From: a virus | Lineage: Duplodnaviria; Heunggongvirae; Uroviricota; Caudoviricetes | Length of the DNA: 64,000 bases | Direction: 5' to 3' (one strand) | Virus record (IMG/VR): IMGVR_UViG_2563366840_000011 | Location: 1-64,000 of that record | Part shown: one piece after another, positions 1 through 64,000 of the stretch | Numbering within the stretch: the first letter of the stretch is position 1 | Layout: each line of letters starts with the position of its first letter | Translations under genes and position numbers: made by a program | Notes under the pieces: model-generated | The model's database searches: none | Seen by the model: the letters and a program-made list of their open reading frames with translations, nothing else | Told to the model about the DNA's origin: nothing

Positions 1-1284
1 TTACAGACTTCTGGAAGGTTGCGCAGCTCTTACAACACGCGGTTGATCTTCCGCGGCGTCTTCCAGCGCACTTAAATCACGGTCTTTCACTTCTGGCATT
101 TTCAGCGCAGAGATTAAACCAATCACTGAATATGCCATGATCATAATGGCGATCGGATACCAGGATTCCGTCATGGTGCAGAAAATACCCGCCAGGATAG
201 GACCAAAACCGGAAGCGATAAGACCACCAATTTCTTTAGAAATAGCCATCCGGGTAAAGCGGTTTTTACAGCCGAACATTTCTGCCATGGTAATATTTTC
301 CAGAGCAAATAATCCCAGCACCGCACAGTTATGAATCACAATCAGTGCAACCATAATGGTGCTCGGGGCATAGCTTTTATCTACGATGATAGAAAGCATT
401 GGCCATGCCAGCACAATCGCGGAGGTATTCATAATAATATACGGGATCCGGCGACCAATTTTATCGGATAACCAACCAAGGAACGGAATGGTCATAAAGC
501 CGAGAATCGAACTGATCATCAATGCATCTGTTGGAATTGCTTTGTTAAACAATAACGTCTGCACTAAATAGCCCGCAAGGAAAGTCTGAATTAAACCTGA
601 GTTACCCGCCTGACCAAAACGCAGCCCTGTTGCCAGCCAGAAGGATTTGCTCTGGAACATGCTACCAGCAGGTGCAGGTTTTGCTGTCGGTTGGTTGCTG
701 TCGTTAACCTTCTCAAAAACCGGGCTTTCTTTCAGATTCATACGCAACCAGATAGCAAAGACCATCACGACAACGCTCGCCAGGAACGGTATACGCCATC
801 CCCACGCCAGCAGTTCCTCTTTACTGAGAATGAAGAACATAAAGGCCCAGATTGCCGTTGCGCTTAAAGTTCCGCAGTTAGTTCCCATAGCCACAAATGA
901 GGAGATAATTCCGCGCTTACCTTTTGGCGCATATTCCGCCAGCATCGTACCGGCACCGGAAATTTCCGCACCTGCACCCAATCCCTGAATAATACGCAGC
1001 GTCACCAGCAAGATGGGGGCAAAAACACCAATCTGTGCATAGGTCGGTAACACACCAATTAAGGTGGTACAGATCCCCATCATGGTGATGGTAATAAAGA
1101 GCACTTTTTTACGCCCTATTCTGTCGCCCATTTTGCCGAAAATAAATGCTCCGACAATACGCGCCACATAACCTGCACCGTAGGTTCCCATTGCCAGAAT
1201 TAACGCCATTGCCGTTGATGATTCAGGAAAAAATATTTCATGAAACACTAACGCTGCGCCGAGCGAATATAACTGGAAATCCAT
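1..1284 (-). CDS. ydfJ: MFS family transporter (ProP/ShiA-like metabolite:H+ symporter), 427 aa, complete ORF
   Basis: 427-aa ORF, strongly hydrophobic multi-TM sequence with MFS-type motifs (GRKK loop); position next to the Qin-like prophage tail-fiber end matches E. coli ydfJ synteny. Confidence 0.75.
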   Translation of the reverse strand: MDFQLYSLGAALVFHEIFFPESSTAMALILAMGTYGAGYVARIVGAFIFGKMGDRIGRKKVLFITITMMGICTTLIGVLPTYAQIGVFAPILLVTLRIIQGLGAGAEISGAGTMLAEYAPKGKRGIISSFVAMGTNCGTLSATAIWAFMFFILSKEELLAWGWRIPFLASVVVMVFAIWLRMNLKESPVFEKVNDSNQPTAKPAPAGSMFQSKSFWLATGLRFGQAGNSGLIQTFLAGYLVQTLLFNKAIPTDALMISSILGFMTIPFLGWLSDKIGRRIPYIIMNTSAIVLAWPMLSIIVDKSYAPSTIMVALIVIHNCAVLGLFALENITMAEMFGCKNRFTRMAISKEIGGLIASGFGPILAGIFCTMTESWYPIAIMIMAYSVIGLISALKMPEVKDRDLSALEDAAEDQPRVVRAAQPSRSL

Positions 1285-2036
1285 AATTCACAGGTGTTTT
1301 TTCCCATCCTGTGGTTTCCTTGGCGTTTTCTAGGTTTTTTCAGATAGTTGCATTTTTTAAAAAGCATCCTAAGTTCGATCTCAGTGTCTATCTGGGGCCT
1401 ATTTCTGTCCCATATATGCCCCAAAAAAACTCCCCAACAGATAAGTAGTTTTTTCATGGATTTATGCGTAAAATCAAGAACGGCTGGAAATCATTCAATA
1501 CTCACACTATCGAAAAATTTACCAGCCAACCGCAGCACGTTCTTGCATAAGGCGTGTCTGCGGTTTTTCAACTATTCAGATACATCACTCCCATCACATT
1601 CATTCCTCCGCATCAAAGGCATATAGGCTATATCACCTTGATATTTTTCTTTTTCAGATAAAAACTGTTATCTATGTATACTTTTAAACCCAATCCGTGT
1701 AGAGTCTCTGCATAAGATAGTTTGCAGTTGCCGCTTCAGCTTGCGCCATAAACCGCCTGATTTTTGCTGCCACCTGTTAGCATTCCTGTATACCTGAAAC
1801 GACAATGTTTATCTACGAACTTTAAGAACACCCAAGATAAAAATTGTCAACTATATCATATATAACACATTACTAATTCGAGGCTATATGAACAGCATAC
1901 TGATAATCACTTCTCTCCTTATCATATTCAGCATTTTTAGTCATGCCCTAATAAAATTAGGGATTGGCATATCCAATAACCCAGACAAAACCGATGTATA
2001 AGTCAACATATCCTGAATCAGACATACAATATCGCA

Positions 2037-2303
2037 ATGAAACTCAATAATATTTTAAGGAATATCTTCATGAAATCAAAAGACACCCTAAAGTGGTTCC
2101 CTGCGCAGCTTCCTGAAGTAAGAATTATCCTAGGGGATGCTGTAGTGGAAGTAGCAAAACAGGGAAGACCTATCAATACCAGAACATTGCTTGATTACAT
2201 TGAAGGAAACATAAAGAAAAAATCATGGCTGGATAACAAAGAATTATTACAAACAGCGATATCAGTTCTTAAAGACAACCAAAATTTAAATGGTAAAATG
2301 TAA
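2037..2303 (+). CDS. ydfK: YdfK/YnaE-like small cold-shock-induced prophage protein (88 aa)
   Basis: 88-aa ORF; position between ydfJ and pin as in Qin; sequence recalled as YdfK/YnaE family. Confidence 0.55.
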   Translation: MKLNNILRNIFMKSKDTLKWFPAQLPEVRIILGDAVVEVAKQGRPINTRTLLDYIEGNIKKKSWLDNKELLQTAISVLKDNQNLNGKM

Positions 2304-2619
2304 TATAATAAACTTACTTTTTTATCATTTTTCCACTTTAACAACATTTTGCTCCACTTTTCCACGATCAAACAACTTGAAATCTGGTTAAAATAACACG
2401 CAACACTATTCTTCTTCCTTGAGTCCGCCCGGAACTCGAAAAACAAACCGAGTTAAAGCCATTTTTCACAAAATCGATTTTGGGTCTCACCAAAATTACG
2501 GGGTTGCATACGCATTCGTTTATTTTCGAACGTGTACATACAAATATGCACAAAAATAATCAAAATTATTTTCTGAGATGCATTATGATATGAACACCAA
2601 TTTCGTATAGAGTCTCACT

Positions 2620-3210
2620 ATGTCTCGAATTTTTGCTTACTGTCGGATATCAACGCTGGATCAGACCATCGAAAATCAACGCCGGGAAATCGAAAGTGCA
2701 GGTTTTAAAATCAAACCTCAGCAAATAATCGAAGAACACATTAGCGGCTCAGCAGCAACCAGTGAGCGTCCTGGTTTTAACCGGTTGCTTGCTCGCCTGA
2801 AATGTGGTGATCAATTGATTGTGACAAAACTGGATCGCCTTGGTTGTAATGCAATGGATATCAGGAAAACAGTGGAACAACTGACCGAAACAGGTATCAG
2901 AGTGCATTGCTTAGCATTGGGGGGCATTGACCTGACCAGTCCAACAGGAAAAATGATGATGCACGTAATTTCAGCAGTCGCTGAATTTGAACGAGACCTT
3001 TTACTTGAACGCACTCATTCCGGGATAGTAAGAGCCCGCGGCGCAGGGAAACGTTTTGGTCGACCACCTGTGTTAAATGAAGAACAGAAACAGGTGGTAT
3101 TCGAACGAATTAAGTCAGGTGTAAGTATAAGTGCCATTGCCCGGGAATTCAAAACCTCGCGGCAAACCATTTTAAGAGCCAAAGCAAAACTTCAGACACC
3201 TGACATATAA
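2620..3210 (+). CDS. pin: Pin-type serine DNA invertase (Gin/Hin/Pin family)
   Basis: 196-aa ORF with N-terminal resolvase catalytic motif (YCRISTLDQ, catalytic Ser) and C-terminal HTH; adjacent to tfa/stf. Confidence 0.9.
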
Positions 3211-3307
3211 AAAATAATCTCGGTGTGAGATGCTTTACGTCTTCCAAGCCCCCTTCCTTGCCGTAAATGGAAAGATACATCTAATTATAGAATTTATATG
3301 TTTTACC

Positions 3308-3883
3308 CTACGGCAGTGCTGGCCATTCAATATCCTGTGCAGTTGACGTATCAACACGGTTCAGCAACACCCGATACTTTTTCCAGGCTTCCAGCAATGA
3401 GGTTTCTTCCTCCGTTGCGATTTCCAGATCTACAGCATCCTGAAGTGGTGCAATATGCTCACTGGCTACCTGCATCAGGCTGTTTTTTGTTTCTTCCGCC
3501 TCTCGGATCCGGAACAGTTTTTCTGCTTCTGCATCTTTCACCCAGGCTGTGCCGTTCCACTTCTGAAACTCCCCTTCCGGCGATAACCAGGTAACATTTT
3601 CCGGTAACGGACCGAGTTCAGAAATAAATAACGCGTCCCCTGACGCTACGTCATAAACCGTTTTACCCCGATGGTCTTCAACGAGATGCCACGATGCCTT
3701 ATCACTGTTGAAAACAGCCACAAAGCCAGCAGGAATATCTGGTGGTGCAATATCGGTACTGTTTGCTGGCAGACCTGTATGAGGCGGAATATATGCGTCA
3801 CCTTCACCAATAAATTCATTAGTTCCAGCCAGCAGATTATAAATTTTTATGGTCCGTGGTTGTTCACTCATTCTGAATGCCAT
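3308..3883 (-). CDS. tfa: Tail fiber assembly protein Tfa
   Basis: 191-aa ORF closely matching lambda/e14 Tfa; start codon overlaps stf stop (TAATG). Confidence 0.85.
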
Positions 3884-6711
3884 TATGCAAGCCTCACAAT
3901 ATAGTTAAATGCGATGTTTTTGACGGTGTTTTCCGCGTTACCAGCAGCGTTAACGGTGATGGTGTGTCCATGTGAACCAATCGCAACGGAGTGCGTATGA
4001 GCACCAATACCGACAGTATGCGCGTGTGCACCTGCAGATGCTGCTGTGCCGGACAGTGAATGGCTATGATTACCATCTGTACTGGTATTCGCTAACCACC
4101 CCGTAGACATACCTACTGAGCCTTGTACACCCCAGGTATTTTGACCTGAGCTTGTATAACCATATTGATAAGTATCTTTAAAAACACTGGGGTTAAATCG
4201 ACGGCCATCTCTATGGCTGTGATTACCAGCTGCATTCGTGCTGCCACTTAAACTATGGGTATGCGCACCAGTGTTATTCGTGGATTTAGTGCCGTAATCA
4301 AACGACGATGTGGTTTTCGTCCCCAAATCCGTACTGGATGCGCTGGCGCTGTGGGTATGCGATTTAATGCCGTCCTGTTCCTGAGACAATACGGCCCGAC
4401 CACTGGCAGGTTTGCCCTTAATCGTCCAGCCACGCATATCAGGGATCACGCCTGACGGATAAGCGGCTGCAAGTTTCGGGTATGCAGATTTGTCAAAAGT
4501 CTGCCCCTGCATCAGGGCATAGCCAGACGGAACGGTATCTGATGGCCACGGGATTGGTGCGCCAGGCGGATAAAACTGCTCTGATGGCGTATAGAGTGAA
4601 TAAACTGTACCGTCCGTTAACCCTTCCGGCTTATTAGCAGAATATGCTGGTGACGTATGAATCGTCACGCTGGCATTACTGGTATAATCCCATTGAATAT
4701 TTACACCAGTCGCATAATTTCCGATTGCAACGTAAATATCGTAAGTATCACCAGATGTATTGACCCAGGCAAAATTTGTAAACCCTGTCGATGTGCGCTG
4801 CCATAAAGCACCAGTAATCCCCTTCGGATTACCATTACCTGCACGTAAAACAAGTTCAGATATACCTGCCTGTTGAGGTGACCCCACGTTAAATCCAGCG
4901 CCACCAATCAACGTAATTGAAACAACAGAACTCGCCTGTGGCATGGTTACCGTTGCTAATTTGAACCAACCAGCACCACCGCTGAATGACATTGTTGTTG
5001 AGTTAAGCGTACCAATATCTTTCGGCGTCAGTGTTATATCCGCTGAAAGCGCCTTACCATTCACCTTACGGGCAGAAGGTACCCGACCATTCGCATTGTC
5101 ATTAGCTGCTTTCACTGCTTTCGGTGTCGCAGCAAGCGTTTCAGATGTGCTGTTGGTTGCACTACTGAGCTGGACAATTCCTTTTTGTGCTGTCGTAGCG
5201 TCCTGTGCGGTGTATTTCCCGTTAGCCAGGTCATACGCGGCCTTAACGGCTTTTGGCGTTGCCGCCTGTGACTCGGAAGTGCTGTTGGTCGCACTGCTGA
5301 GCTGTACTATCCCCTTTTTCGTCGTGCTCGCATCCTCAAGCGCCACGGCGGATGCAATATCCTCTGCCCGTTTTGCTGCTGTCTCGGCGCGCGTTGCCGC
5401 GGATTCCGCCGTACTTTTGCTCTGTGCTGCCGCTGCCGCACTGCCAGCAGCCTCTGTCGCCTTCGTGGATGCCGTCGTGGCGCTGCCCCTCGCTGCTGAC
5501 GCCTGTCTGGTCGCCTCATCTTTTGAAGCAGACGCAGATGATGCCGATGACGCCGCCGAACTGGCGGACGATGCGGCAGCCGTTTTTGAGGATTCTGCGC
5601 TGGTTTCCGACGCTTTCGCGTTCGTTTCGGATGTCTTCGCTGCGGAAGCAGACCTCGCTGCTGCGCTGGCCTGTTCAGTGGCTTCGCCAGCCTTCGTTGT
5701 GGCTGTTGAAGCAGACGATGCGGCACTTTCTGCCGACTTTCCGGCAGCGGTGGCACTGGCTGAGGCCTGCCCGGCACTTGTTGACGCGGCGCTGGCAGAT
5801 GATGCAGCCGCTGTTTTTGAGCCTGCCGCAGCCGAGGCGCTCTGTCCCGCTGCCGTTTCAGAAGACCTGGCGTTCGTCTCGGACGTTTTTGCCGCCTTCG
5901 CGGAATTTCCTGCCGCCGTTGCCGAGGAAGCGGCACTACTGGCGCTTGATGATGCGTTCGTTTCTGATGATTTTGCCGCCTCTTTTGAAGCCGACGCATC
6001 CCGTGCTGAAGTGGCTGCTTCTGACGCTTTCGTAGTCGCGGTGGATGCAGAAGTGGCTGCTGATTGTTGTGACGCTGCCGCATTCGTTTCTGACGTTTTC
6101 GCCGCACCGGCACTGGTAGCCGCCGCGCTTTTTGAGGACTCTGCAGCGGCAGCACTTTTTAATGCTTCAGTGGCCTTTGTTGATGCCGTTCCTGCGCTGG
6201 AAGACGCTGACTGAGCCGACGAAGCAGCCTGTCCGGCTGACGTGCTGGCTGCGCGTGCTGAGCCTGCAGCATCAGTCGCATGGGTTGCCGCCTCACGGGC
6301 TGATGTGCTGGCATCGCTGGCTGACTTCTTCGCGGCTGCCGTGTTCTGTGCCACCGCGGACGCGTTACGCGCCACCTCTTCCACCATCAGTTCAAAACGG
6401 CGCAGTGCCTCAGGACGGGCATCATCCTCCGTCATGGCACCGAGAAAATCATTCAGCGTACCGGGTCGGGAATCTTCATACACGGTGATGGTCCCGGCAT
6501 GTGACGGCGGGAATCCTTCCACCAACAGAATAACGCTGTACTGACCGTACTCAACGTCCATGCTGTAACGCCCGGCTTCATCCGGATTTTCTGAGGCCAG
6601 CGTGTTCACCACCACCGTGGTACTGTTACGTTTTGCTTTCAGCTGGATTGTGCAGTTCTGTACCGGTTTTCCTGTGCCGTCTTTCAGTACACCTGAAATC
6701 TTTACTGCCAT
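3883..6711 (-). CDS. stf: Side tail fiber protein Stf (lambda Stf-like) with expanded Ala/Ser-rich fibrous repeats
   Basis: Near-identity to lambda Stf N- and C-termini ([12 protein letters not shown]... / ...[19 protein letters not shown]); ATG at 6711 preceded by GGGG SD; ORF track start at 6717 is an upstream GTG. Confidence 0.85.
4950..6250 (-). repeat. Low-complexity imperfect tandem repeats encoding the Ala/Ser/Thr-rich shaft of Stf (recurring KTSETNA / AASSASxASTSAGQ units)
   Basis: Visible recurring peptide units in the Stf translation; GC-rich repetitive DNA giving long spurious ORFs in other frames. Confidence 0.5.
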
Positions 6712-6720
6712 ATTCACCCC

Positions 6721-6749
6721 ACAAAAAAGCCCGCCTGAACCGGCGGGCT
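6721..6749 (-). terminator. Rho-independent terminator downstream of lom (stem agcccgcc/ggcgggct, then T-run on minus strand)
   Basis: 8-bp GC-rich inverted repeat with 6-nt loop followed by TTTTTT on the minus strand. Confidence 0.6.
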
Positions 6750-6775
6750 GTCATAACACTGTGTTACCTGGCTAA

Positions 6776-7375
6776 TCAGAATTTATAACCGACACCCACG
6801 ATGAAACCGTCAGTGCGCCAGTCGCCACTGCCGGAACCTTCATAAGCGACATCAACGGCCACGGATTCGGTCGGGTTAAACTGCACGCCAGCCCCCCACG
6901 CCAGAGACGTGTTGCTGTGGCGACCGTCATCACTTCCGATCAGCACATCGTGCGTTTTCCCCGTATTGTCGGTCACCTGCAGATAATCCCCGGAGAAAGT
7001 CGACACACGGCTGTAAGCCACACCCGCCATCGCATACGCGCTGAACCATTCATTCACGCGCACAGACGGCCCCGCCATCACGCTGAACCAGCGGTTACGC
7101 ACGGAATCTTCATGCCAGCGGGTATCGCTGTAATGCGTTTTTTGCTCATCTTCAGCGTTGGCATAACTGAATGACGTAATCAGCCCCAGCGTGTCCGTAA
7201 ACTCATAACGGTATTTCACGTTAATCCCGTTCAGATTATCGCTGCCGGGAGCGTTCGTACGGGCATGAAGATACCCTGCGCTCAGTGTGGCCTGCTGCTC
7301 AGACGCCCATGCAGGCGCACCGGATACGGCCAGACAGATGGCTGCGGACAAAATGGCTGCACAAACTTTACGCAT
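6776..7375 (-). CDS. lom: Lom outer membrane protein (Ail/Lom/PagC family)
   Basis: 199-aa ORF with signal peptide and C-terminal GVGYKF beta-barrel terminus; lambda lom position after J. Confidence 0.85.
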
Positions 7376-7396
7376 AATTACCTCTCGCTTTTCTGC

Positions 7397-7424
7397 AATA
7401 AAAAAGGCGCCATTTCTGGCGCCC
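7397..7424 (-). terminator. Rho-independent terminator downstream of J (tJ-like)
   Basis: ggcgcc-atttct-ggcgcc hairpin followed by T-run on the minus strand between J and lom. Confidence 0.55.
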
Positions 7425-7442
7425 GTATATGGGTTATAAAAT

Positions 7443-10400
7443 TCAGCTGATACTGATGCCTGCGGTGGCTTTCTTCATCACCACAACCAGCAAATCGCTG
7501 ATACTTGCTGTGGGATACCAGTCATTTACCAGCCATGCTGACACCGAAAACTCCAGCGTCATGTGGCCGTGACCAGCTGGCATATCAATAACACCACTGT
7601 AAATCAGCGTATTATCCAGCGCGGTACGGTTATAAATTTCAGCACCATTTTTCTTCACTATCAGGCGGCATGACGAATAAATATCGTTATTCTCCCGCTC
7701 ATGTTTAGCGCCGCAGAATGCCACCGCCGGAATAACAATTTGCCTGTCAAAAGGCTGATCGTCATAAATCCTGACGGTAATGGTCCCTGATGGCCACCGC
7801 TCCGGTGCCCGGGAGTCCCGCGGGAAAGCCTTACCCACTGTTTTGACAATATCGCCTTCAATCTGGTTGGCTGACAGTTTCCCTTTAATCTGACAGTTCT
7901 CATTTATCGTAACGTTGTTGAGCGTCCCGGAGTTCGCATTCACACTGCCACTGATATCTGCATTTTTAGCGGTCAGCTTTCCGTCCGGTGTCAGGGAAAA
8001 TGCAGGAGGATTACCGCCGCTGGTAATGGTGGGAGCCGTCAGATATTTCAGGAACACTTCATTCATAAATATCTGATCACCCTGACCAACAAACATCGGT
8101 TTTGTGTTGCCATTTGCAGGATTAATCATCGCAATCCTGTCTGCCGCCAGCAGCACCTGACTCTGCATGCCGTCGGGGGTGTTCTCAATACCGGCACCGA
8201 TACCCGCGATATAAAGGCGTCCGTCCTGCATCTGCTGCAGCTTCACAGCCCACATGCTGTTCAGATTATTATTTGTATCAACCTGAACCTTCTGTATCTG
8301 CTGGATCGCTGCACTCTGGTCTTCCAGTTTCTTATTGACGGTCTGTGTGATTTCATTGCTGACATCCGTAATGGATGTCCTGATTTCAGCCAGGTCAGGC
8401 GCAAGCTGACCGTTATCAATCTGCGTCCACAGCTCCTGAGCCAGATGGGTTTTCCCTATCTCGCCTTTGAAAAAATCCAGATAGCCGGATGCGTCATCAC
8501 TCGGCTGACCAACAGCCTCCACGAATGCCGATTTGCCAACGGTGTTCACACTGCGAACGTAAAAATAATAATTATGGCCCGGCCTGATATTGATACTGGC
8601 GGCTATCCAGTACAGCGCCGTGCCAAGATAGCGTGCTGTGGTTTCAACCTGCCTGATATCCGCAATCCGCTTTTCCGAGAACCAGAACTCAAACTGTACC
8701 GTCGGATCATAAACCGCAAGATGCGGCGTGGCGGTTATCTGAAAATAGCCCGGCGTCAGCTCAATCCGCGACGGCGCTGCCGGTGCGGCAATCCGGAACG
8801 ATACCGACGCCGGATCGCCCTGCTGCCCCCACGCATTTACTGCCCGGACTGTCAGCCTGTAGTTCCCCAGAGCCAGTTGTGTGAAGCGGTAAGTGGTTTC
8901 CGTCGTCCGGGCCGTGCTGACCAGCCGCTCACTGCCGTCATCCGCTGTTACGGTCAGGCGAAGCATGAAACTCACGCCCTTCACCACCTTCGGCGTGTCC
9001 CAGCGGGCCAGTACCTGATACTCCCCGCTGTCTGCGGTGACTTCGGCAGTCAGGTGCTGCACTGCTGGCGGCGTGACACCATTCACCGTGCCGCTCTGGT
9101 CGCCGTCAAAGTGCGCCCCGTTATCCACGATAGCTTCTTTTTCCGGTACATGCTGCACGGCGGTGATGGCATACGTGCCGTCGTCGTTCTCACGGATACT
9201 CACGCAGCGGAACAGGCGCTGGCGCAGCGTCGGCAGCTTCAGCCCCCATACGCTGTATCCGGCAACGCCGTCAGGAACACGGCTCACTTTTACCTTCACG
9301 CCGTCGGTGACGGACTGGACCTCCACGCTGACCGGATTGCCACTTCCGTCAACCAGGCTTATCAGCGTGGTACCGGAGGATGGCAGCGTGATTTCACGGT
9401 CGAGCGTCAGCGTCCGGGTCTGGCTGTTCACCGCCAGCACGCGCCCGCCGGTGCTGATCCCCGCATAGTCATCATCGCAGATTTCAATGACATCGCCCGG
9501 CACATGGCGAAGCCCTTCCGCACCCACGCTGAAGTCCACGGTCTGCGTTTCCAGTAGTTCCGTTTTAATCAGCCACAGCCCGGCGCGGTGCGCCTGCCCC
9601 CGGCTGGTACAGCCAAAGGCATCCATCTTCGTGACGTTACGACCGTAACGGAGAATGGCCTGCGTATCTTCAACAAGCTCTGTCGCCGTCTCCCAGCCGT
9701 TATCCGGGTCAATCCAGTTCACCTCAACGGCATTATGACGGTCCTTCAGGGCACTGAAGCTGTAGCGGAACGGCGCGCCATCATCCGGCATCACCACATT
9801 ACTGCAGTTATAGGTCCACACCTTATCCGACGGTCGGTCCTGCACGAACGTCAGCGTCTGCCCGTTCCATACCGGCATACAGCGCATCGCCGAGCAGAAA
9901 TCACTGAGAACATCCCACGCCTTGCGCTGTGTGGTCAGCCAGGCATTACAGGTGATGCGCGGCTCCGTGCCGCCAAAACCGTCCGGCACCGACTGATCGC
10001 AATGCTGGCCGATGACATACAGCGCCCATTTGTCCACATCCGCCGCACCGAGACGCTTCCCCATGCCGTAGCGCGGATGGGTCAGCATATCCCACAGACA
10101 CCAGGCCATGTTGTTGCTGTATGCTGGCTTAAACGTTCCGTCCCAGATACCGCTGTATTGCCGCGTCTGCGGGTTATAGTTCGACGGCACCTGCAGAATG
10201 CGCCCGCGAAGATGATAATTACGGCTCACCTGCTGGCTGCCGAACTGTTCCGAGTCCACCTGCACGCCGACCAGTGCCGTGTTCGGGTAGCACTGTTTCA
10301 CATCGATGATTTCGGTGTATGACGACCAGAGCGTTTTGTTCTGCAGCTGGTCTGTGGTGCTGTCCGGCGTCATTCTGCGCATCCGGATATTAAACGGGCG

Positions 10401-10922
10401 CGGCGGCAGGTTATCCACCACCACCGAGGCCAGATACTGCGAGGTGGTTTTGCCCTTAATGGTGATGTCTTTTTCCGTCACCCAGCCACCATTACGCTGT
10501 ATCTGAACCAGCAGGCGAACTTCCGACGGATTCCGGTCCCCCTTTGAGGTGGTTTCCACCAGTGCCTGCACACCGAAGGTAAAGCGCAGTCGGTCGATGT
10601 TTGCCGACGTGATGGCGCGGGTGATCGGCGTGTCGTATTTCACTTCCGTACCCAACACCGTCTCGGAGCCGGAGGATTCAAATCCCTCCGGCGGAGTCTG
10701 CTCCTGCTCACCAGCCCGGAACACCACCGTGACACCGGCGATGTTGGTATTCCCATCACTGTCCAGCACCGGCGTACTGTTCAGCAGCACGCTTTTTAAT
10801 CCATCCACCGGACCTTCAATCGGCCCTTCACTGATGGCATCAATCACACTCAGCAACTGCGTGGACTTCAGGTTGTCCTTCGCTTCGCGCGGGGTATGCC
10901 CCTTACTGCTTCCTTTACCCAT
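7443..10922 (-). CDS. J: Tail tip host specificity protein J
   Basis: 1159-aa ORF, lambda J-like throughout; lambda gene order. Confidence 0.9.
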
Positions 10923-10982
10923 TCCTCACGCTCCATAAACGACAAAACCGCCCGCAGGCGGTTTCACATAAAACATTTTGCA

Positions 10983-11654
10983 TCAGCGACCAATCACCAC
11001 AACCTGACCACCGTCCCCTTCGTCTGCCGTGCTGATCTCCTGAGAAACCACGCGTGACCCCACGCGCATTTCCCCGTACAGAACAGGCAGAACATTGCCC
11101 TGGGCAACCATGTTATCCAGTGAGGAGAAATAGGTGTTCTGCTTACCGTTATCCGTTGTCTGTGTACGGGGAGTTCTGGCTTTCGGTGCCAGCATCTGCG
11201 CCACACCACCGAGCACCATACTGGCACCGAGAGAAAACAGGATGCCGGTCATACCACCGGCCCCAATGGCTGCCCCCCATGCTGCAAGGGTGGCTCCGGC
11301 GGTAAAGAATGATCCGGCAATGGCGGCAGCCCCCAGGACAATCTGGAATACGCCACCTGACTTGGCCCCGGCGACTCTGGGAACAATATGAATCACAGCG
11401 CCATCAGGCAGAGTCTCATGTAACTGCGCCGTTAACCCGGACGTGCTGACGTCCCGCCCGGCAATCCGTACCTGATACCAGCCGTCGCTCAGTTTCTGAC
11501 GAAACGCCGGGAGCTGTGTGGCCAGTGCCCGGATGGCTTCAGCCCCCGTTTTCACACGAAGGTCGATGCGGCGACCAAATCGTTGTAAATCCCCGTAAAG
11601 GCAGATGCGCGCCATGCCCGGTGACGCCAGAGGGAGTGTGTGCGTCGCTGCCAT
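10983..11654 (-). CDS. I: Tail assembly protein I
   Basis: 223-aa ORF matching lambda I length and sequence; overlaps K by ~100 nt as in lambda. Confidence 0.85.
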   Translation of the reverse strand: MAATHTLPLASPGMARICLYGDLQRFGRRIDLRVKTGAEAIRALATQLPAFRQKLSDGWYQVRIAGRDVSTSGLTAQLHETLPDGAVIHIVPRVAGAKSGGVFQIVLGAAAIAGSFFTAGATLAAWGAAIGAGGMTGILFSLGASMVLGGVAQMLAPKARTPRTQTTDNGKQNTYFSSLDNMVAQGNVLPVLYGEMRVGSRVVSQEISTADEGDGGQVVVIGR

Positions 11655-12295
11655 TTGTCGGTGTACCTCTCTCGTTTGCTCAGTTGTTCAGGAATATGGT
11701 GCAGCAGCTCGCCGTCGCCGCAGTAAATTGCGGCGTGATTCGGCACCGATGAACCAAAACAGCACAGCAGCACATCGCCCGGCTGTGCCGCTGACAACGG
11801 CACCTGATACAGCCCCGTCGCCTCCAGATTATCCAGATAGAGATTCTGGCCGTTACGCCACCAGTCATCCTCACGATGAAAGTCCGGCATCTCAATCCCC
11901 GCCAGATGATAAGCATCCCGGAACAGTGTGTAACAGTCCGTCACACCGTGCTCAAAGCGCCGCCCGGTGAGATGCGGCACACAGCGGAACTTATGAATCG
12001 TCCCCCGGCAGACCAGCCACCACGGCAAATCACTCTGCACCTGCAGCCGCCGGTCGGCCTCACTCAGCCAGGGCAGACCACCGGGGTGGCTGTGGACCAG
12101 CGCCACAATCTCACCCTGCATTTCTGCCTTCAGCCAGTCTTCCGGCGACATACGGAAATACGCCTCCGGCTCACCGGAGATATTCACGCAGGGGAAATAT
12201 CTTTCCCCCTCCGGCGTGCTTACCACGAAGCCGCACGACTCCGCTGGCGCACATCGCCGGGCGTGCGCCAGAATCGCTGATTCTGTCTGTGTCAT
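11552..12295 (-). CDS. K: Tail assembly protein K (NlpC/P60 + JAB/MPN-like)
   Basis: ORF with HSHP and Cys/His peptidase motifs typical of lambda K; exact start uncertain. Confidence 0.8.
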   Translation of the reverse strand: MTQTESAILAHARRCAPAESCGFVVSTPEGERYFPCVNISGEPEAYFRMSPEDWLKAEMQGEIVALVHSHPGGLPWLSEADRRLQVQSDLPWWLVCRGTIHKFRCVPHLTGRRFEHGVTDCYTLFRDAYHLAGIEMPDFHREDDWWRNGQNLYLDNLEATGLYQVPLSAAQPGDVLLCCFGSSVPNHAAIYCGDGELLHHIPEQLSKRERYTDKWQRRTHSLWRHRAWRASAFTGIYNDLVAASTFV

Positions 12296-12300
12296 GGGAT

Positions 12301-12999
12301 TTACTGCGAAAGTTTGTTAATGGAAAGGAAGCCGCCAAAGTTGCCGACGTTATTGCGGAACTTACAACCGCTCAGGCATTTGCTGCATTTATCCTTCGTG
12401 ATATCGGACGTTGGCTGGTCATATTCATCCGCGACAGCCGGACCGCTATAACCGCACTCGTCACCGCGATAGGTCCAGGTGCAGGTGTTGGCCAGCATGA
12501 TACGTCCCGGAAAAACAGCGCCATCCGTTTCCGTCGGCGTGGACAGTACAAAAGAGGCACTCACCGCGCTCAGTTCGCTGCACTGCTCAATGCGCCAGCG
12601 GCTGATCACCTCCTGCTCCGGATCGGCGCCACTGTTTCCGTTGACGAAGTTCACCGCATCCAGAAAACGGGCGTAAACCTTACGCCGGACCACCGTTCCA
12701 CCGACCAGACTCTGCAGATCTTCCGCCATCCCGGTGACCATACCGTACAGGTTAGAAACCGTCAGTGTGGGGCGCGTACTGGTGCCTTTGCCATTCAGTT
12801 CAAAACCACTCCCCTGAATGGGATACGGCTGATACTGTCGCCCCTGCCAGGTGACCGGCTCACCTTTTTCGTTCTGCTCATTACAGAAAAAATAACGTTC
12901 TCCACCGACCTCTGTCAGGTCGATTTCCCAGAGCACCACGCTGGCCGACTGCTCCGCACGGGTGCATTCATTCAGTGTTTCCTGCCGGATATCCTGCAT
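12301..12999 (-). CDS. L: Tail tip protein L
   Basis: 232-aa ORF equal in length to lambda L, cysteine cluster near C-terminus. Confidence 0.85.
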   Translation of the reverse strand: MQDIRQETLNECTRAEQSASVVLWEIDLTEVGGERYFFCNEQNEKGEPVTWQGRQYQPYPIQGSGFELNGKGTSTRPTLTVSNLYGMVTGMAEDLQSLVGGTVVRRKVYARFLDAVNFVNGNSGADPEQEVISRWRIEQCSELSAVSASFVLSTPTETDGAVFPGRIMLANTCTWTYRGDECGYSGPAVADEYDQPTSDITKDKCSKCLSGCKFRNNVGNFGGFLSINKLSQ

Positions 13000-13328
13000 C
13001 AGTTCACCACCTGTTCAAACTCTGCGCTGAACTCAACACGCAGCATACTGACCCGCGACGACCATTTTGCGCAGGTCACCTTTATCTGCCGCCACTCATA
13101 AGGCGGCGTCCACAGAAAGGCTTTCCAGCCCCCGTGCTCAGCCAGAAACGACTCCAGCGCCGTGGCCTCCCAACGGGGAACAGAAAGCGTCACGCTGTAC
13201 GTTTTCAGGTCGGCATTCAGCCCGGCAGGCGCTCGCTGGGAATAGCCATCACCAAAGCGCACTTTCCTGACGGAAGGGGCCGAAGCCACATCCATACCGG
13301 GTTTCACTTTCCAGCGGAAGGTCTTCAT
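12999..13328 (-). CDS. M: Tail tip protein M
   Basis: 109-aa ORF, lambda M-like. Confidence 0.85.
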   Translation of the reverse strand: MKTFRWKVKPGMDVASAPSVRKVRFGDGYSQRAPAGLNADLKTYSVTLSVPRWEATALESFLAEHGGWKAFLWTPPYEWRQIKVTCAKWSSRVSMLRVEFSAEFEQVVN

Positions 13329-15904
13329 CGTCCACCTCCGGAGAACAGACCACCATCGCGCATCTGTGCCTGAATTTCATCACGGGCACCCTTGCGGGCC
13401 ATGTCATACACTGCCTTCATCATCTGTGGACCTGGCAGACCATTCGTACCGTCGTTCTGAATCACCACGTGATTGTTCTGATTAAAATTAATGCCTTCAG
13501 CCCGCCGCATCTGCGCCGGACTTCCGGCACCGCCCACATAACCACCTTCCGCATAGCCCCGCATCAGGCGGTACAGGTTGCCGACACCAATTCGGCTGGT
13601 TGCCTCCTTCGTGAAGACAAATTCACCACGGTGAACAATCCCCGCTGGCTCATATTTGCCGCCGGTTCCCGTAAATCCTCCGGTTGCAAAATGGAATTTC
13701 GCCGCAGCGGCCTGAATGGCTGTACCGCCTGATGCGGATGCGCCGCCACCAACAGCCCCGCCAATGGCGCTACCGATACTCCCGACAATCCCCACCATTG
13801 CCTGCTTAAGCAGAATTTCTGTCATCATGGACAGCACGGAACGGGTGAAGCTGCGCCAGTTCTGCTCACTGCCGGTCAGCATCGCCGCCATATTCTGCGC
13901 AATACCATCAAAGGTCTGCGTGGCTGCACTTTTAACCTGCGACATACTGTCCGTGGCGCTCTCTTCCCACTCACTCCAGCCGGACCTGAGGCCTGCCATC
14001 CAGCTCCCGCGAAGCTGGTCTTCAGCCGCCCAGGTCTTTTTCTGCTCTGACATGACGTTATTCAGCGCCAGCGAATTATCGCCATACTGTTCCTTCAGGC
14101 GCTGTTCTGTGGCTTCCCGCGCTGCCTGCCGGTCAGTAAGCCCCCGGTTTTTCGCCTCAATGGCTGCCCGTTTTGCCCGTTGTTGCTGTGCGAACTTATC
14201 CGCCTGCTGCGCCAGCGCGTTCAGGCGCTCCTGATACGTAACCTTGTCGCCAAGTGCAGCCAGCTGGCGTTTGTACTCCAGCGTCTCATCTTTATGCGCC
14301 AGCAGGGATTTCTCCTGTGCGGACAGCTGGCGACGTTGCGCCGCCTCCTCCAGTACCGCGAACTGACTCTCCGCCTTCCACAAATCCCGGCGCTGCTGGC
14401 TGATTTTCTCATTTGCTCCGGCATGCTTCTCCAGCGTCCGGAGTTCAGCCTGAAGCGTCAGCAGGGCAGCATGAGCACTGTCTTCCTGACGATCGCCCGC
14501 AGACACTTTCACGCCGGACTGTTTCGGCTTTTTCAGCGTCGCTTCATAATCCTTTTTCGCCGCCGCCATCAGCGTGTTGTAATCTGCCTGCAGGATTTTC
14601 CCGTCTTTCAGTGCCTTGTTCAGTTCTTCCTGACGGGCGGTATATTTCTCCAGCGGCGTCTGCAGGCGTTCGTAAGCCTTCTGCGCCTCTTCGGTATATT
14701 TCAGCCGTGATGCCTCAGACTCGGCCCAGTCCTTTGCTGCCATCTCTCTGGCCTTTTCAAGATCGGCCTGCAACGTGGCGGCTGAAAGCCCAAGTTGCGC
14801 ATTCGCTCTGTCCTCCCATGCTCCCCGGAGATTGGCAAGAAATGCTGAGGTTTTACCGCGCCGGTGGCTTCGGCTCTGATACCACTGCCATTTTTTGTCC
14901 GCCTCATCAAAAGCCTTTTCTGCTTTCTCCAGCATTCCCTGGGCAGTGTCCGGGCGACCAATATCCAGCACCGAATCCCACATGGATTTGAATGCCCGTG
15001 CTGTCCTGTCTGCCCAGGTCTCCAGCGTGCCCATGTTCTCTTTCAGGCGGCGGGTCTGGTCATCAAACCCTTTCGTTGCGGCCTCGTTCGCCGCCTGCAA
15101 TGCCCCGGCTTCATCTCCGGAACGCTGCAACTGAGCAACATACGCAATCTGCTCCGCCGTCACGTTATGGAACTGACGTGCCATCGCTGTCAGTCCCGAC
15201 GTCGGGTCTGTGGTCAGCTTCCCGAAGGCTTCAGCGACCTTGTCCACCTCCACGCCGGATGCAGAGGAGAAACGCGCCACACTCTGGCTGATCGCCTCAA
15301 ACTGCTCACCACCACGCACACCGGCATTCACCAGCGCCGTCAGTGACTCGCTGGTCTGGTTAAACGTCAGCCCTGCCGCCTGCCCGGCTCTGGACAGGGC
15401 CAGAATACGATCTGCCGTCAGTCCCGCCTGATTGCCGGAAAGGACCAGCGTTTTGTTGAAATCGGACAGGGTTGAGTTGCCCTGATACCAGGCATACGCC
15501 AGCGCACCGGTCGCCACCGCCAGCGAGGTGGCCCCCACCATCGGCAGGGTGATCGCACCGGCAAGCCCCCTGAACATGGGGATCATCCCGCCGAAGGAGT
15601 CCTTAACCTGACCACCCTGTTGCAGCAGGATCAGCCACGGACTTTGCCCGCCTGCAAGCTGCGTGGCCACGTCGGTGAACTGTGCAGGCAGCATACGCAT
15701 GGCGGCTTTATACTGCCCGACGGAAATCCCCGCTTTCTGTGCAGCCAGCGCCTGTCGGCTCAGCGACTGTTCAACGACTGCCGCTGTTTTTTTCGCATCA
15801 GTTTCCGTACCGGAAAAATGACGCCTGACTCTGGCCATCTGCTCGTCAAATCTGGCCGCATCCAGACTTAAATCAACGACCAGATCGCCTACCGGTTCAG
15901 CCAT
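13325..15904 (-). CDS. H: Tail tape measure protein H
   Basis: 859-aa ORF, coiled-coil-rich, lambda H-like termini. Confidence 0.9.
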   Translation of the reverse strand: MAEPVGDLVVDLSLDAARFDEQMARVRRHFSGTETDAKKTAAVVEQSLSRQALAAQKAGISVGQYKAAMRMLPAQFTDVATQLAGGQSPWLILLQQGGQVKDSFGGMIPMFRGLAGAITLPMVGATSLAVATGALAYAWYQGNSTLSDFNKTLVLSGNQAGLTADRILALSRAGQAAGLTFNQTSESLTALVNAGVRGGEQFEAISQSVARFSSASGVEVDKVAEAFGKLTTDPTSGLTAMARQFHNVTAEQIAYVAQLQRSGDEAGALQAANEAATKGFDDQTRRLKENMGTLETWADRTARAFKSMWDSVLDIGRPDTAQGMLEKAEKAFDEADKKWQWYQSRSHRRGKTSAFLANLRGAWEDRANAQLGLSAATLQADLEKAREMAAKDWAESEASRLKYTEEAQKAYERLQTPLEKYTARQEELNKALKDGKILQADYNTLMAAAKKDYEATLKKPKQSGVKVSAGDRQEDSAHAALLTLQAELRTLEKHAGANEKISQQRRDLWKAESQFAVLEEAAQRRQLSAQEKSLLAHKDETLEYKRQLAALGDKVTYQERLNALAQQADKFAQQQRAKRAAIEAKNRGLTDRQAAREATEQRLKEQYGDNSLALNNVMSEQKKTWAAEDQLRGSWMAGLRSGWSEWEESATDSMSQVKSAATQTFDGIAQNMAAMLTGSEQNWRSFTRSVLSMMTEILLKQAMVGIVGSIGSAIGGAVGGGASASGGTAIQAAAAKFHFATGGFTGTGGKYEPAGIVHRGEFVFTKEATSRIGVGNLYRLMRGYAEGGYVGGAGSPAQMRRAEGINFNQNNHVVIQNDGTNGLPGPQMMKAVYDMARKGARDEIQAQMRDGGLFSGGGR

Positions 15905-16735
15905 ACCGGACTCCTCCTGCGATCCCTTCTGATACTGTCATCAGCATTACGTCATCCTCCGTCATGTCCGCCACATCCGGGGAAGCGGGGATAACTTCAT
16001 TCCCGTCCGGGCCAAAACGAACGCCTCCGGCAAGCCCTGCCGCTTTCTGCATCAGCACATCATCTTCAGGCTCTTCGTCAGCCTCGCGCCGGTTCAGCAG
16101 ACTGAAATCCAGCGGATGCATATCCGGATCGCTGAAAAACAGGCTGAGCACGGTGTACGTCAGCCCGGAAAAGTGCATATCCAGCAGAACATCATGAAAA
16201 TAATGGGTACTGTAAAAGCGGTGCCAGTCGGCATACTCCGTGGATGACATCCCGGCAAGCATGGCACGCCAGTCGGGTCGCCCCATCTCGCGCGCCAGTT
16301 TCAGGGCAAAACTCAGCTCACCGTCGAACACTTTCCCGCAGAAACAGGCTCTGCAGGCCCGGCATCCTCTGCCTGTTCAGGGGCATCATTCACCACAAAC
16401 TCATACATACCGGACAGCCGGTACACCACGTTTTCAGCATGAGAAATTGCCTCTGTAGGCCAGGTGGTAAGCACTTCCTGCTCAATCTGTTTAACGGCTT
16501 CATTCATGGAAGGCATCTGCGTCTTCTGCGGATGGTTATGCCACAGGGACATCGCCACCACACAAGCACCGGTTCTGATGGCGTCTTCCACAGTAAACTT
16601 CCGGTTGCTGTCTGACTCCGCCTGTTCTGCCTGCCGTTTCATCAGGGCGAGATGCTCAATACGCTGCAGGGCTGACAGTTCAGAAAGCGTGACGGTCACA
16701 CCGTTATGTTCAAATGATTCGGTTTTCAGGAACAT
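15897..16735 (-). CDS. GT: Tail assembly chaperone GT fusion made by programmed -1 ribosomal frameshift from G into the T frame
   Basis: T-frame ORF (15897..16331) overlaps the 3' end of G; slippery heptamer GGGAAAG present at the overlap. Confidence 0.7.
16313..16735 (-). CDS. G: Tail assembly chaperone G
   Basis: 140-aa ORF matching lambda G. Confidence 0.85.
   Translation of the reverse strand: MFLKTESFEHNGVTVTLSELSALQRIEHLALMKRQAEQAESDSNRKFTVEDAIRTGACVVAMSLWHNHPQKTQMPSMNEAVKQIEQEVLTTWPTEAISHAENVVYRLSGMYEFVVNDAPEQAEDAGPAEPVSAGKCSTVS
16331..16337 (-). other. Slippery heptamer G GGA AAG for the G to GT -1 frameshift
   Basis: Plus-strand ctttccc = minus-strand GGGAAAG located in the last codons of G. 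Confidence 0.7.
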
Positions 16736-16750
16736 CGCTGACTCTCCGGA

Positions 16751-17491
16751 TTAACTGGCGGTGACGTTGATTTCTGCAACCGCAGCAAGTTCACCATTAC
16801 CGGATACGACCGGAATGTTGACCTTGCCTGCAGCAACACCTTTCACGGTGATGGTCATACCACTGACCGACACGGTGGCTTTTGTTTTATCCGCTGACAC
16901 CGCACGGAAGCTCTTGTCGGTTGCGCCTTCCGGCTGGAATGCCACGGTCAGCGTGGTGCTCTGCCCTTTCACCACCGAGGTGCTGGCAGGCGTCACGGTC
17001 ATGCCGGTTGCCGCTGTGACCGTGCTGTGATCTTCTGCCATCGACGGACGGCCCACATTGGTGACCTTCACCGTGCGGGTGATCACTTCCTTCGCCGTCA
17101 CCGCCTTACCGATACTGCTGACCCAGCCGCGGAACACATCGACCGTGCCATTCGGGAAGCGGATTTTATAGGCTCGGGTATCCCCTTCATTAAACCACGC
17201 CAGCAGCGCCTGCTGCCCCTGCTCTCCGGGCATCCACGCCAGCGTGAAGCTGGTATCTCCGGCAGATTTCTGCCCCTGCCCGGTCGCAGTCCAGTCCGCA
17301 TCTTCATCATCGAGATAGCTGTCGTCATAGGACTCAGCGGTCAGTTCGCCGGGCGTCAGGTCTTTAACTTTAGCCAGACGCGACCAGTCAACGTCTGAAA
17401 GCGGGTTCGCATAAGGGTCACCGTTCCCCTTATAAACCCACAGTGTGGTCCCGGCCCCTTTCACCGGCATTACTGGATTTGGTACAGGCAT
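16751..17491 (-). CDS. V: Major tail protein V (with C-terminal Ig-like domain)
   Basis: Lambda V-like sequence beginning MPVPNP; ORF track start at 17521 is upstream of the lambda-type start. Confidence 0.85.
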
Positions 17492-17498
17492 AGCGTCC

Positions 17499-17894
17499 TC
17501 ACATTTCATAGGTAATGACATAAGTCAGATCGGCTGAACTCCACAGGCCCGCATCATCGTCGCGCCGGTAGTCATAGCCGCTGGCCACCATACTGGTGAT
17601 CAAATCTGACAGTGCCGGGATATCGCTCATCACCGGATAAATCCGGGACTCCATCCACGAATCCAGCTCTGAATCCGGCACCTGAGCAGGCAGGAAAACT
17701 TCAATATGCAGCTCCGCCTGCCAGGTATCGCTGTCCAGCTCTTCGCCCGTGTATTCAGCGCCGGTGAGATAAACGGCAATTGCCGGAAAATCCGCCTCAT
17801 CAAAAACAGCGGGGCGACCATCAAAAAGCGTCGCCCCGGTGTCATGCTTCTCCAGTGCATCCAGTACGGCTGCACGGAGTTCAGTATGTTTCAT
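17499..17894 (-). CDS. U: Tail terminator protein U
   Basis: 131-aa ORF, lambda U-like. Confidence 0.85.
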
Positions 17895-18469
17895 CGCTTT
17901 ATTACCATTCTCAGTTGATGCTGCAGCGCATAGCCCAGCTCTTTCGGAAGACGTTCACGCCGTATCCGTTCAATATTCTGTTTAAACGCCGTGGTAAGCG
18001 GCACCGCCATCGGGATTTTCACCACATCAATGGGGTAACGGTTTTTCCCGGCCACACGCTGCATGACATGCCACCGGCCATTTTTCAGTTGCTGAATAAA
18101 CGCGCCGGGAATACGACGGTTTCCCACCACAAGCACGCTGCCGCCACCTTTCAGGGATGAACGCTGCCCCTTTTTACGACGTCTGCGGCGGGAAAGGACA
18201 ACCCGCGCGTTACCCAGCTTGATTACGGGCAAATCCCCCCGGTTAACCCTGATTCTGGCCTGCGGATTTTTGACCGTGGCCCTTTTCAGCCTGGCCCTTT
18301 CCTTTACCAGTTTCCGGCGTACCTTTGTCTCACGGGCAACCTGTGACGCAGACTGCGATATCGCGGATGACGCAACGCGGTTAATGGCCATTGCGGCGGC
18401 ACCAGGCACCGCCGTTTTGCTGATACGGCTGAGGTTTTCAACGGCCTGCTCAAGACCTTTTATGGCCAT
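17891..18469 (-). CDS. Z: Tail completion protein Z
   Basis: 192-aa ORF, lambda Z-like. Confidence 0.85.
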   Translation of the reverse strand: MAIKGLEQAVENLSRISKTAVPGAAAMAINRVASSAISQSASQVARETKVRRKLVKERARLKRATVKNPQARIRVNRGDLPVIKLGNARVVLSRRRRRKKGQRSSLKGGGSVLVVGNRRIPGAFIQQLKNGRWHVMQRVAGKNRYPIDVVKIPMAVPLTTAFKQNIERIRRERLPKELGYALQHQLRMVIKR

Positions 18470-18480
18470 ACATCCCCCTT

Positions 18481-18834
18481 TCAGCGGCGACGGTTAACGG
18501 CAGGCGGCACGCCACGCCCAAGCCAGAGATGACAGCTTCCGCCATCATCCGGCGAAATCCGGTCCACCCAGAAGTTTTCCTCGCCGATGGTCAGTGTGTC
18601 TCCACGCCGCAGCTGCCGCACATCATCAGTCCGGACAAACAGGGACGGGCTGGAGCCTTCAACGCGCACCCCCTGTCCGGCATAGCTGATATTTTCAGGG
18701 TCATCAAAAACACCACGTATCACAGCACCGGACAGCTCACCGGATGTCATGGTGGCTGACGTTCCCATGTACCCGCGTATCGTTTCATCGGCGCGGGCAA
18801 TGGCAGCATCGAACAGGTTATCGGAATCAGCCAC
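18481..18834 (-). CDS. FII: Head-tail connector protein FII
   Basis: 117-aa ORF, lambda FII-like. Confidence 0.85.
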   Translation of the reverse strand: MADSDNLFDAAIARADETIRGYMGTSATMTSGELSGAVIRGVFDDPENISYAGQGVRVEGSSPSLFVRTDDVRQLRRGDTLTIGEENFWVDRISPDDGGSCHLWLGRGVPPAVNRRR

Positions 18835-18845
18835 AGCGCCTCCCG

Positions 18846-19241
18846 TTATTGCATTCTGGCCAGGCCATGTTCTGTCATTTCGGCTGCCACACCGGCAGAG
18901 ACACGAAACGCCGTTCCCGGCAGCACAAATGCCACAGGCTCATCCCGCGTGGCGTGAAGTGCATCAGTATGCAGCGTCACCAGTGCCACGACCGTGACCA
19001 GAGCAGCCGTATCAATCACGGTATCCGGCTGCGCTGATACCACCTCATTTTCATGTCCGGTCAGCGCATTTTCCGGGCTGACAGATGTGTCCTGACCGGC
19101 AGCGTCATCCGTGTCATCAAGCTCCTCTTCCAGCTCTGCCACACGGAGCACCAGTTCTTCTTTCGTCCCCGTCAGGCTGACATCACGGTTCAGTTGCTCA
19201 CCCAGCACCTGAAGACGGGCAATCAGTTCATCTTTCGTCAT
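18846..19241 (-). CDS. FI: DNA packaging protein FI
   Basis: Lambda FI-like; start taken at internal MTKDELIARL as in lambda. Confidence 0.8.
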   Translation of the reverse strand: MTKDELIARLQVLGEQLNRDVSLTGTKEELVLRVAELEEELDDTDDAAGQDTSVSPENALTGHENEVVSAQPDTVIDTAALVTVVALVTLHTDALHATRDEPVAFVLPGTAFRVSAGVAAEMTEHGLARMQ

Positions 19242-19282
19242 GGACTCCTCTACAGAGAGAAAATGGCCCCGAAGGGCCATGA

Positions 19283-20308
19283 TTACGCCAGTTGTACGGA
19301 CACGAACGCATCAGGATCAGCCAGCAGCATCAGCGGTGCTGACTGAATCATGGTGAACTCACGCGCCGGATCGCCGGTGGTCACCCAGTTTTTCGGGTAG
19401 CGGGCAGAGGCGTTAATACCTTCGCGCTGTGCGTCCGCATCCTGAATGCAGCCATAGGTGCGCAGACCGCGTGCCTGAGTGTTCCCCAGCACCATCGTGT
19501 TGTCCGGCAGGAAGTTCTTTTTGACGTCGTTTTCCACGTACTGTCCGGAATACACGACGATCGCCGTATCGCCATACATCCCCTTATAGGACACCGCTTC
19601 GCCCAGGTCTTTTACCGCTGTCTCCAGCTCGGAATTAGAGCCGCGACGGGTATCCAGCTTCTCCTTGACGGCTTTGAAGGAACGGAACAGCGCCCAGCCT
19701 TTCGGATCAAACACGATGATATTCACCACGCCGCTGGCGTTCAGCGCATAGGCTTCGATATCGTCGGTCGGGTCATACGTGGACTTGTCACGCTTGCTCC
19801 ACTCCGTACCACCGGACTGTGTGATGTTGTTCGCCGCACTGCGGCCCATATCCACCTCAACCGGATCGAAGGCTTCACCGGTCATGGTGTATTTGCCCTT
19901 AAGCACAGCAGAAACTGCCTGCATCTCTTCGACCTGAGCAATGGCCAGCTCTTCGTCTCGCATGTTCTGCATGATGATGCGACGGCGGCGGTAAGCCGGG
20001 TCCGCCAGATTCTGCGGATCTTCATCCGGCAGGCGACGCAGGGTCATCTGCGGATTCACCTCATGCTTGGGTTTGACATATCCCGGCGTAAATTCAGAGG
20101 TGGAGCCGCCACGGGAACGGATAACCTCACCGGAAACAATCGGCGAAACGTACAGCGCCATGTTTACCAGTCCCGGAATTTGTGAGAGATAGACTTTCTC
20201 CGTGGTGAAGGGATAGCTCTCACGGAAAAAGAGACGCAGAAACAGCGGATCAAACTTAAATTTCTGCTCATTTGCCGCCAGCAGCTGGGCGGTTGTGTAC
20301 ATCGACAT
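19283..20308 (-). CDS. E: Major capsid protein E
   Basis: Near-identity to lambda E from MSMYTTAQLL; ORF track start is 9 codons upstream. Confidence 0.9.
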   Translation of the reverse strand: MSMYTTAQLLAANEQKFKFDPLFLRLFFRESYPFTTEKVYLSQIPGLVNMALYVSPIVSGEVIRSRGGSTSEFTPGYVKPKHEVNPQMTLRRLPDEDPQNLADPAYRRRRIIMQNMRDEELAIAQVEEMQAVSAVLKGKYTMTGEAFDPVEVDMGRSAANNITQSGGTEWSKRDKSTYDPTDDIEAYALNASGVVNIIVFDPKGWALFRSFKAVKEKLDTRRGSNSELETAVKDLGEAVSYKGMYGDTAIVVYSGQYVENDVKKNFLPDNTMVLGNTQARGLRTYGCIQDADAQREGINASARYPKNWVTTGDPAREFTMIQSAPLMLLADPDAFVSVQLA

Positions 20309-20363
20309 AAAAAAATCCCGTAAAAAAAGCCGCACAGGCGGCCTTTAGTGATGAAGGGTAAAG

Positions 20364-20696
20364 TTAAACGATGCTGATTGCCGTTCCGGCAAACGCGGTC
20401 CGTTTTTTCGTCTCGTCGCTGGCAGCCTCCGGCCAGAGCACATCCTCATAACGGAACGTGCCGGACTTGTAGAACGTCAGCGTGGTGCTGGTCTGGTCAG
20501 CATCAACCGCCAGAATGCCAACGGCAGTACCGTCGGTGGTGCCATCCCACGCAACCAGCTTACGGGTGGAGGTGTCCAGCATCAGCGGGGTCATTGCAGG
20601 CGCTTTCGCACTCAATCCGCCGGGCGCGGTTGCCGTATGAGCCGGGTCACTGTTGCCCAGCGGCTGGTAATGGGTAAAGGTTTCTTTGCTCGTCAT
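20364..20696 (-). CDS. D: Head decoration protein D
   Basis: Lambda D-like from [10 protein letters not shown]. Confidence 0.85.
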
Positions 20697-20705
20697 AAAC
20701 ATCCC

Positions 20706-21101
20706 TTACACTGGTGTGTTCAGCAAATCGTTAACGGCATCAGATGCCGGGTTACCTGCAGCCAGCGGTGCCGGTGCCCCCTGCATCAGACGATCCAGCG
20801 CAGTGTCACTGCGCGCCTGTGCACTCTGTGGTGCAGCTGCCAGAATGCGGCGGGCCGTTTCCACGGTCATACCGGGGGTTTCTGCCAGCACGCGGGCCTG
20901 TTCTTCGCGTCCGTGAGCCTCCTCACAGTTGAGGATCCCCATAATGCGGCTGTTTTCTGCCGCAACCGCAGCGGTGATCTGCGCGTTCACGTCCGGCTGC
21001 GCCGCGCTGGCGTTTTCGCCCTCCGTCGCTGGCACCACGTCAGTAACGTCAGCCTGCGAAGCAGTGGCTGAAACAGTTGTTGATTGAGTCTCTTTGGTCA
21101 T
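20706..21101 (-). CDS. Nu3: Scaffold protein Nu3, nested in-frame in the 3' third of C
   Basis: Internal Met followed by TKETQSTTV..., 131 codons to the shared stop, as in lambda. Confidence 0.6.
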   Translation of the reverse strand: MTKETQSTTVSATASQADVTDVVPATEGENASAAQPDVNAQITAAVAAENSRIMGILNCEEAHGREEQARVLAETPGMTVETARRILAAAPQSAQARSDTALDRLMQGAPAPLAAGNPASDAVNDLLNTPV

Positions 21102-22005
21102 TCGCCCTCCTGAGAGACGGGATTTACGTGCATCCAGTGCATCACGCATAACGGTGATCGCATCGGTGCTGTTGACAAGTTCATCAGCCAGTCCGGCATC
21201 AATGGCCTCCTGACCGCTGTACACTGCAGCCTCGGTATCCAGCACAGCCTGCACGGACAGGCCGGTATATGCCGACACCTTCTGTGCAAACATCCGGCGG
21301 GTTGCATCCATCCGGGACTGCAGTGTCTCCCGGACATCATCCGGTAGATGGCTGTAGGGGTTGCCATCCACCTTATGGCTGCCGCTGTAAATCAGCGTGA
21401 TTTCCACGCCCTGTTTCTCCAGTGCAGCGCCGTAATTACTGTGAGCCATCATGACGCCGATGGAGCCTGTCCGGGCGGTCTGCGTGACCAGACGCCGGGA
21501 GGCGGCACTGGCAAGCAGCTGACCTGCGCTGCAGTTCATGTCATTGGCCAGCGCCCATACCGGCTTTATGTCACGCACACGGGCGATGATGTCAGCGCAG
21601 TCAAATGCCCCCGCCACCATCCCGCCGGGCGTGTCCATATCGAGCAGAATGCCGTCCACCATCGGATCGCTGGCAGCCTGTTGCAGACGGGCGATAATGC
21701 CGTTGTAACCGGTCATCCCCGAGTACGGCTGCAGCGCCCGCGTCCGGCTGACCAGCGTGCCGGACACCGGCAGCACGGCGATGCCGTTCATGACCTGATA
21801 ACTGCGGGCCTGTCGTGGTCCGTCATCATCACCGGATAATGCCAGCGTCGCGAGTGCCTCCTGGGCAGTCAGGCTGTCGCCGGACACCGCATCCGTCAGG
21901 CGGCTGATCTCAAGCTGGCCTGCAAGCGCACAAAAGAAAACCCGCGCATAGGCGGGTTCAAGCATCAGCGGCTCATTAAAAGCCATGCTGGCAATATGCG
22001 GGAGA

Positions 22006-22025
<20 letters not shown>
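20706..22025 (-). CDS. C: Head maturation protease / scaffold protein C
   Basis: Lambda C-like sequence; GTG start at 22025 verified in the DNA (gtg acc gca gag ...). Confidence 0.85.
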
Positions 22026-25706
<3,681 letters not shown>

Positions 25707-25732
<26 letters not shown>

Positions 25733-26252
25733 TCAGCAACCCCGGTATCAGTTCATCCAGCGCGGCTGCTTTGTTCATGGCTTTGATGATATCCCGTTTC
25801 AGGAAATCAACATGTCGGTTTTCCAGTTCCGGAAAACGCCGCTGCACCGACAGGGGGATCCCGTCGAGAATACTGGCAATTTCACCTGCGATCCGCGACA
25901 GCACGAAAGTACAGAATGCGGTTTCCACCACTTCAGCGGAGTCTCTGGCATTTTTCAGCTCCTGTGCGTCGGCCTGCGCACGCGTAAGTCGATGGCGTTC
26001 GTACTCAATAGTCCCTGGCTGGAGATCTGTCTCGCTGGCCTGCCGCAGTTCTTCAACTTCCCGGCGCAGCTTTTCGTTCTCAATTTCAGCATCCCTTTCG
26101 GCATACCATCTTATAACGGCGGCAGAGTCATAAAGCACCTCATTACCCTTGCCACCGCCTCGCAGAACGGGCATTCCCTGTTCCTGCCAGTTCTGAATGG
26201 TACGGATACTCGCACCGAAAATGTCAGCCAGCTGCTTTTTGTTGACTTCCAT
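25707..26252 (-). CDS. nu1: Terminase small subunit Nu1
   Basis: 181-aa ORF matching lambda Nu1 (MEVNKKQLADIFGASIRTIQNWQEQGMP...). Confidence 0.9.
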
Positions 26253-26460
26253 TGTTCATTCCACGGCCAAAAACAGAGAAAGGAAACGACAGAGGCCCAA
26301 AAGCTCGTTTTCAGCACCTGTCGTTTCCTTTCTTTTCAGGGGGTATTTTAAATAAAAACATTAAGTTACGACGAAGAAGAACGGAAATGCCTTAAACCGG
26401 AAAATTTTCATAAATAGCGAAAACCCGCGAGGTCGCCGCCCCGTAACCTGTCGGATCGCC
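26253..26460 (-). promoter_or_regulatory. cos: cos packaging region (cosB terminase-binding sites, cosN nick site at ~26430..26441, start of cosQ)
   Basis: Plus strand contains aggtcgccgccc, the reverse complement of the lambda cohesive end GGGCGGCGACCT, ~189 bp upstream of Nu1; flanking sequence matches remembered lambda left/right end sequence. Confidence 0.8.
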
Positions 26461-26640
26461 GGAAAGGACCCGCAAAATGATAATAATTATCATCTGCATG
26501 TCACAACGTGCATCTACGCCATCAAACCACGTCAAATAATCAATTATGACGCAGATATCGTATTAATTGATCTGCATCAACTTAACGTAAAAACAACTTC
26601 AGACAATACAAATCAGCGACACTGAATACGGGACAACCTC

Positions 26641-26874
26641 ATGTCAACGAAGAACAGAACCCGCAGAACAACAACCCGCAACATCCGCTTTCCTAACCAA
26701 ATGATTGAACAAATTAACATCGCTCTTGAGCAAAAAGGGTCCGGGAATTTCTCAGCCTGGGTCATTGAAGCCTGCCGCCGGAGACTGTGCTCAGAAAAAA
26801 GAGTTTCTTCTGAAGCAAACAAAGAAAAGAGTGACATTACTGAATTGCTCAGAAAACAGGTCAGACCAGATTGA
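26641..26874 (+). CDS. Small ribbon-helix-helix-like DNA-binding protein (YlcI/DUF3950-like)
   Basis: 77-aa ORF; basic N-terminus followed by RHH-like IRFPNQMIEQINIALEQKG motif; cos-proximal position as for ylcI in DLP12. Confidence 0.45.
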   Translation: MSTKNRTRRTTTRNIRFPNQMIEQINIALEQKGSGNFSAWVIEACRRRLCSEKRVSSEANKEKSDITELLRKQVRPD

Positions 26875-26916
26875 AGCAATTTAGATAATCGTGCAGACTA
26901 CGCCCCCTCATATCAC

Positions 26917-27342
26917 ATGGAAGGTTTATCTATGGATCAGGTAGTCATTTTTAAACAAATATTTGATAAAGTTCGAAACGATTTAAACTATCAATGGTTT
27001 TATTCTGAGCTAAAACGTCACAATGTCTCACATTACATTTACTATTTAGCCACAGAGAATGTTCATATTGTATTAAAAAATGATAATACAGTGTTATTAA
27101 AGGGCCTAAAAAACATTGTGTCTGTCAAATTTTCAAAGGATAGGCATCTTATAGAAACGACCTCTAATAAGCTGAAATCCAGAGAGATCACATTTCAGGA
27201 ATACAGAAGAAACCTTGCTAAAGCAGGAGTTTTTCGGTGGGTTACAAATATCCACGAACAAAAAAGATATTACTATACCTTTGATAATTCATTACTATTT
27301 ACTGAAAGCATCCAGAAAACTACACAGATCTTACCACGCTAA
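26917..27342 (+). CDS. YdfO/YbcV-like protein (DUF1398)
   Basis: 141-aa AT-rich ORF in the position of ydfO in Qin; family assignment from memory, start uncertain. Confidence 0.45.
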
Positions 27343-27493
27343 ACCATAACGTCCGGCTTCTCTCACTCCTGAGCCGGACTGCATTGGTTTAATAAAAACC
27401 ATCAACAATTGTGATTTAGATATTCGGAACCATTCAAATATAACAAAACCCCGTAAAAACGAGGTTTATGGATAAATTTTATTATTGAATACA

Positions 27494-27667
27494 TCAGATT
27501 AAATTAATCTTGACATCATAGCTTTCAAGACCCGTCATTTTTTCCCGTGCGGTAAACTGAATACTGGTAACTTCTTTCCCGGTCTTTTTCTTAAGTTCAA
27601 TAATTTTTTTTGTTATATATTCAGAAATATCTGCTTCTGCTTTTGTTTTTAAGTTTTCAATATTCAT
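27494..27667 (-). CDS. gnsB: GnsB-like small protein (57 aa)
   Basis: Hand translation of the minus strand gives MNIENLKTKAEADISEYITKKIIELKKKTGKEVTSIQFTAREKMTGLESYDVKINLI; not in the ORF track because it is under 60 aa. Confidence 0.65.
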   Translation of the reverse strand: MNIENLKTKAEADISEYITKKIIELKKKTGKEVTSIQFTAREKMTGLESYDVKINLI

Positions 27668-27838
27668 CATTTCCTCTTTTAGTCTGTTATGACTTTCCAG
27701 TTACACAGTAAGTCGATTATATGGTGCAAACGTGTAAAAGATAAGATGAAACATCGCAATAATCAACATACGATAGTCTAAATTTTACACAAACAGACAA
27801 AGAAAATTTTCCTGAATTATCAATACAATAGCATCAAA

Positions 27839-28069
27839 TCAACTCAAGAGCCTTATTGCTGCTTCCAGAATTTCTTCTGAAGTAACATGTCGATCCGCGG
27901 CTACATAAATGACTTTATGATCTCCGGTCAGAGATGGAAACCCTGCGGCCATTACAGTAAGGTGTGTTTTTTCGCCATTTGGATATTCACGCATGATGGT
28001 GTTAACTCCAGTCATCGCTGGCACTACCACTGCAGGTTCAGAGTTAAAAAAAACTATGATTTTTTTCAT
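27839..28069 (-). CDS. Hypothetical protein (about 76 aa from MKKIIVFF...)
   Basis: ORF between gnsB and cspI; start chosen at internal ATG; no confident family. Confidence 0.3.
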   Translation of the reverse strand: MKKIIVFFNSEPAVVVPAMTGVNTIMREYPNGEKTHLTVMAAGFPSLTGDHKVIYVAADRHVTSEEILEAAIRLLS

Positions 28070-28340
28070 GATGTTACCGTAGTATGTGAGTATCCATCGA
28101 ATAGATACCAAGCAAAAAAGCTCCCGAAGGAGCCTTCATTTTCACTTTTTTAAATCCAACGACAGACGGCTGGCATTTAAGTATTGTGAAATATTATCAA
28201 ATGTAATCATCATTGATTTACAAAAGATACATTTTGCCCCGAAAGGATTCATGTCAGAAACATCAAAAGATGATGTTCTATACTGGGAACCATGACAACA
28301 CGGGCATCTAAAGTGAATATGGTTTGTAATATTGTCTACC

Positions 28341-28553
28341 TCAAAGCGCCACTACATGAACAGCGGCAGGACCTTTAGGTCCGTTCTCAATACCAAATTC
28401 AACTTCCTGATTCTCAGTTAATGTTTTGAAATCGTTGCTCTGAATTGCTGAGAAATGGACAAACACATCTTTGCTGCCATCTTTCGGCGTGATGAAACCA
28501 AAACCTTTTTCAGGGTTAAACCATTTCACTAAACCAGTCATTTTGTTAGACAT
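28341..28553 (-). CDS. cspI: Cold shock protein (CspA family)
   Basis: 70-aa ORF with RNP motifs KGFGFI and VFVHF; position as cspI in Qin. Confidence 0.85.
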
Positions 28554-28916
28554 AATTATTACCTTTTGAAGAAATTAGCCCTTGGGCAGAATGGTCCGAA
28601 AAAAAATATCAGAGAGAAAAACCAACAAGGAAATCTCAAGAGGTACAAATAATAAAATTATAACAATGACTGCTTCAGATAAATTTGTAACAAACCAGAA
28701 CACCATTAACGCATGATTAACCACCCATAGCAAGGATTACTTTTGTAAAGAAAAACACAGCAATGAAAGAATAGCTTTATTTATTAATAATAACGTGTCA
28801 TTCTGATTAAGACCTTTTATCTTACCCTTAAGATTTCAGGAATTTTGGCTCATGGAAGAGTCCTTTTTATTTAAATTTTACATTCCGCGATGTAAATGTT
28901 CCGATTTAATATTACC

Positions 28917-29940
<1,024 letters not shown>

Positions 29941-29944
<4 letters not shown>

Positions 29945-30252
29945 ATATATTTATGATGAGGACGCTCGTGCTTATTGGCAGGATTTTCAATCTTAAAGGA
30001 GTACTGATGCTGCAGATAAGACTCAACTTTTTCTGACAATTTTTCTGCTACTTCCAGGAAGACTTGCCGGACGCTCCTTCTGGCTGCTGCCTCATAAAAC
30101 TCCAGCGCAGCTCCTTCAACACGGTCCATGGCGACATCCAGGTCAAAAATTTCACCGTCAAAGCGTTCTTTGTCCTGTAAGGCTACAGTTACCGTAACTT
30201 TATTCTCAAAATTACGGACTCCTTTCACAACCAGTTCATAGTCTTGAGTCAT
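29941..30252 (-). CDS. ydfR: YdfR-like protein (DUF1327)
   Basis: 103-aa ORF between holin and endolysin as in Qin. Confidence 0.65.
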
Positions 30253-30256
30253 TGGA

Positions 30257-30472
30257 TTACTCTCCTCTCGCAGCCTTACGCCTGTCTTCTTTAATCTTGA
30301 AATAAAGATTTGTCAGATACGTCAGCAGGCCAAAAACCAGGCTACCCAGCACACCGATTGCAGCCCACTGTGACGGAGTTACTTTATCGAGTAACTGCAA
30401 TGCCCAGAAACCAGCATTACCCGCCGATGTGCCATAGGCAACACCTGTTGTTAACTTATCCATTGATTTCAT
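30257..30472 (-). CDS. essQ: Holin, S21-type pinholin (dual-start motif MKSMDK)
   Basis: Matches remembered P21 S sequence (…[11 protein letters not shown]…[20 protein letters not shown]); two TM segments. Confidence 0.8.
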
Positions 30473-30691
30473 ATCCTCACCCCGATGTACACGGATGGTG
30501 CAATATGTTTGAAAAGATCGGAGTCTACGGGGTAGTTTTGACAGCACACGTTGTTCTCAACGGCGCTAAAAAAACATACACATTAAAAATGTGGGTAATT
30601 ATTTTGAAAGAAAGTCATATATAAAATAATAATACGAGAAATGTTTTCATATTTAGTGTACTGTATACGGCCATTTATACAGGAAAAGCCT

Positions 30692-30862
30692 ATGTCAGAA
30701 CGTAAAAACTCAAAATCACGCCGTAATTATCTCGTTAAATGTTCCTGCCCAAACTGCACCCAAGAGTCAGAACACAGTTTTTCAAGAGTACAAAAAGGTG
30801 CCCTTTTGATCTGCCCTCATTGCAACAAAGTATTCCAGACAAATCTTAAAGCTGTAGCCTGA
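30692..30862 (+). CDS. Small zinc-ribbon protein (two CxxC pairs), hypothetical
   Basis: 56-aa ORF from ATG with AGGAAAAG SD; CPNC...CPHC motif; opposite strand to the lysis genes. Confidence 0.4.
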   Translation: MSERKNSKSRRNYLVKCSCPNCTQESEHSFSRVQKGALLICPHCNKVFQTNLKAVA

Positions 30863-30916
30863 TTGATTTTATTAGTAACAAGTATTTTTTATATTTTAAT
30901 AATATATTTAAAGCAG

Positions 30917-30943
30917 ATAATAAAAAACCCGCCTGAGCGGGTT
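30917..30943 (-). terminator. Rho-independent terminator downstream of cspB
   Basis: aacccgc-ctga-gcgggtt hairpin with T-rich tract on the minus strand. Confidence 0.5.
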
Positions 30944-31225
30944 TGAGATTGTGGTGCTTTTTGTGGGAGTCATCCACTTACGCACTTTGTTTTGCCATGC
31001 CAGCAGTTAGCTTCTGCTGTAAAACTATTCATGCAGCAAACCTGCACTTCACCACAATGGTTAGCATACTTTTCCTGATTAAGATTTTGCCAAATATGCT
31101 AGCCATTGTTTCATGTATTGGACCTCCTTACTTTTTATTAAAGAGATCCAATATTCACTACTCTGTCCGTATCTCTACTCAGGCATCAGCCTTCTTCGTT
31201 ATCGTATACAGACGAGCGATGAATT

Positions 31226-31441
31226 TTAATCAGTAATGATGACATTTGCTGCTGCAGGACCTTTAGCACCACTCTCTATAGAGAAGGTAACCTTTTGACC
31301 TTCAAATAAGGTTCGATAATTATCATTCTGAATCGCAGAAAAATGCACAAACACATCTTTACTACCATCAACAGGAGAAATAAAGCCGAAACCTTTATCA
31401 GCGTTAAACCATTTTACTAAACCAGTCATTTTATTTGACAT
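31226..31441 (-). CDS. cspB: Cold shock protein CspB
   Basis: 71-aa CspA-family ORF; position and sequence as Qin cspB. Confidence 0.85.
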
Positions 31442-31741
31442 TCTACATTCCTTAACTTGAGCCTTTCGGCATAAATGGTTTGCATAACAGAAACGACTTC
31501 GTACTTAATTGGAGAGACTCAAAGAAGGAATAAGTGAATAACACCTGAAATGAGAACTGCTTTAGTAAACTACTTCGTATATCGTCTGTTCTTCAAACCG
31601 ACGCAATCATTAACGCATAGTTGAACATATGAAGCAATGTTTATTTTAGACATCCAGCCATCTTCAACCCCATCAAAAAACTATAGCTTTCTTCAGGAAC
31701 GTGTGTATAGTGCGCCAAGTTATCAGTATTAAGGAATTTTT

Positions 31742-31954
31742 TTGTCCCGTAAAATGACAGGAATTGTCAAAACCTTTGACGGCAAAAGCGGCAAGGGTCT
31801 TATCACCCCATCCGATGGTCGTATCGATGTCCAGCTTCATGTTTCAGCGCTCAATCTCCGCGATGCAGAAGAAATTACCACCGGATTACGCGTGGAATTT
31901 TGCCGGATAAATGGTCTGCGTGGCCCTTCAGCTGCCAATGTTTACCTTTCATGA
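31742..31954 (+). CDS. cspF: Cold shock protein-like CspF
   Basis: 70-aa divergent CspA-family ORF, divergently oriented to cspB. Confidence 0.8.
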
Positions 31955-32246
31955 GCTATATTAAAGCTTTAATTTCAGGCCCCATCGGATCACACATGGA
32001 GAGTTTTTATGAATAACCCCGTCTGTCTTGATGACTGGTTGATTGGCTTTAAAAGCTTATGCTGTACTTTGGCCGTAATAGCTCTGCTAATAATATAATA
32101 AGCAGACTCATTGTGTTTAGGGACATTGTACTGGAAGAAAACATTTTAAACATCAGGCAAATAACCAAGTCACCAGCTAAATAATAAGTTAACAGACATG
32201 AGTCCCGGGATGAGATTCAACATTACCATTGCCCCATTTAAAGCAC

Positions 32247-32270
32247 AAAACCCGCTCATCAGCGGGTTTT
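32247..32270 (-). terminator. tR'-like terminator downstream of the late promoter
   Basis: aaaacccgc-tcatc-agcgggtttt hairpin about 45-70 nt downstream of the predicted -10. Confidence 0.5.
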
Positions 32271-32315
32271 CTACTTTTTCTTAACGTCGGGTATACAAAG
32301 CCCATCGTTGAAAAA

Positions 32316-32344
32316 ATTTTATCCATATTTTTTGAAAAATGCAA
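32316..32344 (-). promoter_or_regulatory. pR'-like late promoter (-35 TTGCAT, 17-bp spacer, -10 TAAAAT), presumed Q utilization region
   Basis: Near-consensus sigma70 hexamers on the minus strand immediately downstream of Q. Confidence 0.45.
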
Positions 32345-32375
32345 ACATCATGTCGCCATCTTCAGCAAAAATCAT

Positions 32376-33128
32376 TTATCTCGTCACCTTCCTCAATTGC
32401 GCTTCCGCGTATGCTTCTTCCTGCCAGCACTTTGTTACCAGTTTACCAATGACGTCCGCATACCCCTTATACCACTGATAATCGGTCAGGTCTGGTACCA
32501 GCTTCTGGACATGACGTCGTGCCAGCGTGGTCGGTAAACGACTAAACCGGTTTCCATTACAACGCCCACAAATCTTATATACCGGTACGCCATGAAACCG
32601 GGTTCTTTTTTCATCCAGAACAATCCCTTTACCCTTACACCCTCTGCACGCTGTGCTGGCTTCGCCCTTACCATGGCAATGCTGACATAGTTCCTTCACC
32701 CATTCTTCCTTGATTACAGATTCCCCGCGTCTGTAGTGTTTCACCACTTCGCGCAATACATTATAAAATCCCGTACCTGAACAATGCTCACAGCGAGCCT
32801 TACTTGCCGCAGACCTGGAGTAATCAGCAAAGGCAAAACTCACGAGGTAAGGAATAATCTGTAACCGGATTTCTTCACTCAATTTGTTCAATGTCGGGTT
32901 ATCCAGTGCCATCGCGTAATTTAGCAGGCCTTCAATCGCAAACTGAGGGTCCTGAACACCAACTTTTGCCAGAAATAAGGCCAACCCAAGTGGTGCTTTC
33001 GACTGCACCATCCCCTGCGCTGCCATTACATCCGTAATTGTTAAACAACCGGTGCCTGTCGCTGGAGCGTCATCGCTCAATTTTGGAGATTTTGGGGAGT
33101 AATATTTTGGTAAGGCTTCAAGGTTCAT
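32376..33128 (-). CDS. quuQ: Late gene antiterminator Q
   Basis: 250 aa from MNLEALPKYY; Cys-rich zinc-binding motifs; directly upstream of a pR'-like promoter. Confidence 0.8.
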   Translation of the reverse strand: MNLEALPKYYSPKSPKLSDDAPATGTGCLTITDVMAAQGMVQSKAPLGLALFLAKVGVQDPQFAIEGLLNYAMALDNPTLNKLSEEIRLQIIPYLVSFAFADYSRSAASKARCEHCSGTGFYNVLREVVKHYRRGESVIKEEWVKELCQHCHGKGEASTACRGCKGKGIVLDEKRTRFHGVPVYKICGRCNGNRFSRLPTTLARRHVQKLVPDLTDYQWYKGYADVIGKLVTKCWQEEAYAEAQLRKVTR

Positions 33129-33141
33129 GCTCGTTCTCCAC

Positions 33142-34191
33142 TTACGCCAGTACGCCAATTGCCAGCGCGCGATCGATAAAACGAAATATCAGCTCCAGTT
33201 GGGAGCCATACTTATCTTCAAATGCCACTGTATCCGTATGCAGCTCGTTGTGATGCTTTCTGCACAAAGGCAACACAAAGAGATCATGTGCTTTTGTTCC
33301 CATTCCGCCCTGCCCGTGACCAATCAGATGATGCGGATCGTCGGCTGGCATACCGCAGCAAGCACACGGCTGTGTCTTAACCCAACGTGTGTATTTCTCC
33401 TTAACCCAGCGGCGACGTTTAGGCAGCTTCATGAAAGATTCCGGAGACTCTGGATCAACGGTGATGCTTACCACCGTCTTTTCCTGTGGTGATTTTTGTT
33501 GCTGGTGGGCGTAAGGCAACGGTGCAAGATTTTTTGTGCGTTGTTTCAATATGCTGGTGGCGGTCTGCTCTCCCGGTACGATGTCGCTTTCGCGGTACAC
33601 CGAGCAGATTTTTTCCGCTGGTAATCCCAGCGAACGACGCGATACAGCCTCAGGTAGTGCATCCACCACCTGATTGCAGACCGCCCACCAGGATAATTCA
33701 GCCAAAGATAATTCCCGCTCCTGCGTACCGCTTATTGCGTGACGGATGACGTCAATCACCCATGCTGTCAGATTTTGTTGAGCAAGCAGCTCCAGTGATT
33801 CCGATGTCTGGTCACGCAGTTGGTTGTCGCAGTGCCAGCACAACACCATTGCGCCGGTACCATAACGGTGAATGACTGTTTCAGTGTGATGGTAATCGCC
33901 ATTAGGCCACTGGCAGGATGTAACATGACGTAATAGCCAGTCGGACAATGCGCCAACGCCGCCAGCAGCACGAATCACCCGTTCGTTACTAAAAAACGGC
34001 AGCAATGTTTTGTCTTCCGCCAGCGGCTGGCGAACGGCAGGAACGACTCCGGATGGCAGATTACGCATGCTTTTTGGTTCCGGTTCCACCAGCACTCGAG
34101 GATTATGAAATATCTGTATGGATTCACGGCCCGGCTTAAGGACCACCAGCCCAAGCTCAGGCACCAGAACAGGTCTAAGTAATACCCGCAC
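33142..34191 (-). CDS. ydfU: YdfU-like DUF968 protein with C-terminal HNH-like motif
   Basis: 349 aa from GTG at 34191 with GGAGG SD 5 nt upstream; C-terminal CxxC...HH...H HNH-like signature. Confidence 0.7.
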   Translation of the reverse strand: MRVLLRPVLVPELGLVVLKPGRESIQIFHNPRVLVEPEPKSMRNLPSGVVPAVRQPLAEDKTLLPFFSNERVIRAAGGVGALSDWLLRHVTSCQWPNGDYHHTETVIHRYGTGAMVLCWHCDNQLRDQTSESLELLAQQNLTAWVIDVIRHAISGTQERELSLAELSWWAVCNQVVDALPEAVSRRSLGLPAEKICSVYRESDIVPGEQTATSILKQRTKNLAPLPYAHQQQKSPQEKTVVSITVDPESPESFMKLPKRRRWVKEKYTRWVKTQPCACCGMPADDPHHLIGHGQGGMGTKAHDLFVLPLCRKHHNELHTDTVAFEDKYGSQLELIFRFIDRALAIGVLA

Positions 34192-34192
34192 G

Positions 34193-34471
34193 TTACCTCC
34201 AGATCCGTTGCTGGAAAGTGCGGGACGCACGTGGTGGGCGTTCGGAATAAGGCAGCCTGACAGAGATTATCCAGTGCCGATAGTCGAGACTGAGAGCTTT
34301 CTTAACCTCGAACCCGCGCCTGCGGTAAGAATGAATCAGCCATTCGGCCTGTTCTGCAGTGCATGGAGGGTGCTGGAACCATTCAGACTTGAATGCGTGA
34401 GAATACCGCCCGTGCGTGCAGGCAAGAACGGGCGAATTATCAGAATTGTAATATTTTGCGTTGCGTGCCAT
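34193..34471 (-). CDS. Hypothetical 92-aa protein, translationally coupled to ydfU
   Basis: ORF whose stop lies within the ydfU SD/start region; no confident family. Confidence 0.4.
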   Translation of the reverse strand: MARNAKYYNSDNSPVLACTHGRYSHAFKSEWFQHPPCTAEQAEWLIHSYRRRGFEVKKALSLDYRHWIISVRLPYSERPPRASRTFQQRIWR

Positions 34472-34537
34472 CGGTTTTCTCCGGTGGCACGGTGTTACTC
34501 AGCGGGAGTTCAGCCCCGCGCAAGATTGTAGATGAGT

Positions 34538-34789
34538 TTATTCTTCTGAAAAAGCAGAAAAGCCAGCTTTTATTCCGATCTCTTTCAATGCCTGTAATGA
34601 AGTGACAAACTCACCTTCGCGCAAGATAAATCCGTCCGTGACCCGAGCATCCACAAAATTAATTAACGCAGCCCCATTCTTTCGCAAACACATAATGCGG
34701 TAATGACTAACAAGATTTCCATTTTCAACGCACACAGCATAGAGGCCATCTTCACAAAAAATTTTACGCAGTTCTTCGATGTTCATCAT
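34538..34789 (-). CDS. rem: Rem-like small prophage protein (83 aa)
   Basis: 83-aa ORF in the Qin rem position between ydfU and hokD. Confidence 0.55.
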   Translation of the reverse strand: MMNIEELRKIFCEDGLYAVCVENGNLVSHYRIMCLRKNGAALINFVDARVTDGFILREGEFVTSLQALKEIGIKAGFSAFSEE

Positions 34790-35005
34790 CAGAATCCTTC
34801 CGGATAATTAGCTCTCCCCTTTAAGGGACCATCCCTCTTATCCCTGCGCGCTACTTAAGTATTTTTGATTCTATTCCGGCACCGTCCAGAACTTCAAACG
34901 CGTTGAAAATAAAAACAAAAACCCGCCGAAGCGGGTTAAGTGCGGGTGCGTTGAGGATGCCTGCCACATCAGAGGTGGCGAGGGATTTCTCCCCCGCCGG
35001 GTCTC

Positions 35006-35161
35006 TTACTCCTCAGGTTCGTAAGCTGTGAAGACAGCGACCTCCGTCTGGCCGGTTCGGATTCGTACCTCGCAGAGGTCTTTCCTCGTTACCAGTGCCG
35101 TCACTATGACGGTTAAACAGATGACGATCAGGGCGATTAACATCGCCTTTTGCTGCTTCAT
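35006..35161 (-). CDS. hokD: Hok-family type I toxin (HokD/RelF), 51 aa
   Basis: Hand translation MKQQKAMLIALIVICLTVIVTALVTRKDLCEVRIRTGQTEVAVFTAYEPEE; not in the ORF track (under 60 aa). Confidence 0.8.
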   Translation of the reverse strand: MKQQKAMLIALIVICLTVIVTALVTRKDLCEVRIRTGQTEVAVFTAYEPEE

Positions 35162-35232
35162 AGCCTGCTTCTCCTGTCAACGCAAAGCAGAAGTGTCACC
35201 TTCGGTGCGAAACAGAGATGTCATGCTTTGGT

Positions 35233-35520
35233 TCAGAGAATGCGTTTGACCGCCTCGCTATATACTTCCGAGCGTTCTCTTTTCCCAACAGAAATCACGA
35301 AAACGACAACTTTCTCGTCTATAACCTGGTATACAAGGCGATAGCCTGAAGACCGGAGCTTAATCTTGTAACAATCAGGCATACCACGGAGCTTGTTTGC
35401 TTCAATCCGGGGTGACTCAAGTACTTCAACCAGCTTCTTTTTCAACTGTTCACGTACCGTCGAGCCCAGCTTTCGCCATTCCTTTAGTGCCCGCTCGTCA
35501 AAATCCAGAAAATACGCCAT
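35233..35520 (-). CDS. relE: RelE mRNA interferase toxin
   Basis: 95-aa ORF matching RelE. Confidence 0.9.
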   Translation of the reverse strand: MAYFLDFDERALKEWRKLGSTVREQLKKKLVEVLESPRIEANKLRGMPDCYKIKLRSSGYRLVYQVIDEKVVVFVISVGKRERSEVYSEAVKRIL

Positions 35521-35759
35521 CAGAGTTCATCCAGCGTCACACGTACTGGCTTAGGATTACGAAGCCGTTCTTTCACTATCTCCACAAGTTCAGCATCTTC
35601 ATCACTCAGGAGTGTCTGTTTGAACGGCAAGCGTTCATTGTCAGCGATATACTCGAGCATGAGACGAAGCGCTTCAGAAGGAGTTACACCCATTTTTTCA
35701 AGCGCGGCGTAAGAACGCGCTTTAAGTTCATCGTCAATACGCAGGTTAATGCTACCCAT
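35520..35759 (-). CDS. relB: RelB antitoxin
   Basis: 79-aa ORF matching RelB; stop overlaps relE start. Confidence 0.9.
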   Translation of the reverse strand: MGSINLRIDDELKARSYAALEKMGVTPSEALRLMLEYIADNERLPFKQTLLSDEDAELVEIVKERLRNPKPVRVTLDEL

Positions 35760-35783
35760 GTCTTACACCTCTTGTAATTACAA

Positions 35784-36089
35784 ATGTCATTACAAGTATC
35801 GCACTACAACATGCTTAGGGCAAGTCACGAAGGAAGTCAGAAAGTAGTCGTAAGAACGGTGATCACTGTCCGCTTTGTGCCAGGAGCAGCCATTGCTAAG
35901 TCCATCCTGTATTGTGCAGGTCAGCTCGTTTTTAAAGAGTCCGGCCATCATCTTACTGGTACAGACACCATATACTTTGTGACGGTCAGGCTACATATGC
36001 ACAACTCAACTTATTCATCTATTTTTTGCTTTAGCATGTCAGTGTTGCTTTCTCGTCGGCGGGTGAGCGGTGACCTGACCTGTCGATAA
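35784..36089 (+). CDS. ydfV: YdfV-like hypothetical protein
   Basis: 101-aa ORF in the Qin ydfV position; weak sequence support. Confidence 0.35.
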   Translation: MSLQVSHYNMLRASHEGSQKVVVRTVITVRFVPGAAIAKSILYCAGQLVFKESGHHLTGTDTIYFVTVRLHMHNSTYSSIFCFSMSVLLSRRRVSGDLTCR

Positions 36090-36291
36090 AGGAACGTAAC
36101 ACGTTTTATGCAACACCCGCATGCGGCAGAAAATTATTGCCGAACGTTTACCCCTGTCAACAAGCTTTACTTTCTGAGGCGCGCCAGCCCGCGAGGAAAA
36201 CAATCTGAACATCAAACAATTAATGACACAAGAAATACGATTAAAGATTTTTTTGTGCATGCCGATAGTGCTTTTTTAAAAGGAGAAATCT

Positions 36292-36624
36292 ATGTCTGTC
36301 ACAATTCAGGGAAATACCTCAACCGTTATTTCAAACAACTCCGCCCCGGAAGGAACATCAGAAATAGCCAAAATCACAAGACAAATTCAGGTGCTGACTG
36401 AAAAGCTTGGGAAAATCTCATCGGAAGAGGGGATGACGACACAGCAGAAAAAAGAAATGGCTGCATTGGTACAGAAGCAAATTGAAAGCCTCTGGGCTCA
36501 ACTGGAGCAGTTGTTAAGGCAGCAGGCAGAGAAAAAGAATGAAGACGCGACAGTTCAGCCTGATAAAAAAGAAGAGAAAAAAGACGATACAAATACCGCT
36601 GGCACCATTGATATTTACGTCTAA
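36292..36624 (+). CDS. flxA: FlxA (FliA-regulated coiled-coil protein)
   Basis: 110-aa ORF matching FlxA; AGGAG SD. Confidence 0.85.
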   Translation: MSVTIQGNTSTVISNNSAPEGTSEIAKITRQIQVLTEKLGKISSEEGMTTQQKKEMAALVQKQIESLWAQLEQLLRQQAEKKNEDATVQPDKKEEKKDDTNTAGTIDIYV

Positions 36625-36638
36625 GTGACAGCCGTATT

Positions 36639-36662
36639 GTGGCCCTCATCGGGCCACTTTTC
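36639..36662 (+). terminator. Rho-independent terminator of flxA
   Basis: gtggccc-tcatc-gggccac hairpin followed by TTTTCG. Confidence 0.6.
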
Positions 36663-36999
36663 GCCATCAGCCTTTTCTTTAAAGACATATTATCTTTGTA
36701 TCATTTCTGATAGTTAACATTACAAGATATAAGTAATGGACGCACTCCCAATTAGTCTATTTAAATCGCCACGAGTTTAACTGACAACCCATGATCAATT
36801 ATGAATTGCAACTATTTCTGTAGTCACTTTTGTGGGGACAGTCCACAAAACTGCCAACTTCCGCTTCTTGCTCTTAGCGGACATTAGCATAGGCTATTTA
36901 CCATAACGCCTCATTACGCGCACCGCCCAGACTGACTCAGCGCGTTTCTGGCATATCCCCGGTAAAACAAGTAACAAACCACCCGAAAATGAACACCAG

Positions 37000-38450
37000 A
37001 AACGCGACTTAAGAATCTACCCTATGAATGGATATGCACTCAACCGAATCGATCTTGGTTTCAATCTTTTTTATCGGGATCAGGCTTCTTTTTAGGTAAC
37101 TTCGGGGGCTTAACTTGCTGATGACTTTGCGTTCGGCGCGTAAGCCAGGGATGGTCAGCTTTAGGTTTAACATAGTATTTTGAGCGTAAATCAATACGGG
37201 CATTATCCACTCGTTCATGGACACTCTTTTCATCATCCAGTGGTATAGGCTCCGGGCCATCAACATACTTTTCCCAGCCCAGCGCTTTCCCGTCATACAG
37301 AACGTTAATTTCACCGTCAAAGTTCTCGCATACAGTAACAACCGAATGCCTAAGTCGATATCCCCGGCCCTCACTGCGTACCTGAAACGCACTGCTTTTG
37401 TACTGGAAAGTGAGATTTTTAGACAGAACGCGCTTCGCCTGTAGGCTGAAGATATAACCCAGTTCCTCTTCAGAATGGTGCACATCAAGATGAGCATTAT
37501 CAGTAGTACGAGGCGACGTAGCGAACCGGTTGTTATAGGCTTCAATAAAGGTCGGCAACCATGCATTTGCTGTTTCAATATCACTGATATTCTGAAGCCG
37601 CATTTCTTTGACCAGCCTGTCCTGTAGTGTCTGATTGGCGCGCTCTACCCGCCCTTTTGCCTGCGGGCTGTTGGCATGGATTGGCTCGATGCCCAGTGTC
37701 TTTATCGCACGAGTGAACTGGGTCAGCTCACCTTCCCGCTCTGGGTTATTTACCCTGAATATACTGTGTCTATCAGAGTAGAGAGCGAGCGGTACGCCAT
37801 GATCATTAAGGTAACCCCGGAGGGTTTCCATGTAAGCCCGGGTTGTTTCAGCAGGCACAAAACGCAACGCCATCAACGCACTGGTGGCATCATCAATGAA
37901 AACGATCAGTGTACATCTGGGGCCTCGATTTTCAAACCAGTCATGAGGTGAGCCATCAATCTGGATCAGTTCACCGTAAGATGGTCGTCGCATGCGGCGT
38001 TGATATATACGGGCAATTTTACGACGGCGTTCACGCCATAACCCCTCTTCTATCATCCACTTTCTGAGAGTTTCAACGGATAAAGATAAACCGTGTATCT
38101 CGCGCAATTTTTCGCACGCAAACGTAGGTCCAAAATCAGCGTAACGGCCTTTGAGGAGTGAAATTACTGTTGCTCTGAATTCAGTAGAAAAGGAATTATT
38201 AGGACGCTTTCCACGTCGGTGGGAAACCAGACCAGAAGGCCCTTCATTTCTATACCGTTGCACCAGACGTTTAACCTGCCGAATAGAAATGCCAATGCGT
38301 GCCGCAGCTTGTTCCTGAATAATCTGAAGTCGATGGAGTTCCTTATGACTCATCGTAACAGTCTCTTTGATCATGAAAAATCCCCCAGAGAATTGTCTGG
38401 GGACATTTTAGAATGGTTCAAAGGGGACATTACAGCTTGGTGTTAACAAT
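37000..38450 (-). mobile_element. Insertion sequence carrying the 437-aa transposase; ends not resolved
   Basis: Single large transposase ORF between flxA terminator and an AT-rich small-ORF region; terminal inverted repeats could not be located by eye. Confidence 0.4.
37061..38374 (-). CDS. DDE transposase with N-terminal HTH and integrase-core (rve-like) domain; IS family not assigned (IS481/ISNCY-like guess)
   Basis: 437-aa ORF with HTH at N-terminus and D...D...E integrase-core pattern; basic Lys/Pro-rich C-terminus. Confidence 0.7.
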   Translation of the reverse strand: MIKETVTMSHKELHRLQIIQEQAAARIGISIRQVKRLVQRYRNEGPSGLVSHRRGKRPNNSFSTEFRATVISLLKGRYADFGPTFACEKLREIHGLSLSVETLRKWMIEEGLWRERRRKIARIYQRRMRRPSYGELIQIDGSPHDWFENRGPRCTLIVFIDDATSALMALRFVPAETTRAYMETLRGYLNDHGVPLALYSDRHSIFRVNNPEREGELTQFTRAIKTLGIEPIHANSPQAKGRVERANQTLQDRLVKEMRLQNISDIETANAWLPTFIEAYNNRFATSPRTTDNAHLDVHHSEEELGYIFSLQAKRVLSKNLTFQYKSSAFQVRSEGRGYRLRHSVVTVCENFDGEINVLYDGKALGWEKYVDGPEPIPLDDEKSVHERVDNARIDLRSKYYVKPKADHPWLTRRTQSHQQVKPPKLPKKKPDPDKKD

Positions 38451-38708
38451 AGCCTGCTTCTCCGTGCCTTTCGGCACGTAAGAGGCTAACCTACATGTGT
38501 CTAGCATGAAATTGGCCTCAGATTAATGTTAAGCGTCTTGCAGGACGCGTAATGTTAACTGGGGCTTTTCTCTATCTGCCGTTGGTGTCCATGCCCGAGG
38601 CAGATAGCCTCAAGCACCCGCAGTCATTCTACTTAACTAAGATTTCCCCGCAAACCGTTTTTGTCCAGCACAGTAAATATCCAACTAAACCAATGGAGTT
38701 CGCTGTAT

Positions 38709-38888
38709 TTACCGCCAGTATTCAATGCACATGACCGCCATGAACACCCCTAAAAAAAGGGCATTTATATATCCAAATATTAATATCAAAACATCAACTT
38801 TTTCCATATACCTTGCTGTGAAGATGATGGGCATACATGATGCGAACAACCAGAACGCAACAAACAAAAACTGCAATGCGTTTTTCAT
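38709..38888 (-). CDS. Small hydrophobic two-TM protein (59 aa), hypothetical
   Basis: ATG preceded by GGAGG SD; two hydrophobic helices; AT-rich. Confidence 0.4.
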   Translation of the reverse strand: MKNALQFLFVAFWLFASCMPIIFTARYMEKVDVLILIFGYINALFLGVFMAVMCIEYWR

Positions 38889-39139
38889 TATTCCTCCTAC
38901 AATCAATGTGCAATTACATTTAAACACACCTCAATTTGGCCGGACATATAAATATCTAAACCAGAAAAAATCACTTACATAGCGTTACAAACTCTTTAGT
39001 CTAAAGGTTCATCGTAAAACATTCCCCATACTTATCAGTCCGTTCCGCGCCAGGTAGCTCATTGCCTTATCTGGCAACCTGTAATCAGGTTTCCGCTTTT
39101 TCAGTTGGCTGGTCGTTTAACCGACATAGTTAATCCATT

Positions 39140-39790
39140 AATCTAGTTGCCGGATGTTGGTGGATTTTCGCGTTTTAGTTGTTCATAAAAGTGCACAGCT
39201 TTAACCAGTTCTTCTGATGTAACTGGGACTGGTGAGGCAGTGAATAAGGCCTGAATTTGATAGTTCGGCCTGTCGTTACAATCCTCTTTTTTCGGTACAT
39301 ATTTCCAGTCACCAGACCACTACTTCCCCTGAAAGTCCGTAACGCCTTTTTTCACGTAGCGATATCGCCATGCCACTGGTTTTGCTTGCCCCGCCGTTTC
39401 ATGCCCTTCCTGATAATTAATCTCGCTCATTCATCGCCCCACTCATCACAATATGCTTCGACCGGAGTTTTTCCCGCTTCATAGTCATCACGCTAGGATT
39501 CGACATCAGCAGCACTTCCACCGCGTAACTCACCATAGTCCATTAATAGTTCATCCCGCTCTTCAAAACTGATGTTATATTTAGCTGAACAAAAATCAGC
39601 CACTTTGTTCTTCCTCATCGTCTTTTATTTCGTGGTATGAGTAATTGCAGTAGTTAAAGAAAATTTCTTATGCTCCGTCATGAATTTCCTCAGGTGTTGC
39701 GTCATCGTCCACTTCGAATACATCCTCAAAATCTCCACCAGCTATTCCCGTTTCAATAATAATTTTGAACTTTCGCATTTCACTACCGCC
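39140..39790 (-). pseudogene. Run of short, frame-broken ORFs (36-41 aa pieces), probable degraded prophage gene(s)
   Basis: Hand translation gives consecutive short ORFs in different frames (MRKFKIIIETG..., MRKNKVADF..., MSEINYQEGHETAGQAKPVAWRYRYV...) with no ORF of 60 aa or more. Confidence 0.3.
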
Positions 39791-40193
39791 CTTTCGGGCG
39801 GCCTCCTGATGTTCTGAGGGTGCAGAAATCCATCCGGTTAAGGATTAAATTTTATTTACAGAACTGAATTTAATTATTCAGATATACGTATCTGTAGCCT
39901 TACGAATCTACTCACTGGATGCCTCTTTCATAAAAATAATCCAGTGGGTTTTATCGTTTTTTCCCCTGTTCGTTGACAGATAACAGGTTTTCTGTCTGTC
40001 AGTGCCAGAATCTGGCTTACCGGTATTTGCGTTTCATTCCATTAAAAAATCAGAACGCCGTGCGGCCTCAACACCCGAAAGGCTTCTTTAAATCTCTGTC
40101 GCGAATCATCACGCCAGGCATCTTTATTCAGCCGTCCATATTTCTTTCCCATCCAGGCGTTATCACCAACACTCTCAAGGTAATGACTCCAAC

Positions 40194-40697
40194 TTATTGA
40201 TAGTGTTTTATGTTCAGATAATGCCCGATGACTTTGTCATGCAGCTCCACCGATTTTGAGAACGACAGCGACTTCCGTCCCAGCCGTGCCAGGTGCTGCC
40301 TCAGATTCAGGTTATGCCGCTCAATTCGCTGCGTATATCGCTTGCTGATTACGTGCAGCCTTCCCTTCAGGCGGGATTCATACAGCGGCCAGCCATCCGT
40401 CATCCATATCACCACGTCAAAGGGTGACAGCAGGCTCATAAGACGCCCCAGCGTCGCCATAGTGCGTTCACCGAATATGTGCGCAACAACCGTCTTCCGG
40501 AGCCTGTCATACGCGTAAAACAGCCAGCGCTGGCGCGATTTAGCCCCGACATAGCCCCACTGTTCGTCCATTTCCGCGCAGACGATGACGTCACTGCCCG
40601 GCTGTATGCGCGAGGTTACCGACTGCGGCCTGAGTTTTTTAAATGGCGGAAAATCGTGTTGAGGCCAACGCCCATAATGCGGGCGGTTGCCCGGCAT
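40194..40697 (-). CDS. insB: IS1 InsB (expressed as InsAB' by frameshift)
   Basis: 167-aa ORF matching IS1 InsB. Confidence 0.9.
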
Positions 40698-40891
40698 CCA
40701 ACGCCATTCATGGCCATATCAATGATTTTCTGGTGCGTACCGGGTTGAGAAGCGGTGTAAGTGAACTGCAGTTGCCATGTTTTACGGCAGTGAAAGCAGA
40801 GATAGCGCTGATGTCCGGCGGTGCTTTTGCCGTTACGCACCACCCCGTCAGTAGCTGAACAGGAGGGACAGCTGATAGAAACAGAAGCCAC
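40616..40891 (-). CDS. insA: IS1 InsA
   Basis: 91-aa ORF matching IS1 InsA. Confidence 0.9.
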
Positions 40892-40946
40892 TGGAGCACC
40901 TCAAAAACACCATCATACACTAAATCAGTAAGTTGGCAGCATCACC

Positions 40947-41297
40947 CCTTTTTCAGTGAAAATCTCGCCAAGCGGTGTCTGGCTGTTATTAATCGCCCAG
41001 TCAGCCCCGCTCTCTTTCGCTTTTTCCAGTCGTTCATCAATGCGATCGGCAACAATCACATTTTTAACGTTATAGACGCCTTTTAATACCTGAACGATCG
41101 TCAGGCCGATTGGACCGGCACCATAAACCAGAACGGTATCATTTTCAGTCGGTTGACCATGTCCGGTTACGTTAGCCGCAATGGTAAAAGGTTCGATCAT
41201 TACCGCATATTGATCGGCCACTGCTTCAGGAATTTTCCACGCATTTTTTGCCGGAACCACGGCATATTCACTGAAACCACCGTCAGCTGTGGGGAGG
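40947..41297 (-). pseudogene. Internal fragment of a zinc-type medium-chain dehydrogenase gene (rspB-like by position), truncated at its 3' end by IS1 and at its 5' end by the Mu-like prophage
   Basis: Translation ...DGGFSEYAVVPAKNAWKIPEAVADQYAVMIEPFTIAANV...VLVYGAGPIGL... shows the MDR substrate-domain and Rossmann GxGxxG pattern; the frame reads straight into the IS1 terminus. Confidence 0.55.
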
Positions 41298-41450
41298 TGA
41301 TCGTTTCTGCACTGTGAAGAATCTAGGGAAAAATGCCGGGAAGGCCGATGAATAGAGAGATTGCGTGGATTCTGTGATTTTGCACTGCAAAAAATAAAAT
41401 GAGAAAAAATAGCTATTTTTGCGTTTAATTCTGCACTCGAATGAAAGGCT
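41298..41450 (+). repeat. Putative Mu-like left end (attL) with three repeated transposase-binding-site-like motifs at ~41305, ~41378 and ~41429
   Basis: Three copies of ttYtgcactS...aa with Mu L1/L2/L3-like spacing, ~240 bp upstream of the repressor gene end; exact terminus (TG near 41298) is inferred. Confidence 0.4.
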
Positions 41451-41550
41451 TTAGATCCTTTTTAAAGACCGTTTAAGCATTTTTCGATGCCAAGCACTAT
41501 ACCGTATAGTAGGTTGGTATGTAAGAAGTTGGCTTCAAAATCCATTTCGC

Positions 41551-42120
41551 TTAACCGGCCTTCTTGTCGTGACTTGTTAGGCCCGCTTCGGCTGTCTGTT
41601 GATCAGCCTCAGATGACCCTTTTTTCAGTTGCTCATTCAGCCTAAGCAAACGCTCTTTGTCTTCTAAGGGGAGATTCATCAGACTCATATCAACATCCTT
41701 AACGCTAGCCACAAGACCTACCATGCTGCGAGCGCCTTCCTTAAAGCAGTACTCTAATATTTTTTTCTGATCATCTGGTTCTAGACTGTCGAAAATCATG
41801 TTCCACGCGCATTTAGCAGGGTCTGCATATCCTCTGTGCGCTTCATCAACAGCGATGATGCGATTCAAATTAGAATCAGCCTCATGCCCAAATGCCAGCC
41901 AGTCCAACGTGACATGCTCTTTCGCTGCGATGGCTTGCATGGCAATGAAGGATGGTTCTGTTCCCCTGCTAAGGTAGTTGTTCAATGTCGAGAATGATAA
42001 CCCCCAATCTTTTGCCGCAGCCCTTACACTGCGAGTGCCTACGAGAGCTTTTAGTCTCTTGATAAAGTTTTCTTTTCTCTCTTCATCAAAAGCAAATTCG
42101 TTTGCTTTACGGTATCCCAT
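41551..42120 (-). CDS. Mu-like repressor (Repc-like)
   Basis: 189-aa ORF divergent from ner at the left end, HTH-like segment; Mu gene order. Confidence 0.55.
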   Translation of the reverse strand: MGYRKANEFAFDEERKENFIKRLKALVGTRSVRAAAKDWGLSFSTLNNYLSRGTEPSFIAMQAIAAKEHVTLDWLAFGHEADSNLNRIIAVDEAHRGYADPAKCAWNMIFDSLEPDDQKKILEYCFKEGARSMVGLVASVKDVDMSLMNLPLEDKERLLRLNEQLKKGSSEADQQTAEAGLTSHDKKAG

Positions 42121-42303
42121 TTTCTTTCCTGTTTAACATATTGATTATAAAAGAATTGATTTCAATTAGATTCAATCAACCACAAAAAGACAAAAGAAAG
42201 AGGTCTTTTTTGCTTTACGTGGTGCAAATTTGGATCAATACTTATCCCAACGGATAACCCCTGCGGATTATCCGCCCGGTTAACTTTTTAGGGTAATCGA
42301 AGT

Positions 42304-42531
42304 ATGGAAAGAAATGAAGTACAGCGTGACTGGCATCGCATTGATATTGTCGCCGAGCTGCACAAGCGTGGCGTCACTATGCGCGGCCTTTCCGCCAGCG
42401 CGGGACTAAAACCCGACACGCTGAAAAATGCGCTGGCACGCTCTTATCCAAAAGGAGAGCGCATTATTGCAAATGCTCTCAATTTAGAACCCGCCAGTAT
42501 CTGGCCAAGCCGTTACAACAAGGACCTGTGA
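42304..42531 (+). CDS. ner: Ner-like DNA-binding protein
   Basis: 75-aa ORF resembling Mu Ner (…RDWHR.D…L.NAL.R..PKGE.IIANAL...IWPSRY). Confidence 0.8.
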   Translation: MERNEVQRDWHRIDIVAELHKRGVTMRGLSASAGLKPDTLKNALARSYPKGERIIANALNLEPASIWPSRYNKDL

Positions 42532-42532
42532 C

Positions 42533-44590
42533 ATGTTCGTGACTGTTAACGAATTAGTTGGCGTCCCTGGATTGCCAACAACACAACAAGGACTGCGATA
42601 CAGTCTTAAAAAAAGTGCAGGCAACTCCCCTGAACTGGTTCGCAAGCGTGCTGGCAGCAAAGCATTCGAGTACCACATCGACTGCCTTCCTGAACAGGCG
42701 CGTGAAATAGTCAAAGCCCGGCATTATCGGGAGGTGTTGAAACAGTCTGATTGCTCACCCGCTCCAGCGGCACCAAAGCGGGAAGTCACCACGACCCGTG
42801 ATGAGCTGGCGTTATTACGGCAGTGCCCGGTATTGCTGGAGCGTGAAGTTTCCGACCTTACCGAACGCCAGAAACAGATCGCCGATGCGCGTGCATTATT
42901 AGCCGCAGAGGTTGAGCGCCTTCGGGATATCGGTATGTCTCGCGCATCGGCGGTTGAGTTCATCGCCAAAGAGTCACGCAAGGGTTCACTCCCGGAGAAC
43001 ATCCAGGCTGCGGCTGATATTGCCAATGCCCGTAAAGGCTCCAGCCGCCGTGGCGTGGGGGAAAGAACACTCCAGGAATGGCTGTCTGTTTACCTTTCAA
43101 CCCGCCCTGGTATCGAACGCCTTGCTTTACTGGCCCCAGGCCATCTTAAAGCGCGTAAGCCTGAACAGATTAAGTGGCTCCCTGATTTTCTTGCTCACTG
43201 GCGGAAACTCTCAGGCCCTTCCCTGGTTGATGCGTGGCGTTCATTCAAGACTGAATGGCAGGCTATCTATGCGGGACAGCCAGCGATGCTCGCAGTCTGC
43301 CCGTCTTATGATGCCGTTCGCCGTGCGATGGAAAAGTTGCCCAAACGTGAACGCGCTCGCGGCCGTATCAGCGGTTCAGCGGCTCTGGCCTTTGAGGTTT
43401 ACCAGAAACGTGACTGGTCACAGATGCCTGTAAATGGTTGCTGGATTGCGGATGGTAAATCGCTGGATATGAAAGTTGCTCATCCGGTCCATGGCCGCCC
43501 ATTCACGCCCGAACTGACGCTGGTGATTGATGGACGAACCCGCTTCCTGGTGGGCTGGAGCCTGGCGCTCTCGGAGAACGTCATCGCCGTAGCGGATGCC
43601 TATCGCTACGCCATGAAATTCCACGGGAAACCTCTTTTTGTTTATTCGGATAACGGTGGCGGCGAAACGAACAAAACGCTGGATGCTGATATCACCGGTA
43701 TTTTCACCCGCATGGGGATTGATCACCCGACCAGTATTCCTGGCCGACCTCAGTCTCGCGGGATTATCGAACGCCTGAACGCCGTAATACCGAGAGCGAT
43801 CGCCAACAAATTTGATACTTACAACGGATTCGGGGCCGACCGTGAGCATGTCCGGATGACCGGTCGCGCCATCCAGTCAGCGATTAAGGCTCAGGAGAAT
43901 GGCCGCGAGCTCACGAGCGTACAGCGTAATGCGCTGCGTAAACTGCCGTCATGGCAGATGCTGCTGGATACCATTGCCGAGGAAGTCGACAAATACAACA
44001 ACCTGCATGAGCACAGCGAGTTACCGAAGCGTAATGGTGTTCATATGACGCCAGCACAGTACCGTCGCGAGGTCCTGGCCACTGAGGGTGACGAGATTGA
44101 ATATCTGACGGATATCGAACTTCGTGAAGCCTTCATGCCGGAAATGTGCCGTACGGCCCAGAGAGGCTGGATTGACCTGATGAACAACCAGTATTTCAGC
44201 GCTGACCTGATACAGGTCGATGGTGAAGAGGTTCGTGTTGCCTATGACATTCACGACCCTGCCGCCGTCATCGTTCGCCGTATGGACGGTACTTATGTCT
44301 GCACCGCCATCTGGAACGGCAACAAGCGTGCCGCGCTGCCAACCAGCATGATGGATATCGCCGTTGAGAAACGCCGCCAACGTCGTCTGAAGCGCATTGA
44401 CGAACAGCGAGAAGAGATTGAAGCAGAGGCGCGAGGACTGCTGCCAGAAAGCGATATGTACCCTGATTTCGGCGCATTAATACCATCAGATGCCGAGCGT
44501 ATTAATGATGACCGGGAACACGTGTTCCTGTTCGAGTCAGAGCGAGAAGAGTGGCTGAAAAGTCAGGGCAATAAAAAAGCGGCCTTCTGA
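42533..44590 (+). CDS. A: Mu-type DDE transposase A
   Basis: 685-aa ORF immediately after ner; MuA-like size and position. Confidence 0.85.
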   Translation: MFVTVNELVGVPGLPTTQQGLRYSLKKSAGNSPELVRKRAGSKAFEYHIDCLPEQAREIVKARHYREVLKQSDCSPAPAAPKREVTTTRDELALLRQCPVLLEREVSDLTERQKQIADARALLAAEVERLRDIGMSRASAVEFIAKESRKGSLPENIQAAADIANARKGSSRRGVGERTLQEWLSVYLSTRPGIERLALLAPGHLKARKPEQIKWLPDFLAHWRKLSGPSLVDAWRSFKTEWQAIYAGQPAMLAVCPSYDAVRRAMEKLPKRERARGRISGSAALAFEVYQKRDWSQMPVNGCWIADGKSLDMKVAHPVHGRPFTPELTLVIDGRTRFLVGWSLALSENVIAVADAYRYAMKFHGKPLFVYSDNGGGETNKTLDADITGIFTRMGIDHPTSIPGRPQSRGIIERLNAVIPRAIANKFDTYNGFGADREHVRMTGRAIQSAIKAQENGRELTSVQRNALRKLPSWQMLLDTIAEEVDKYNNLHEHSELPKRNGVHMTPAQYRREVLATEGDEIEYLTDIELREAFMPEMCRTAQRGWIDLMNNQYFSADLIQVDGEEVRVAYDIHDPAAVIVRRMDGTYVCTAIWNGNKRAALPTSMMDIAVEKRRQRRLKRIDEQREEIEAEARGLLPESDMYPDFGALIPSDAERINDDREHVFLFESEREEWLKSQGNKKAAF

Positions 44591-44635
44591 CTGGACATCA
44601 CAGGCCGCTGATTTACTAAAACAGAGGAAGTAATT

Positions 44636-45529
44636 ATGTCAGCTAAAAATGAACTTGTCGAACTGATGAAAGCAAAAGGTCTTAACCAGACGCAGGTCGC
44701 CCGCGCTATTGGTAAGAGCTCTGCCGTAATCAGCCAGTACCTGAATAATAAATACGACGGCGATATTGCATCGCTGGAAAACGATATTCGTAGCTTTATC
44801 GATCGTCAGCATGAAAAAGAGCGCTCGGCACGTATCAGCGTCAAATTTGTTGATACCCCAACAACGCGCAAAGCCGTTGATGTTATACGCATGGCGCACG
44901 TCGAAGGTGATATCAACGTGCTTTACGGCGAAGCCGGTCTGGGCAAGACGATGATTTGCAAAGCCTACGTCTCTAAATACCGGGATGCGTTGCTGATTGA
45001 GGCCGACCCTGGCTACACCGCACGCGTAATCCTGGAAGAACTCTGCAACCTGCTGGGGCTCAGTACCCGCGGCAATATGCATGAACTTAGCGAAGCCTGC
45101 ATCAACAAGCTGCGCGACTCCGGGCGCGTGCTGATTATTGATGAAGCTGAGAACCTCCCTCTGCGTGCGCTGGAATCTATCCGCCGCATTCATGACAAAA
45201 CGGGGATCGGCATCGTCCTGGTTGGTATGCCTCGCCTGATTCTGAACCTCAAGGGCAAACGCGGTGAGCTCGTACAGCTCTATAGCCGTGTCGGTTTCGC
45301 CCTCAACCTCGGGCATAGCCTGCCGGGTGCTGATATTGACGTCATCGCCAGCAGCGTTCTCCCGGATGGCCTGAATGAAGACCTGAGCAAAGCGCTGTTC
45401 AACGCATCAAAAGGTAATGCCCGCCGACTGTTCAAGCTACTGCGCGGTGCAGTTCGTACCAGTGCAATGAATGATGTTCCGGTCAGCGGTCATATCGTCA
45501 ATCAGATAGCCGAAATGCTGATCCATTAA
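44636..45529 (+). CDS. B: Mu B-like transposition ATPase (AAA+)
   Basis: 297-aa ORF with N-terminal HTH, Walker A GEAGLGKT and Walker B LIIDEAE. Confidence 0.8.
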   Translation: MSAKNELVELMKAKGLNQTQVARAIGKSSAVISQYLNNKYDGDIASLENDIRSFIDRQHEKERSARISVKFVDTPTTRKAVDVIRMAHVEGDINVLYGEAGLGKTMICKAYVSKYRDALLIEADPGYTARVILEELCNLLGLSTRGNMHELSEACINKLRDSGRVLIIDEAENLPLRALESIRRIHDKTGIGIVLVGMPRLILNLKGKRGELVQLYSRVGFALNLGHSLPGADIDVIASSVLPDGLNEDLSKALFNASKGNARRLFKLLRGAVRTSAMNDVPVSGHIVNQIAEMLIH

Positions 45530-45549
45530 TCCGGATTTAAGGGGGTTTT

Positions 45550-45828
45550 ATGCTGACTTTAACATCAGATAACACGCTGGTTTCAGCGCTGTATCGTACC
45601 GAAGCTGTTGTCGTTTCCCTCCAGGCTCGTGGCGTGGAAGTGAAAGGCATCGTGGTTCGGGAAGGTCAGCCGGTCATTCGTATTCAGCGCCATGCCATGT
45701 GTGATTACCTGCTCACCAGCGGTAAAGCCAGCTACATCGAATATGGCCAGGGGAAATCGGGTAAATACCGCCAGGGCCTTTTCATCCAGGACGGCTGTCG
45801 TGTCGTCTGGTCAGAATCTATTCATTGA
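45550..45828 (+). CDS. Hypothetical Mu-like early protein
   Basis: 92-aa ORF after B. Confidence 0.35.
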   Translation: MLTLTSDNTLVSALYRTEAVVVSLQARGVEVKGIVVREGQPVIRIQRHAMCDYLLTSGKASYIEYGQGKSGKYRQGLFIQDGCRVVWSESIH

Positions 45829-45840
45829 AGGAGAAAATAA

Positions 45841-46032
45841 GTGGCAAAAGTCGTAATCAGCATAACCGATGCACCGCGCGGCATCAGTGTGGAGTGCCAG
45901 GTTTTTCCAGATGAAAAAGACAGTGAACTGACCCAGAAGGTCGCAGCCACTGTGGGGTATGGCCTGGCTGGCCATGTTAACGAAAAAATCCGTAATGCAA
46001 TCCAGAAAAAGGGGAAGTCCAATGTCCACTGA
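45841..46032 (+). CDS. Hypothetical small protein
   Basis: 63-aa ORF. Confidence 0.3.
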   Translation: MAKVVISITDAPRGISVECQVFPDEKDSELTQKVAATVGYGLAGHVNEKIRNAIQKKGKSNVH

Positions 46033-46672
46033 AAACACCATCAAACAATACACTACCACCCAGGCTCCAGAGGGATACTGGACTGATGCTCGCGGCGTTC
46101 TGACGCCAGTCAGTCTGATTAAAGAAATCGACCGCGATCGCGACCAGCTCGTTGGCGAACTTGTTGAGCAGGCGATTGTCGTTTCCTCTGCTCTGAGTGA
46201 GCTGAAATCACGCGCCTTTGCTGATATTCAGGCGTTTATCGACCTTTCGGCTGAAAAATACGGGGCCACCAAAGGCGGTAAAAAAGGTAATGTCACGCTC
46301 TACAGCTTTGATGGCCGTTTCAAAATCCAGCGAGCCATGCAGGACAGAATTGCCCTGGACGAGCGTATACAGACTGCAAAGGCGCTTATTGATACCTGTC
46401 TTGCTGACTGGACAGAAGGTGCCCGCCCGGAGCTGAAGGCGCTGGTCAATGAGGCGTTTGATACTGACAAAGAAGGCAATATCAATACCGGGCGCGTTCT
46501 GGCACTTCGTCGCCTGGAAATTGATGATGAACGCTGGCAGCAAGCCATGCAGGCAATCGGTGAAGCGGTGCAGGTCGTCGGTAGCCGTTCTTATATCCGC
46601 GTGTATGAACGTGTTGGTGACTCGGATGAATATCGTCCGATTGCTCTCGATATTGCCGGTGCGGGGGTGTGA
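46022..46672 (+). CDS. Hypothetical Mu-like early protein (DUF3164-like guess)
   Basis: 216 aa from ATG at 46022. Confidence 0.45.
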   Translation: MSTENTIKQYTTTQAPEGYWTDARGVLTPVSLIKEIDRDRDQLVGELVEQAIVVSSALSELKSRAFADIQAFIDLSAEKYGATKGGKKGNVTLYSFDGRFKIQRAMQDRIALDERIQTAKALIDTCLADWTEGARPELKALVNEAFDTDKEGNINTGRVLALRRLEIDDERWQQAMQAIGEAVQVVGSRSYIRVYERVGDSDEYRPIALDIAGAGV

Positions 46673-46673
46673 T

Positions 46674-46907
46674 ATGTATGTTCTGGTAGATCGCACCCAT
46701 GCCCGTAAACCATGCAGTCCATTTATGTCTTATGCAGTCAGCGCTGTACTTGCTGAGCAAGTTGGCGATTTTCATAACGCTGCAACAGCCTGGAAAACTG
46801 CATTCAGCCTGGCGAAAACAGAGGTCAATTCTATCTGGGCAATATCGCGAATGGAGTTCTGTCTTCATGCGGCGAATCGTGGTTGGGGGATTCCGAATGA
46901 AAGCTAA
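46674..46907 (+). CDS. Hypothetical protein (77 aa)
   Basis: ATG 2 nt after the previous stop. Confidence 0.35.
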   Translation: MYVLVDRTHARKPCSPFMSYAVSAVLAEQVGDFHNAATAWKTAFSLAKTEVNSIWAISRMEFCLHAANRGWGIPNES

Positions 46908-47088
46908 AGAGTTCAATCTGCGATACCCGGTTGGCAGCGTCTTTATTTATCAGCCAAATCCGGTTTTACGTGGCGGTAAGGTCGTCAGCACCGTTGACCA
47001 GGCTCGTGACTGCCGCGATGTATCGGTAGTTGAAATAAATCAAGAACCTTATTTCGCCAATATTAAATCGCTGATACCAGCTAGCTGA
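46897..47088 (+). CDS. Hypothetical protein (63 aa)
   Basis: ATG overlapping the previous gene end. Confidence 0.3.
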   Translation: MKAKEFNLRYPVGSVFIYQPNPVLRGGKVVSTVDQARDCRDVSVVEINQEPYFANIKSLIPAS

Positions 47089-47168
47089 AATAACTTTTAA
47101 TTAAACCTGTTTTAAATATGGCGTAAACCCGCCGGGGCTGGCTTACGCCTGAATTAAGGAGTTCTGTA

Positions 47169-47891
47169 ATGGAAAATAAAGAGAAATATCTCCAGCGTAT
47201 TAAAAAACTGCTGGCAATGGCGCGTAATAACTCCAGCGCTGAAGAAGCAGCACTCGCGCTGAGCCGCGCCCAGCGCCTGATGGAAACCCACAAACTGACT
47301 GAAGCCGATGCGGCGATGATGGATATCAACGAGGCATCCACTCAGAAAGCCCCATCACATGCTGAAAAGATGCCTGAATATATGGCGCTACTGGCTCATA
47401 TGATAGCGCTGGCATTCGGGGTTAAGTTCTATACCACCCACGGTCATGAGCGCTGGGATGCTCCAGCAAAACGCACCATCACCTATTACGGACCGGACGA
47501 ACGTCCGCAGGTTGCAGCTTATTCCTTCGAGGTTCTTGGCAAGCAGCTGGCGAAGGCCCGTCGTGAATACACCGCCACGTTGCGTAAAAATATCAAACCC
47601 GCCACCAAGGTGGCTCGTGCCGATACGTTCTGCTCTGCCTGGGTGAATGGTGCCTATGCCGTTATCAGTGACTTTGCCGTCACTGAGGCCGAAGAGACTC
47701 TCATGGAGAGCTATCGCAGCAAAAAACTGAGTCAGGGCATGAAGAAACTGGAGCCTCGTAAACCGGGAAAAGCCAGCGGCACCGATGATGCAGCTAATCA
47801 GGGTTATCGGGCTGGCCGCAATGCGCAGTTACATCATGCTGTGACGGGGTCTTCAAATGCTGTAGCTCGAATTGAAGGGGGACCTCAATGA
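47169..47891 (+). CDS. Hypothetical protein (DUF2786-like N-terminus guess)
   Basis: 240-aa ORF with AAGGAG SD. Confidence 0.4.
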   Translation: MENKEKYLQRIKKLLAMARNNSSAEEAALALSRAQRLMETHKLTEADAAMMDINEASTQKAPSHAEKMPEYMALLAHMIALAFGVKFYTTHGHERWDAPAKRTITYYGPDERPQVAAYSFEVLGKQLAKARREYTATLRKNIKPATKVARADTFCSAWVNGAYAVISDFAVTEAEETLMESYRSKKLSQGMKKLEPRKPGKASGTDDAANQGYRAGRNAQLHHAVTGSSNAVARIEGGPQ

Positions 47892-48391
47892 GAGATATCA
47901 CCGCACTGGCGCAACACCTAAGAGTGTATGCCGAAGAATTCAGTTATCCGGTTCTATCTCCTGATGATTGCAAAACGCTGGTAGATGCGCTGGAAGCAGG
48001 ACAACCACACCACAACGGCCTGATGCAGCTCTCTAATGAACTGGTGATGGCTAAGCAGAGAATCGCAGAACTGGAGTCCGGCACAGCCACCGCGTCGCAG
48101 AGCGATTACTTTGCCTCTCTGGTAGCAATGGCTCGTGTTTCAGCAGAAAAAGCGATGCGGAAGTTCCCTCAGCCGAACTACGTGCTTCTTAAGGTTGCGG
48201 AGGAAGCTGGCGAGGTCGTGCAGGCCGGGGTCCATTACGCAGAGAAACGGATGGAGTGGCAGCAGGTAGAGGGCGAGATTGTCCAGCTGTTGGCAATGCT
48301 GATTCGCCTGGTGACGGAGGGCGACCAGATTAATGGCATCACTCCTCCGGCCGATGGCATCCAGGTTATCGAAGGGGATAATTATGACTGA
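47888..48391 (+). CDS. Protein with C-terminal MazG-like nucleotide pyrophosphohydrolase domain
   Basis: 167-aa ORF; EExGE-type motif (AEEAGEV) in an all-alpha C-terminal region. Confidence 0.5.
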   Translation: MRDITALAQHLRVYAEEFSYPVLSPDDCKTLVDALEAGQPHHNGLMQLSNELVMAKQRIAELESGTATASQSDYFASLVAMARVSAEKAMRKFPQPNYVLLKVAEEAGEVVQAGVHYAEKRMEWQQVEGEIVQLLAMLIRLVTEGDQINGITPPADGIQVIEGDNYD

Positions 48392-48749
48392 ACAACAGCG
48401 CAAGCCGGTGGTATTCATCGCCGGGCCGATGACCGGGTATCAGGATTATAACCGGGCAGAGTTCGACGCTGAGGCTAGTGTCCTGTCCGATCGAGGCTTC
48501 ACCGTACTAAATCCGGCGATACTTCCAGATGGCCTTGAGCACCAGCAATATCTGGCAATTACGCTGGCGATGCTGGAGCAGGCTGATGCGGTATTCCTGC
48601 TGAACGGGTGGGAAAAGAGTACCGGCGCTACCAGGGAGTTTGATCGTGCCTGTGAACTAGGGCTGCTGTTCCTTTACCAGGACTGGGAAAGCGTGTCTGT
48701 TGCGATCCACCGTAAGCGTCACCCATTAACGGAGGTGAGTTATGCATAG
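48384..48749 (+). CDS. DUF4406 / nucleoside 2-deoxyribosyltransferase-like protein
   Basis: 121 aa; N-terminal VVFIAGPMTG and AVFLLNGWEKSTGATRE pattern; overlaps the MazG-like gene end. Confidence 0.5.
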   Translation: MTEQQRKPVVFIAGPMTGYQDYNRAEFDAEASVLSDRGFTVLNPAILPDGLEHQQYLAITLAMLEQADAVFLLNGWEKSTGATREFDRACELGLLFLYQDWESVSVAIHRKRHPLTEVSYA

Positions 48750-48957
48750 CGTAACGGGTTGCCAGTTTCAGGACAACGGAAACCGCCGAATCTGGTTCTT
48801 CCGCGATAACAGCCAGGTTGTCGAGTTGTTGGCGGTGCCACTTAAGCTGCGGTTCAACTATTACGACGCGAACAACCGTACAGTTCGCAATAAGGGTACT
48901 CAGGCTGATATGAAAAAGGCGATTGAATCTTTCAAGAAACTTCGGGGGATAAAGTGA
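48742..48957 (+). CDS. Hypothetical protein (71 aa)
   Basis: ORF overlapping the previous stop. Confidence 0.3.
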   Translation: MHSVTGCQFQDNGNRRIWFFRDNSQVVELLAVPLKLRFNYYDANNRTVRNKGTQADMKKAIESFKKLRGIK

Positions 48958-49175
48958 TGGATATAGCTTTAGTCCTAATATTTCTGGCGATGTATTTAAC
49001 ACTTGGCTGGTGTTGGGTATGCATCCTTGTCCGATTAGTGGGATTAGCTAATTTATCCCGACAGAATTGCTGGTTTGCCTTTCTCTTATGGCCTTTGAGC
49101 ATTATCGCGACCGATGCGAATCTGGAGGAAAACGATGGGACATCTCCTGAGAAATCTGACAGCAAAGACCTTTAA
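48954..49175 (+). CDS. Hypothetical small membrane protein
   Basis: 73-aa ORF with two hydrophobic segments. Confidence 0.3.
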   Translation: MMDIALVLIFLAMYLTLGWCWVCILVRLVGLANLSRQNCWFAFLLWPLSIIATDANLEENDGTSPEKSDSKDL

Positions 49176-49411
49176 CCAGCGCTTCCCCGTTGACTCACAG
49201 TTCCATTATTACCTGATACCTGGTGTATCGGAGCGGGAAACTGTAATAACCCGCCCGGCAGCCTGGCATATGCGCAATGGTCGTCTGGTTGTCAGGGTCG
49301 AAGGGAAAATCGGTGGTATATCAGTCAGCAAAATGAAACCTTGAAAGTAAGTCATTACAGCAGGCACTTCATAAAGTGCCTGCGATAATGACAACCAACA
49401 GGAGAAATATT

Positions 49412-49888
49412 ATGTCCACGCCAGCAAAACGAGGCCTTATAGGGGCAATTAAAGCCGGTCAGGCATATCTGGGGTGGGATGAGGTAACCTACCGTAGTGT
49501 TCTGTCTCGCTTATGCAACGGTAAAACATCATCCACTAAATGCACCCTCGACGAGCTGCAGGCTGTCAGGGAATATATGCATGACAAGGGTTTTCCTCGC
49601 TACTCAGCAAAACACGGTCGACGCCCAAAGGTTGCCAATACGCGCGAGTCAATTCTTTCTAAAATTAACGCATTACTTGCAGATGCAAAACGTCCGTGGA
49701 ATTATGCCGAGAAAATGTGCGATCATATGTTTCACGTCAAATACATCGAGTGGTTGACGACTGAACAGTTAACCAAACTCATGCAGGCTCTCAGCATTGA
49801 TGCGAGTCGGCGAAAAAAGCGGGAGCGTAATAATGAATCTGGAACAGGTAACGGAGCTGCTGCCATCAGCAGTGATTCAAATAGCTGA
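49412..49888 (+). CDS. gemA: GemA-like regulatory protein (Mu gp16 family)
   Basis: 158 aa from ATG with AGGAG SD; position immediately before mor. Confidence 0.5.
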   Translation: MSTPAKRGLIGAIKAGQAYLGWDEVTYRSVLSRLCNGKTSSTKCTLDELQAVREYMHDKGFPRYSAKHGRRPKVANTRESILSKINALLADAKRPWNYAEKMCDHMFHVKYIEWLTTEQLTKLMQALSIDASRRKKRERNNESGTGNGAAAISSDSNS

Positions 49889-50267
49889 CCTGATAGGCTT
49901 CCCGGCGACCGAGCAGCTTCTTTCTGCTTTTGGTGGCACCACGTTCCCGATAGGTAAAGGCCTCCGCGCTATGGGGGCCAGCCGCGCAGCCCTCCTGCGC
50001 AATACTATCGGCGATGATAAAACCCAATTACTCATCAAGAATTTCGGCGGAGAAGTTCTCTATTTACCCCGCTGTGATCGTGCCCTTCGTGAATTACGCA
50101 ACCGCCGCTTTCTCGCCGAGTTCGCCGAAGTGCGTGAACAAGGTTCATCCTCTCTTATGGCCATGACCTTTCTTTGCCCTAAGTATGGATTTAGTGATCG
50201 CTTTGCGTGGGAACTTCTTGCACAGCAGAAAAACAAAGGTTGTAACAGTCAAGGAAAATTATTCTAA
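49833..50267 (+). CDS. mor: Mor/C-family middle/late transcription activator
   Basis: 144 aa; overlaps the gemA end as mor does in Mu; C-terminal HTH region. Confidence 0.6.
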   Translation: MNLEQVTELLPSAVIQIADLIGFPATEQLLSAFGGTTFPIGKGLRAMGASRAALLRNTIGDDKTQLLIKNFGGEVLYLPRCDRALRELRNRRFLAEFAEVREQGSSSLMAMTFLCPKYGFSDRFAWELLAQQKNKGCNSQGKLF

Positions 50268-50773
50268 TGCGCAATACAATGAGATATATGGCATTTTTCT
50301 TGGTGGTATTTAGTACTACTGTAGTGGCAAAAACAGTACCCAATACAAAAGCAGTTGAAACTTATAAAAATCAACTTGAGGAAACTAAGAGAATATTTAA
50401 TGAAACGCAGAGCACTTTAATGGGTGCAACTGCTGTTTTTGATATGTACAAGAGTCTGGGATATCTTACACCTGAAGTTGTTGCAGTGAGTCGTCATTTC
50501 CTCCTCCTTGATGAGGATGCGAAAAAATTGTATGGGGAGAATCTTCTTTTAAACCCTACACCTTTTAGCTCTTGTGCTACGTTACCAGCAGCAGCTTACT
50601 CATATTGGATGGCAAGGCTATCTTCATTAAAAACTGATAATGTTAAGGCTGTGAATGCGCAGGGTGAATCATACATAAAACAGGGTAAGGAATGTAAATT
50701 TGCAATTAACAACCCACCTCCCTCGCATATTGAAGAAAGTGATTATGTAGAGATAATTGATGTTACTCAATAA
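50267..50773 (+). CDS. AT-rich ORF encoding a 168-aa predicted secreted protein (N-terminal signal peptide), unknown function
   Basis: Start overlaps mor stop (TAATG) with AAGGAAAA SD; hydrophobic N-terminus MRYMAFFLVVFSTTVVA; visibly lower GC than neighbours. Confidence 0.5.
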   Translation: MRNTMRYMAFFLVVFSTTVVAKTVPNTKAVETYKNQLEETKRIFNETQSTLMGATAVFDMYKSLGYLTPEVVAVSRHFLLLDEDAKKLYGENLLLNPTPFSSCATLPAAAYSYWMARLSSLKTDNVKAVNAQGESYIKQGKECKFAINNPPPSHIEESDYVEIIDVTQ

Positions 50774-50851
50774 ACCACTGAACCCCTTCACCTGATTATT
50801 CACCTAACCTGATGAAATACTGACGCCATCCCTTTTTAACCGGATGGCGTT

Positions 50852-51496
50852 ATGCTTTTAACACTCCCACAATTTCAGCGAGCCGCAGGCCTTTCGCCAG
50901 TAATGGCGCAACGCTGGTTTGAACCATTCAGTAAAGCCACCGCTGAATTCGAAATTAATACACCCGCCCGACTTGCCGCCTTTATTGCTCAAACCGGCCA
51001 TGAGAGCGCGGGTTTCAGTCGGCTCAGTGAAAATCTCTATTACTCAGATGCTGAGCGCGTGGCGCGTATTTTCCGCAGCGACTTCGATCTCAATAAGAAT
51101 CGTATTATCGATCCGAGCGAGGTTGAATTTGCCCGCCGCTATACCCGTAACCCTGAAAAAATGGCCAATTATGTTTACGCAAATCAGGGGGGTAACGGTA
51201 ATGAAGCATCAGGCGATGGCTGGCGCTTTCGCGGACGTGGCCTGATTCAGATTACCCTGCGCAATAATTACCGCCTTTGCGGTAAGGCGCTGGGCCTCGA
51301 TCTCATCGCGGATCCCGATTTGTTACTGGAGTATCTCAACGCAGCCCGCAGCGCTGCCTGGTACTGGAAGGCAAATGGCTGCAACGAGCTGGCTGACAAA
51401 GGCAATTTTCTGGCCGTAACCCGGCGTATCAACCCTCCGGCTGAAGGTCAGGCTGACCGCGTGGCGCGGCTGAATGTCGCTAAGGCGGCGCTATGA
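50852..51496 (+). CDS. Endolysin, glycoside hydrolase family 19 (chitinase-like lysozyme)
   Basis: 214-aa ORF with GH19-type motifs (AAFIAQTGHESAGF, RGRGLIQITLRNNY). Confidence 0.75.
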   Translation: MLLTLPQFQRAAGLSPVMAQRWFEPFSKATAEFEINTPARLAAFIAQTGHESAGFSRLSENLYYSDAERVARIFRSDFDLNKNRIIDPSEVEFARRYTRNPEKMANYVYANQGGNGNEASGDGWRFRGRGLIQITLRNNYRLCGKALGLDLIADPDLLLEYLNAARSAAWYWKANGCNELADKGNFLAVTRRINPPAEGQADRVARLNVAKAAL

Positions 51497-51756
51497 AAAT
51501 ATCTCTGCGCGATCTGGTGACGAACCCGGCCACCGGTCGTCTCTCTACGTCAGACACCATCGTTTTTCTGGCCTTCCTGGTCAGTTCCTTCGTACTGGTC
51601 TGGCTCACCGTTACCCGCCCCGAAACTCCTGGTGAGCTGTATCTCACCTATCTGGGCGCGTGGGTGGCTCAGAGTCAGGCATCAAAACATATGTCCATCA
51701 AACGAGCCAGAGAGGTGCGCGATGTGGGAAGCAGCCCAGAAAATCCTGAGGGTTAG
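51493..51756 (+). CDS. Small membrane protein, candidate holin/antiholin
   Basis: 87-aa ORF with one strong TM directly after the endolysin. Confidence 0.35.
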   Translation: MKISLRDLVTNPATGRLSTSDTIVFLAFLVSSFVLVWLTVTRPETPGELYLTYLGAWVAQSQASKHMSIKRAREVRDVGSSPENPEG

Positions 51757-52354
51757 CTGGAAACCGCTGCTCGTCGTCGTGGTTCTGACAGGCAGCGGGA
51801 TATGGTTCGGCACCTTCCTCACAGGCAACAAGCTGGACGCTCAGGCGCTGGCCTTCAGCCAGGAGAAGCAACGCCTGACTGATGGTTTCAGTGAAAAAGA
51901 ACGGCAGTGGGATCAGGAGAGGCTCGGCGCTGCAAATCAGTATGCAGCTAACCTGAAGGCTGCACTTGATAAGCAGAACGCCTGGCAGCAGAAAGCGGAT
52001 GCGCTGACCCGCGAGCTGGCTGAAAAGCAAAAGGCACATGACGAGACTGTTCGCGATCTTAAAAAGAGGCTTAAAGATGCACTTGATAAAGATGGTCCTG
52101 GTTATACCGGCATTGGCCCTGGCGGCCTGCAGCTCTTCCGTGAAGCCTTTGGCTACTCAGGATCCGAAAGCCTCCCCGCTGGTCAGCATCTGCCAGCCAC
52201 CGCCAGCGGCGCTCCTGGTCATACCGGCCAGACCACAGGCACCGGTGGCGGACTCTCCCCCACTGGAATAGTGTCGTTTTCAGCGGAATACGGCGCATGG
52301 TGCCAGCTCATTGAGGGCAGGCTGCAGGCAATAAATGAGTATTACAGGAAGTGA
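51722..52354 (+). CDS. i-spanin (Rz-like)
   Basis: N-terminal TM then coiled-coil-rich periplasmic domain; hosts an embedded lipoprotein ORF. Confidence 0.55.
   Translation: MWEAAQKILRVSWKPLLVVVVLTGSGIWFGTFLTGNKLDAQALAFSQEKQRLTDGFSEKERQWDQERLGAANQYAANLKAALDKQNAWQQKADALTRELAEKQKAHDETVRDLKKRLKDALDKDGPGYTGIGPGGLQLFREAFGYSGSESLPAGQHLPATASGAPGHTGQTTGTGGGLSPTGIVSFSAEYGAWCQLIEGRLQAINEYYRK
52077..52271 (+). CDS. o-spanin (Rz1-like lipoprotein) embedded in the i-spanin gene
   Basis: Nested ORF with lipobox LAAC and Pro-rich mature sequence; start among nearby Met codons uncertain. Confidence 0.5.
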   Translation: MHLIKMVLVIPALALAACSSSVKPLATQDPKASPLVSICQPPPAALLVIPARPQAPVADSPPLE

Positions 52355-52605
52355 ACAACATCATGACTCTTGATATGGCCTTTCAGATTGCGCTGGCGCT
52401 GGCTGCAACCTTCGGCACCATCTGGATACGCCGTCTGCAAAAAGACATTACCGACCTGGAAAAGGCGGTTGATCGCATCCGGGATGAATACCAGCGCCGT
52501 GAGGATGCGAAAAGTAACTACACCGCAATGATGGATGCGATGAGGGAGCTGCGAGCGGCTATCGAGCGCATTGATAACAAACTGGACAGGAAACAGGACA
52601 AATGA
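52351..52605 (+). CDS. Hypothetical membrane/coiled-coil protein
   Basis: 84-aa ORF. Confidence 0.35.
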   Translation: MNNIMTLDMAFQIALALAATFGTIWIRRLQKDITDLEKAVDRIRDEYQRREDAKSNYTAMMDAMRELRAAIERIDNKLDRKQDK

Positions 52606-52886
52606 AAGCCAGACATAAGCGCAGAACCCGCCGCGCGACAATCAGCCAGAGCGAGCAGGAAACGCTGAGCCGGATTTCCGCTCAGCTCGAACGCCTGCAG
52701 CCCCCCGTCAGCCCGGACATTCTGGGCGGGATTAATGACAAGCTGAGCCGAATTGATGTTCGCCTCACGACCATCAGCGACGATGCGGCTAGCCGTGGTG
52801 CGTCTGCCGGTGCGATTACGGGTGGAATTGCAGGCGGTGTCATCACTGTGGCGATTCTGCTCATTCGCGCAAAACTGGAGCTGTGA
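52602..52886 (+). CDS. Hypothetical protein with C-terminal TM
   Basis: 94-aa ORF. Confidence 0.35.
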   Translation: MKARHKRRTRRATISQSEQETLSRISAQLERLQPPVSPDILGGINDKLSRIDVRLTTISDDAASRGASAGAITGGIAGGVITVAILLIRAKLEL

Positions 52887-52887
52887 T

Positions 52888-53388
52888 ATGGCGCATCCGC
52901 AGGAAACACGGGAAAAACTGCGACGATCTTATATCTTCGGCCAGATGTCGCTCGAAATCGCCTCCGCTCAGGCTGGCGTGGCATTTGCGACAGCTCGCCG
53001 CTGGAAGAAGGAAGCACAGGACGCAGGCGATGACTGGGACAAGTTACGCGCCGCTCACCTTATGGCCGGGAATGGTCTTGAGGAGATTGGCCGCGCCATT
53101 CTCACCGGGTTAATGACCCAGTATCAGACCACGCTGGAACTGCTGACAACCGAGTCTCAGCTCCCTCCGGGGGAACGCGTCGAGCTTCTGGCAAGCCTTG
53201 CCGATGCATTTAACAAAGCCGTCGCAGCAAACAAGAAAATACTGCCGGAGGTGAGTCAGCTGGCGGTGGCGCTGGATGTTATCCAGAAGCTCAGCGCATT
53301 TGTCGCCGAGCACTATCCGAAGCATCTGGCAGCGTTCGTGGAAATCCTTGAACCCTTCGGCAAGGAGATGGAGCAACACTATGGCTGA
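52888..53388 (+). CDS. Putative terminase small subunit / DNA-binding packaging protein (Mu gp27-like)
   Basis: 166 aa from ATG at 52888, immediately upstream of the large terminase gene. Confidence 0.4.
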   Translation: MAHPQETREKLRRSYIFGQMSLEIASAQAGVAFATARRWKKEAQDAGDDWDKLRAAHLMAGNGLEEIGRAILTGLMTQYQTTLELLTTESQLPPGERVELLASLADAFNKAVAANKKILPEVSQLAVALDVIQKLSAFVAEHYPKHLAAFVEILEPFGKEMEQHYG

Positions 53389-53587
53389 CCAGTTAATCCG
53401 GGTTAACAGTGAAAACTATGTGATGGCCAGTGACGTGCTGGGTGTCCGGTTCGCGGGCGGCAGAAACGTAACCGTCGCGACGTCGACAGGCTGCTACAGC
53501 CTCGATGTTGATCGAGATAAAACCGGCATCGAGTCGATGAACCGCTTCATCAGCGAGGTTAATAAAGCCCTCCGCAATCATCATTAA
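53381..53587 (+). CDS. Hypothetical protein (68 aa)
   Basis: ATG overlapping the previous stop. Confidence 0.3.
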   Translation: MADQLIRVNSENYVMASDVLGVRFAGGRNVTVATSTGCYSLDVDRDKTGIESMNRFISEVNKALRNHH

Positions 53588-53611
53588 CAGGCTGTTAAGG
53601 GCAAATTAATC

Positions 53612-55261
53612 ATGGCCAGAACTAAGTTATCCAGCAAAGATTTTCTTGCCGAACTGGCGGAACTTTCCGCCAGTCTTCGTCGCACCATTGAAGCCGAAGA
53701 TGTGGGCTTTGACCCCTCCGCAGCTGCAATTGCTGAGCGTCGCGGCCTCGTTGCTGACCCTGTAACGGGGTTTGAATACTTTGTGCAGCATTATTTTCCG
53801 CACTATGTCCGCCATGCCGCCCGCAGTGAGCTGCATAACTATCTCTATAAGCGTCTGCCTGAAATCATCCAGGCCACGGGGAGCCAGAACGATGCAATAG
53901 CGGCTCCCCGTGGTGAAGCCAAATCCACCATCGTGAGTCAGCTTTTTGTCATCTGGTGCATTGTGCTGGCGCTCAAGCATTACCCGGTCATCATTATGGA
54001 CTCCATCGACCAGGCCTATCCGATGCTGGAGGCGATAAAGGCGGAACTGCAGTTTAACCCCCGTCTGCTGATGGACTTTCCTGAAGCGACGGGCGGTGGC
54101 CGCGTCTGGCAGGCCGGGACAATTCTCACCCGCAACGACATTAAGGTGCAGGTCGCCGGTAGTGGTAAAAAGTTGCGTGGCCTGCGCCATGGCCCGTATC
54201 GTCCAGACCTGGCTGTGCTCGATGATATCGAGAACGACGAGCTGGTGCGTAACCCTGAGCAGCGTGACAAGCTCGATAACTGGCTCAAAAAAACCGTCCT
54301 GCCGCTCGGTGGTGCGGGGGCCAAGTTCGATGTGGTGTATATCGGGACAATCCTGCACTACGATTCCGTGCTTTCCCGCACCCTTAAAAATCCGCTATGG
54401 ACGCGGGCCCGGTTCAAAGCGCTCATCAGCTGGCCGCACAATATGTCGCTGTGGGATAAATGGGAAGAGATCCTGCGCAACAACGATGAAGATGGTCAGG
54501 TTCTGGCGCAGGCATATTACCGTGAGCATCAGGCTGAGATGGATGAAGGAGCTGTTGTTTCATGGGCTGCGCGTCCGCTTTATGCATTGATGCTCATCCG
54601 CGCCCGTGATGGCCACAGTACCTTTGATGCGGAATATCAGAACGATCCCGTCAGCGGCGAAGATGCGCCATTTACCGGCTGCATTAACTTCTGGGTCAAC
54701 CGCCTTAACGAGTGGCGCTTCTATGGCGCATGTGACCCCAGCCTGGGTAAACACGGTAACAGCCGCGACCCTTCCGCATTACTGGTCGGTGGCTTCAACC
54801 GCTTCACCGGCATTCTGGATGTGGTCGAAGCGCGTATCCGTAAGCGTGTGCCGGACAAAATTATCTCTGACGTTATCGAGCTGCAGCGGGAATATAACTG
54901 TCTGGTCTGGGCGGTCGAGTCCGTCCAGTTCCAGGAGTTCCTGCGCACCGAACTGGTGAAGCGCTCCGCTGCGATGGGTATCCCCGTTCCTGCCAGGGCC
55001 GTCACGCCTTCGGTTGATAAGCTCCTGCGCATTGAGTCACTGCAGCCACATATGGCCAACGGCCTGATACGGCTGCACCCTTCCCAGACCACACTTATCG
55101 ACCAGCTCCGGCATTTCCCCAAAGCTGACCATGATGACGGGCCAGATGCCCTGCATATGCTCTGGATGCTGGCCGTTTCCGGCGCTGGTAATTTTGAATT
55201 TAAAGCTGTTCCCCGTCGTGGCCATAGCGGAGACAGGTTCGGTCCTTCAGGAGGATTTTGA
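53612..55261 (+). CDS. Terminase large subunit (Mu gp28-like)
   Basis: 549-aa ORF with ATPase and nuclease regions; Mu order before portal. Confidence 0.8.
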   Translation: MARTKLSSKDFLAELAELSASLRRTIEAEDVGFDPSAAAIAERRGLVADPVTGFEYFVQHYFPHYVRHAARSELHNYLYKRLPEIIQATGSQNDAIAAPRGEAKSTIVSQLFVIWCIVLALKHYPVIIMDSIDQAYPMLEAIKAELQFNPRLLMDFPEATGGGRVWQAGTILTRNDIKVQVAGSGKKLRGLRHGPYRPDLAVLDDIENDELVRNPEQRDKLDNWLKKTVLPLGGAGAKFDVVYIGTILHYDSVLSRTLKNPLWTRARFKALISWPHNMSLWDKWEEILRNNDEDGQVLAQAYYREHQAEMDEGAVVSWAARPLYALMLIRARDGHSTFDAEYQNDPVSGEDAPFTGCINFWVNRLNEWRFYGACDPSLGKHGNSRDPSALLVGGFNRFTGILDVVEARIRKRVPDKIISDVIELQREYNCLVWAVESVQFQEFLRTELVKRSAAMGIPVPARAVTPSVDKLLRIESLQPHMANGLIRLHPSQTTLIDQLRHFPKADHDDGPDALHMLWMLAVSGAGNFEFKAVPRRGHSGDRFGPSGGF

Positions 55262-55263
55262 TA

Positions 55264-56832
55264 ATGGTTCAGATTCTTGACCAGTATGGTCGCCCGCTTA
55301 ATAAAGAGGTGCTTAAAGCCCCCCAGACCTCCCGCACGTTCGAGCTTCAGCGCGACTGGCCAACTCACCCCTCGCGGGGTATGACCATTGCCCGTCTTCC
55401 TCGTTTGCTTGAAGCGGCTGAGCGCGGCGATCTGGCGGCTCAGGCTGACCTCTTCGAAGATATGGTTGAGCGGGACGGGCATATTTTTTCCGAAATGGCC
55501 AAGCGCAAGAATGCGCTGCTTACTCTGGACTGGAGCATCGAGCCACCGCCGAACGCGACGGCGGAAGAAAAGCAGATCGCCGCGATGGTGGCCAGCTGGT
55601 TCGCTGACCTTCAGGAAATGGAAGATATTACCCTGAACGCGGCGGAAGCTATCGGGCATGGTTTTTCTGCTCAGGAGATTGAAAAGTGGGAACTTGACGG
55701 CAATCTGTGGTTGCCCGTCAAAATCAAACTGCGTCCGCATCGCTGGTTCTGTACCACGCCGGAAGCCGGGGACGAGGTGCGTCTTAACACCGGCACGCTG
55801 GGTGGAGAAGAGCTCTGGCCGTTTGGCTGGCTGGTGCATACGCACAACGCCAAGTCAGGTTATATCGCGCAGTCAGGGTTATACCGCGTGCTGGTCTGGC
55901 CGTATCTGTTTAAAAACTACAGCGTGCGCGATCTCGCTGAGTTCCTTGAAATCTACGGACTGCCGCCGCGTATCGGGTCGTATATGTCCGGGGCCAGCCA
56001 GGATGAGCAGGATAAACTCATGGAAGCGCTGGTCAGTATCGGTCATAACGCATCGGGGATTATTCCTGACAACACCAAAATCGAATTTAAGGATGCCGCC
56101 GAGGGGCAGTCTGATCCTTTCATGGCGATGATTAACTGGTGCGAGCGTACCGAATCAAAGGTCATTCTCGGCGGCACGCTGACGTCACAGGCGGACGGTA
56201 AGTCCTCAACAAACGCCCTTGGTAATGTGCATAACGAAGTCCGTCACGATCTCCTGACCGCTGATGCCCGACAGCTGGAAGGGTTTTATCGAGGCTTCAT
56301 TCGTATGTTACTGGCCATTAATGGTTATAACGTCAGCCCGCGCCGTCAGCCGCGTCTGGTATTTGATACCCGCGAGCTGGAGAGCATTGAAACCTTTGCC
56401 AATGGTGTTTCCGCACTGGTACGCGCCGGGATGGACACTATTCCGACCTCATGGATACACAAAAAGGTCGGGATTCCGGTACCAAAAGATAACGAAGCTG
56501 TGCTGACGCCGCCTGCTGCACCCTCTCCGGTGGGGCTGAGCACCACGCCGGTATTCCGCCATTTCACGGCACTCAGCACCACGGGTGAGGTTATTGACCC
56601 TGCGCAGGATGCGCTGGACAGCGCCACATCGCCAGGGGAGAGCATCGCGGTGGCCATGGATAAGCTGATTGCGCCGCTGGTCTCGGCTCTGAGCAAGGGG
56701 CAAAGCCCTGATGAGGCACTGGATATCATTGCTGCGAGTTATCCTCAGCTGGATGATGCGCAGCTGCAACAGCTGATAAAGCAGGCGCTTTTTGTCAGCG
56801 AGGTCTGGGGGCGACTCAATGCCGAAAGCTGA
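55264..56832 (+). CDS. Portal protein (Mu gp29-like)
   Basis: About 522 aa from ATG with AGGAGG SD. Confidence 0.8.
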   Translation: MVQILDQYGRPLNKEVLKAPQTSRTFELQRDWPTHPSRGMTIARLPRLLEAAERGDLAAQADLFEDMVERDGHIFSEMAKRKNALLTLDWSIEPPPNATAEEKQIAAMVASWFADLQEMEDITLNAAEAIGHGFSAQEIEKWELDGNLWLPVKIKLRPHRWFCTTPEAGDEVRLNTGTLGGEELWPFGWLVHTHNAKSGYIAQSGLYRVLVWPYLFKNYSVRDLAEFLEIYGLPPRIGSYMSGASQDEQDKLMEALVSIGHNASGIIPDNTKIEFKDAAEGQSDPFMAMINWCERTESKVILGGTLTSQADGKSSTNALGNVHNEVRHDLLTADARQLEGFYRGFIRMLLAINGYNVSPRRQPRLVFDTRELESIETFANGVSALVRAGMDTIPTSWIHKKVGIPVPKDNEAVLTPPAAPSPVGLSTTPVFRHFTALSTTGEVIDPAQDALDSATSPGESIAVAMDKLIAPLVSALSKGQSPDEALDIIAASYPQLDDAQLQQLIKQALFVSEVWGRLNAES

Positions 56833-58078
56833 TGTTGATCTGGGGTACGCCATCGGGTTAAAGCCCGAAGAAGCGATAGCCTACTTTGAGTCGAAGGGCT
56901 ACACCACCGGCTTTAACTGGCACGATGTTGAAGCCCGCGCCCACGCCACCAGTTTCACCGTGGCGGGCGTCCTTAAACAGGATGTGCTTGAGGATATTCA
57001 TCAATCGCTGCGCGAGCATATTGTTAACGGCGGCACGCTCCGGGACTTCGAACGGCAGATTACCCCAACGTTGATCCGTAAGGGCTGGCTTGCTGACCGT
57101 GCCAGGCTGGTCGCCGATGAAGATGGTGTACTGGAGGGTAAACAACTTACGCCACGCCGTCTGCGCACCATCTTTGAAACCAATATGCAGGCGGCGTATG
57201 GTGCCGGTCGCTATGCGGAGCAGATGGCCAACGCGGAGTTTCGCCCCATATGGGAACGCGTGGCCGTCATGGATATGCACACCCGGCCACTCCACGCCAG
57301 GCTCAATGGTTTCACTGCCCGCTATGACGATCCTGTGTGGCAGTTCATGTACCCGCCTGACGGATACCACTGCCGGTGCCGCATTCGCGCCAGAACCCAG
57401 GCGGATGCTGACCGCATGGGGATTGAGGTCAAATCGTGGGAGCAGGACATTGTCACGGTACAACAGGCATGGGGACCAAAAGAAACCCGTGACGTTAAGG
57501 CGTTACGCTTCAACGGCGAGCTTTACACGCCTGATGCCGGATTCGGGCACAATCCGGGTCAGGGCTGGCTCTCTTCTCTCGGACAGCGCCTTATGAATAA
57601 ATCTGCAACCACCACGCCCCGGATTGCCTCTCAGGCCATCCATGAAACACTGTCTGAACCTGCAGTGCTGGATGCCGTCAGTGATGATGTGCGTCGCTGG
57701 GTCGACACCGTCAGCGTGCGGCAGAAGACCCGTGGCGACCTGAGGCGCGTTGGCGGTATCCAGCCTGAGCTGCTGAATCGCCTCGAAGAGCGTGGTGTTA
57801 ACGGTGCGATCACATTAAGCATTCACGAAGAGGATGTCCGGCTGGCTCCGGGCCCGATGTGGTCAGAGCTTCCCGTTCTGCTACGTCAGCCAGCGGGTGT
57901 CTGGCTTGATGATGATGCTCTGGTGTGGCTCCTCTCCGGGCAGAACGGTATCCGCGCGGTGCGTGGTGTGCAGTCTGACAATGGCTGGCGTCTGTCGCTG
58001 ATGAACGCCGGTGCCACCGTCACTCCTGGTGATGTGTTATCTGAACGCGCGACGCAGCTGCTGGAGCTGAAATCATGA
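56819..58078 (+). CDS. Mu F-like head morphogenesis protein (gp30 family)
   Basis: 419 aa; position after portal; CxC-containing central motif. Confidence 0.75.
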   Translation: MPKADVDLGYAIGLKPEEAIAYFESKGYTTGFNWHDVEARAHATSFTVAGVLKQDVLEDIHQSLREHIVNGGTLRDFERQITPTLIRKGWLADRARLVADEDGVLEGKQLTPRRLRTIFETNMQAAYGAGRYAEQMANAEFRPIWERVAVMDMHTRPLHARLNGFTARYDDPVWQFMYPPDGYHCRCRIRARTQADADRMGIEVKSWEQDIVTVQQAWGPKETRDVKALRFNGELYTPDAGFGHNPGQGWLSSLGQRLMNKSATTTPRIASQAIHETLSEPAVLDAVSDDVRRWVDTVSVRQKTRGDLRRVGGIQPELLNRLEERGVNGAITLSIHEEDVRLAPGPMWSELPVLLRQPAGVWLDDDALVWLLSGQNGIRAVRGVQSDNGWRLSLMNAGATVTPGDVLSERATQLLELKS

Positions 58079-58617
58079 GTTACGCCATCAGGTATGACAT
58101 TGGTGACTTTGAGCGTTCACTCGGTGAACTCATTAAAAAGCTGGAAAACCGCGCCCCCCTGATGCGCGAGATGGCCGCTGCCATGGGCGATGCCGTCGAA
58201 GAAAATTTCGCGCAACAGGGTCGCCCCGCATGGATGGGCTGGAGCCCGGCATACGCCCGTCAGCGCCGGGGCGGTAAAATTCTCCAGAAGAGCGGTCGAC
58301 TGGCGGCAAGTATCACCCAGTACAGCACGAATGATGAGGCGACGGTCGGGACCAATGTGAAATACGCCCGCATCCACCAGGAAGGCGGGGAAATCAGCAT
58401 TCCGGCCCGCAGTCAGAAAGCCTGGTACCGCCAGAAAAAGGATGGTTCAGTGGGTAACCGGTTCGTTAAAAAATCCCGCTCCAACTTTGAGCAGTGGAAC
58501 ACTATCGGGGCGTATAAAATTAGGATGCCCGCGCGTCCTTTCCTGCATCTCACCGAAGATGACGTGGAGAAGATGGAGAATACGGCTGAGCAGTATCTGA
58601 AACATATTTTAGACTGA
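58075..58617 (+). CDS. Mu G-like virion morphogenesis protein
   Basis: 180-aa ORF after F. Confidence 0.55.
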   Translation: MSYAIRYDIGDFERSLGELIKKLENRAPLMREMAAAMGDAVEENFAQQGRPAWMGWSPAYARQRRGGKILQKSGRLAASITQYSTNDEATVGTNVKYARIHQEGGEISIPARSQKAWYRQKKDGSVGNRFVKKSRSNFEQWNTIGAYKIRMPARPFLHLTEDDVEKMENTAEQYLKHILD

Positions 58618-58984
58618 GGGCAAATTCGTCCTGTAACGCGCTGTGACGCGTTCAGTCTGATTGTGCTAGAGTGATTCGCCAAAGAGGTGTTCAGACGTTT
58701 TTAAAAGCGGTTTAAAAAGGCCTGGGCTCATAAATGCATTACGGGAGCGGGCAACTGGACACATTCAAAGCTTTCCTTGATTATTTCACCCCGCAGCAGT
58801 GGGTCTTCATTGGCATCTTAGGGGGCTGGTTATAAAGGTTGCTGAGTGGTTCACTGACCGATACTTTGCCCGCAGGCGTCAGTCTGCTAAACCCGATAAG
58901 CCGACAACCAAAGCGATCCTCAGCGATAATCCACTGAACCTCTTCATCTGAACCTCCCCGCAGTGGTGCCGTATCGTCGGCACC

Positions 58985-60100
58985 ATGAAAAAGACACTCA
59001 TCGCTTCACTCACCCAGGAAATTAACACCGCTACTCCCGGTGTCATTCAGCTCTTTCCGGCTGGTGAATTCCGCGCCAGTGATGGTCGCCCGACCGAATG
59101 CGCCGCCTGGCTGATGACGCGGGAAATTGCAGAGCGCCTTATTGCCGCTGCTGATGCCCGCGCCACCCCCTATGTCCTTGACTACGAACACCAGACCCTT
59201 CGGGCCGCTAAAAACGGTCTGCCTGCGCCTGCAGCTGCATTCTTCAAAAAGCTGGAGTGGCGGGACGGCGAGGGTTTGTTCGCCATCGATGTCGAGTGGA
59301 CAGCCGCTGCGGCTGCAATGGTCGAGGCGAAAGAGTATCGCTTTATTTCCCCCGTATTTTCTTACGACAAAACCGGTCAGGTGCTGGAGTTGCTTAACGC
59401 CGCGCTGACCAATACACCAGCGGTGGACGGGATGGAGGAAGTGTTACTTGCTGCCGCCTCCCTGATGGCCGCGCATTTAACCACAGAGGGTCAGACCGAA
59501 ATGGATGAAGAATTTCTCAATGAGCTACTGAGCAACCTGCGCTGGATGCTCAATCTGCCAACCGCCTCAACGAAAGAAGAGATTATGGCTGAGCTGCAAA
59601 AAATCATCACCATGATTTCCAATGGCCAGGGGACTGCAGCGGCGTCGGTCAGTCTGCTGGATATCCTGAACCAGAACGCGCAGAGCATCGCCGACCTGTC
59701 AGCGAAACTCGACACGCCTGACCCGGCTAAGTGGGTTTCGGTGGAGGTCATGCATTCAGCCGTTCAGCAGGCAACAGAGCGTGCAGGTGCGGGTAATACC
59801 GCCGCACTCGCCACGCAACAGGCTGAAGCGTTGATTACGGTTGCCCTCGGCGACGGTCGTCTGCTTCCGGCACAGCAGGCATGGGCTGCGTCACTGGCGA
59901 AATCCGATCCGGCCAGTCTTACCGCCTTTATCGAAAAAGCGCCAAAGATTGCCGCACTGACGACCAGTCAGACTCAGGGGCAACCGCCTGCAGGCCTTCC
60001 GTCACACCCGTCACAGGGTGCTGAAGATGATGCGATTGACCCGGCCATCTGCTCCATGATGGGCAATGACCCGGAAAGCGTCGCGAAATACCTCAAATAA
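58985..60100 (+). CDS. Mu I-like head protease/scaffold protein
   Basis: 371-aa ORF with Ala-rich coiled-coil C-terminal half; position before major head. Confidence 0.75.
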   Translation: MKKTLIASLTQEINTATPGVIQLFPAGEFRASDGRPTECAAWLMTREIAERLIAAADARATPYVLDYEHQTLRAAKNGLPAPAAAFFKKLEWRDGEGLFAIDVEWTAAAAAMVEAKEYRFISPVFSYDKTGQVLELLNAALTNTPAVDGMEEVLLAAASLMAAHLTTEGQTEMDEEFLNELLSNLRWMLNLPTASTKEEIMAELQKIITMISNGQGTAAASVSLLDILNQNAQSIADLSAKLDTPDPAKWVSVEVMHSAVQQATERAGAGNTAALATQQAEALITVALGDGRLLPAQQAWAASLAKSDPASLTAFIEKAPKIAALTTSQTQGQPPAGLPSHPSQGAEDDAIDPAICSMMGNDPESVAKYLK

Positions 60101-60111
60101 AGGAGAGCGAA

Positions 60112-60504
60112 ATGGATCGTCATACCCCTTATCGCGACGGCCAGCTGTTTGCCGTCCCGGTTGCGGCAGCCACTGAACTCTTTGGCGGCCACATTATTGC
60201 GGCCAACGCAGCGGGTTTTGCTGTACCAGGCAGCGCCACTGCAGCCAATACCACCCTCGGCATCTGTGATGGCTGGGTGGATAACTCTGCAGGTGCAGCC
60301 GGTGATGCAAGCGTGCTGGTTCGCCGTGGTAAAGCCTGGTTCCTGGCCAACAGCACTGCTGACGCGGTCACGCAGACGCAGATTGGCAAAGATTGCTACG
60401 TGGTGGACAGCCAGACAGTGGCTAAAACCAGTGATACCAACGCCCGCCCGGTCGCCGGAAAAGTGCTGGGTCTTGAGAATGATGGCGTCTGGGTTCTGAT
60501 TTAA
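60112..60504 (+). CDS. Hypothetical head-associated protein
   Basis: 130-aa ORF between I and the major head gene. Confidence 0.4.
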   Translation: MDRHTPYRDGQLFAVPVAAATELFGGHIIAANAAGFAVPGSATAANTTLGICDGWVDNSAGAAGDASVLVRRGKAWFLANSTADAVTQTQIGKDCYVVDSQTVAKTSDTNARPVAGKVLGLENDGVWVLI

Positions 60505-60517
60505 TAAGGAGAGAACC

Positions 60518-61426
60518 GTGTTAATTAACGTAAAAAATGTGCGTCAGATTTTCATTAATCTGAAAGCGACCTTCCAGAACGCCTTTGATCAGACACCGTC
60601 CGACTGGCAGAAGATTGCGATGGTGGTACCGTCGACCGGGAAAGAGAACGACTACAGCTGGCTGAGCCGTTTCCCGAAAATGCGTGAGTGGATTGGCGAC
60701 AAGGTTATTAAAGCGTTCGCCGCGTTCAACTACACCATTCGCAATAAAGACTGGGAAGCGACGGTTGAAGTTGAGCGTAACGATATCGAAGACGATCAGA
60801 TTATGGGCTATGCCCTGCAGGCTAAAGGTGCGGGCCAGTCCGCTGCCGAACTGCCAGCCGATATCGTCTTTGCACTCCTGAACAACGGCTTCACCAACCT
60901 TTGCTACGATGGTCAGCCCTTCTTTGATACCGACCACCTTTCCGGTGGCAAGTCGGTCTCTAACAAAGGCACGAAAAAGCTTGCCGTCACCTCGCTTGCC
61001 GCAGCAAAAGCAAGTTACGGCGCTGCACGAACCGCCATGCGCAGCCTGAAGGATGATGAAGGCGCATCCCTGAAAATTCGCCCGACCATCCTGGTTGTAC
61101 CTCCGGCTCTTGAAGATGATGCCAACTACCTGATGACGGCTGACCGCTTCCCGGACAATACGCCAAACCCTTACAAGGGGACGGCTGAGGTTATGGTTGT
61201 CCCTGAGCTGACGTCTGATACCGCCTGGTTCCTTCTGGATAACACCAAACCCGTGAAGCCCCTGATTTACCAGGAGCGTAAGAAACCAGTCTTTGTTGAG
61301 CAGACCGACTACAACTCTGACAACGTGATGATGCGTAAGAAGTTTCTCTTCGGTGCTGAAGCACGTGCAAACGGTGGCTACGGCTTCTGGCAGATGGCGT
61401 ATGGCTCTACCGGGGAGGACGCATAA
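60518..61426 (+). CDS. Major head subunit (Mu T-like)
   Basis: 302 aa from GTG with AAGGAGAG SD; Mu order. Confidence 0.8.
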   Translation: MLINVKNVRQIFINLKATFQNAFDQTPSDWQKIAMVVPSTGKENDYSWLSRFPKMREWIGDKVIKAFAAFNYTIRNKDWEATVEVERNDIEDDQIMGYALQAKGAGQSAAELPADIVFALLNNGFTNLCYDGQPFFDTDHLSGGKSVSNKGTKKLAVTSLAAAKASYGAARTAMRSLKDDEGASLKIRPTILVVPPALEDDANYLMTADRFPDNTPNPYKGTAEVMVVPELTSDTAWFLLDNTKPVKPLIYQERKKPVFVEQTDYNSDNVMMRKKFLFGAEARANGGYGFWQMAYGSTGEDA

Positions 61427-61833
61427 TGCCGATTCAAATCACTGCCCGCCGTAACGGTTTTCGCCGTCTCGGCATCGCCCACAGCGCGAATACTGTCACC
61501 TGGCCGGATGACCAGTTCAGCGACAGCGAACTCCAGATTCTGGAAAACGATCCCAATCTGATTGTGGTCCGCCTGCAGGATGTGCCTGAAATCTCAGGAG
61601 GTGATGATGCTGTTTCCGCCCTGATCGCTGAGCGTGACGGCCTTAAGGTACGCATCAGCGAACTGGAGGCGACGGTTCTGCAGCTCAATCAGGATGGTGA
61701 TGCACTTAAGCAGCAGCTAACCAGTGCAAACAGCACCATCGCAGAACTGGAAACTGAACGCAATGCACTGCGTCAGGAGCTGGATTCGCTGAAGGCCGGT
61801 TCGCAAACCCCGGACAAAAAGGCGAAGGGGTAA
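61426..61833 (+). CDS. Hypothetical coiled-coil protein
   Basis: 135-aa ORF. Confidence 0.4.
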   Translation: MPIQITARRNGFRRLGIAHSANTVTWPDDQFSDSELQILENDPNLIVVRLQDVPEISGGDDAVSALIAERDGLKVRISELEATVLQLNQDGDALKQQLTSANSTIAELETERNALRQELDSLKAGSQTPDKKAKG

Positions 61834-61836
61834 GCC

Positions 61837-62265
61837 ATGTACGCGAACCGTGAGGACATGGTCAGGGCGTTTGGTGAGCGTGAGTGCGTGTCGCTCACCG
61901 ACCGCAGCTATACCGGGCAGATTGACGATGATGTGCTGAACGGCGCACTCATTCAGGCCAGCGCTGAAATCGACGGTTATCTCTGCGGTCGCTATCCGGT
62001 GCCCTGGGCTGATGAGCCCCGTGTTCTCGTCGGTCGCTGCTGCAACATCGCCCGCTACCTTCTGTGCGGCTCTGAGACCCAGATGACAGATGAAATCCGC
62101 GAGCGGTATGAAGACACCGTTCGTTACCTGGAAAAAGTTGCATCCGGGCGAATCAATCTGGGCCGCACGACGACGGGGGACGTGGTGAAAAGCGGAACCG
62201 GTGCGCGGATGGTGTCTGGTGGTCGCGTCTTCGGGCGTGACCAGACTGGCGGAGGAAGTTTCTGA
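61837..62265 (+). CDS. Mu gp36-like protein
   Basis: 142-aa ORF in Mu order. Confidence 0.45.
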   Translation: MYANREDMVRAFGERECVSLTDRSYTGQIDDDVLNGALIQASAEIDGYLCGRYPVPWADEPRVLVGRCCNIARYLLCGSETQMTDEIRERYEDTVRYLEKVASGRINLGRTTTGDVVKSGTGARMVSGGRVFGRDQTGGGSF

Positions 62266-62924
62266 TGGTGATTACGGATATCGAAAAAGCCATCGTGGAG
62301 CGCCTTCGTAAAGGTATGGGGCGTATGGTGAAGAACGTGCGCTCCTACGGCGGCGAGCTGGACGGCGAACCTGCGGAGGTGCTGCGCCAGCTCCCTTCGG
62401 TCTGGGTGACCTTCGGCGGGGTACAAAAAACCGAGCCGTACAGCACAGCCCGGCAACGGTTTGTCACCCACGGTCGCTTTGTCGTGGTGGTTGGCGAGCG
62501 CAGCCTGCGCAGTGAAGAAGCGGCCCGAATGGGGGGGCCGCATGTGCAGGAGGTGGGGACGTATATTCTGGTCGCCGCCGTTCGTCGTCTGCTGTCGGGT
62601 CAGGATATGGCCGATACGGGTATCAAAATCGACCCGCTCAGCCCTGGTCGCGTGCGCACGCTCTTCAACACCCAGATAGAGTCTCAGGCATTTTCCGTTT
62701 TTGCCTGTGAGTTCGACACAAAGTGGATTGAGTCGGCGCTGGAGAACGGGCGTTACCCGCTCACGGCTGCGCCGGAAGACCATGCTGACCATATGTTCCG
62801 GATTTATGGCGGTGCCACTACCGACGATGACCCGGCATGGCTGAGAACCCGACTCAGTTACGATCTTAAGCAGCCTGATAAAGACAATGCAGCAGAGGAC
62901 ATTATCAGTCATGAGCAAAATTAA
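62265..62924 (+). CDS. Mu gp37-like protein
   Basis: 219-aa ORF in Mu order. Confidence 0.45.
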   Translation: MVITDIEKAIVERLRKGMGRMVKNVRSYGGELDGEPAEVLRQLPSVWVTFGGVQKTEPYSTARQRFVTHGRFVVVVGERSLRSEEAARMGGPHVQEVGTYILVAAVRRLLSGQDMADTGIKIDPLSPGRVRTLFNTQIESQAFSVFACEFDTKWIESALENGRYPLTAAPEDHADHMFRIYGGATTDDDPAWLRTRLSYDLKQPDKDNAAEDIISHEQN

Positions 62925-63132
62925 AGTAAAAGCCGCCAGAGGGTTGAGCGTGCCGCGCGAAGATAATGCGCGCCGCTACATTACTGATGCGGAACCAATT
63001 GAGGTGGAGAACACCGCTTATTACCAGCGTCAGGTAATGGCCGGTGATCTGATTATTGTTACCAGCAGTGACAAGAACACCAAAAGCAAAAGCAGCGAGC
63101 CCAGCGCGGAGGTGAACGGTGAGCAGTCCTAA
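62911..63132 (+). CDS. Mu gp38-like small protein
   Basis: 73 aa from ATG at 62911. Confidence 0.4.
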   Translation: MSKIKVKAARGLSVPREDNARRYITDAEPIEVENTAYYQRQVMAGDLIIVTSSDKNTKSKSSEPSAEVNGEQS

Positions 63133-64000
63133 TATCAGCTTTGACACTATCGGTACGAACCGCAAGCCGGGTCAGTATATTGAGTTCAACACCCGCCTGG
63201 CCGTTCGTACCCTGCCAGGTAACACCCAGAAGGTGCTGATGATTGCGCCAATGCTGGCCTCCGGTTTGTCTGCACCGCTTGTCATTCAGTCTGTTTTCTC
63301 TGATGAAGAAGCTGCGACGTACTTTGGCCGTGGCTCGCTGGCGCATCTGATGGCCACAGCGGCCATCGGTGCCTACCCCTATCTGCAGCTGCAGATCGTC
63401 GGGGTCAGCGATGCGGCCACTGCAACAGCCGCGACGGGCAAAATCGCCCTGACCGGCACAGCATCTTCCGGCGGGAAGCTGAGCGTGACCATTAATGGTA
63501 CCCGTATTGATGTCGGTATTTCGGCAGCAGATACGGCGGAGACCATTGCGGCAGCGCTGACGGAACTGATTACCCAGAAAGACGGGTTGCCAGTGACGGC
63601 AACAGCAAACGCGGGGGAAGTGACCCTGACCTGCCGCCATAAAGGGGCGGTTGGTAACGACATTATTGTCTCTTCCGGCGTAACGGCAGCGGGTATCACA
63701 GCGGCGACCACCACGCTTGCAGGCGGCAATGTTGATCCGGATATTACGCCAGCGCTGGCAGCGGCGTTCTCAGCAGGTCATAACATTGTTGTTTGTCCGT
63801 TCTCCACCCAGGAGGCGATGACGGCGCTGCGTAACCATCTGACAAACGTCAGCAATGCGATGGAACAGCGCGGCGCAATCGGTGTGGGTGGGTGGCGCAA
63901 GTCGCTTTCCACCGGCATTGCACTGGCAGCTTCACTTAATGACGGACGTATCACGCTGGGCTGGCATAGCGGTTCGGTAAAAACACCGGCGCAGATCGCC
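63119..64000 (+). CDS. Tail sheath protein (Mu L-like), 5' part only; continues past the window
   Basis: Open frame from GTG at 63119 (GGAGG SD) to the window end, translating MSSPNISFDTIGTNRKPGQYIEFN... Confidence 0.7.
   Translation, partial: MSSPNISFDTIGTNRKPGQYIEFNTRLAVRTLPGNTQKVLMIAPMLASGLSAPLVIQSVFSDEEAATYFGRGSLAHLMATAAIGAYPYLQLQIVGVSDAATATAATGKIALTGTASSGGKLSVTINGTRIDVGISAADTAETIAAALTELITQKDGLPVTATANAGEVTLTCRHKGAVGNDIIVSSGVTAAGITAATTTLAGGNVDPDITPALAAAFSAGHNIVVCPFSTQEAMTALRNHLTNVSNAMEQRGAIGVGGWRKSLSTGIALAASLNDGRITLGWHSGSVKTPAQIA

Follow-up and report, generated by a model that had tools for sequence, protein, structure and literature searches.

Introduction

Divergent pairs formed by a cold-inducible csp gene and a gene of the cspF/cspH type are known in E. 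coli, cspG/cspH being one such pair. Equally familiar is the placing of cargo between the late promoter and the lysis genes, a known principle of lambdoid phages. In Shiga toxin (Stx) phages the cargo is read by RNA polymerase modified by the late antiterminator Q, and the same source gives a definition of morons (PMC8065619). At lambda pR′, the sequence AACGAT occupies positions +1 to +6 and is followed by GGG, and the polymerase pauses at +16 (PMC4005639). The families of Q proteins, with their accessions, have been defined (PMC9388147), among them the Q21 family (PF06530) and the Q82 family (PF06323).

Here we describe a locus in which these elements come together. The window, that is the whole 64,000-nucleotide stretch of viral DNA that was analysed and to which all coordinates refer, shows 100% identity between positions 30200 and 33200 with the Qin prophage of E. 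coli K-12 MG1655. The region is the well-known late-gene control region of Qin, its layout is ordinary, and the arrangement is already known from the annotation of K-12.

Results

On the minus strand, quuQ is followed by a late promoter with a pause element and a terminator, then by about 1.75 kb of cargo and finally by the holin gene essQ. The distance from the Q stop codon to the holin ATG is 1903 bp, and that from the terminator foot to the same ATG is 1775 bp, which bears out the figure of about 1.8 kb between terminator and holin gene given in a first-pass annotation of this DNA. That annotation had also correctly placed a late promoter and a terminator directly 3′ of the Q gene, and the divergent genes cspB and cspF between these signals and the lysis cassette. 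The elements of the late switch and its target are as follows.

32376–33128, minus strand: quuQ (ydfT in the K-12 annotation), late antiterminator of the lambda Q family (Pfam PF03589, E 3.6e-54)
32316–32345, minus strand: putative late promoter pR′ of Qin, TTTGCA-18-TAAAAT (alternatively a −35 of TTGCAT with a 17-bp spacer), from a 9/12 scan match and alignment to lambda pR′
32301–32309, minus strand: putative sigma-dependent pause element, AACGAT plus a discriminator-like GGG triplet, by homology to lambda pR′
32247–32270, both strands: tR′, bidirectional intrinsic terminator hairpin with which the conserved Q module ends (terminator scan and fold)
32243–32309, minus strand: short constitutive pR′-tR′ transcript, predicted at ~67 nt, counterpart of the lambda 6S RNA (3′ end from Term-seq, 5′ end predicted)
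30257–30472, minus strand: essQ, phage-21-type holin and first gene of the lysis cassette (Pfam PF04971, E 4e-34; K-12 annotation)

The lysis cassette continues after essQ with ydfR, rrrQ and rzpQ, the next genes matching DUF1327 and Phage_lysozyme in Pfam. The Q protein had been taken to be of the 82/21 type, an assignment that both profile and structure searches rule out. The profile search with QuuQ gave only PF03589 and a DnaJ zinc-finger match, with no hit to PF06530 or PF06323. A search of the PDB matched the solved lambda Q structures 7UBM (E 4.6e-36) and 4MO1, and none of the six matches returned (E up to 1) was a Q21 or Q82 chain. QuuQ is 33% identical to lambda Q from end to end (BLASTP E 2e-40) with a gap of 48 amino acids; the zinc-ribbon arm of QuuQ contains a 48-residue insertion with two extra CxxC pairs, matching DnaJ_CXXCXGXG in Pfam. 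Q thus belongs to the lambda family, and the 21-like part of the region is the lysis cassette only. The quuQ open reading frame is intact; our search of the literature on the function of quuQ, ydfT or essQ found nothing useful.

The late promoter lies 31 nt after the Q stop codon and was identified because it is homologous to lambda pR′, with AACGATGGG at the same spacing: both the sequence of the pause element and its 6-nt distance from the −10 hexamer are the same as in lambda. In the 64-kb window the composite TAAAWT-N6-AACGATGGG is found a single time, against an expectation of 0.02. All eight relatives compared that have this Q module keep the promoter, with TAAGAT as the −10 hexamer in most, and seven of the eight keep the pause element. 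Transcription is predicted to start at 32309 and to pause at about 32294. Set against the Q-binding-element region of lambda, the spacer of pR′ agrees at 16 of 24 positions by our own count, and the DNA-binding arm of QuuQ carries the insertion described above. The searched text of the Cappable-seq supplement has no entry at the pR′ coordinates. On the strength of its homology to lambda pR′, we regard late-promoter function of this site in Qin as putative.

The promoter hexamers are a different matter. The first-pass annotation had called the promoter near-consensus, which is too strong for a 9/12 match, and had proposed that the assignment should fall if the hexamers did not score above background or if a stronger promoter lay immediately upstream of the holin. 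In a scan of 3.4 kb we found 10 promoter-like sites compared with 7.2 ± 2.4 in shuffled sequence, which is no more than chance would give for hexamers taken by themselves, and the minus strand has another site that scores equally (TTTATA-16-AATAAT, 9/12) at 30625–30598, 126 nt upstream of the holin ATG. Taken literally, the proposed test would thus reject the assignment. This outcome says little about the late promoter, since the test is uninformative here. The scan gives pR′ and the holin-upstream site the same score and misses the cspB promoter, which is of a type (−10 GTTAAT) invisible to a consensus search; as a test for the late promoter it was dropped.

For the terminator there are published RNA 3′-end data. 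In uninduced K-12, Term-seq (Adams et al., 2021) detected a strong minus-strand 3′ end at window position 32243 (U00096.3 position 1642356), with scores of 103591, 55368 and 123305 in three growth conditions, which indicates that the promoter-terminator unit is active in the uninduced strain. The transcript folds into two hairpins (z = −6.0). On the late strand the T tract of tR′ reads TTTTGTGCTTT in Qin, shorter than the 7 T of most relatives, and a further minus-strand 3′ end was called at window position 32075 in one of the conditions; together these suggest that some read-through may occur without Q.

Downstream of tR′ lies the cargo, whose features are listed here from the terminator towards the holin gene.

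30499–32246, no strand: variable cargo slot, filled here by the csp cassette (blastn breakpoints, low G+C)
32009–32098, plus strand: ynfS, small membrane protein gene downstream of cspF (Pfam YnfS PF23697, E 5e-23; hypothetical protein in K-12)
31742–31954, plus strand: cspF, cold-shock-domain protein gene, antisense to the late transcript (Pfam CSD, E 5.6e-22; K-12 annotation)
31609–31637, minus strand: cspB promoter, −35 TTGCTT (31637–31632), 17-bp spacer with TGc, −10 GTTAAT (31614–31609), by reading of the sequence
31210–31602, minus strand: cspB mRNA, its leader a 161-nt thermosensor of the cspA type (full-length match to Rfam RF01766 at 158.8 bits, gathering score 78)
31226–31441, minus strand: cspB coding sequence (Pfam CSD, E 1e-31)
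31111–31225, minus strand: proximal 3′ UTR of cspB with two strong stem-loops (fold z = −7.8; second hairpin 14 bp)
30948–31066, minus strand: R1, candidate conserved structured RNA with four helices (comparative folding, covariance model)
30925–30944, both strands: bidirectional terminator between the convergent cspB and ynfU (strong 8-bp stem and T tract on the minus strand; Term-seq on the plus strand)
30692–30862, plus strand: ynfU, gene for a small protein with a zinc knuckle, also antisense to late transcription (Pfam YnfU PF23499, E 3.5e-31)

The limits of the slot were obtained by blastn against five phage loci that share the Q module, those of SfV, mEp460, Ayreon, PhiR47_1 and an Stx2k phage. 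All five keep Q-module identity through the promoter and the terminator, and in all five homology stops exactly at the terminator foot, 32247; Stx2c phages also match Q through this position. In PhiR47_1, mEp460 and Ayreon homology resumes 12–26 nt before the holin ATG, at 30498 or 30484, so that only the holin ribosome-binding region is shared upstream of the holin. In the Stx2k phage a weaker second match (72%) begins inside the holin gene at 30463, and the SfV locus gave no second blastn match on the holin side. Other phages have tRNAs, stx2AB with tRNAs and iraM, or a DNA methylase in the slot, which is a cargo hot spot. Most of 30500–32250 has a G+C content of 35–41%, compared with 45–55% in the flanks.

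The same csp cargo is found in the deposited complete phage genomes PhiR42_1 (100%), 2H10, HannyBb and PhiR63_1, in Tritos with a 258-bp deletion that clips cspF, and in 1608 of the 5426 complete E. coli genomes. The same cassette sits between Q and holin in a Superficieibacter prophage whose Q is of the Q21 family. The cassette also occurs outside late regions, beside the integrase in phage PHB10 and in phage Cyrano (108 kb), and the Enterobacter locus that was examined has it beside non-phage genes. These comparisons support the view that the csp region behaves as inserted cargo, or a ‘moron’, between late switch and lysis genes: a variable occupant lies between conserved modules, its base composition deviates from theirs, and it has its own promoter and terminator and prophage expression. 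The existence of relatives without the csp cargo suggests that it may be dispensable for phage growth. The earlier description of the csp genes as an insert between the Q module and the lysis cassette is therefore upheld by the breakpoints and the low G+C, whilst ‘cold-shock gene pair’ is correct as far as cspB and cspF go and leaves out ynfS, ynfU and the conserved structured RNA.

Three of the four cargo genes, cspF, ynfS and ynfU, face the late promoter. The best promoter-like site of the region (10/12) lies at 30604–30633 and could serve ynfU. Both small proteins have been detected, YnfS by tagging and YnfU at a relatively high level (bioRxiv 10.1101/511675). Transcription of cspB starts at 31602, where the match to the Rfam cspA model begins; the forward primer used by Adams et al. 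to clone cspB starts GTCGGTTTGAAG and hence at the same nucleotide. With the same model (RF01766, cspA thermoregulator) cspI scored 112.8 bits and cspF gave no match. A Rho-dependent 3′ end has been described within the cspB leader at window position 31521 (Adams et al.). The dominant 3′ end of cspB lies at 31111–31113, behind the 14-bp hairpin (Term-seq scores 604404, 1233565 and 2464295). At this point there is a tiny open reading frame, MKQWLAYLAKS (31114–31079), behind an apparently perfect Shine-Dalgarno sequence, TAAGGAGGT; it is probably spurious, because TAAGGAGGT is the 3′ arm of the hairpin and the ATG coincides with the dominant cspB 3′ end. The csp genes had been credited with a terminator of their own. 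One is indeed present at 30925–30944, but Term-seq called no minus-strand 3′ end there, only a plus-strand end at 30947 that is the end of ynfU, and the dominant cspB end is the one at 31111–31113.

Between that dominant 3′ end and the distal terminator lies R1, a closing stem around three hairpins. In an alignment of 25 distinct sequences from several genera, 97.2% of the cells are paired and eight pairs have changed on both sides; none of 500 shuffles reached this pairing, and slid controls gave only 21–60%. RNAalifold recovers the same structure, and it is only on the cspB strand that G-U pairs are seen. All the sequences have an unchanged loop GAAGCUAAC and junction AAAGUGCGUAAG, but they were gathered by searches that demanded both motifs. 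From the genome scan we left out six chance matches outside Enterobacteriaceae. The covariance model finds one copy in the window (127 bits) and none after cspI; E. coli genomes that have R1 at all have it at a median of one place and a maximum of two. A relaxed-pattern scan of viral sequences for more diverse homologues returned only variants already known. R1 does not correspond to a known RNA family: searches of Rfam 15 gave no match in the window (E up to 1) except Trp_leader at E 0.96, which spans 30919–31003 and thus the neighbouring terminator together with the 3′ portion of R1, and no match at eight other loci (E up to 0.1). We found no published description of R1, and its two invariant motifs are in none of the relevant papers searched. 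Nor does R1 appear to be a homologue of YnfQ or YnfR, the small proteins encoded after cspI, since inspection of the translations revealed no similarity and the window has no second copy.

Discussion

The data fit best with the late-gene switch of a Qin-type lambdoid prophage in which a cargo cassette separates the switch from the lysis genes, and we consider this very probable. By analogy with lambda, RNA polymerase would start at about 32309 and pause at about +16 as sigma binds AACGAT. Without Q it would terminate at 32243 and release the ~67-nt RNA, whereas Q would bind between the −35 and −10 hexamers, load onto the paused polymerase and confer resistance to terminators. Polymerase modified in this way would pass tR′ and run antisense through ynfS and cspF, then in the sense direction through the cspB leader, coding sequence, 3′ hairpins and R1, past the terminator at 30925–30944 and antisense through ynfU into essQ-ydfR-rrrQ-rzpQ and beyond. 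From the known behaviour of lambda, we infer that read-through of the cargo in Qin depends on Q. In the lysogen the cargo is expressed independently of Q, with cspB under a cold-shock promoter and thermosensor leader and with separate promoters for cspF-ynfS and for ynfU. This autonomy is argued for by the strong match to the cspA-type thermoregulator, the coincidence of primer and start site at 31602, the low G+C and the detection of YnfU and YnfS.

Such a switch would require the late polymerase to pass two transcription units head-on. A promoter belonging to the lysis cassette itself might instead lie in the AT-rich DNA between ynfU and essQ, so that the csp cassette separates the lysis genes functionally from pR′ and Q-dependent read-through is not needed for lysis. 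The site at 30625–30598, which equals pR′ in score, and the two intrinsic terminators and two opposing transcription units between pR′ and essQ speak for such a scheme; but sites of this kind occur at background frequency in this AT-rich DNA, and the three aligned phages that share the Q module and have a related holin regain homology so close to the holin ATG that no holin-proximal promoter is conserved. Furthermore, in Stx phages pR′ drives transcription of more than 4 kb of cargo in this slot (PMC8065619), and polymerase loaded with Q runs past terminators for thousands of base pairs (PMC9388147). A separate lysis promoter thus seems improbable to us. One could also suppose that the csp DNA inserted into a late operon that was already dead and that the pR′-like sequence is a functionless relic, given that Qin in K-12 is a defective prophage and that the T tract of tR′ is shorter than in relatives. 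Against decay of this sort, PhiR42_1 has an identical 3-kb segment and 2H10, HannyBb, PhiR63_1 and Tritos have close ones, all of them deposited as complete phages; the Q reading frame is uninterrupted, the strong 3′ end at tR′ means that transcription arrives from upstream, and the Superficieibacter prophage places the same cassette between a Q of another family and its holin. A relic is accordingly very hard to credit, and the cargo-bearing late switch remains our preferred reading of the region.

How R1 should be understood is a separate question. Tentatively, it may be a functional RNA, not described before, that accompanies the cspF|cspB|ynfU cassette among Enterobacteriaceae and the phages of these bacteria. 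From its position, a functional R1 would be made chiefly by polymerases that get beyond the point of termination or processing at 31111. Such passage might happen in the cold through antiterminators of the CspA family, or when Q drives late transcription. One possible role of R1 would then be that of a regulatory RNA; another would be that of an element for processing or stability, by which cold or lytic growth is coupled to the expression of downstream genes. The conserved block could also be a small protein gene or a site acting at the level of DNA. A 41-codon open reading frame is annotated over R1 in PHB10, and our reading of the alignment shows that in most copies a mini-ORF of 12–15 codons ending ..KC(R/G)xAA-stop overlaps helices 1 and 2. 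The PHB10 frame is, however, broken in the Qin and Enterobacter copies though their nucleotides are conserved, and by our own reading the differences between Qin and PHB10 show no concentration at third codon positions. The two-sided pair changes, the near-complete pairing relative to the slid controls and the restriction of G-U pairs to the cspB strand also point away from a coding or DNA-level role, which we regard as unlikely.

The assignment of Q to the lambda type is of consequence, since the Q module of Stx2c and Stx2k phages is ~90–91% identical to that of K-12. Qin of K-12 can therefore safely serve as a model of the stx2c and stx2k control elements, namely promoter, pause site and terminator. 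The cargo slot is now bounded to the base pair. Since its occupant here is a conserved multi-gene cassette with three of four genes facing the late promoter, the locus is a natural place to study how Q-modified polymerase transcribes genes head-on. R1, if functional, would be a new element in cold-shock gene regulation.

Compared with lambda, the late cassette of Qin has a Q protein in the same family (PF03589), a promoter directly after the Q gene, an identical AACGAT and GGG at the same distance from the −10 hexamer, and an intrinsic terminator that follows and gives a short constitutive RNA. It differs in the 48-residue insertion of QuuQ with its two extra CxxC pairs, in the length of the short RNA (~67 nt, against 194 nt for the lambda 6S RNA), in the bidirectional nature of the terminator, in the 1.75 kb of opposing and same-sense cargo before the holin, where lambda has ~680 bp without known cargo, and in a lysis cassette that is phage-21-like. 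With the Stx phages, nucleotide identity from quuQ through the terminator foot is ~91% for Stx2c and ~90% for Stx2k, and the logic is the same, stx occupying the same slot between tR′ and holin. Their cargo is co-oriented with the late transcript and largely pR′-dependent, however, whereas in Qin cspF, ynfS and ynfU face the late promoter and cspB is under its own cold-shock control. Like the lambda morons bor and lom, the cassette is an autonomous, prophage-expressed unit of lower G+C in the late region with its own promoter and terminator; unlike them it is composite, with three transcription units and a structured RNA, and is also found outside late regions. Finally, the cspB mRNA resembles those of the cspA family in fitting the thermoregulator model RF01766 over its full length, and it is set apart from the other csp genes of E. 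coli by R1 downstream, which has no counterpart elsewhere in E. coli genomes.

Gene layout and the family of Q

E. coli K-12 MG1655, like many other chromosomes of the species, matches positions 30200-33200 with 100% identity; of 5426 complete E. coli genomes, 1608 have 80% or more of this 3-kb arrangement. In the K-12 annotation the region is the Qin prophage, with the gene order ydfU, ydfT/quuQ, cspF (+), cspB (-), ynfU (+), essQ (essD in RefSeq), ydfR, rrrQ, rzpQ, cspI; nearly all phage genes lie on the minus strand of the window. This annotation, the ORF list and the Pfam scan agree on the csp and holin genes. The distances and layout described in the first-pass annotation, with a cspB/cspF pair ahead of the lysis genes, were correct: the Q stop codon lies 1903 bp, and the terminator foot 1775 bp, from the holin ATG. 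The features of the region are:

32376-33128, minus strand: quuQ, the Q antiterminator gene (Pfam PF03589)
32247-32270: tR' terminator hairpin, with a terminator score on the plus strand and UUUUGUGCUUU after it on the minus strand
32009-32098, plus strand: ynfS, after cspF (Pfam YnfS)
31742-31954, plus strand: cspF, cold-shock-domain protein (ORF list, Pfam)
31637-31609, minus strand: cspB promoter read from the sequence, cspA-like TTGCTT-17-GTTAAT with a TGn motif
31210-31602, minus strand: cspB mRNA, matching the full Rfam cspA thermoregulator model (158.8 bits, threshold 78)
31226-31441, minus strand: cspB, cold-shock-domain protein (ORF list, Pfam)
30948-31066, minus strand: R1, a candidate structured RNA of four helices, past the dominant cspB 3′ end and before the distal terminator
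30692-30862, plus strand: ynfU, convergent with cspB (Pfam YnfU)
30257-30472, minus strand: essQ, phage-21-type holin (PF04971), followed by DUF1327 and lysozyme genes
28314-28699 and 28074-28330, minus strand: cspI locus; cspI follows the lysis cassette and has a full cspA-type thermosensor leader (112.8 bits)

Beyond cspI lie ynfQ (ATT start), ynfR and ynfN, with no R1 element there. Gene coordinates are one base off relative to MG1655 record NZ_CP032667.1, which places a 1-bp indel in the rzpQ-cspI intergenic region (between 28554 and 28917). Upstream of the Q region, between hokD and rem, 34916-34997 (minus strand) weakly matches IsrK, a Salmonella prophage sRNA (25 bits, threshold 50, E 0.037).

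QuuQ matches PF03589 with an E-value of 3.6e-54 and aligns with lambda Q along its full length at 33% identity, a 48-residue insertion excepted. Its PDB matches are the lambda Q chains 7UBM, 4MO1 and 7UBJ, together with three weak, unrelated ones (E 0.1-0.4), and include no Q21 or Q82 chain. Since Q21 (PF06530), Q-lambda (PF03589) and Q82 (PF06323) are three unrelated families (Yin et al., 2022, PMC9388147), the earlier description of this Q as 82/21-type was wrong; the resemblance to phage 21 is confined to the lysis cassette. The insertion (residues ~121-168) carries two additional CxxC pairs, matching the DnaJ CXXCXGXG motif, and falls inside the zinc-ribbon arm, which in lambda Q touches the distal part of the Q-binding element (PMC9388147). 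The lambda Q arm also contacts sigma region 4. Stx2c and Stx2k phages share a QuuQ-type Q (~90-91% DNA identity).

Late promoter and terminator

A consensus scan of the minus strand after Q found TTTGCA-18-TAAAAT at 32345-32316, a 9/12 hexamer match for a promoter that had been called near-consensus, wrongly. Overall the scan returned 10 sites against a background of 7.2 ± 2.4, that is, not above background, and a site at 30625-30598, upstream of the holin, scored equally. Judged by the refuting condition that the first-pass annotation itself set, its claim would fall, but that condition is weak; the same scan is blind to the experimentally defined cspB promoter. Upstream of the holin, only the ribosome-binding region is conserved among the three aligned relatives with traceable upstream homology, which speaks against conservation of a promoter close to the holin.

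The decisive evidence for the late promoter is that the DNA after Q aligns with lambda pR': Qin has TAAAAT-tttttc-AACGATGGG and lambda TAAATT-tgactc-AACGATGGG. In lambda, AACGAT (+1 to +6) is a -10-like element that causes a sigma-dependent pause at +16, and the GGG that follows is discriminator-like (PMC4005639). The 64-kb window has a single copy of the composite -10/pause pattern (0.02 expected), and 7 of 8 relatives keep it. From this homology and conservation, transcription is predicted to start at 32309 and to pause near 32294; the Cappable-seq supplement lists no entry at the pR' coordinates, and the 5′ end of the RNA is a predicted one.

Phages HannyBb (2314-2463 and 3960-4100 of locus L005) and PhiR63_1 have the late-promoter region twice, in tandem. 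The copy behind their own Q is a divergent allele with AATGATGAG in place of AACGATGGG; ~1.55 kb further on, a Qin-type Q is represented by its final 58 nt, together with pR'/tR' of the Qin type and the csp cassette. Such an arrangement looks like the outcome of recombination inside the promoter region.

The terminator proposed downstream of this promoter is present. Term-seq (Adams et al., 2021, PMC7815308, supplementary file 1) gives a minus-strand 3′ end at U00096.3 1642356, in the context ...AAAACCCGCTGATGAGCGGGTTTTGTGC, under all three growth conditions (scores 103591, 55368 and 123305). With an offset of 1,610,113 between the window and U00096.3, taken from the cspB entry of Adams et al., which has a 3′ end 80 nt ahead of the ORF, this is position 32243, so that an RNA ending at tR' is made in uninduced K-12. 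Given the predicted start it would be ~67 nt long and, by this analysis, is the counterpart of lambda 6S RNA; the 77 nt from that start form two hairpins (z = -6.0). The T tract of the Qin tR' is shorter than those of its relatives. A further minus-strand 3′ end at 32075 (U00096.3 1642188; score 87904, one condition) lies 168 nt past tR', behind a CTGCT..AGCAG hairpin that is antisense to ynfS; this end suggests that some transcription leaks through tR' independently of Q.

The cargo and its RNA ends

The cargo exceeds the csp pair, including also ynfS and ynfU, whose products were both detected by tagging, YnfU at the highest level among the newly identified proteins (bioRxiv 10.1101/511675). 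The full-length Rfam match puts the cspB start at 31602, exactly the first base of the primer with which Adams et al. cloned cspB (PMC7815308), and a Rho-dependent 3′ end lies inside the leader at 31521 (PMC7815308). The claim that the csp genes have their own terminator was only partly right: the dominant cspB 3′ end, at 31111-31113 (Term-seq scores up to 2.46 million; PMC7815308), lies directly behind a 14-bp hairpin, and no minus-strand end was called by Term-seq at the 30925-30944 terminator, where ynfU ends on the plus strand (30947; PMC7815308). At 31079-31130 (minus strand), an apparently perfect Shine-Dalgarno TAAGGAGGT and an ATG suggest an 11-codon ORF that is probably spurious; the supposed signal is really the 3′ arm of the 14-bp hairpin.

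A candidate structured RNA

R1 was first seen on aligning the cspB unit with weak phage matches in Cyrano (108 kb) and PHB10, as a block ~160 nt past the cspB stop that is better conserved than the sequence adjoining the stop. Pattern scans, which required exact matches to both motifs reported as invariant, recovered R1 from 120 viral contigs and from 29 genome records of Escherichia, Shigella, Enterobacter, Kluyvera, Kosakonia, Phytobacter, Superficieibacter, Leclercia, Pseudescherichia, Atlantibacter and Raoultella; independent lineages are few (~six). Six further genome matches were dismissed as chance.

Covariation in the alignment of 25 distinct sequences supports a fold of R1 with a closing stem around three hairpins. 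Here 97.2% of cells are paired, against 21-60% with partners slid, and eight pairs changed on both sides, with the observed values reached by 0 of 500 shuffles; RNAalifold independently returned the same four helices. G-U pairs occur on the cspB strand only. Between lineages, nucleotide identity is 0.69-0.90 for R1, 0.68-0.82 for csp coding sequence and 0.50-0.68 for the flanks, R1 equalling or exceeding the coding region in all compared pairs but one. A covariance model finds a single copy in the window (127 bits). No Rfam family matched R1, either in the window or at eight further loci, and among the papers searched for the invariant motifs none was relevant. A mini-ORF overlaps helices 1 and 2, and R1 lies beyond the main 3′ end of cspB in K-12 at 37 °C. 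We consider R1 a credible candidate for a structured RNA.

Nearly all loci with enough flank show one constant order: cspF-like (-), cspB-like (+), then R1 110-160 nt past the stop, often with a convergent ynfU-like gene (-). A Superficieibacter prophage has the whole cassette flanked by a Q of the Q21 family (PF06530/DUF1133) on one side and a 21-type holin on the other; in PHB10 it adjoins the integrase, and in the examined Enterobacter locus, set among non-phage genes, a ynfN-like gene comes after R1. Matches to the STnc100 sRNA family lie downstream of R1 in two other loci (L139, 2941-3070, plus strand, ~400 nt away; L134, 2482-2683, minus strand, ~1.2 kb), the match of the Superficieibacter prophage being placed between the holin and ynfU; the Qin window has none.

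A variable slot within the late operon

Many phages match Q up to 32247 and no further, among them SfV, mEp460, Ayreon, Stx2c phages, an Stx2k phage and Salmonella phage 118970_sal3. By pairwise blastn, ~90% homology stops at 32247, the distal hairpin foot, in PhiR47_1, SfV, mEp460, Ayreon and the Stx2k phage. It restarts at 30498 (PhiR47_1) or 30484 (mEp460, Ayreon), 12-26 nt ahead of the holin ATG; the Stx2k phage has a weaker match (72%) from 30463, within the holin gene, and SfV no second blastn match past 32247. Other phages hold here four tRNAs; an unknown ORF with a 350-aa protein; a DNA methylase; or three tRNAs, stx2AB and iraM. These breakpoints and differing occupants mark 30499-32246, by sequence comparison, as a variable cargo slot, and with a G+C content of 35-41% over most of its length, against 45-55% in the flanks, they bear out the view of the csp region as an insert between late promoter and lysis cassette.

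The csp cargo is very unlikely to be a decay product of a dead prophage: the segment is identical in Escherichia phage PhiR42_1 and 94-98% identical in 2H10, HannyBb, PhiR63_1 and Tritos. In Tritos a 258-bp stretch between tR' and cspF (relative to window 31945-32202) is deleted, and with it ynfS and the final cspF codons; the Tritos record annotates cspB alone.

Lambda-type late control is the best-supported reading for Qin, of which the parts list, the homology and the RNA 3′ ends are shown. Initiation at pR' would be constitutive, followed by a sigma-mediated pause and by termination at tR' when Q is absent; with Q, the polymerase would pass the terminators, the pausing, Q loading and read-through being steps that we infer. 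Q-bearing polymerase ignores terminators for kilobases (PMC9388147). Here it would cross tR' and 300 nt antisense to ynfS and cspF, then the divergent csp promoters and the whole cspB unit in sense, and then a second terminator and ynfU in antisense before reaching essQ.

In conclusion, the observation is real and its reading essentially textbook and largely right, for an arrangement that was already known; only R1 and the head-on geometry of the cargo might repay experiments. In Shiga-toxin phages, the same slot is occupied by stx (PMC8065619).

Follow-up and report, generated by a model that had tools for sequence, protein, structure and literature searches.

YdfU of the Qin prophage, a predicted HNH nuclease of the nin region, and the small conserved gene that precedes it

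We looked at ydfU and at the 92-codon open reading frame (ORF92) that precedes it in a phage DNA stretch of 64,000 nucleotides, which we call the window. The explanation that we favour, and that we hold to be probable as a whole, is that YdfU is a recombination nuclease of the nin region and that the small gene is real but a generic neighbour in the operon. In the early-right ('nin') operon of the lambdoid prophage Qin, both genes would occupy the distal end, before the late antiterminator gene Q. The HNH prediction for YdfU and its neighbourhood of Q, RusA and antirepressor genes were already in print (Jablonska et al. 2017, PMC5714182); in that study YdfU and YbcO were put in group 7 of the His-Me fingers and a role in recombination was proposed. 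The finding is largely ordinary and leaves current views unchanged.

The ydfU gene and its HNH domain

The window corresponds to the Qin cryptic prophage of E. coli, with the gene order cspB-cspF-ydfT(Q)-ydfU-[92 aa]-rem-hokD-relEB. Positions 33000-34900 found a match in 4920 of 5426 complete E. coli genomes and differ from MG1655 at 2 positions, the 92-codon ORF being nucleotide-identical. The ydfU region matched most E. coli genomes, often with several copies in each. On the minus strand, ydfU lies between rem upstream (34538-34789) and ydfT (32376-33128), which codes for a Q-type late antiterminator and follows ydfU immediately, so the Q-proximal location given in the earlier note was correct. 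Rem was shown experimentally to be an antirepressor of DicA (PMC10448788). Past hokD, consensus scans gave a hairpin resembling an intrinsic terminator with a T-run behind it (34920-34937, minus strand) and, after this hairpin, a promoter-like site (34868-34897); taken together, these two scan matches may show where a rem-ORF92-ydfU-ydfT transcription unit has its 5' limit. As no LexA box was found near the rem promoter region, we rejected a control of rem and its operon by LexA.

The ydfU coding sequence (33142-34191, minus strand) starts at a GTG, ends with a stop codon at 33144-33142 and codes for a DUF968 family protein of 349 residues. The open frame itself extends over 33142-34230 and would give 362 residues from the first possible start, whereas RefSeq and PGAP use the GTG at 34191. 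An alignment speaks for this shorter version: 38 homologues, with identities as low as 26%, begin to align at its residue 1 (M-R/K-x-L-L). No Shine-Dalgarno sequence was found for the GTG at 34230.

The identity of the gene as ydfU/DUF968 and an HNH-like signature at its C-terminus (CxxC...HH...H) had both been proposed from the sequence, and profile searches upheld them. YdfU matched Pfam DUF968 (PF06147) with an E-value of 1.4e-76 and 256.8 bits against a cut-off of 27.8, the match running over residues 160-346 and the entire 171-position model, and it matched PHROG 96 'HNH endonuclease' with an E-value of 2.8e-171. The match to HNHc_6 (PF16784) had an E-value of 6e-6 and 26.3 bits against a cut-off of 26.6, and a precomputed match to this family is carried by many close homologues. 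RecA_dep_nuc (PF16786) was matched with an E-value of 0.004 and 17.8 bits, below its cut-off of 26.9. The AlphaFold model (pLDDT 85.7) contains the beta-beta-alpha-metal fold of the His-Me finger/HNH superfamily. Among the 38 homologues, the HH pair 287/288, which holds the putative catalytic His where strand 1 ends, was present in 34-35, D303 in all and H314 and H318 in 34, and the putative zinc ligands were C276 (38/38), C279 (29/38), C310 (31/38) and a His or Cys at position 313 (29/38). All these active-site and zinc residues, including H313, are found in the copy of the window.

The HNH domain occupies approximately residues 255-349 (33145-33429). It is preceded by a middle region (residues 156-254, 33430-33726) made of helices with an 'LS..EL.WWA' motif and then a variable linker, modelled with low confidence at residues 228-239; the initial part of the Pfam DUF968 model falls in this region. 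The N-terminal domain (residues 1-155, 33727-34191) exists elsewhere as a separate protein family, PHROG 11007. We found no solved-structure relative of this domain and no recognisable relative of the 254-residue N-terminal part, and a profile search of PDB sequences with YdfU gave no match. Comparison by hhalign with a YbcN and a DUF1367 protein gave nothing, and an Orf-like or DUF1367-like N-domain was rejected. Long 'fusion' proteins with tail-fibre, capsid or portal domains were also discarded as domain partners of the YdfU N-terminus, as we judged them to be chimeras of assembly or prophage decay.

Inside the N-terminal domain, residues 93-125 (CQ...HH...LCWHCDN; 33817-33915) form a predicted zinc knuckle with a beta-hairpin and a helix (strands 105-110 and 113-118, helix 119-125). 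Its four-ligand pattern, C93, Cys or His at 101, C118 and His or Cys at 121, is conserved in 37-38 of the 38 homologues. When the N- and C-terminal parts of YdfU were aligned by hhalign, their Cys/His motifs came in register, with a non-significant E-value of 0.034 and a probability <1%. An internal duplication of the HNH domain was consequently not accepted and is kept as a suggestion only, in which the zinc knuckle could be a second, degenerate His-Me finger for recognition of DNA structure.

From its fold and position, YdfU would most likely be a DNA endonuclease of the His-Me finger (HNH) type that contains zinc. The catalytic domain appears most similar to those of phage P1 Ref and YbcO, and YdfU has two accessory regions N-terminal to it, namely the domain of 155 residues, in which a zinc knuckle of its own is predicted, and the helical region. 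Biochemical studies of YdfU, YbcO or DUF968 were not found in the literature searched.

The 92-codon gene and its junction with ydfU

The upstream ORF (34193-34471, minus strand) is WP_012304870 in PGAP annotations, where it is labelled hypothetical, and belongs to PHROG 1212. Upstream of its conserved core there is a single start codon, an ATG, with a GGAG Shine-Dalgarno sequence 7 nt before it (34479-34482), in a context identical in 81 loci. Alignments show this conserved core at residues 27-92 (34196-34393); it folds as beta-alpha-beta-beta in the AlphaFold model (pLDDT >90 for residues 31-70) and ends with a basic tail that is likewise conserved, PRxSRTFQQRIW(R/G). In this core, pN was 0.027 and pS 0.218, giving a dN/dS of ~0.12. 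The first 26 residues (34394-34471) form an extension specific to the Escherichia, YdfU-linked subfamily, with predicted disorder and a variability that includes in-frame indels; for dN/dS in this extension the loci are near-identical, with 0 synonymous and a few non-synonymous changes.

The core covers the whole PHROG 1212 profile (residues 27-92 on positions 1-66 of 66, E-value 1.7e-35), and searches with the ORF returned 129 close and 500 profile matches. Homologues occur in 59 phage records from at least 10 genera, and those of Salmonella, Klebsiella, Cronobacter, Yersinia, Edwardsiella, Erwinia and Hafnia phages share 37-50% identity with it. NinE and NinF are the small genes that precede ybcO and ninG in DLP12 and lambda, and the 92-codon ORF matched the Pfam family of neither. 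It had no Pfam match at E <= 0.1 and no NCBIfam family. The low dN/dS of the core, its predicted fold, the homologues and the ribosome-binding site indicate that the 92-codon ORF is a real protein-coding gene, coding for a small alpha/beta protein of a nin-region family of Enterobacterales phages; it is conserved and has its own ribosome-binding site, two properties whose absence was to refute the earlier note.

This gene, at MG1655 1644306-1644584 (minus strand), seems to be absent from the curated K-12 MG1655 annotation, between ydfU (b1560) and rem (b1561), and merits a name. We found no mention of it, of WP_012304870 or of its MG1655 coordinates in the literature searched, and the interval between rem and ydfU has otherwise been taken as non-coding, the place of a very strong terminator that depends on Rho.

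At the junction, the minus strand reads ...ATC TGG AGG TAA C GTG, with the TAA of the 92-codon ORF at 34195-34193, one spacer base, and the GTG of ydfU at 34191-34189. The GGAGG of ydfU (34196-34200), 4 nt before the GTG, lies within the two final sense codons of the small gene, for Trp and Arg, and abuts its stop. The GTG start with a GGAGG at the end of the upstream ORF, from which the earlier note had deduced coupled expression, was confirmed at these positions, and a downstream Shine-Dalgarno sequence inside the upstream gene with stop and start 1 nt apart is the kind of geometry that gives translational coupling. The ORF is conserved together with ydfU, followed by it at the same 1-nt spacer in 78 of 78 Escherichia-type viral loci, and the junction is kept in these 78 loci. 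Analogous junctions were observed before NinG and YbcO-type genes, so that the placement of the Shine-Dalgarno sequence in the last codons is maintained with three nuclease families. The last two codons and stop of the small gene (TGG-AGG-TAA or TGG-GGG-TGA) would thus act as the ribosome-binding region of the next nuclease gene, and therefore ribosomes that end the small gene would re-initiate on the nuclease gene. That one small-protein family carries the ribosome-binding site of three nuclease families is an example of mosaic joint placement in phage operons.

Neighbourhoods of YdfU homologues and alternative explanations

We surveyed 80 diverse loci of YdfU homologues for a member of the small family within 3 kb. 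It was absent at 63 of the 80. Where the small family was lacking, the genes upstream of the YdfU homologue (antirepressors, RusA) overlapped ydfU equally tightly, with a 4-nt overlap in 29 of 29 cases for Rha/ANT. Because other upstream genes abut or overlap ydfU as tightly, the coupling arrangement, judged from these sequences, is ordinary phage operon packing. The constant neighbour of YdfU was the Q antiterminator, found downstream at most of the 80 loci and belonging to at least four Q families. RusA immediately preceded the YdfU gene at 14 loci and immediately followed it at 3, and Escherichia-type loci had the order ORF92-YdfU-(RusA)-Q.

Seen from the small protein, an identical core preceded NinG in some phages and YbcO-type nucleases in others, and in N15-like phages the small family lay beside either a DEDD exonuclease or a gene resembling RdgC. 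The gene of a His-Me finger nuclease (YdfU, NinG or YbcO) nevertheless followed 36 of 39 distinct small-protein variants at 1-2 nt, an association more regular than chance synteny, which leaves room for a functional link. The loci sampled are highly redundant prophages, so that the counts overstate independence. With the NinG and YbcO swaps and the 63 of 80 YdfU loci that lack the small gene, the pair does not show the co-occurrence and co-variation of a toxin-antitoxin or immunity pair, and the 'two-gene unit' of the earlier note, taken as a dedicated system, was not supported. We think it probable, as part of our best explanation taken as a whole, that ORF92 and YdfU are neighbours in a packed operon and do not form a cognate pair. 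The small protein may be an optional accessory factor.

The interval between rem and ydfU could have been read as an untranslated leader with a Rho-dependent (nin-type) terminator and the 92-codon ORF as no gene. This is in accordance with the 346-nt gap of the curated MG1655 record (NC_000913.3), where nothing is annotated between ydfU and rem, with the very strong Rho-dependent terminator reported upstream of ydfU in vivo (PMC9160355), with an excess of C over G on the mRNA strand over 34549-34316, and with the lack of a Pfam or NCBIfam family. We consider it very unlikely in view of the low pN/pS of the core, protein-level homologues in phages of seven named genera, in-frame indels, a confident AlphaFold core, a good Shine-Dalgarno sequence 7 nt from the sole available start codon and the PHROG 1212 match. 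Moreover, gene and terminator are compatible, since a rut site may lie inside a gene that is translated and take effect under poor translation. Another reading accepts the gene and makes its product a dedicated partner of the nuclease, an inhibitor of antitoxin or immunity type, a chaperone or a specificity subunit, kept at a fixed ratio by coupling in a true two-gene system. The constant 1-nt spacer with the Shine-Dalgarno sequence inside the small gene, the nuclease following 36 of 39 variants, the basic or aromatic C-terminal tail that resembles a binding peptide, the extension restricted to the YdfU-linked subfamily and a homologue labelled 'toxin to Rem' in one phage record all speak for it. 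We nevertheless judge it unlikely: the small protein does not co-vary with the nuclease, because an identical core precedes NinG or a YbcO-type gene, most of the 80 YdfU loci do without it, and its N15-like neighbours are not HNH genes. Lambda NinG and DLP12 YbcO, moreover, function in operons with other small genes upstream. PADLOC gave no match for YdfU, the 92-aa protein or Rem, and their membership in a defence system was rejected on this basis; no toxin-antitoxin families were found for the three in Pfam, and none above threshold in NCBIfam, where the only match was that of Rem to SocB_toxin (14.9 bits, the cut-off being 210). We also dismissed the label 'toxin to Rem', which has no support in the literature searched, in which Rem is the DicA antirepressor. 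A looser link would make the PHROG 1212 protein a portable accessory module for nin-region nucleases, giving an initiation region and modulating or targeting the following His-Me nuclease (YdfU, NinG/Rap or YbcO) via its basic tail; together with the zinc-knuckle suggestion above, we regard this as tentative and rather doubtful. The tail may, for example, tether the nuclease to DNA or to a factor of the host, for instance RecA or SSB, or hold it inactive until needed, and the dependence may be one-way, the small protein needing the nuclease and the nucleases not needing the small protein.

For YdfU itself, our best explanation is that it would cut single-stranded or branched recombination or replication intermediates during lytic growth, a substrate suggested by fold and position. 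In the uninduced K-12 prophage the unit would be silent, and termination by Rho upstream of ydfU would be at least part of the cause. YdfU could alternatively be a selfish HNH endonuclease of the homing type, or a nuclease that serves exclusion or defence and attacks competing phage or host DNA, as free-standing phage HNH genes often are homing endonucleases or defence effectors. Its structural neighbours include Cap5 and McrA, its presence among lambdoid phages is patchy and mosaic, and Rho-silenced prophage genes were described as toxic (PMC9160355). We find this improbable, given a position fixed directly upstream of Q at nearly all of the 80 loci, frequent adjacency to RusA, DUF968 domains reported as fused to Erf, Rad52 and RusA (PMC4118853, PMC5714182), the lack of a PADLOC match, and a nearest fold relative, Ref, that is a recombination-enhancing nuclease. 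An HNH protein in a cos-type lambdoid prophage might also recall HK97 gp74 and be a cofactor of terminase for cos cleavage and packaging. In HK97, however, the packaging HNH gene sits beside the terminase genes, at the end of the genome, while ydfU is in the early operon, upstream of Q and the lysis cassette, which makes this role extremely unlikely.

Comparison with known systems

YdfU of the K-12 Qin prophage (b1560; DUF968, PF06147) is the same gene, with no substantive difference. The closest fold relative is phage P1 Ref, a RecA-dependent HNH nuclease (PDB 3PLW). This likeness is structural only: YdfU stays under the threshold of the Ref family (RecA_dep_nuc, 17.8 against 26.9 bits), and Ref is small, its N-terminus being basic and disordered, whereas YdfU carries ~250 additional folded residues. 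YbcO of prophage DLP12/82 (DUF1364, PF07102; PDB 3G27) is a nuclease domain alone, of ~96 residues, and the YdfU family profile gave no sequence-level match to it. For DUF968 proteins of Gram-positive phages, an Orf(NinB)-HNH fusion was modelled (Curtis et al. 2014, PMC4118853). They share with YdfU the Pfam family name and a C-terminal zinc-finger HNH, but the Orf-like (RAGNYA) domain of the lambda Orf/NinB-YbcN family, N-terminal to the HNH in that model, was not found in YdfU.

The best structural match of the 92-aa protein in the viral structure library was 'orf QD1' of N15, also of PHROG 1212, from which the Escherichia subfamily is distinguished by its 26 additional disordered N-terminal residues.

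Lambda NinG/Rap (PF05766), a branch-specific endonuclease, and the RusA resolvase occupy the operon position of YdfU, just before Q, and in this slot do the kind of cutting that is proposed for YdfU. NinG is also a His-Me finger protein, and the same small-protein family precedes it in Gifsy-2-type phages. Both NinG/Rap and RusA belong to families other than that of YdfU, and YdfU is not simply a resolvase substitute, because it often co-occurs with RusA. Identifying the substrate of YdfU, YbcO and DUF968 proteins would fill a gap among the recombination functions of the lambdoid nin region, beside Orf, Rap and RusA. NinG/Rap and RusA are the functional model for the probable job of YdfU.

Locus and reading frames

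The region lies within the Qin cryptic prophage of E. coli. When the 1.9 kb from 33000 to 34900 were used as a query, matches were found in 4920 of 5426 complete E. coli genomes, with 100% identity in one strain and 99.9% in K-12 derivatives. Compared with MG1655, this segment contained two differences only, T vs A at 33566 in ydfU and T vs C at 34545 in rem, so that the sequence would derive from a very close K-12 relative and not MG1655 itself. The annotated gene order on the minus strand is relB, relE, hokD, rem, a hypothetical gene of 92 codons, ydfU and ydfT (the Q antiterminator gene), followed by cspF and cspB. In several strains (genome matches H2-H5), the matched region is interrupted by IS insertions (ISEc52, IS600, IS1414), which suggests that the module is not required by the prophage.

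ORF scanning placed the ydfU frame at 33142-34230 on the minus strand. The RefSeq start, the GTG at 34191, gives a protein of 349 aa; alignments of 38 homologues, the most distant at 26% identity, begin at that residue and support this choice. The 92-codon ORF was found at 34193-34471 on the same strand. At the junction the minus strand reads ...ATC TGG AGG TAA C GTG: the GGAGG of ydfU (34200-34196) is followed by the stop codon of the upstream ORF (34195-34193), one spacer base and the GTG at 34191. An earlier note, made from the sequence alone, had described this GTG start and a GGAGG overlapping the stop of a 92-aa ORF, and it read the sequence accurately. The 92-aa ORF has a ribosome-binding site of its own, a GGAG located 7 nt before its ATG, and no other start codon precedes the conserved core.

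YdfU domains and neighbours

Pfam DUF968 matched residues 160-346 of YdfU (33142-34191, minus strand) with an E-value of 1.4e-76, HNHc_6 fell just under its cut-off (26.3 vs 26.6 bits) and RecA_dep_nuc was sub-threshold as well (E 0.004). PHROG 96 ('HNH endonuclease') covers the full length of the protein, and PHROG 11007 residues 2-134 alone. An exhaustive HMMER search returned 2885 relatives, from which 38 full-length homologues sharing 26-90% identity were aligned. The AlphaFold model built from this alignment had a mean pLDDT of 85.7, and its structural neighbours include Cap5, McrA and the GVE2 HNH. All the conserved catalytic and zinc residues are present in this copy (C276, C279, H287, H288, D303, C310, H313, H314 and H318). 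Given the DUF968 match, PHROG 96 and these residues, the HNH reading of ydfU in the earlier note is correct, though already in print.

DUF968 proteins from Gram-positive phages have been described as Orf-like domains fused to an HNH (Curtis et al. 2014, PMC4118853). An Orf-like N-terminal domain was looked for in YdfU and remained unconfirmed, as hhalign detected none against one YbcN and one DUF1367 protein and a search of PDB sequences gave no match. Alignment columns and predicted secondary structure indicated a putative zinc site at residues 93-125 (33817-33915, minus strand). Within the N-terminal 155 residues, a four-ligand pattern (C93, C/H 101, C118, H/C 121) is present in 37-38 of the 38 sequences and located on a predicted beta-hairpin and helix, a pattern typical of structural zinc sites. 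It was aligned with the C-terminal HNH motif by hhalign without significance (E 0.034, probability <1%), and may represent a second treble-clef or a degenerate His-Me finger.

Several unusual homologues were encountered among the database proteins. P0398, P0453 and P0386 are full length and keep the N-terminal domain with loss of the HH pair and HNH zinc ligands; from their sequences, they are probably catalytically dead variants. In P0332, P0376, P0377, P0343, P0360 and P0312, the YdfU N-terminus is joined to tail-fibre, tail-tip, capsid or portal domains, and these are most likely assembly chimeras or prophage-decay scars instead of real architectures. Fusions of YdfU to an N-terminal extension (P0122, 438 aa) or to the Q antiterminator (P0123/P0124/P0126, 607 aa), all at 99-100% identity, are probably frameshifts or gene-calling artefacts; the precomputed domain list also gives a Pfam family, PF27659, at the N-terminus.

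We looked at 80 loci encoding YdfU homologues (47-99% identity) from many Enterobacterales genera. The upstream gene encodes an Rha/ANT antirepressor (29 loci), RusA (14), a KilA-N protein (12), the small protein (7) or a methylase. Antirepressors (Rha/ANT or KilA-N) are thus often directly upstream in other genera, with an overlap that is usually of 4 nt, and is so for all 29 Rha/ANT genes. Downstream, a Q antiterminator (four Pfam families) is almost always found, or RusA and then Q. Judged by this neighbour pattern, what is conserved for YdfU is a position, namely the end of the early operon, ahead of Q. Close abutment of ydfU with any upstream gene is general.

The small gene and the nuclease-family genes that follow it

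Judged by its sequence, the 92-aa ORF is a genuine gene. E. coli and Shigella contain many close homologues (129 matches), and the family profile gathers 500 proteins, including forms of 66-69 aa in Salmonella, Citrobacter, Cronobacter, Kluyvera and Enterobacter. By tblastn, the family was found in 59 phage records, among them Gifsy-2, mEp237, PY54, phiES15 and functional Escherichia phages. PHROG 1212 matched residues 27-92 (E 1.7e-35). This core has a predicted beta-alpha-beta-beta fold (pLDDT >90), with a pN of 0.027 vs a pS of 0.218 among loci of at least 89% protein identity. The N-terminal extension of 26 residues, restricted to the Escherichia subfamily, is variable with in-frame indels and predicted to be disordered. 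PGAP annotates the ORF as a hypothetical protein in other strains. In curated MG1655 (NC_000913.3), no gene is annotated in the 346 nt that separate ydfU (b1560) from rem (b1561), and the ORF is nucleotide-identical there (1644306-1644584, minus strand), so that a gene is probably missing from the reference annotation. In ON470583 and ON470612 (locus L086, 3501-3779), a homologue is labelled 'toxin to Rem', a label for which no support was found in the literature searched.

The earlier note had asked whether the small ORF is conserved with ydfU. In about 190 viral loci, a nuclease gene of one of three kinds lies 1-2 nt after the small gene: YdfU (78 loci, always with the same 1-nt spacer), NinG (a 2-nt spacer in 92 loci, and a 93-nt gap in one further locus) or a YbcO-type nuclease (13 loci, 2-nt spacer). 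NinG is likewise a His-Me finger protein, and the NinG and YbcO identities were confirmed by Pfam. Overall, 36 of 39 distinct small-protein variants precede one of these nucleases. The type of junction is invariable: the Shine-Dalgarno sequence of the next gene is made up of the last codons, Trp-Gly or Trp-Arg, together with the stop (TGGGGGTGA or TGGAGGTAA). At 34196-34200 and at the equivalent junctions of loci L002-L197, this is TGG-AGG-TAA or TGG-GGG-TGA, whichever nuclease follows. The 3' end of the small gene would therefore supply the ribosome-binding site for its neighbour. One identical core has NinG downstream at some loci but a YbcO-type gene elsewhere, and the same was seen repeatedly for cores 97-98% identical; hence the small protein does not co-vary with the downstream nuclease. 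In N15-like phages, it lies next to a DEDD Rv2179c-like exonuclease or an RdgC-like gene. In the linear-plasmid prophages PY54 (L084) and YDC107_1 (L280, N15-like), it is 'orf QD1', located after Q and a Lar-like gene and adjoining one of these two genes with no HNH beside it.

Expression context and interpretation

Upstream of the small gene, rem (34538-34789, minus strand) encodes an experimentally shown antirepressor of DicA (PMC10448788). A sigma-70-like promoter match was found just upstream of rem (34868-34897, minus strand), with no LexA box near it, and a strong intrinsic-terminator-like hairpin, AACCCGC-TTCG-GCGGGTT with a T-run, follows hokD (34920-34937, minus strand). In vivo measurements have placed a very strong Rho-dependent terminator upstream of ydfU (PMC9160355). 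Over 34549-34316, a stretch that begins shortly before the small gene and takes in its 5' half, the mRNA strand contains 28-36% C vs 19-23% G, which fits a nin-type terminator silencing the unit in the cryptic prophage. Defence-system models gave no match to YdfU, the 92-aa ORF or Rem.

With the fold, residues and synteny of YdfU established, we infer as reasonably likely that it serves the lambdoid nin-region recombination/replication-repair module as a zinc-containing His-Me finger DNA endonuclease, and it would cut single-stranded or branched intermediates. That YdfU is a homing or defence nuclease is distinctly unlikely, and that it is a packaging HNH extremely improbable, because its position is fixed, Q-proximal and RusA-adjacent. 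As for the small protein, its regular association with nucleases keeps an optional accessory role alive, but a dedicated inhibitor or partner of the nuclease is unlikely, and the two-gene unit of the earlier note is unsupported as stated: the core does not co-vary with the nuclease and the gene is missing from most YdfU loci, with a family member within 3 kb in only 17 of 80 and adjacent in 9. A non-coding ORF is very improbable, being contradicted by selection, homologues and fold; the small gene encodes a genuine protein of the nin region.

The assignment of YdfU to the His-Me finger/HNH nucleases has been published before. Jablonska et al. 2017 (PMC5714182) placed DUF968 and DUF1364 (YdfU, YbcO) in His-Me finger group 7, remarked that RusA, Q and antirepressors are neighbours and suggested a role in recombination. 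Against this background only three items are modestly new: the 92-aa gene that the curated K-12 annotation lacks, the zinc site predicted in the N-domain of YdfU, and the portable Shine-Dalgarno-bearing junction common to three nuclease families.

What the first reader, a model, noticed from the sequence alone, without database searches (positions are those of the whole stretch)
35006..35759. Stacked toxin-antitoxin loci: relB-relE (type II) followed by hokD (type I)
RelB and RelE ORFs overlap at start/stop, and a 51-aa Hok-family toxin lies just downstream on the same strand. The only ORF in the track over hokD (35028..35249, plus) is antisense to it and is probably spurious, although a small antisense regulatory RNA may be encoded in this neighbourhood.
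Basis: partly seen in the sequence, partly recalled or inferred. Interest (0 to 1): 0.35.

Follow-up and report, generated by a model that had tools for sequence, protein, structure and literature searches.

The report
relBE transposon inserted into hok/sok
The relB-relE-hokD gene trio is real and already famous from E. coli K-12, but here it can be seen how it arose: a 3.3-kb jumping element carrying relBE landed exactly between the hokD toxin gene and its own control region, and closely related copies have hit the same spot of other hok genes again and again.

Summary
The three ORFs are present as described and match E. coli K-12 relB, relE and hokD (relF) exactly. The reading as two stacked, self-contained toxin-antitoxin loci is only half right. 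relBE is complete, including its published operator. hokD is only the 3' half of a hok/sok locus.

Homology to intact hokD loci stops 14 nt upstream of the hokD ATG, inside the sok -35 box, so no sok gene lies next to hokD. In this window, unlike K-12, the missing leader with the sok region survives 3.3 kb away (38448-38619).

The DNA in between (35175-38448) is a transposon:
- an ISNCY/IS1202-family transposase;
- 22/30 terminal inverted repeats starting with TGT;
- a perfect 15-bp target duplication;
- relBE, ydfV and flxA as cargo.

Many E. coli genomes show the empty site. Near-identical elements sit at the same point of unrelated plasmid and chromosomal hok genes, each with its own 13-15-bp duplication. 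K-12's "relBEF operon" is a deleted remnant, and ydfW is the tail of the transposase gene.

The genes themselves are known. I found no published description of the vehicle or of its preference for hok loci.

The parts
35520..35759 (-). relB, RHH antitoxin and autorepressor (79 aa)
   Evidence: Pfam RelB 1e-32 and NCBIfam NF008412 at 133 bits. Identical to PDB 4FXE_A. Annotated relB in K-12.
35233..35520 (-). relE, ribosome-dependent mRNA interferase (95 aa). Its ATG shares one base with the relB stop codon.
   Evidence: TIGR02385 RelE_StbE and Pfam ParE_toxin. Identical over 95/95 residues to PDB 4V7K chain y.
35006..35161 (-). hokD (relF), 51-aa Hok-family membrane toxin. It is the third cistron of the relBEF transcript.
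   Evidence: Pfam HOK_GEF 1e-23. Annotated hokD, WP_000813254.1. Co-transcription with relBE from the relB promoter was shown by northern blots in PMC3598666.
35772..35795 (-). relO operator: TTGTAATGACAT + TTGTAATTACAA, four [A/T]TGT[A/C]A hexads
   Evidence: Inverted and direct repeats found. Exact match to the half-sites published in PMC2812701.
35795..35823 (-). Inferred relBE promoter: -35 TTGCCC (35823-35818), 17-nt spacer, -10 GATACT (35800-35795), start near 35788
   Evidence: Read from the sequence. Consistent with the published operator span of -10 to +17 overlapping the -10 box. It falls below the threshold of the consensus scan. This is an inference.
35175..38448 (-). 3,274-bp IS1202-family (ISEsa1-like) transposon carrying relE, relB, ydfV, flxA and the transposase gene
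   Evidence: Bounded by the duplication and the inverted repeats. Absent from empty sites in other E. coli. The whole unit is 99.5-99.8% identical on plasmids of Salmonella, Enterobacter and E. coli.
35175..35204 (+). Terminal inverted repeat on the relE side (TGTCAACGCAAAGCAGAAGTGTCACCTTCG). It makes up most of the relE-hokD spacer.
   Evidence: 22/30 match to the other end. This is the best match in the whole 64-kb window on either strand, and the next best is 19. A second TGTC motif lies about 24 nt further in at both ends.
38419..38448 (-). Terminal inverted repeat on the transposase side (TGTTAACACCAAGCTGTAATGTCCCCTTTG)
   Evidence: The subterminal direct repeats GGGGACATT at 38399-38417 and 38423-38441 were found (family D7).
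35160..35174 (.). Target-site duplication, copy 1 (plus strand ATAGCCTGCTTCTCC). On the hok strand it reads GGAGAAGCAGGCTAT: the hokD Shine-Dalgarno through the 'AT' of the ATG.
   Evidence: Perfect 15-bp direct repeat, family D10. It is single-copy in empty sites.
38449..38463 (.). Target-site duplication, copy 2
37061..38374 (-). Transposase gene (437 aa). It has an in-frame 27-bp deletion near codon 19 relative to the 446-aa plasmid copies. Its last 49 codons are K-12's 'ydfW'.
   Evidence: NCBIfam transpos_ISNCY_2 at 456 bits against a cutoff of 250, plus Pfam HTH and rve_3. PGAP names it 'IS1202-like element ISEsa1 family transposase'. The deletion was mapped.
35784..36089 (+). ydfV, cargo gene of unknown function
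   Evidence: Annotated in K-12. Travels with the element on plasmids. No Pfam match.
36292..36624 (+). flxA, cargo gene
   Evidence: Pfam FlxA 2e-14. Present in the 3.3-kb plasmid copies.
38448..38619 (-). Displaced hokD leader, including tac at 38619-38608, the mok start and the Sok target. The sok gene lies on its opposite strand.
   Evidence: Rfam RF01794 at 104 bits against a gathering score of 59, full length 1-157. 98% identical to the leader of the intact locus L002.
38464..38492 (+). Ancestral sok promoter position: -35 GTGCCT (TTGCCT in empty sites), 17-nt spacer, -10 TAACCT
   Evidence: Alignment of the antisense strands. The promoter assignment rests on position relative to the hok leader and on my recollection of the R1 sok promoter. 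It was not tested.
38430..38507 (-). Truncated mok' frame: 25 codons, stopping inside the transposon end. The intact MokD in L002 is 70 aa and in frame with HokD.
34920..35005 (-). hokD 3' UTR with the fbi-like box CCTCAACGCACCC (34956-34944) and the intrinsic terminator (34937-34920)
   Evidence: Terminator. The fbi box and its complement, tac, were located. The stretch is 99-100% identical to intact loci.
35028..35249 (+). 73-aa antisense ORF, judged spurious
   Evidence: No Pfam or NCBIfam match. Not annotated. It spans the transposon/target junction.

Best explanation
The locus is the classical relB-relE-hokD (relBEF) arrangement. It exists because a 3.27-kb IS1202-family (ISEsa1-like) transposon, with relBE as cargo next to one end, inserted into the hok/sok locus of a Qin-type lambdoid prophage.

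The insertion point lies between the hok leader and the hok Shine-Dalgarno. It duplicated 15 bp, running from the Shine-Dalgarno to the first two bases of the ATG.

Consequences:
1. Shown by sequence: hokD has lost its own promoter, the tac/ucb elements, the mok start, the Sok target and the adjacent sok gene.
2. Shown experimentally for the identical K-12 sequence: hokD is transcribed as the third cistron from the RelB/RelE-autoregulated relB promoter. There is no terminator in the 71-nt spacer, which consists of the transposon's terminal repeat plus the duplicated target.
3. Shown by sequence: in this window the severed leader with the sok region survives 3.3 kb upstream. It now reads into the transposon, and mok is truncated to 25 codons.
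4. Shown by comparison: K-12 is a deletion derivative that lost the 5' three quarters of the transposase gene, the other transposon end and the leader/sok region.
5. Shown by comparison of many loci: related relBE-carrying copies have inserted independently at the homologous point of other hok genes, so the conserved '...AAGGCAA|GGAG...' junction is a preferred target.
6. Inferred only: the functional outcome is that a type I addiction module is disabled or rewired and replaced by a type II one.
For: Identity of the genes.

Breakpoint: identity to the intact loci L002/L003 is 99-100% up to -14 from the ATG (window 35175) and 15-33% beyond that.

No sok next to hokD: no RF01794 match in 34300-36400 at E<=10. 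The positive controls score 107-122 bits on intact loci. The antisense-strand alignment shows the cut falls in the sok -35 box.

Transposon features:
- a perfect 15-bp direct repeat;
- a 22/30 terminal inverted repeat, unique in the window;
- an ISNCY_2 transposase at 456 bits;
- L002 743-2776 matches window 33142-35175, and L002 2761-3406 matches window 38449-39095.

Empty sites: two-piece matches spanning 132 bp in 24 of 40 evenly sampled rows. The full element is present in 760 genomes. K-12-type strains stop at window 37245.

Mobility: the whole unit is 99.5-99.8% identical on IncI and IncF plasmids of other genera.

Independent hok insertions have their own duplications of 13-15 bp. The element is 91-100% identical while the flanks are 55-72% identical.

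The clade makes 15-16-bp duplications as a plain 1.45-kb IS in Hahella and Rhabdochlamydiaceae.

Co-transcription of relBEF from the relB promoter: PMC3598666.

Published view that hokD lacks canonical components because of rearrangement: PMC12214031. Published view that relBE integrated into a longer ancestral hokD ORF: PMC6379469.
Against: Transposition of this element has not been demonstrated experimentally.

The copy in the window has a 27-bp in-frame deletion in the transposase's N-terminal DNA-binding region, and RefSeq annotates the near-identical gene as a pseudogene. This copy may therefore be immobile.

A few relBE-carrying copies sit in non-hok sites (L013, L021), and one hok insertion is in the opposite orientation (L024). 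The specificity is strong but not absolute.

The review PMC10132070 lists ISEsa1 as 1,609 bp with no detectable duplication. I could not reconcile that boundary with this element: no inner end-like sequence was found, the best being 12/22.

The consequences for HokD translation are not measured. The spacer does not fold more stably than shuffled sequence (z = +0.68).
Confidence: 0.88

Rival explanations
1. Two autonomous toxin-antitoxin loci happen to be adjacent: relBE (type II) and a complete hokD type I locus with its own cis-encoded Sok-like antisense RNA near the hokD 5' end.
For: A Hok-family ORF with a good Shine-Dalgarno and a terminator is present. Two weak promoter-like sites (8/12) lie on the antisense strand inside hokD, at 35114 and 35137.
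Against: There is no sok/hok-leader match near hokD at E<=10, whereas intact loci score above 100 bits. Homology to intact loci ends at -14, inside the sok -35 box. The Sok target and the mok start are absent from the relBEF transcript. The two weak sites are equally present inside the hok coding sequence of intact loci, which have their real sok promoter elsewhere. K-12 RefSeq annotates no RNA there.
Confidence: 0.03
2. The relBE-hokD junction arose by illegitimate or microhomology-mediated recombination (a generic 'genomic rearrangement'). It was not transposition, and the neighbouring transposase is a bystander.
For: The literature speaks only of 'genomic rearrangements' or 'integration of relBE'. 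The window's transposase carries a deletion.
Against: The 15-bp repeat flanks exactly the segment that begins and ends with matching TGT... inverted repeats. The same ends bound elements of 3.3-7.3 kb at other sites, each with its own 13-16-bp duplication. Cargo-less relatives with the same ends make 15-16-bp duplications. Precise empty sites exist.
Confidence: 0.03
3. There was one ancient insertion into an ancestral hok gene. The element then spread to other hok paralogs by vertical divergence or by homologous recombination between hok loci, so there is no target preference.
For: Several loci share identical flanks (L011, L012, L015, L016; L014 and L026; the window and L020). That reflects spread of one event by plasmids or descent.
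Against: The element is 91-100% identical, while the hok-side and leader-side flanks are only 55-72% identical. Each hok paralog has a duplication made of its own sequence, with lengths of 13, 14 or 15 bp. L025 has a second, related element inserted in tandem into the regenerated target. The non-hok sites share the GGCA(A/T) motif just before the duplication.
Confidence: 0.05

Closest known systems
E. coli K-12 relBEF operon (relB-relE-hokD/relF, Qin prophage)
   Same: 100% nucleotide identity over 34850-35900, and 99.9% over 28850-37245. Same proteins, same relO operator, same 71-nt relE-hokD spacer and same terminator.
   Different: K-12 ends at window 37245. It keeps only the last 49 codons of the transposase gene (annotated ydfW). 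It lacks the other transposon end, the second copy of the duplication and the hok leader/sok region. All of these are still present in this window.
Canonical hok/sok type I loci (plasmid R1 parB; chromosomal hokC/sokC; intact prophage hokD loci such as L002/L003)
   Same: The Hok coding sequence, Shine-Dalgarno, 3' UTR with the fbi box and the terminator are 99-100% identical to intact prophage hokD loci.
   Different: In canonical loci, the promoter, tac, ucb, mok start, Sok target and the antisense sok gene are contiguous with hok on one mRNA. Here they lie 3.3 kb away on a different transcript, and hokD is driven by the relB promoter.
IS1202-family insertion sequences (ISNCY 'IS1202 group': ISAjo2/ISAba32, ISTde1 and IS1202 subgroups; ISEsa1)
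   Same: A transposase of about 440 aa with N-terminal HTH and a DDE core. Imperfect terminal repeats of 24-30 bp starting with 5'-TGT. A second conserved box about 20 nt in from each end. Long 15-17-bp duplications, as described for the ISTde1 subgroup. Some members carry passenger genes, and some are target-specific: ISAjo2/ISAba32 target dif/pdif sites.
   Different: The target here is the hok leader/Shine-Dalgarno junction, not a Xer site. The cargo always includes relBE abutting one end. ISEsa1 itself is listed as 1,609 bp with no duplication and no known target, whereas these ISEsa1-family elements show clear 13-16-bp duplications once the outer end is used.
Ramisetty & Santhosh 2016 proposal that relBE integrated into hokD (seen only as cited in PMC6379469)
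   Same: The same conclusion: an ancestral ORF of about 70 codons (the mok-hok frame) was cut to 51 codons by arrival of a horizontally acquired relBE. The intact 70-aa frame was confirmed in L002.
   Different: As quoted, no vehicle, ends, duplication, empty site or target preference is given. The companion paper describes mobile toxin-antitoxin units as 'promoter/operator and TA ORFs' without a mechanism. I could not read the 2016 paper itself.

Membership tests
RelBE type II toxin-antitoxin system | RHH antitoxin RelB encoded first, with its stop codon overlapping the start of the toxin gene | tested here: met
   Pfam RelB 1e-32 and NCBIfam equivalog at 133 bits against a cutoff of 96. One-base overlap at 35520.
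RelBE type II toxin-antitoxin system | RelE-fold ribosome-dependent mRNA interferase with the catalytic residues | tested here: met
   95/95 identity to RelE in ribosome-bound structure 4V7K and in the RelBE complex 4FXE. K52, K54, R61, R81 and Y87 are present in the translation. The residue list is from my own knowledge.
RelBE type II toxin-antitoxin system | Autoregulatory operator relO with four [A/T]TGT[A/C]A hexads overlapping the promoter | tested here: met
   TTGTAATGACATTTGTAATTACAA lies at 35795-35772. It is identical to the half-sites in PMC2812701.
RelBE type II toxin-antitoxin system | Toxin activity neutralised by the antitoxin | not testable with these tools
   Established experimentally for the identical K-12 proteins (PMC2812701, PMC3507626).
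[quoted passage not shown] | Hok/Gef-family small membrane toxin | tested here: met
   Pfam HOK_GEF 1e-23 over residues 6-47. Identical to K-12 HokD. The HokD coding sequence is toxic on overexpression (bioRxiv 10.1101/2025.08.07.668861).
[quoted passage not shown] | Cis-encoded Sok antisense RNA overlapping the leader of the same hok mRNA | tested here: not met
   No RF01794 match in 34300-36400 at E<=10. The controls score 107-122 bits. The sok-bearing leader lies at 38448-38619, beyond the transposon.
[quoted passage not shown] | An overlapping mok frame whose translation is coupled to that of hok | tested here: not met
   The mok ATG is at 38507, and the frame stops after 25 codons inside the transposon end. 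The intact 70-aa Mok-Hok frame is seen in L002.
[quoted passage not shown] | 5' tac and 3' fbi fold-back elements on one transcript | tested here: not met
   fbi is at 34956-34944, but its complement tac is at 38619-38608, on the other side of the insertion.
IS1202 family (ISNCY) transposable element | Large DDE transposase with N-terminal HTH domains | tested here: met
   NCBIfam transpos_ISNCY_2 at 456 bits against a cutoff of 250. Pfam HTH_32, HTH_29, HTH_28 and rve_3. The DDE residues were not checked individually.
IS1202 family (ISNCY) transposable element | Imperfect terminal inverted repeats beginning 5'-TGT, with a second conserved box about 20 nt in | tested here: met
   22/30 match between the ends, unique in the window. 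TGTC(C/A)CC lies at offsets of about 20 and 44 at both ends.
IS1202 family (ISNCY) transposable element | Target-site duplication of a characteristic length, flanking independent copies | tested here: met
   13-16 bp at 11 distinct sites for the cargo-carrying form. 15-16 bp at 8 sites for the plain-IS relatives. This matches the 15-17 bp reported for the ISTde1 subgroup.
IS1202 family (ISNCY) transposable element | Demonstrated transposition | not testable with these tools
   Only comparative evidence is available: empty sites, multiple sites and multiple replicons.
ISEsa1 as defined in ISfinder (1,609 bp) | Same element boundaries as the ISfinder entry | tested here: inconclusive
   PGAP names the transposase 'ISEsa1 family'. 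No end-like sequence exists about 1.6 kb from the transposase-side end: the best is 12/22.

The most novel reading that the evidence does not exclude
The enterobacterial relBE module travels on a dedicated IS1202-family transposon whose preferred landing site is the conserved leader/Shine-Dalgarno junction of hok/sok loci, which is also the sok -35 box.

Each insertion uncouples a type I toxin from its RNA antitoxin and from mok. It places the toxin behind the relBE promoter, and places the transposase gene behind the hok promoter and leader. One addiction module thereby captures or replaces another on plasmids and prophages.

The textbook K-12 'relBEF operon' would be a decayed example of this. 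The 'no duplication, no target' status of the ISEsa1 group would come from not recognising the outer, cargo-side end.
Probability: 0.6. Interest if true: 0.7.

Novelty: new variant of a known kind. Interest (0 to 1): 0.5.

Why it matters
relBE of K-12 is the reference type II toxin-antitoxin system, and hok/sok is the reference type I system. Their adjacency in K-12 has been treated as an operon curiosity or an unspecified rearrangement.

Showing that the junction is a transposon end plus a target duplication has several consequences:

1. It explains why hokD has no Sok and no mok.
2. It explains the K-12 orphan genes ydfW (transposase tail), ydfV and flxA (cargo).
3. It gives a concrete mechanism for horizontal spread of relBE among plasmids and prophages.
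4. It identifies a second kind of sequence-specific target for IS1202-family elements, besides dif/pdif sites.
5. It suggests a testable conflict between addiction modules, in which one mobile toxin-antitoxin system disables another.

There is also a practical warning. relBE deletion strains and 'hokD' phenotypes in K-12 concern a chimeric transcription unit.

Tried and rejected
**Consensus promoter scan.** The sigma-70 scan around hokD found nothing on the antisense strand. It also misses the real hok and sok promoters of the intact locus L002, so I gave its silence no weight. I relied on homology instead.

**Relaxed promoter scoring** (>=7/12). This gave two weak sites inside the hokD coding sequence. 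They are equally present in intact loci, so I rejected them as evidence for a hokD-specific antisense RNA.

**Folding the relE-hokD spacer**. It is no more stable than shuffled sequence (z = +0.68), so I make no claim of structural control of the hokD Shine-Dalgarno.

**Weak Rfam matches** to isrK and rsmX on the hokD 3' UTR. They are far below the gathering scores and are explained by two hairpins plus a terminator. I rejected them as family members.

**An inner transposon end** near 36840, which would match ISfinder's 1,609-bp ISEsa1. None was found (best 12/22).

**My initial assumption that the window is K-12.** Wrong outside about 28850-37245.

**Ramisetty & Santhosh 2016.** I tried to read it, but it is not held.

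**The repeat finder did not report the terminal inverted repeat.** The repeat contains no exact 7-mer seed. I scored it directly instead.
Full report
**1. The observation**

| Gene | Coordinates | Length |
|---|---|---|
| relB | 35520-35759 | 79 aa |
| relE | 35233-35520 | 95 aa |
| hokD | 35006-35161 | 51 aa |

relB's TGA and relE's ATG share base 35520. hokD begins 71 nt after the relE stop codon and re-translates without a frameshift or stop.

Pfam and NCBIfam place the three proteins in RelB, RelE/StbE-ParE and Hok/Gef. RelE and RelB are identical to the chains in PDB 4V7K and 4FXE.

The stretch 34850-35900 is 100% identical to E. coli K-12 MG1655. There it is annotated relB, relE, hokD and ydfV, inside the Qin prophage between rem and flxA.

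The published relO operator half-sites TTGTAATGACAT and TTGTAATTACAA (PMC2812701) are present verbatim at 35795-35772.

The 73-aa plus-strand ORF over hokD has no family match and is not annotated.

**2. Is hokD a type I locus with its own antisense RNA?**

No.

- An Rfam scan of 34300-36400 at E<=10 finds no sok/hok-leader match.
- The same model (RF01794) scores 107-122 bits immediately 5' of hok in three intact loci fetched as controls. These are two prophage hokD copies without relBE (L002, L003) and a hokC/mokC locus (L004).
- BLAST hits of near-identical hokD copies in other strains all stop at window 35175.
- An ungapped walk shows 99-100% identity from the terminator up to -14 from the ATG, and 15-33% beyond that.
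- On the antisense strand, the intact loci read ...CTTCTCCT|TGCCT-17 nt-TAACCT, which is the position of the sok promoter. The window reads ...CTTCTCCT|GTCAAC....

So the break lies inside the sok -35 hexamer. The sok -10, the Sok transcript, the mok start and the Sok target are all missing next to hokD.

The consensus promoter scan is silent. It also misses the true promoters of intact loci, so it adds nothing.

The literature agrees. relF/hokD is co-transcribed with relBE as one relBEF mRNA, and that mRNA disappears when the relB promoter is deleted (PMC3598666). Among K-12's non-hokB hok loci, those not inactivated by IS elements (hokA, hokC, hokE) are attributed to 'genomic rearrangements' that leave them lacking canonical components (PMC12214031, citing Pedersen & Gerdes 1999).

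**3. The unexpected part**

A whole-window Rfam scan at curated thresholds found a full-length sok/hok-leader match at 38448-38619 on the minus strand (104 bits). K-12's DicF RNA was not found.

The window is K-12-like only over about 28850-37245. Against the intact locus L002, the window is split:

| L002 coordinates | Window coordinates | Identity |
|---|---|---|
| 743-2776 | 33142-35175 | 94% |
| 2761-3406 | 38449-39095 | 98% |

About 15 bp of L002 are therefore present twice, on either side of a 3.27-kb segment. The repeat finder confirms a perfect 15-bp direct repeat, ATAGCCTGCTTCTCC, at 35160-35174 and 38449-38463.

Reading inward from the two ends of the segment:
- TGTTAACACCAAGCTGTAATGTCCCCTTTG
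- TGTCAACGCAAAGCAGAAGTGTCACCTTCG

These match at 22 of 30 positions. That is the single best match to that 30-mer anywhere in the 64-kb window on either strand, and the next best is 19. Both ends carry a second TGTC(C/A)CC box about 24 nt further in.

The segment encodes a 437-aa ORF (37061-38374). It is an ISNCY-family transposase by NCBIfam (456 bits against a cutoff of 250), and PGAP names it 'IS1202-like element ISEsa1 family transposase'. The segment also carries flxA, ydfV, relB and relE.

The relE-hokD 'spacer' is thus the transposon's terminal repeat (35175-35232) followed by the duplicated target. The duplicated target is the hok Shine-Dalgarno through the first two bases of the ATG.

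**4. Empty sites, full sites and K-12**

I searched 35100-38520 against 5,426 complete E. coli genomes.

- **Full sites:** 760 genomes hold at least 80% of the query, meaning the whole element at this site.
- **K-12-type strains:** these match only as far as window 37245.
- **Empty sites:** in 24 of 40 rows sampled evenly down the ranking, the two flanks lie together in a 132-bp span (76 + 72 - 15).

L002 and L003 show such an empty site at sequence level. They have one copy of the 15-mer, and a continuous 70-codon Mok-Hok frame.

K-12 is therefore a deletion derivative. Its 'ydfW' is the last 49 codons of the transposase gene (window 37061-37210). ydfV and flxA are transposon cargo. The other transposon end and the leader/sok region are gone.

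In the window's displaced leader:
- mok starts at 38507 and stops after 25 codons, inside the transposon end;
- tac (38619-38608) is now separated from its 3' partner fbi (34956-34944);
- the sok -35 reads GTGCCT instead of TTGCCT.

The window's transposase has an in-frame 27-bp deletion in its N-terminal region relative to the 446-aa plasmid copies. Otherwise the element differs from a Salmonella IncI plasmid copy at only 5 of 3,274 positions.

**5. Mobility and target choice**

The complete unit occurs at 99.5-99.8% identity on plasmids of Salmonella, several Enterobacter species and E. coli.

In three plasmids of different incompatibility groups, it again lies immediately upstream of a Hok-family gene in the same orientation. 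Each copy has its own duplication built from the local hok sequence:

| Locus | Duplication | Length |
|---|---|---|
| L007 | ATCATAGCCCCTCCA | 15 bp |
| L008 | TGGCCTTCTTCTCC | 14 bp |
| L009 | TGGCCTTCTTCTC | 13 bp |

A scan of one genome per species with the transposase returned 79 loci.

- **Distant relatives** (Hahella, Chromatiales, Rhabdochlamydiaceae and others) are plain elements of about 1.45 kb with the same TGTTA...GTTGACA ends. They make 15-16-bp duplications at unrelated sites.
- **Enterobacterial copies** (transposase 89-98% identical) have the same ends spaced 3.3-7.3 kb apart. relB-relE (95-100% identical) always abuts one end, and the middle cargo varies. In the 6.09-kb form it includes an IS110-family element, a cytochrome b561 and a CDF efflux gene.

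Among the relBE-carrying copies:
- At least ten distinct insertions lie at the homologous leader|Shine-Dalgarno point of different hok genes. These are the window (with L020), L007, L008, L009, L011-type, L014-type, L017, L019, L028 and L042. L010 may be an eleventh.
- One copy is at the same point in the opposite orientation (L024).
- In one case (L025), a second related element has inserted in tandem into the regenerated target.
- Two clear cases are in non-hok sites (L013, L021), as is one relBE-less relative (L041). All three have GGCA(A/T) immediately before a 15-16-bp duplication, as the hok sites do.

The element is 91-100% identical across these loci, while the hok-side and leader-side flanks are only 55-72% identical. 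The hok insertions are therefore independent events rather than one ancient insertion.

**6. How it most likely works**

*Shown.* relBE is a complete autoregulated type II module. hokD lacks every cis element of hok/sok control except its Shine-Dalgarno, its 3' UTR and its terminator. No terminator lies between relE and hokD. In K-12, hokD is part of the relBEF mRNA made from the relB promoter.

*Inferred.*
- HokD synthesis now depends on RelB/RelE-controlled transcription and on its own Shine-Dalgarno, without Sok or mok. HokD is toxic when overexpressed, yet strains carry the arrangement stably, so its translation is presumably weak.
- The usual orientation puts the transposase gene downstream of the hok promoter and leader. 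That could couple transposase expression to that promoter.
- By carrying relBE, the element replaces the addiction function it disrupts.

None of these three points was testable here.

**7. Comparison with what is known, and novelty**

The genes and the relBEF operon are textbook. That relBE integrated into a longer ancestral hokD ORF has already been proposed (Ramisetty & Santhosh 2016, as cited in PMC6379469). I could not read that paper.

IS1202-family elements are known to have TGT ends, long duplications (15-17 bp in the ISTde1 subgroup), occasional passenger genes and, in one subgroup, specific targeting of dif/pdif sites. ISEsa1 itself is listed as 1,609 bp with no duplication and no target.

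In the searchable library I found no paper that connects relBE, hok and an IS1202/ISNCY element.

I therefore rate the locus itself as known. The vehicle and its preference for hok loci I rate as a new variant of a known kind of element. The caveat is that the literature I could search is incomplete.

**8. Verdict**

- Observation: confirmed.
- Interpretation: partly supported.
- The suggested local sok-like RNA is refuted. The real sok region lies 3.3 kb away, uncoupled from hokD.
- Interest is moderate. It is low for the finding as written, and raised by the transposon origin and the recurrent targeting of hok loci.

Noticed in passing
window 35021-35023 (minus strand), hokD codon 47: The Tyr47 codon TAC sits in a TACG motif (cagcTTACGAAcctg). 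This is the published TadA A-to-I editing site that recodes Tyr to Cys in hokC, hokD and hokE. hokD is reported as about 6% edited (PMC5630033, PMC12214031).
   Followed up: partly
window 34916-34997 (minus strand): The hokD 3' UTR gives a weak match to the Salmonella Hfq-binding sRNA family isrK (25 bits against a gathering score of 50). The same match appears in the intact hokD loci L002 and L003. It is probably just the shared shape of two hairpins plus a terminator.
   Followed up: partly
window about 38318, inside the transposase ORF 37061-38374: There is an in-frame 27-bp deletion (9 codons, N-terminal DNA-binding region) relative to the 446-aa plasmid copies. RefSeq annotates the near-identical chromosomal gene as a pseudogene plus ydfW. 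The prophage copy may be immobile.
   Followed up: partly
window 38464: The base just outside the duplication on the leader side is G (sok -35 GTGCCT) in the filled sites of the window and Shigella L020. It is T (TTGCCT) in the empty sites L002 and L003. This is either a polymorphism linked to the insertion or a repair scar, and it would weaken the sok promoter.
   Followed up: no
window 38709-38927 (minus strand): A 72-aa hydrophobic ORF lies directly upstream of the hok promoter. It is conserved in the intact loci L002 and L003, and has no Pfam or NCBIfam match.
   Followed up: no
L025 7527-9300 (Leclercia sp. EMC7): A second, related element (transposase 78% identical, with a RelE-like gene at 58% identity on the opposite strand) is inserted in tandem right after the first element, following a 10-bp repeat of the target. 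This suggests the regenerated target can be hit again.
   Followed up: partly
L011 7724-11172, and the equivalent stretch in L012 and L014-L017: The 6.09-kb variants carry an IS110-family transposase, a cytochrome b561-family protein and a CDF cation-efflux protein between the transposase gene and relBE. The middle cargo is variable, while relBE at the end is constant.
   Followed up: partly
window 28314-28699 and 31210-31602 (minus strand); 3342-3540 (minus strand): There are two cspA-type thermoregulator 5' UTRs at the prophage cold-shock genes (cspI and cspB by K-12 position) and an IS009 RNA match, all at curated Rfam thresholds. K-12's DicF RNA is absent from this window.
   Followed up: no
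window 40194-40697 and 40947-41287: An IS1 InsB-like ORF is followed by DNA identical to K-12's rspB. The prophage's far side appears to be truncated by an IS1-associated deletion that differs from K-12's structure. The window also differs from K-12 over about 4080-25724.
   Followed up: no
window 36708-36727 compared with 35770-35789: A 20-nt sequence between flxA and the transposase gene is 75% complementary to the relO operator region (TGATAGTTAACATTACAAGA). This may be chance (pair I5).
   Followed up: no

Follow-up and report, generated by a model that had tools for sequence, protein, structure and literature searches.

Organization of the region

The window (the whole 64,000-nt stretch that was analysed) represents a cryptic lambdoid prophage of the Qin type from E. 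coli/Shigella. The region described here lies on its minus strand, at the distal end of a rightward delayed-early (nin-like) operon, and its features are collected in Table 1. An earlier note, made from the sequence alone, had described an AT-rich block between two mobile elements, with a strongly hydrophobic 59-aa ORF (hereafter orf59) preceded by a strong GGAGG ribosome-binding site, and this description was borne out. The block is bordered by an IS1202-family transposon, previously an unassigned IS, and by IS1; the G+C content of positions 38700-39050 is 31-39%, versus 43-51% in the flanks. The ORF starts with the ATG at 38886-38888, ends with TAA, and encodes a peptide with a GRAVY value of 1.27.

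Table 1. Features of the orf59 region, with positions in the window and the basis of each assignment
Feature	Position	Strand	Basis
hokD (relF) coding sequence, 3' half of the split hok locus, now downstream of relBE	35006..35161	-	alignment
IS1202-family transposon (PGAP 'ISEsa1 family', ISNCY), 3274 bp	35175..38448	-	ends TGT...ACA, 19/26 inverted repeats
15-bp target-site duplication ATAGCCTGCTTCTCC	38449..38463, other copy 35160-35174	.	reverse complement of GGAGAAGCAGGCTAT
hok/sok 5' half (hok mRNA leader, sok region, mok start)	38448..38619	-	Rfam RF01794 sok; alignment to uninterrupted L003 hok
AT-rich cassette (36% G+C) with orf59, from the end of the phrog_660 gene to the conserved hok module	38667..39008	-	composition, homology, PGAP
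orf59 (type A lineage), 59 codons + stop, predicted two-helix inner-membrane protein	38709..38888	-	ORF list, hydropathy, AlphaFold2, 41%-identical homologue
Shine-Dalgarno GGAGG, 4 nt upstream of the orf59 ATG	38893..38897	-	read directly in the sequence
g3 pseudogene (phrog_660 family; intact 119-171 aa)	39009..39430	-	TAG at codon 37 (39320-39322); 3' deletion or frameshift
g2 pseudogene (58-aa gene, phrog_519-like)	39427..39603	-	start ATG>GTG; W37 TGG>TAG at 39493-39495
g1 pseudogene (DUF7167 / phrog_1997, 57-60 aa)	39596..39778	-	K37 AAA>TAA at 39668-39670; alignment
Qin SAM-methyltransferase gene, 3' remnant	about 40041-40178		position mapped from ATCC 8739
IS1, 768 bp	40179..40946	-	both ends read in the sequence
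rspB internal fragment	40947-41291		99.7% match

With the relative L007 as the intact reference, the ancestral gene order is as follows: cro(dicC), ydaT-like, O-like, DUF977, methyltransferase, g1 (DUF7167), g2 (58 aa), g3 (phrog_660), orf59, hok/sok, rem, ydfU and Q, which places orf59 upstream of hok, rem, ydfU and Q, within the nin-like region. In the window, IS1 joins the 3' remnant of the methyltransferase gene to an internal fragment of rspB, and everything promoter-proximal of this remnant, i.e. the promoter-proximal half of the operon, has been deleted by IS1. The dicA/dicC immunity region was lost in this way, as was the early promoter, and orf59 is probably silent and drifting in this genome.

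Upstream of orf59, a series of 36-41-aa ORFs in shifting frames had been taken for the remains of a decayed gene. Those at 39668-39778, 39493-39618 and 39320-39430 correspond to the N-terminal portions of three distinct, overlapping small genes (g1, g2 and g3, respectively), and each breaks off at a nonsense codon in its own frame; the ORF at 39417-39536, the fourth, is out of frame and is also present opposite the intact gene in relatives. A homology search with the repaired fragments had been proposed as a check; families were assigned here by way of intact homologues. The intact homologue of g1 matches Pfam PF23768 (E = 3.4e-14, 53.1 bits versus a cutoff of 24.4) and phrog_1997 (5e-30), and the window copy is this DUF7167 gene with a stop codon in place of K37. 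The g2 sequence was aligned to intact copies in L003, L004 and L005 (PHROG match of the intact form, phrog_519-like, at 4.5e-23), and g3 to those in L004 and L007 (phrog_660, 6e-43 for the intact form). In E. coli ATCC 8739, PGAP labels g1 'DUF7167 family protein, internal stop' and g3 'frameshifted; internal stop'. The view of these ORFs as decayed coding sequence therefore holds, but not that of one gene with frame breaks: a single repaired gene was rejected because alignment to intact relatives gives three genes, inactivated mainly by nonsense codons. The sole small gene of the block that is still intact in the window is orf59, and its surroundings are ordinary prophage decay around one small gene.

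The cassette that carries orf59 is delimited on one side by position 38666, where homology to phages without orf59 (L004, L005) resumes, and on the other by the PGAP pseudogene boundary at 39009. No significant RNA structure (z = -0.59) and no hidden Rfam family were found in it, the sok match being confined to the downstream segment. Consensus scans of the window and of L007, which weak promoters may escape, gave no sigma-70-like promoter or terminator belonging to orf59. This gives orf59 the appearance of an early gene within the operon, not of an autonomous accessory 'moron', and one would not expect it to be expressed in a repressed lysogen.

A transposon within the hok locus

The RF01794 sok match downstream of orf59 scores 104.1 bits (gathering threshold 59) and covers full model positions 1-157. 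This 5' half has been severed from the hok coding sequence by the transposon, which carries a transposase (37061-38374; 437 aa, with HTH_32/29/28 and rve_3 domains), ydfW, flxA, ydfV, relB and relE. The same 3274-bp element, 99.5% identical, is found on Enterobacter, Salmonella and E. coli plasmids.

In the IS1202 family the ends read 5'-TGT...ACA-3' and form inverted repeats that are imperfect and about 24-26 bp long (PMC10132070). Its members encode one large transposase (about 400-500 aa), in which HTH domains at the N-terminus are combined with a core of the DDE/RNase H type; target duplications in the subgroups are of 5-6, 15-17 or 27-28 bp (bioRxiv 10.1101/2022.12.17.520857). The element in the window agrees with this description in the features compared, i.e. 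the ends, the transposase architecture and the length of the duplication. Its duplications are of 15 bp at three different sites and of 16 bp at a fourth.

The duplicated sequence, read as GGAGAAGCAGGCTAT, consists of the hok ribosome-binding site and the 'AT' of the start codon. The transposon sits at the hok ribosome-binding site/start codon here, and on three plasmids it occupies that site in other hok-type loci. The classical relB-relE-hokD (relBEF) arrangement of E. coli K-12 thus appears to stem from an IS1202-family transposon with cargo genes whose insertions recur at this site of hok-family genes.

Two lineages of orf59 and the predicted protein

A phmmer search of 1.84 billion proteins with the 59-aa peptide, which the earlier note had recommended, yielded a homologue of exactly 59 aa (E = 1.2e-8) that aligns without gaps at 41% identity; we refer to it as type B, and to the lineage of the window as type A. 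The same check gave no known family, as the peptide has no match in Pfam (E<=1), PHROG or NCBIfam. Nor did a sequence-profile search of the PDB, a fold search of BFVD (E<=0.001) or a literature search by peptide strings return anything, and PADLOC defence profiles matched neither type A, nor type B, nor g1-g3. No further divergent homologue was found beyond the two lineages by word-index, phmmer, tblastn of phages and plasmids, or scans of viral, genome and metagenome contigs. A 53%-identical match in genome L088, considered as such a homologue, proved to be a frameshifted copy of orf59, the frameshift being seen in this one genome.

The GGAGG preceding orf59 is the only one on the sense strand of the cassette. 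A longer, 72-aa form with a GTG start was rejected, as the GGAGG falls inside it. In type B an in-frame stop codon lies 15 nt upstream of the ATG, therefore the start of the 59-aa form is the one shared by both lineages.

Prediction of topology, also recommended, upheld the two membrane segments: the peptide has hydrophobic stretches at about residues 4-24 and 31-55, and the AlphaFold2 model is a helical hairpin (H2-26 and H28-58, pLDDT 74). Helix 2 is followed by just four residues (E-Y/C-W-R); both lineages have a basic N-terminus (MK or MRK), and the loop is neutral to acidic. We infer that the product would be a helical hairpin of the inner membrane with both termini in the cytoplasm. Residues common to the two lineages are W13, S17-C18-x-P20-I-I, T24, F38-G39-x2-N42-A43-L44-x2-G47-V-F and the C-terminal I-E-x-W-R. 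The G39xxxA43xxxG47 pattern together with the buried Asn suggests that the helices pack or oligomerise.

Distribution and annotation

Among 5426 complete E. coli genomes, type A was found in 1570 and type B in 1045, so that up to about half may carry one lineage or the other, allowing that the two sets may overlap. Type B occupies Rac remnants in B2 strains, and there too hok lies just downstream of it. The gene is also found in inducible phages, with three of 97 related phage records containing it, and is absent from the Qin prophage of E. coli K-12. Six plasmid records in all carry it, mostly on chromosome-like pieces, and it is missing from the hok loci of plasmids. Identity among intact copies is at least 95-99%.

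PGAP makes no call for orf59 in the RefSeq entries that were inspected. Phage records annotate a non-conserved antisense ORF instead, once as 'hornerin'. The antisense ORF of 85 aa in the window (38725-38982, plus strand) was rejected as a real gene, since it is interrupted by stops at its codons 64 and 80 in common haplotypes and is absent in type B.

In the window, in L003 and L007 and in type B, which are all the loci examined closely, a hok sequence lies immediately downstream of orf59, within about 45-90 nt of its 3' end; in type A it is the hok promoter and leader, and in type B a 3' fragment of hok. A table of 85 loci is compatible with this adjacency, because the entries marked 'hok absent' are mainly Qin-type loci, in which hokD lies beyond the 3-kb flank.

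Comparison with known small membrane proteins

GhoT and OrtT of E. coli are 57-aa membrane toxins with two helices (Pfam PF10753). The predicted orf59 product resembles them in size (59 versus 57 aa) and in having two hydrophobic helices, a short loop and no soluble domain. However, orf59 does not match their Pfam family at E<=1, has no GhoS-like partner gene beside it, and belongs to a phage early operon, whereas GhoT/OrtT are found in a chromosomal toxin-antitoxin pair.

Hok has one transmembrane helix and a periplasmic tail containing Cys, and is controlled by mok, Sok RNA and long-range folding of its mRNA. Like the Hok/Gef type I toxins, orf59 would specify a small hydrophobic peptide of the inner membrane, it comes from the same prophage region and it adjoins hok in both lineages. 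In contrast to them, it has two predicted helices and an exposed strong ribosome-binding site, no Hok match in Pfam (E<=1) or NCBIfam, and neither a sok signal over its start nor significant RNA folding in its cassette.

Among phage proteins, T4 Imm and HK97 gp15 are small membrane proteins of superinfection exclusion, and S21 is a class II holin/pinholin. Common to these and orf59 are the phage origin, a length under 100 aa and two predicted transmembrane helices, the N-in/C-in topology being plausible for orf59; sequence or fold matches to them were absent. Unlike a class II holin/pinholin, orf59 lacks a charged cytoplasmic C-terminal tail and a dual-start motif, and it is located outside the lysis cassette, which is downstream of Q. 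Of the traits that define a phage 'moron', orf59 shows the differing composition but not, in the consensus scans, a promoter and terminator of its own, therefore it does not qualify as an autonomous moron of the kind of HK97 gene 15. With the lambdoid nin-region genes g1-g3 it shares the operon, the orientation, the tight packing of small, partly overlapping ORFs and the mosaic occurrence among lambdoid phages; they differ in being soluble, acidic and assigned to PHROG families, whereas no PHROG includes orf59, and no other gene of the block encodes a membrane protein.

Coding status and possible role of orf59

The length of the ORF alone is not significant, because an ATG-ORF of at least 59 codons arose on either strand in 655 of 5000 dinucleotide shuffles (13%) of the 342-nt cassette. 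T-rich second codon positions automatically yield hydrophobic peptides, PGAP passes over the ORF, and the changes within lineages are almost all non-synonymous (7 versus 1 synonymous in type A, 3 versus 0 in type B), as would be the case if orf59 had arisen by chance as an open frame in an AT-rich spacer, on its T-rich strand and behind a fortuitous GGAGG. We consider this explanation improbable in view of the comparison of the two lineages. Although 41% of their nucleotides differ (59% identity), they keep the start, the stop and the 59 codons without any indel; 23 columns are invariant among four aligned sequences, and identity at codon positions 1/2/3 is 58/72/48%, i.e. 2>1>3. The similarity of their DNA is restricted to the ORF and about 45 nt 3' of it, the flanks being otherwise unalignable, and RNA structure provides no alternative cause of this conservation. 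From pN = 0.34 and pS = 0.71 (dN/dS = 0.21), amino-acid change is estimated to be about 5-fold slower than silent change; this is one pairwise comparison with saturated dS, because there are only two lineages in every collection searched. On the other hand, polymorphism within lineages looks neutral and gives no sign of present-day purifying selection, the SNP density of orf59 being not significantly lower than that of its flanks (Fisher p = 0.22). Judged by its sequence, orf59 is very probably a genuine protein-coding gene, now or until recently. Two findings had been named in advance as grounds for discarding it, i.e. a lack of conservation in related prophages and the alignment of the region to a known intact gene on the opposite strand; the ORF is conserved, with a divergent homologue of the same length under apparent protein-level constraint, and no known antisense gene aligned, therefore neither ground applies. 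We assign a probability of about 0.6 to the anatomy of the region and to orf59 as a real membrane-protein gene, taken together.

The earlier note had also pointed to toxins, superinfection-exclusion and abortive-infection factors, a reading that gained nothing from the Pfam, PHROG, NCBIfam, PADLOC, PDB and fold searches. Such a lysogenic-conversion or defence factor would be expressed from the prophage and kept for the benefit of the host. This role would suit the small size and two predicted helices of orf59, its AT-rich, foreign-looking composition, its proximity to the hok/sok addiction module and its place between g3 and hok, a variable slot that is filled by unrelated genes in other phages. 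It would also suit the state of orf59, which is intact in Qin while all three upstream neighbours are dead, and which throughout the B2 strains is intact in a Rac remnant that is itself heavily eroded. However, the intact copies are so similar that no selection is required for an ORF of 59 codons to survive, and the neutral appearance of substitutions within lineages, the lack of a promoter active in the repressed lysogen and the negative profile searches all speak against this role, which seems to us rather unlikely. The placement directly upstream of hok would be explained if orf59 were tied to hok/sok, as a membrane partner or modulator of Hok or as a leader cistron feeding hok expression, and the short distance to hok in both lineages, with about 45 nt of conserved 3' flank, is in keeping with this. 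Yet in many lambdoid phages with hok this slot is empty or taken by other genes (e.g. L004 and L005), the gene is rare among related phages and missing from plasmid hok loci, and the linkage may be no more than inherited synteny; a bond with hok is improbable. More improbable still, by a little, is a new family of hairpin membrane proteins that work with the prophage hok, as a modulator or immunity partner of Hok or as a co-released second membrane effector, even though this would explain why both deeply diverged lineages lie directly upstream of hok.

Returning to orf59 as an early gene of the phage, which lacks both a promoter and a terminator of its own, we suggest that an intact phage would produce the protein by read-through of the early transcript, and that the protein would act as a non-essential accessory factor in the host inner membrane during lytic growth. 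Seated there, it might oligomerise or bind a partner and thereby alter permeability or energisation. This membrane mechanism, deduced from sequence features, is put forward tentatively.

Significance

The analysis corrects the record in two respects: phage entries carry an antisense ORF at the place of orf59, and the supposed decayed gene is three genes inactivated by nonsense codons. Toxins and exclusion factors have turned up repeatedly among the small membrane proteins of prophages, so that a conserved 59-aa candidate that can be tested cheaply is of use, though hardly a surprise. Should orf59 act as a partner of Hok, a protein partner would have been described for a hok/sok system for the first time. 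The observation of the transposon in hok-type loci may matter more than orf59 itself.

Coding status of orf59

The 59-aa ORF reported in the earlier note (orf59) was found as described, with 59 codons, a GGAGG motif 4 nt before the ATG, a surrounding AT-rich block (G+C 31-39%) and a strongly hydrophobic product (GRAVY 1.27, two hydrophobic segments). Neither its length nor its hydrophobicity speaks against a chance ORF. When the 342-nt cassette holding orf59 was shuffled 5000 times with its dinucleotides preserved, 13% of the shuffles contained an ATG-initiated ORF of at least 59 codons, and 52% of its second codon positions are T, therefore hydrophobicity is expected of any such ORF. The initial homology searches retrieved only copies of at least 93% identity from E. 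coli and Shigella, and truncated versions. A 53% match in one genome (L088) was rejected as a divergent homologue, since it is a frameshifted copy.

The first 85 loci comprised 19 haplotypes of the window lineage (type A; the decayed L088 copy left out), with five changes within the ORF, all non-synonymous, and 171 orf59 copies showed 7 non-synonymous versus 1 synonymous change. These counts are compatible with neutrality (p = 0.51) and incompatible with dN/dS = 0.2 (p = 0.017), while SNP density is not significantly lower in orf59 than in its flanks (Fisher p = 0.22). Present-day variation therefore lends no support to selection on orf59.

The decisive result came from an exhaustive phmmer search with the 59-aa peptide, which revealed a divergent lineage (type B; P0041/P0046), also of 59 aa and 41% identical over residues 1-59 (E = 1.2e-8). 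The protein alignment (four sequences) has no gaps and contains 23 invariant columns, including W13, S17, C18, P20-I-I, T24, F38-G39, N42-A-L, G47-V-F, I55-E56 and W58-R59. The ORFs share 59% DNA identity (58, 72 and 48% at codon positions 1, 2 and 3), with pN = 0.34, pS = 0.71 and dN/dS of approximately 0.21; beyond the ORF the alignment extends over only some 45 nt of the 3' flank. As an in-frame stop precedes the type B ATG by 15 nt, the common start of both lineages is fixed at this codon. No RNA structure that could account for the conservation was found. We consider that orf59 is, or was until recently, a real protein-coding gene, with a probability of roughly 0.85.

RefSeq PGAP annotates neither strand at orf59 in the records examined. 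In two phage GenBank records an antisense 85-aa ORF is annotated in its place, once as 'hornerin'. We rejected this ORF as a real gene: stops truncate it in common haplotypes and type B lacks it, therefore the annotation is probably wrong.

Upstream pseudogenes

The short ORFs upstream of orf59 had been taken for a single decayed gene in shifting frames. The decay is real, but alignment with intact relatives, from which the lesions were read, resolved three pseudogenes (g1-g3) instead of one; in related phages the position is occupied by three small genes, closely packed and intact. The frames only appear to shift because g1-g3 use different frames with overlapping stop and start codons. PGAP independently called pseudogenes in ATCC 8739 at the equivalents of g1 and g3. 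A 39-aa ORF in this block is out-of-frame, and is also found opposite intact g2 in other phages.

All three stops, TAA in g1 and TAG in g2 and g3, are found at codon 37, with spacings of about 175 nt. That of g3 required two adjacent substitutions, and no repeat or common motif was found at the three sites. The shared position may be a post-hoc coincidence.

Coordinates of the features discussed (window positions unless a locus or record is named)
Feature	Position	Strand	Details
orf59	38709-38888	-	
Cassette	38667-39008	-	
g1	39596-39778	-	Intact 57-60 aa; Pfam DUF7167, phrog_1997; AAA>TAA codon 37, 39668-39670
g2	39427-39603	-	Intact 58 aa; phrog_519-like; start ATG>GTG; TGG>TAG codon 37, 39493-39495
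g3	39009-39430	-	Intact 119-171 aa; phrog_660; CCG>TAG codon 37, 39320-39322; 3' deletion between two 'NPP' motifs
39-aa ORF	39417-39536		
Antisense 85-aa ORF	38725-38982	+	PV340562.1 10959-11210; ON470612.1 23105-23356
hok promoter and leader	38448-38619		Rfam sok, 104 bits
relBE transposon	35175-38448		3274 bp
Transposon with duplications, Qin prophage	35160-38463		ATAGCCTGCTTCTCC (15 bp); target Qin hok
Transposon, Salmonella IncI plasmid	L093 1506-4806		ATCATAGCCCCTCCA (15 bp); target pnd-like hok gene
Transposon, Enterobacter IncF plasmid	L094 1519-4819		ATGGCCTTCTTCTCC (15 bp); target hok/mok
Transposon variant, Citrobacter IncFIB plasmid	L096 2019-6173		16-bp duplication; target hok; 4.2 kb, other cargo
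Transposon end junction	L095 3583-3599 (NZ_CP085771.1)		CAGGCCTTCTTCTCC
IS1	40179-40946		768 bp
rspB internal fragment	40947-41291		99.7% to K-12 1653239-1653582
Type B locus L091	326-4180		IMGVR_UViG_2684622582_000011
Type B locus L092	8134-9481		NZ_CP146667.1

Distribution and prophage setting

Among 5426 complete E. coli genomes, 1570 carry type A (at least 95% identity), as do three phage records. Type B is present in 1045 genomes (at least 99%), typically B2 strains (ST131, ST95, NC101). It lies there in a Rac-type remnant at ttcA that is heavily eroded, flanked by fragments of integrase and DUF1627 and by a degenerate metal-transporter gene. In one IMG/VR contig cdtA, cdtB and cdtC (cytolethal distending toxin) adjoin the integrase fragment of this remnant. 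None of the collections searched yielded a third lineage.

A 1.3-kb stretch around orf59 has exact matches in many complete E. coli genomes, ATCC 8739 and W among them, and is 99.9% identical to phage record PhiR42_1 (from ECOR13). In annotated records its host element is a Qin-type lambdoid prophage, with the minus-strand order dicC(cro), ydaT-like, O-like, DUF977, SAM-methyltransferase, the orf59 region, ISNCY transposase, ydfW, flxA, ydfV, relB, relE, hokD, rem, ydfU and Q.

The similarity to K-12 MG1655 is confined to 34000-37245 of the window, therefore the orf59 region has been lost from K-12. The match (K-12 1647174-1647358 versus window 37061-37245 at its end) stops within the transposase gene (IS1202 family), in its 3' part, and K-12 continues from ydfW to ydfX and dicC; the K-12 stretch beyond flxA, including ydfW, is therefore the tail of the transposon. 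To judge from this comparison, the K-12 deletion spans the transposase gene to ydfX/dicC and removed the hok leader, orf59, g1-g3 and the replication genes.

In the window, IS1 lies between what is left of the methyltransferase gene, its 3' end, and an internal fragment of rspB. The operon has therefore lost its early promoter together with the immunity region, and the dicC/dicA/dicB/intQ arm of Qin is deleted. The rspB homology ends again at 41291, which suggests another rearrangement and also that the genome is IS-rich and Shigella-like.

A relBE transposon at hok loci

The element that the earlier note had called an unassigned IS has TGT...ACA ends with inverted repeats (19/26) and carries an IS1202-family (ISEsa1-type) transposase, ydfW, flxA, ydfV and relBE. 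It abuts the hok leader, which ends at 38449; hokD starts at 35161, and 15 nt (GGAGAAGCAGGCTAT) are present at both junctions. The uninterrupted hok of another locus (L003) spans both halves; the insertion left the promoter, leader and sok region on one side and the hokD coding sequence on the other.

Other hok-type loci contain this unit (99.5% identity) or a same-ended variant. At all four tabulated loci it lies at the hok ribosome-binding site/start codon in one common orientation; of 76 copies on viral contigs, one is flanked by sequence other than hok and lacks a clean duplication. These comparisons suggest that the transposon targets hok loci site-specifically, and that its insertion into hok gave rise to the K-12 relB-relE-hokD operon. 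Integration of relBE into hokD has been reported (PMC6379469), and ISEsa1 is listed at 1609 bp with no detectable duplication (PMC10132070). We found no description of a hok-targeting cargo transposon in the accessible literature. In an Enterobacter hormaechei IncFII plasmid (L095) the transposon ends lie head to head, 15 bp apart, with relBE upstream of the transposase, an arrangement suggestive of a tandem or a circle junction.

Possible role of orf59

Our results establish for orf59 coding constraint, a predicted hairpin and an early-operon position upstream of hok. The hairpin (helices 2-26 and 28-58, mean pLDDT 74) was predicted by AlphaFold2 from a nine-sequence alignment. By architecture the closest systems are the GhoT/OrtT two-helix toxins, small phage exclusion proteins and pinholins, but no membership test of sequence or context placed orf59 among them, and no match was obtained with Pfam, PHROG, NCBIfam and PADLOC profiles or PDB sequences. 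We class it among small phage-encoded membrane proteins of unassigned function.

The neighbourhood could be read as that of a hok-linked partner: downstream of type A lie the hok promoter and leader, and downstream of type B, at a distance of about 45 nt, a degenerate hok 3' fragment. Phages without orf59 have unrelated genes at the same slot, and the intact reference arrangement (L007) is g1-g2-g3-orf59-hok-rem. Alternatively, the lysogen might express orf59 as a defence or conversion factor; consensus scans found no orf59-specific promoter or terminator. From its sequence context, orf59 looks like an in-operon early gene more than an autonomous moron.

We prefer to regard the product as a dispensable accessory protein, made from read-through early transcripts, that would perturb or engage the host inner membrane in lytic growth; in the window's decapitated prophage orf59 would be silent. 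The basic N-terminus and neutral-to-acidic loop of both lineages point to an N-in/C-in topology, and the helices may pack or oligomerise via the conserved G39xxxA43xxxG47 face and N42.

The region mostly reflects ordinary decay of a prophage, and the small membrane-protein gene within it is genuine and unannotated. Its own interest is modest, and the adjacent relBE transposon merits separate study.
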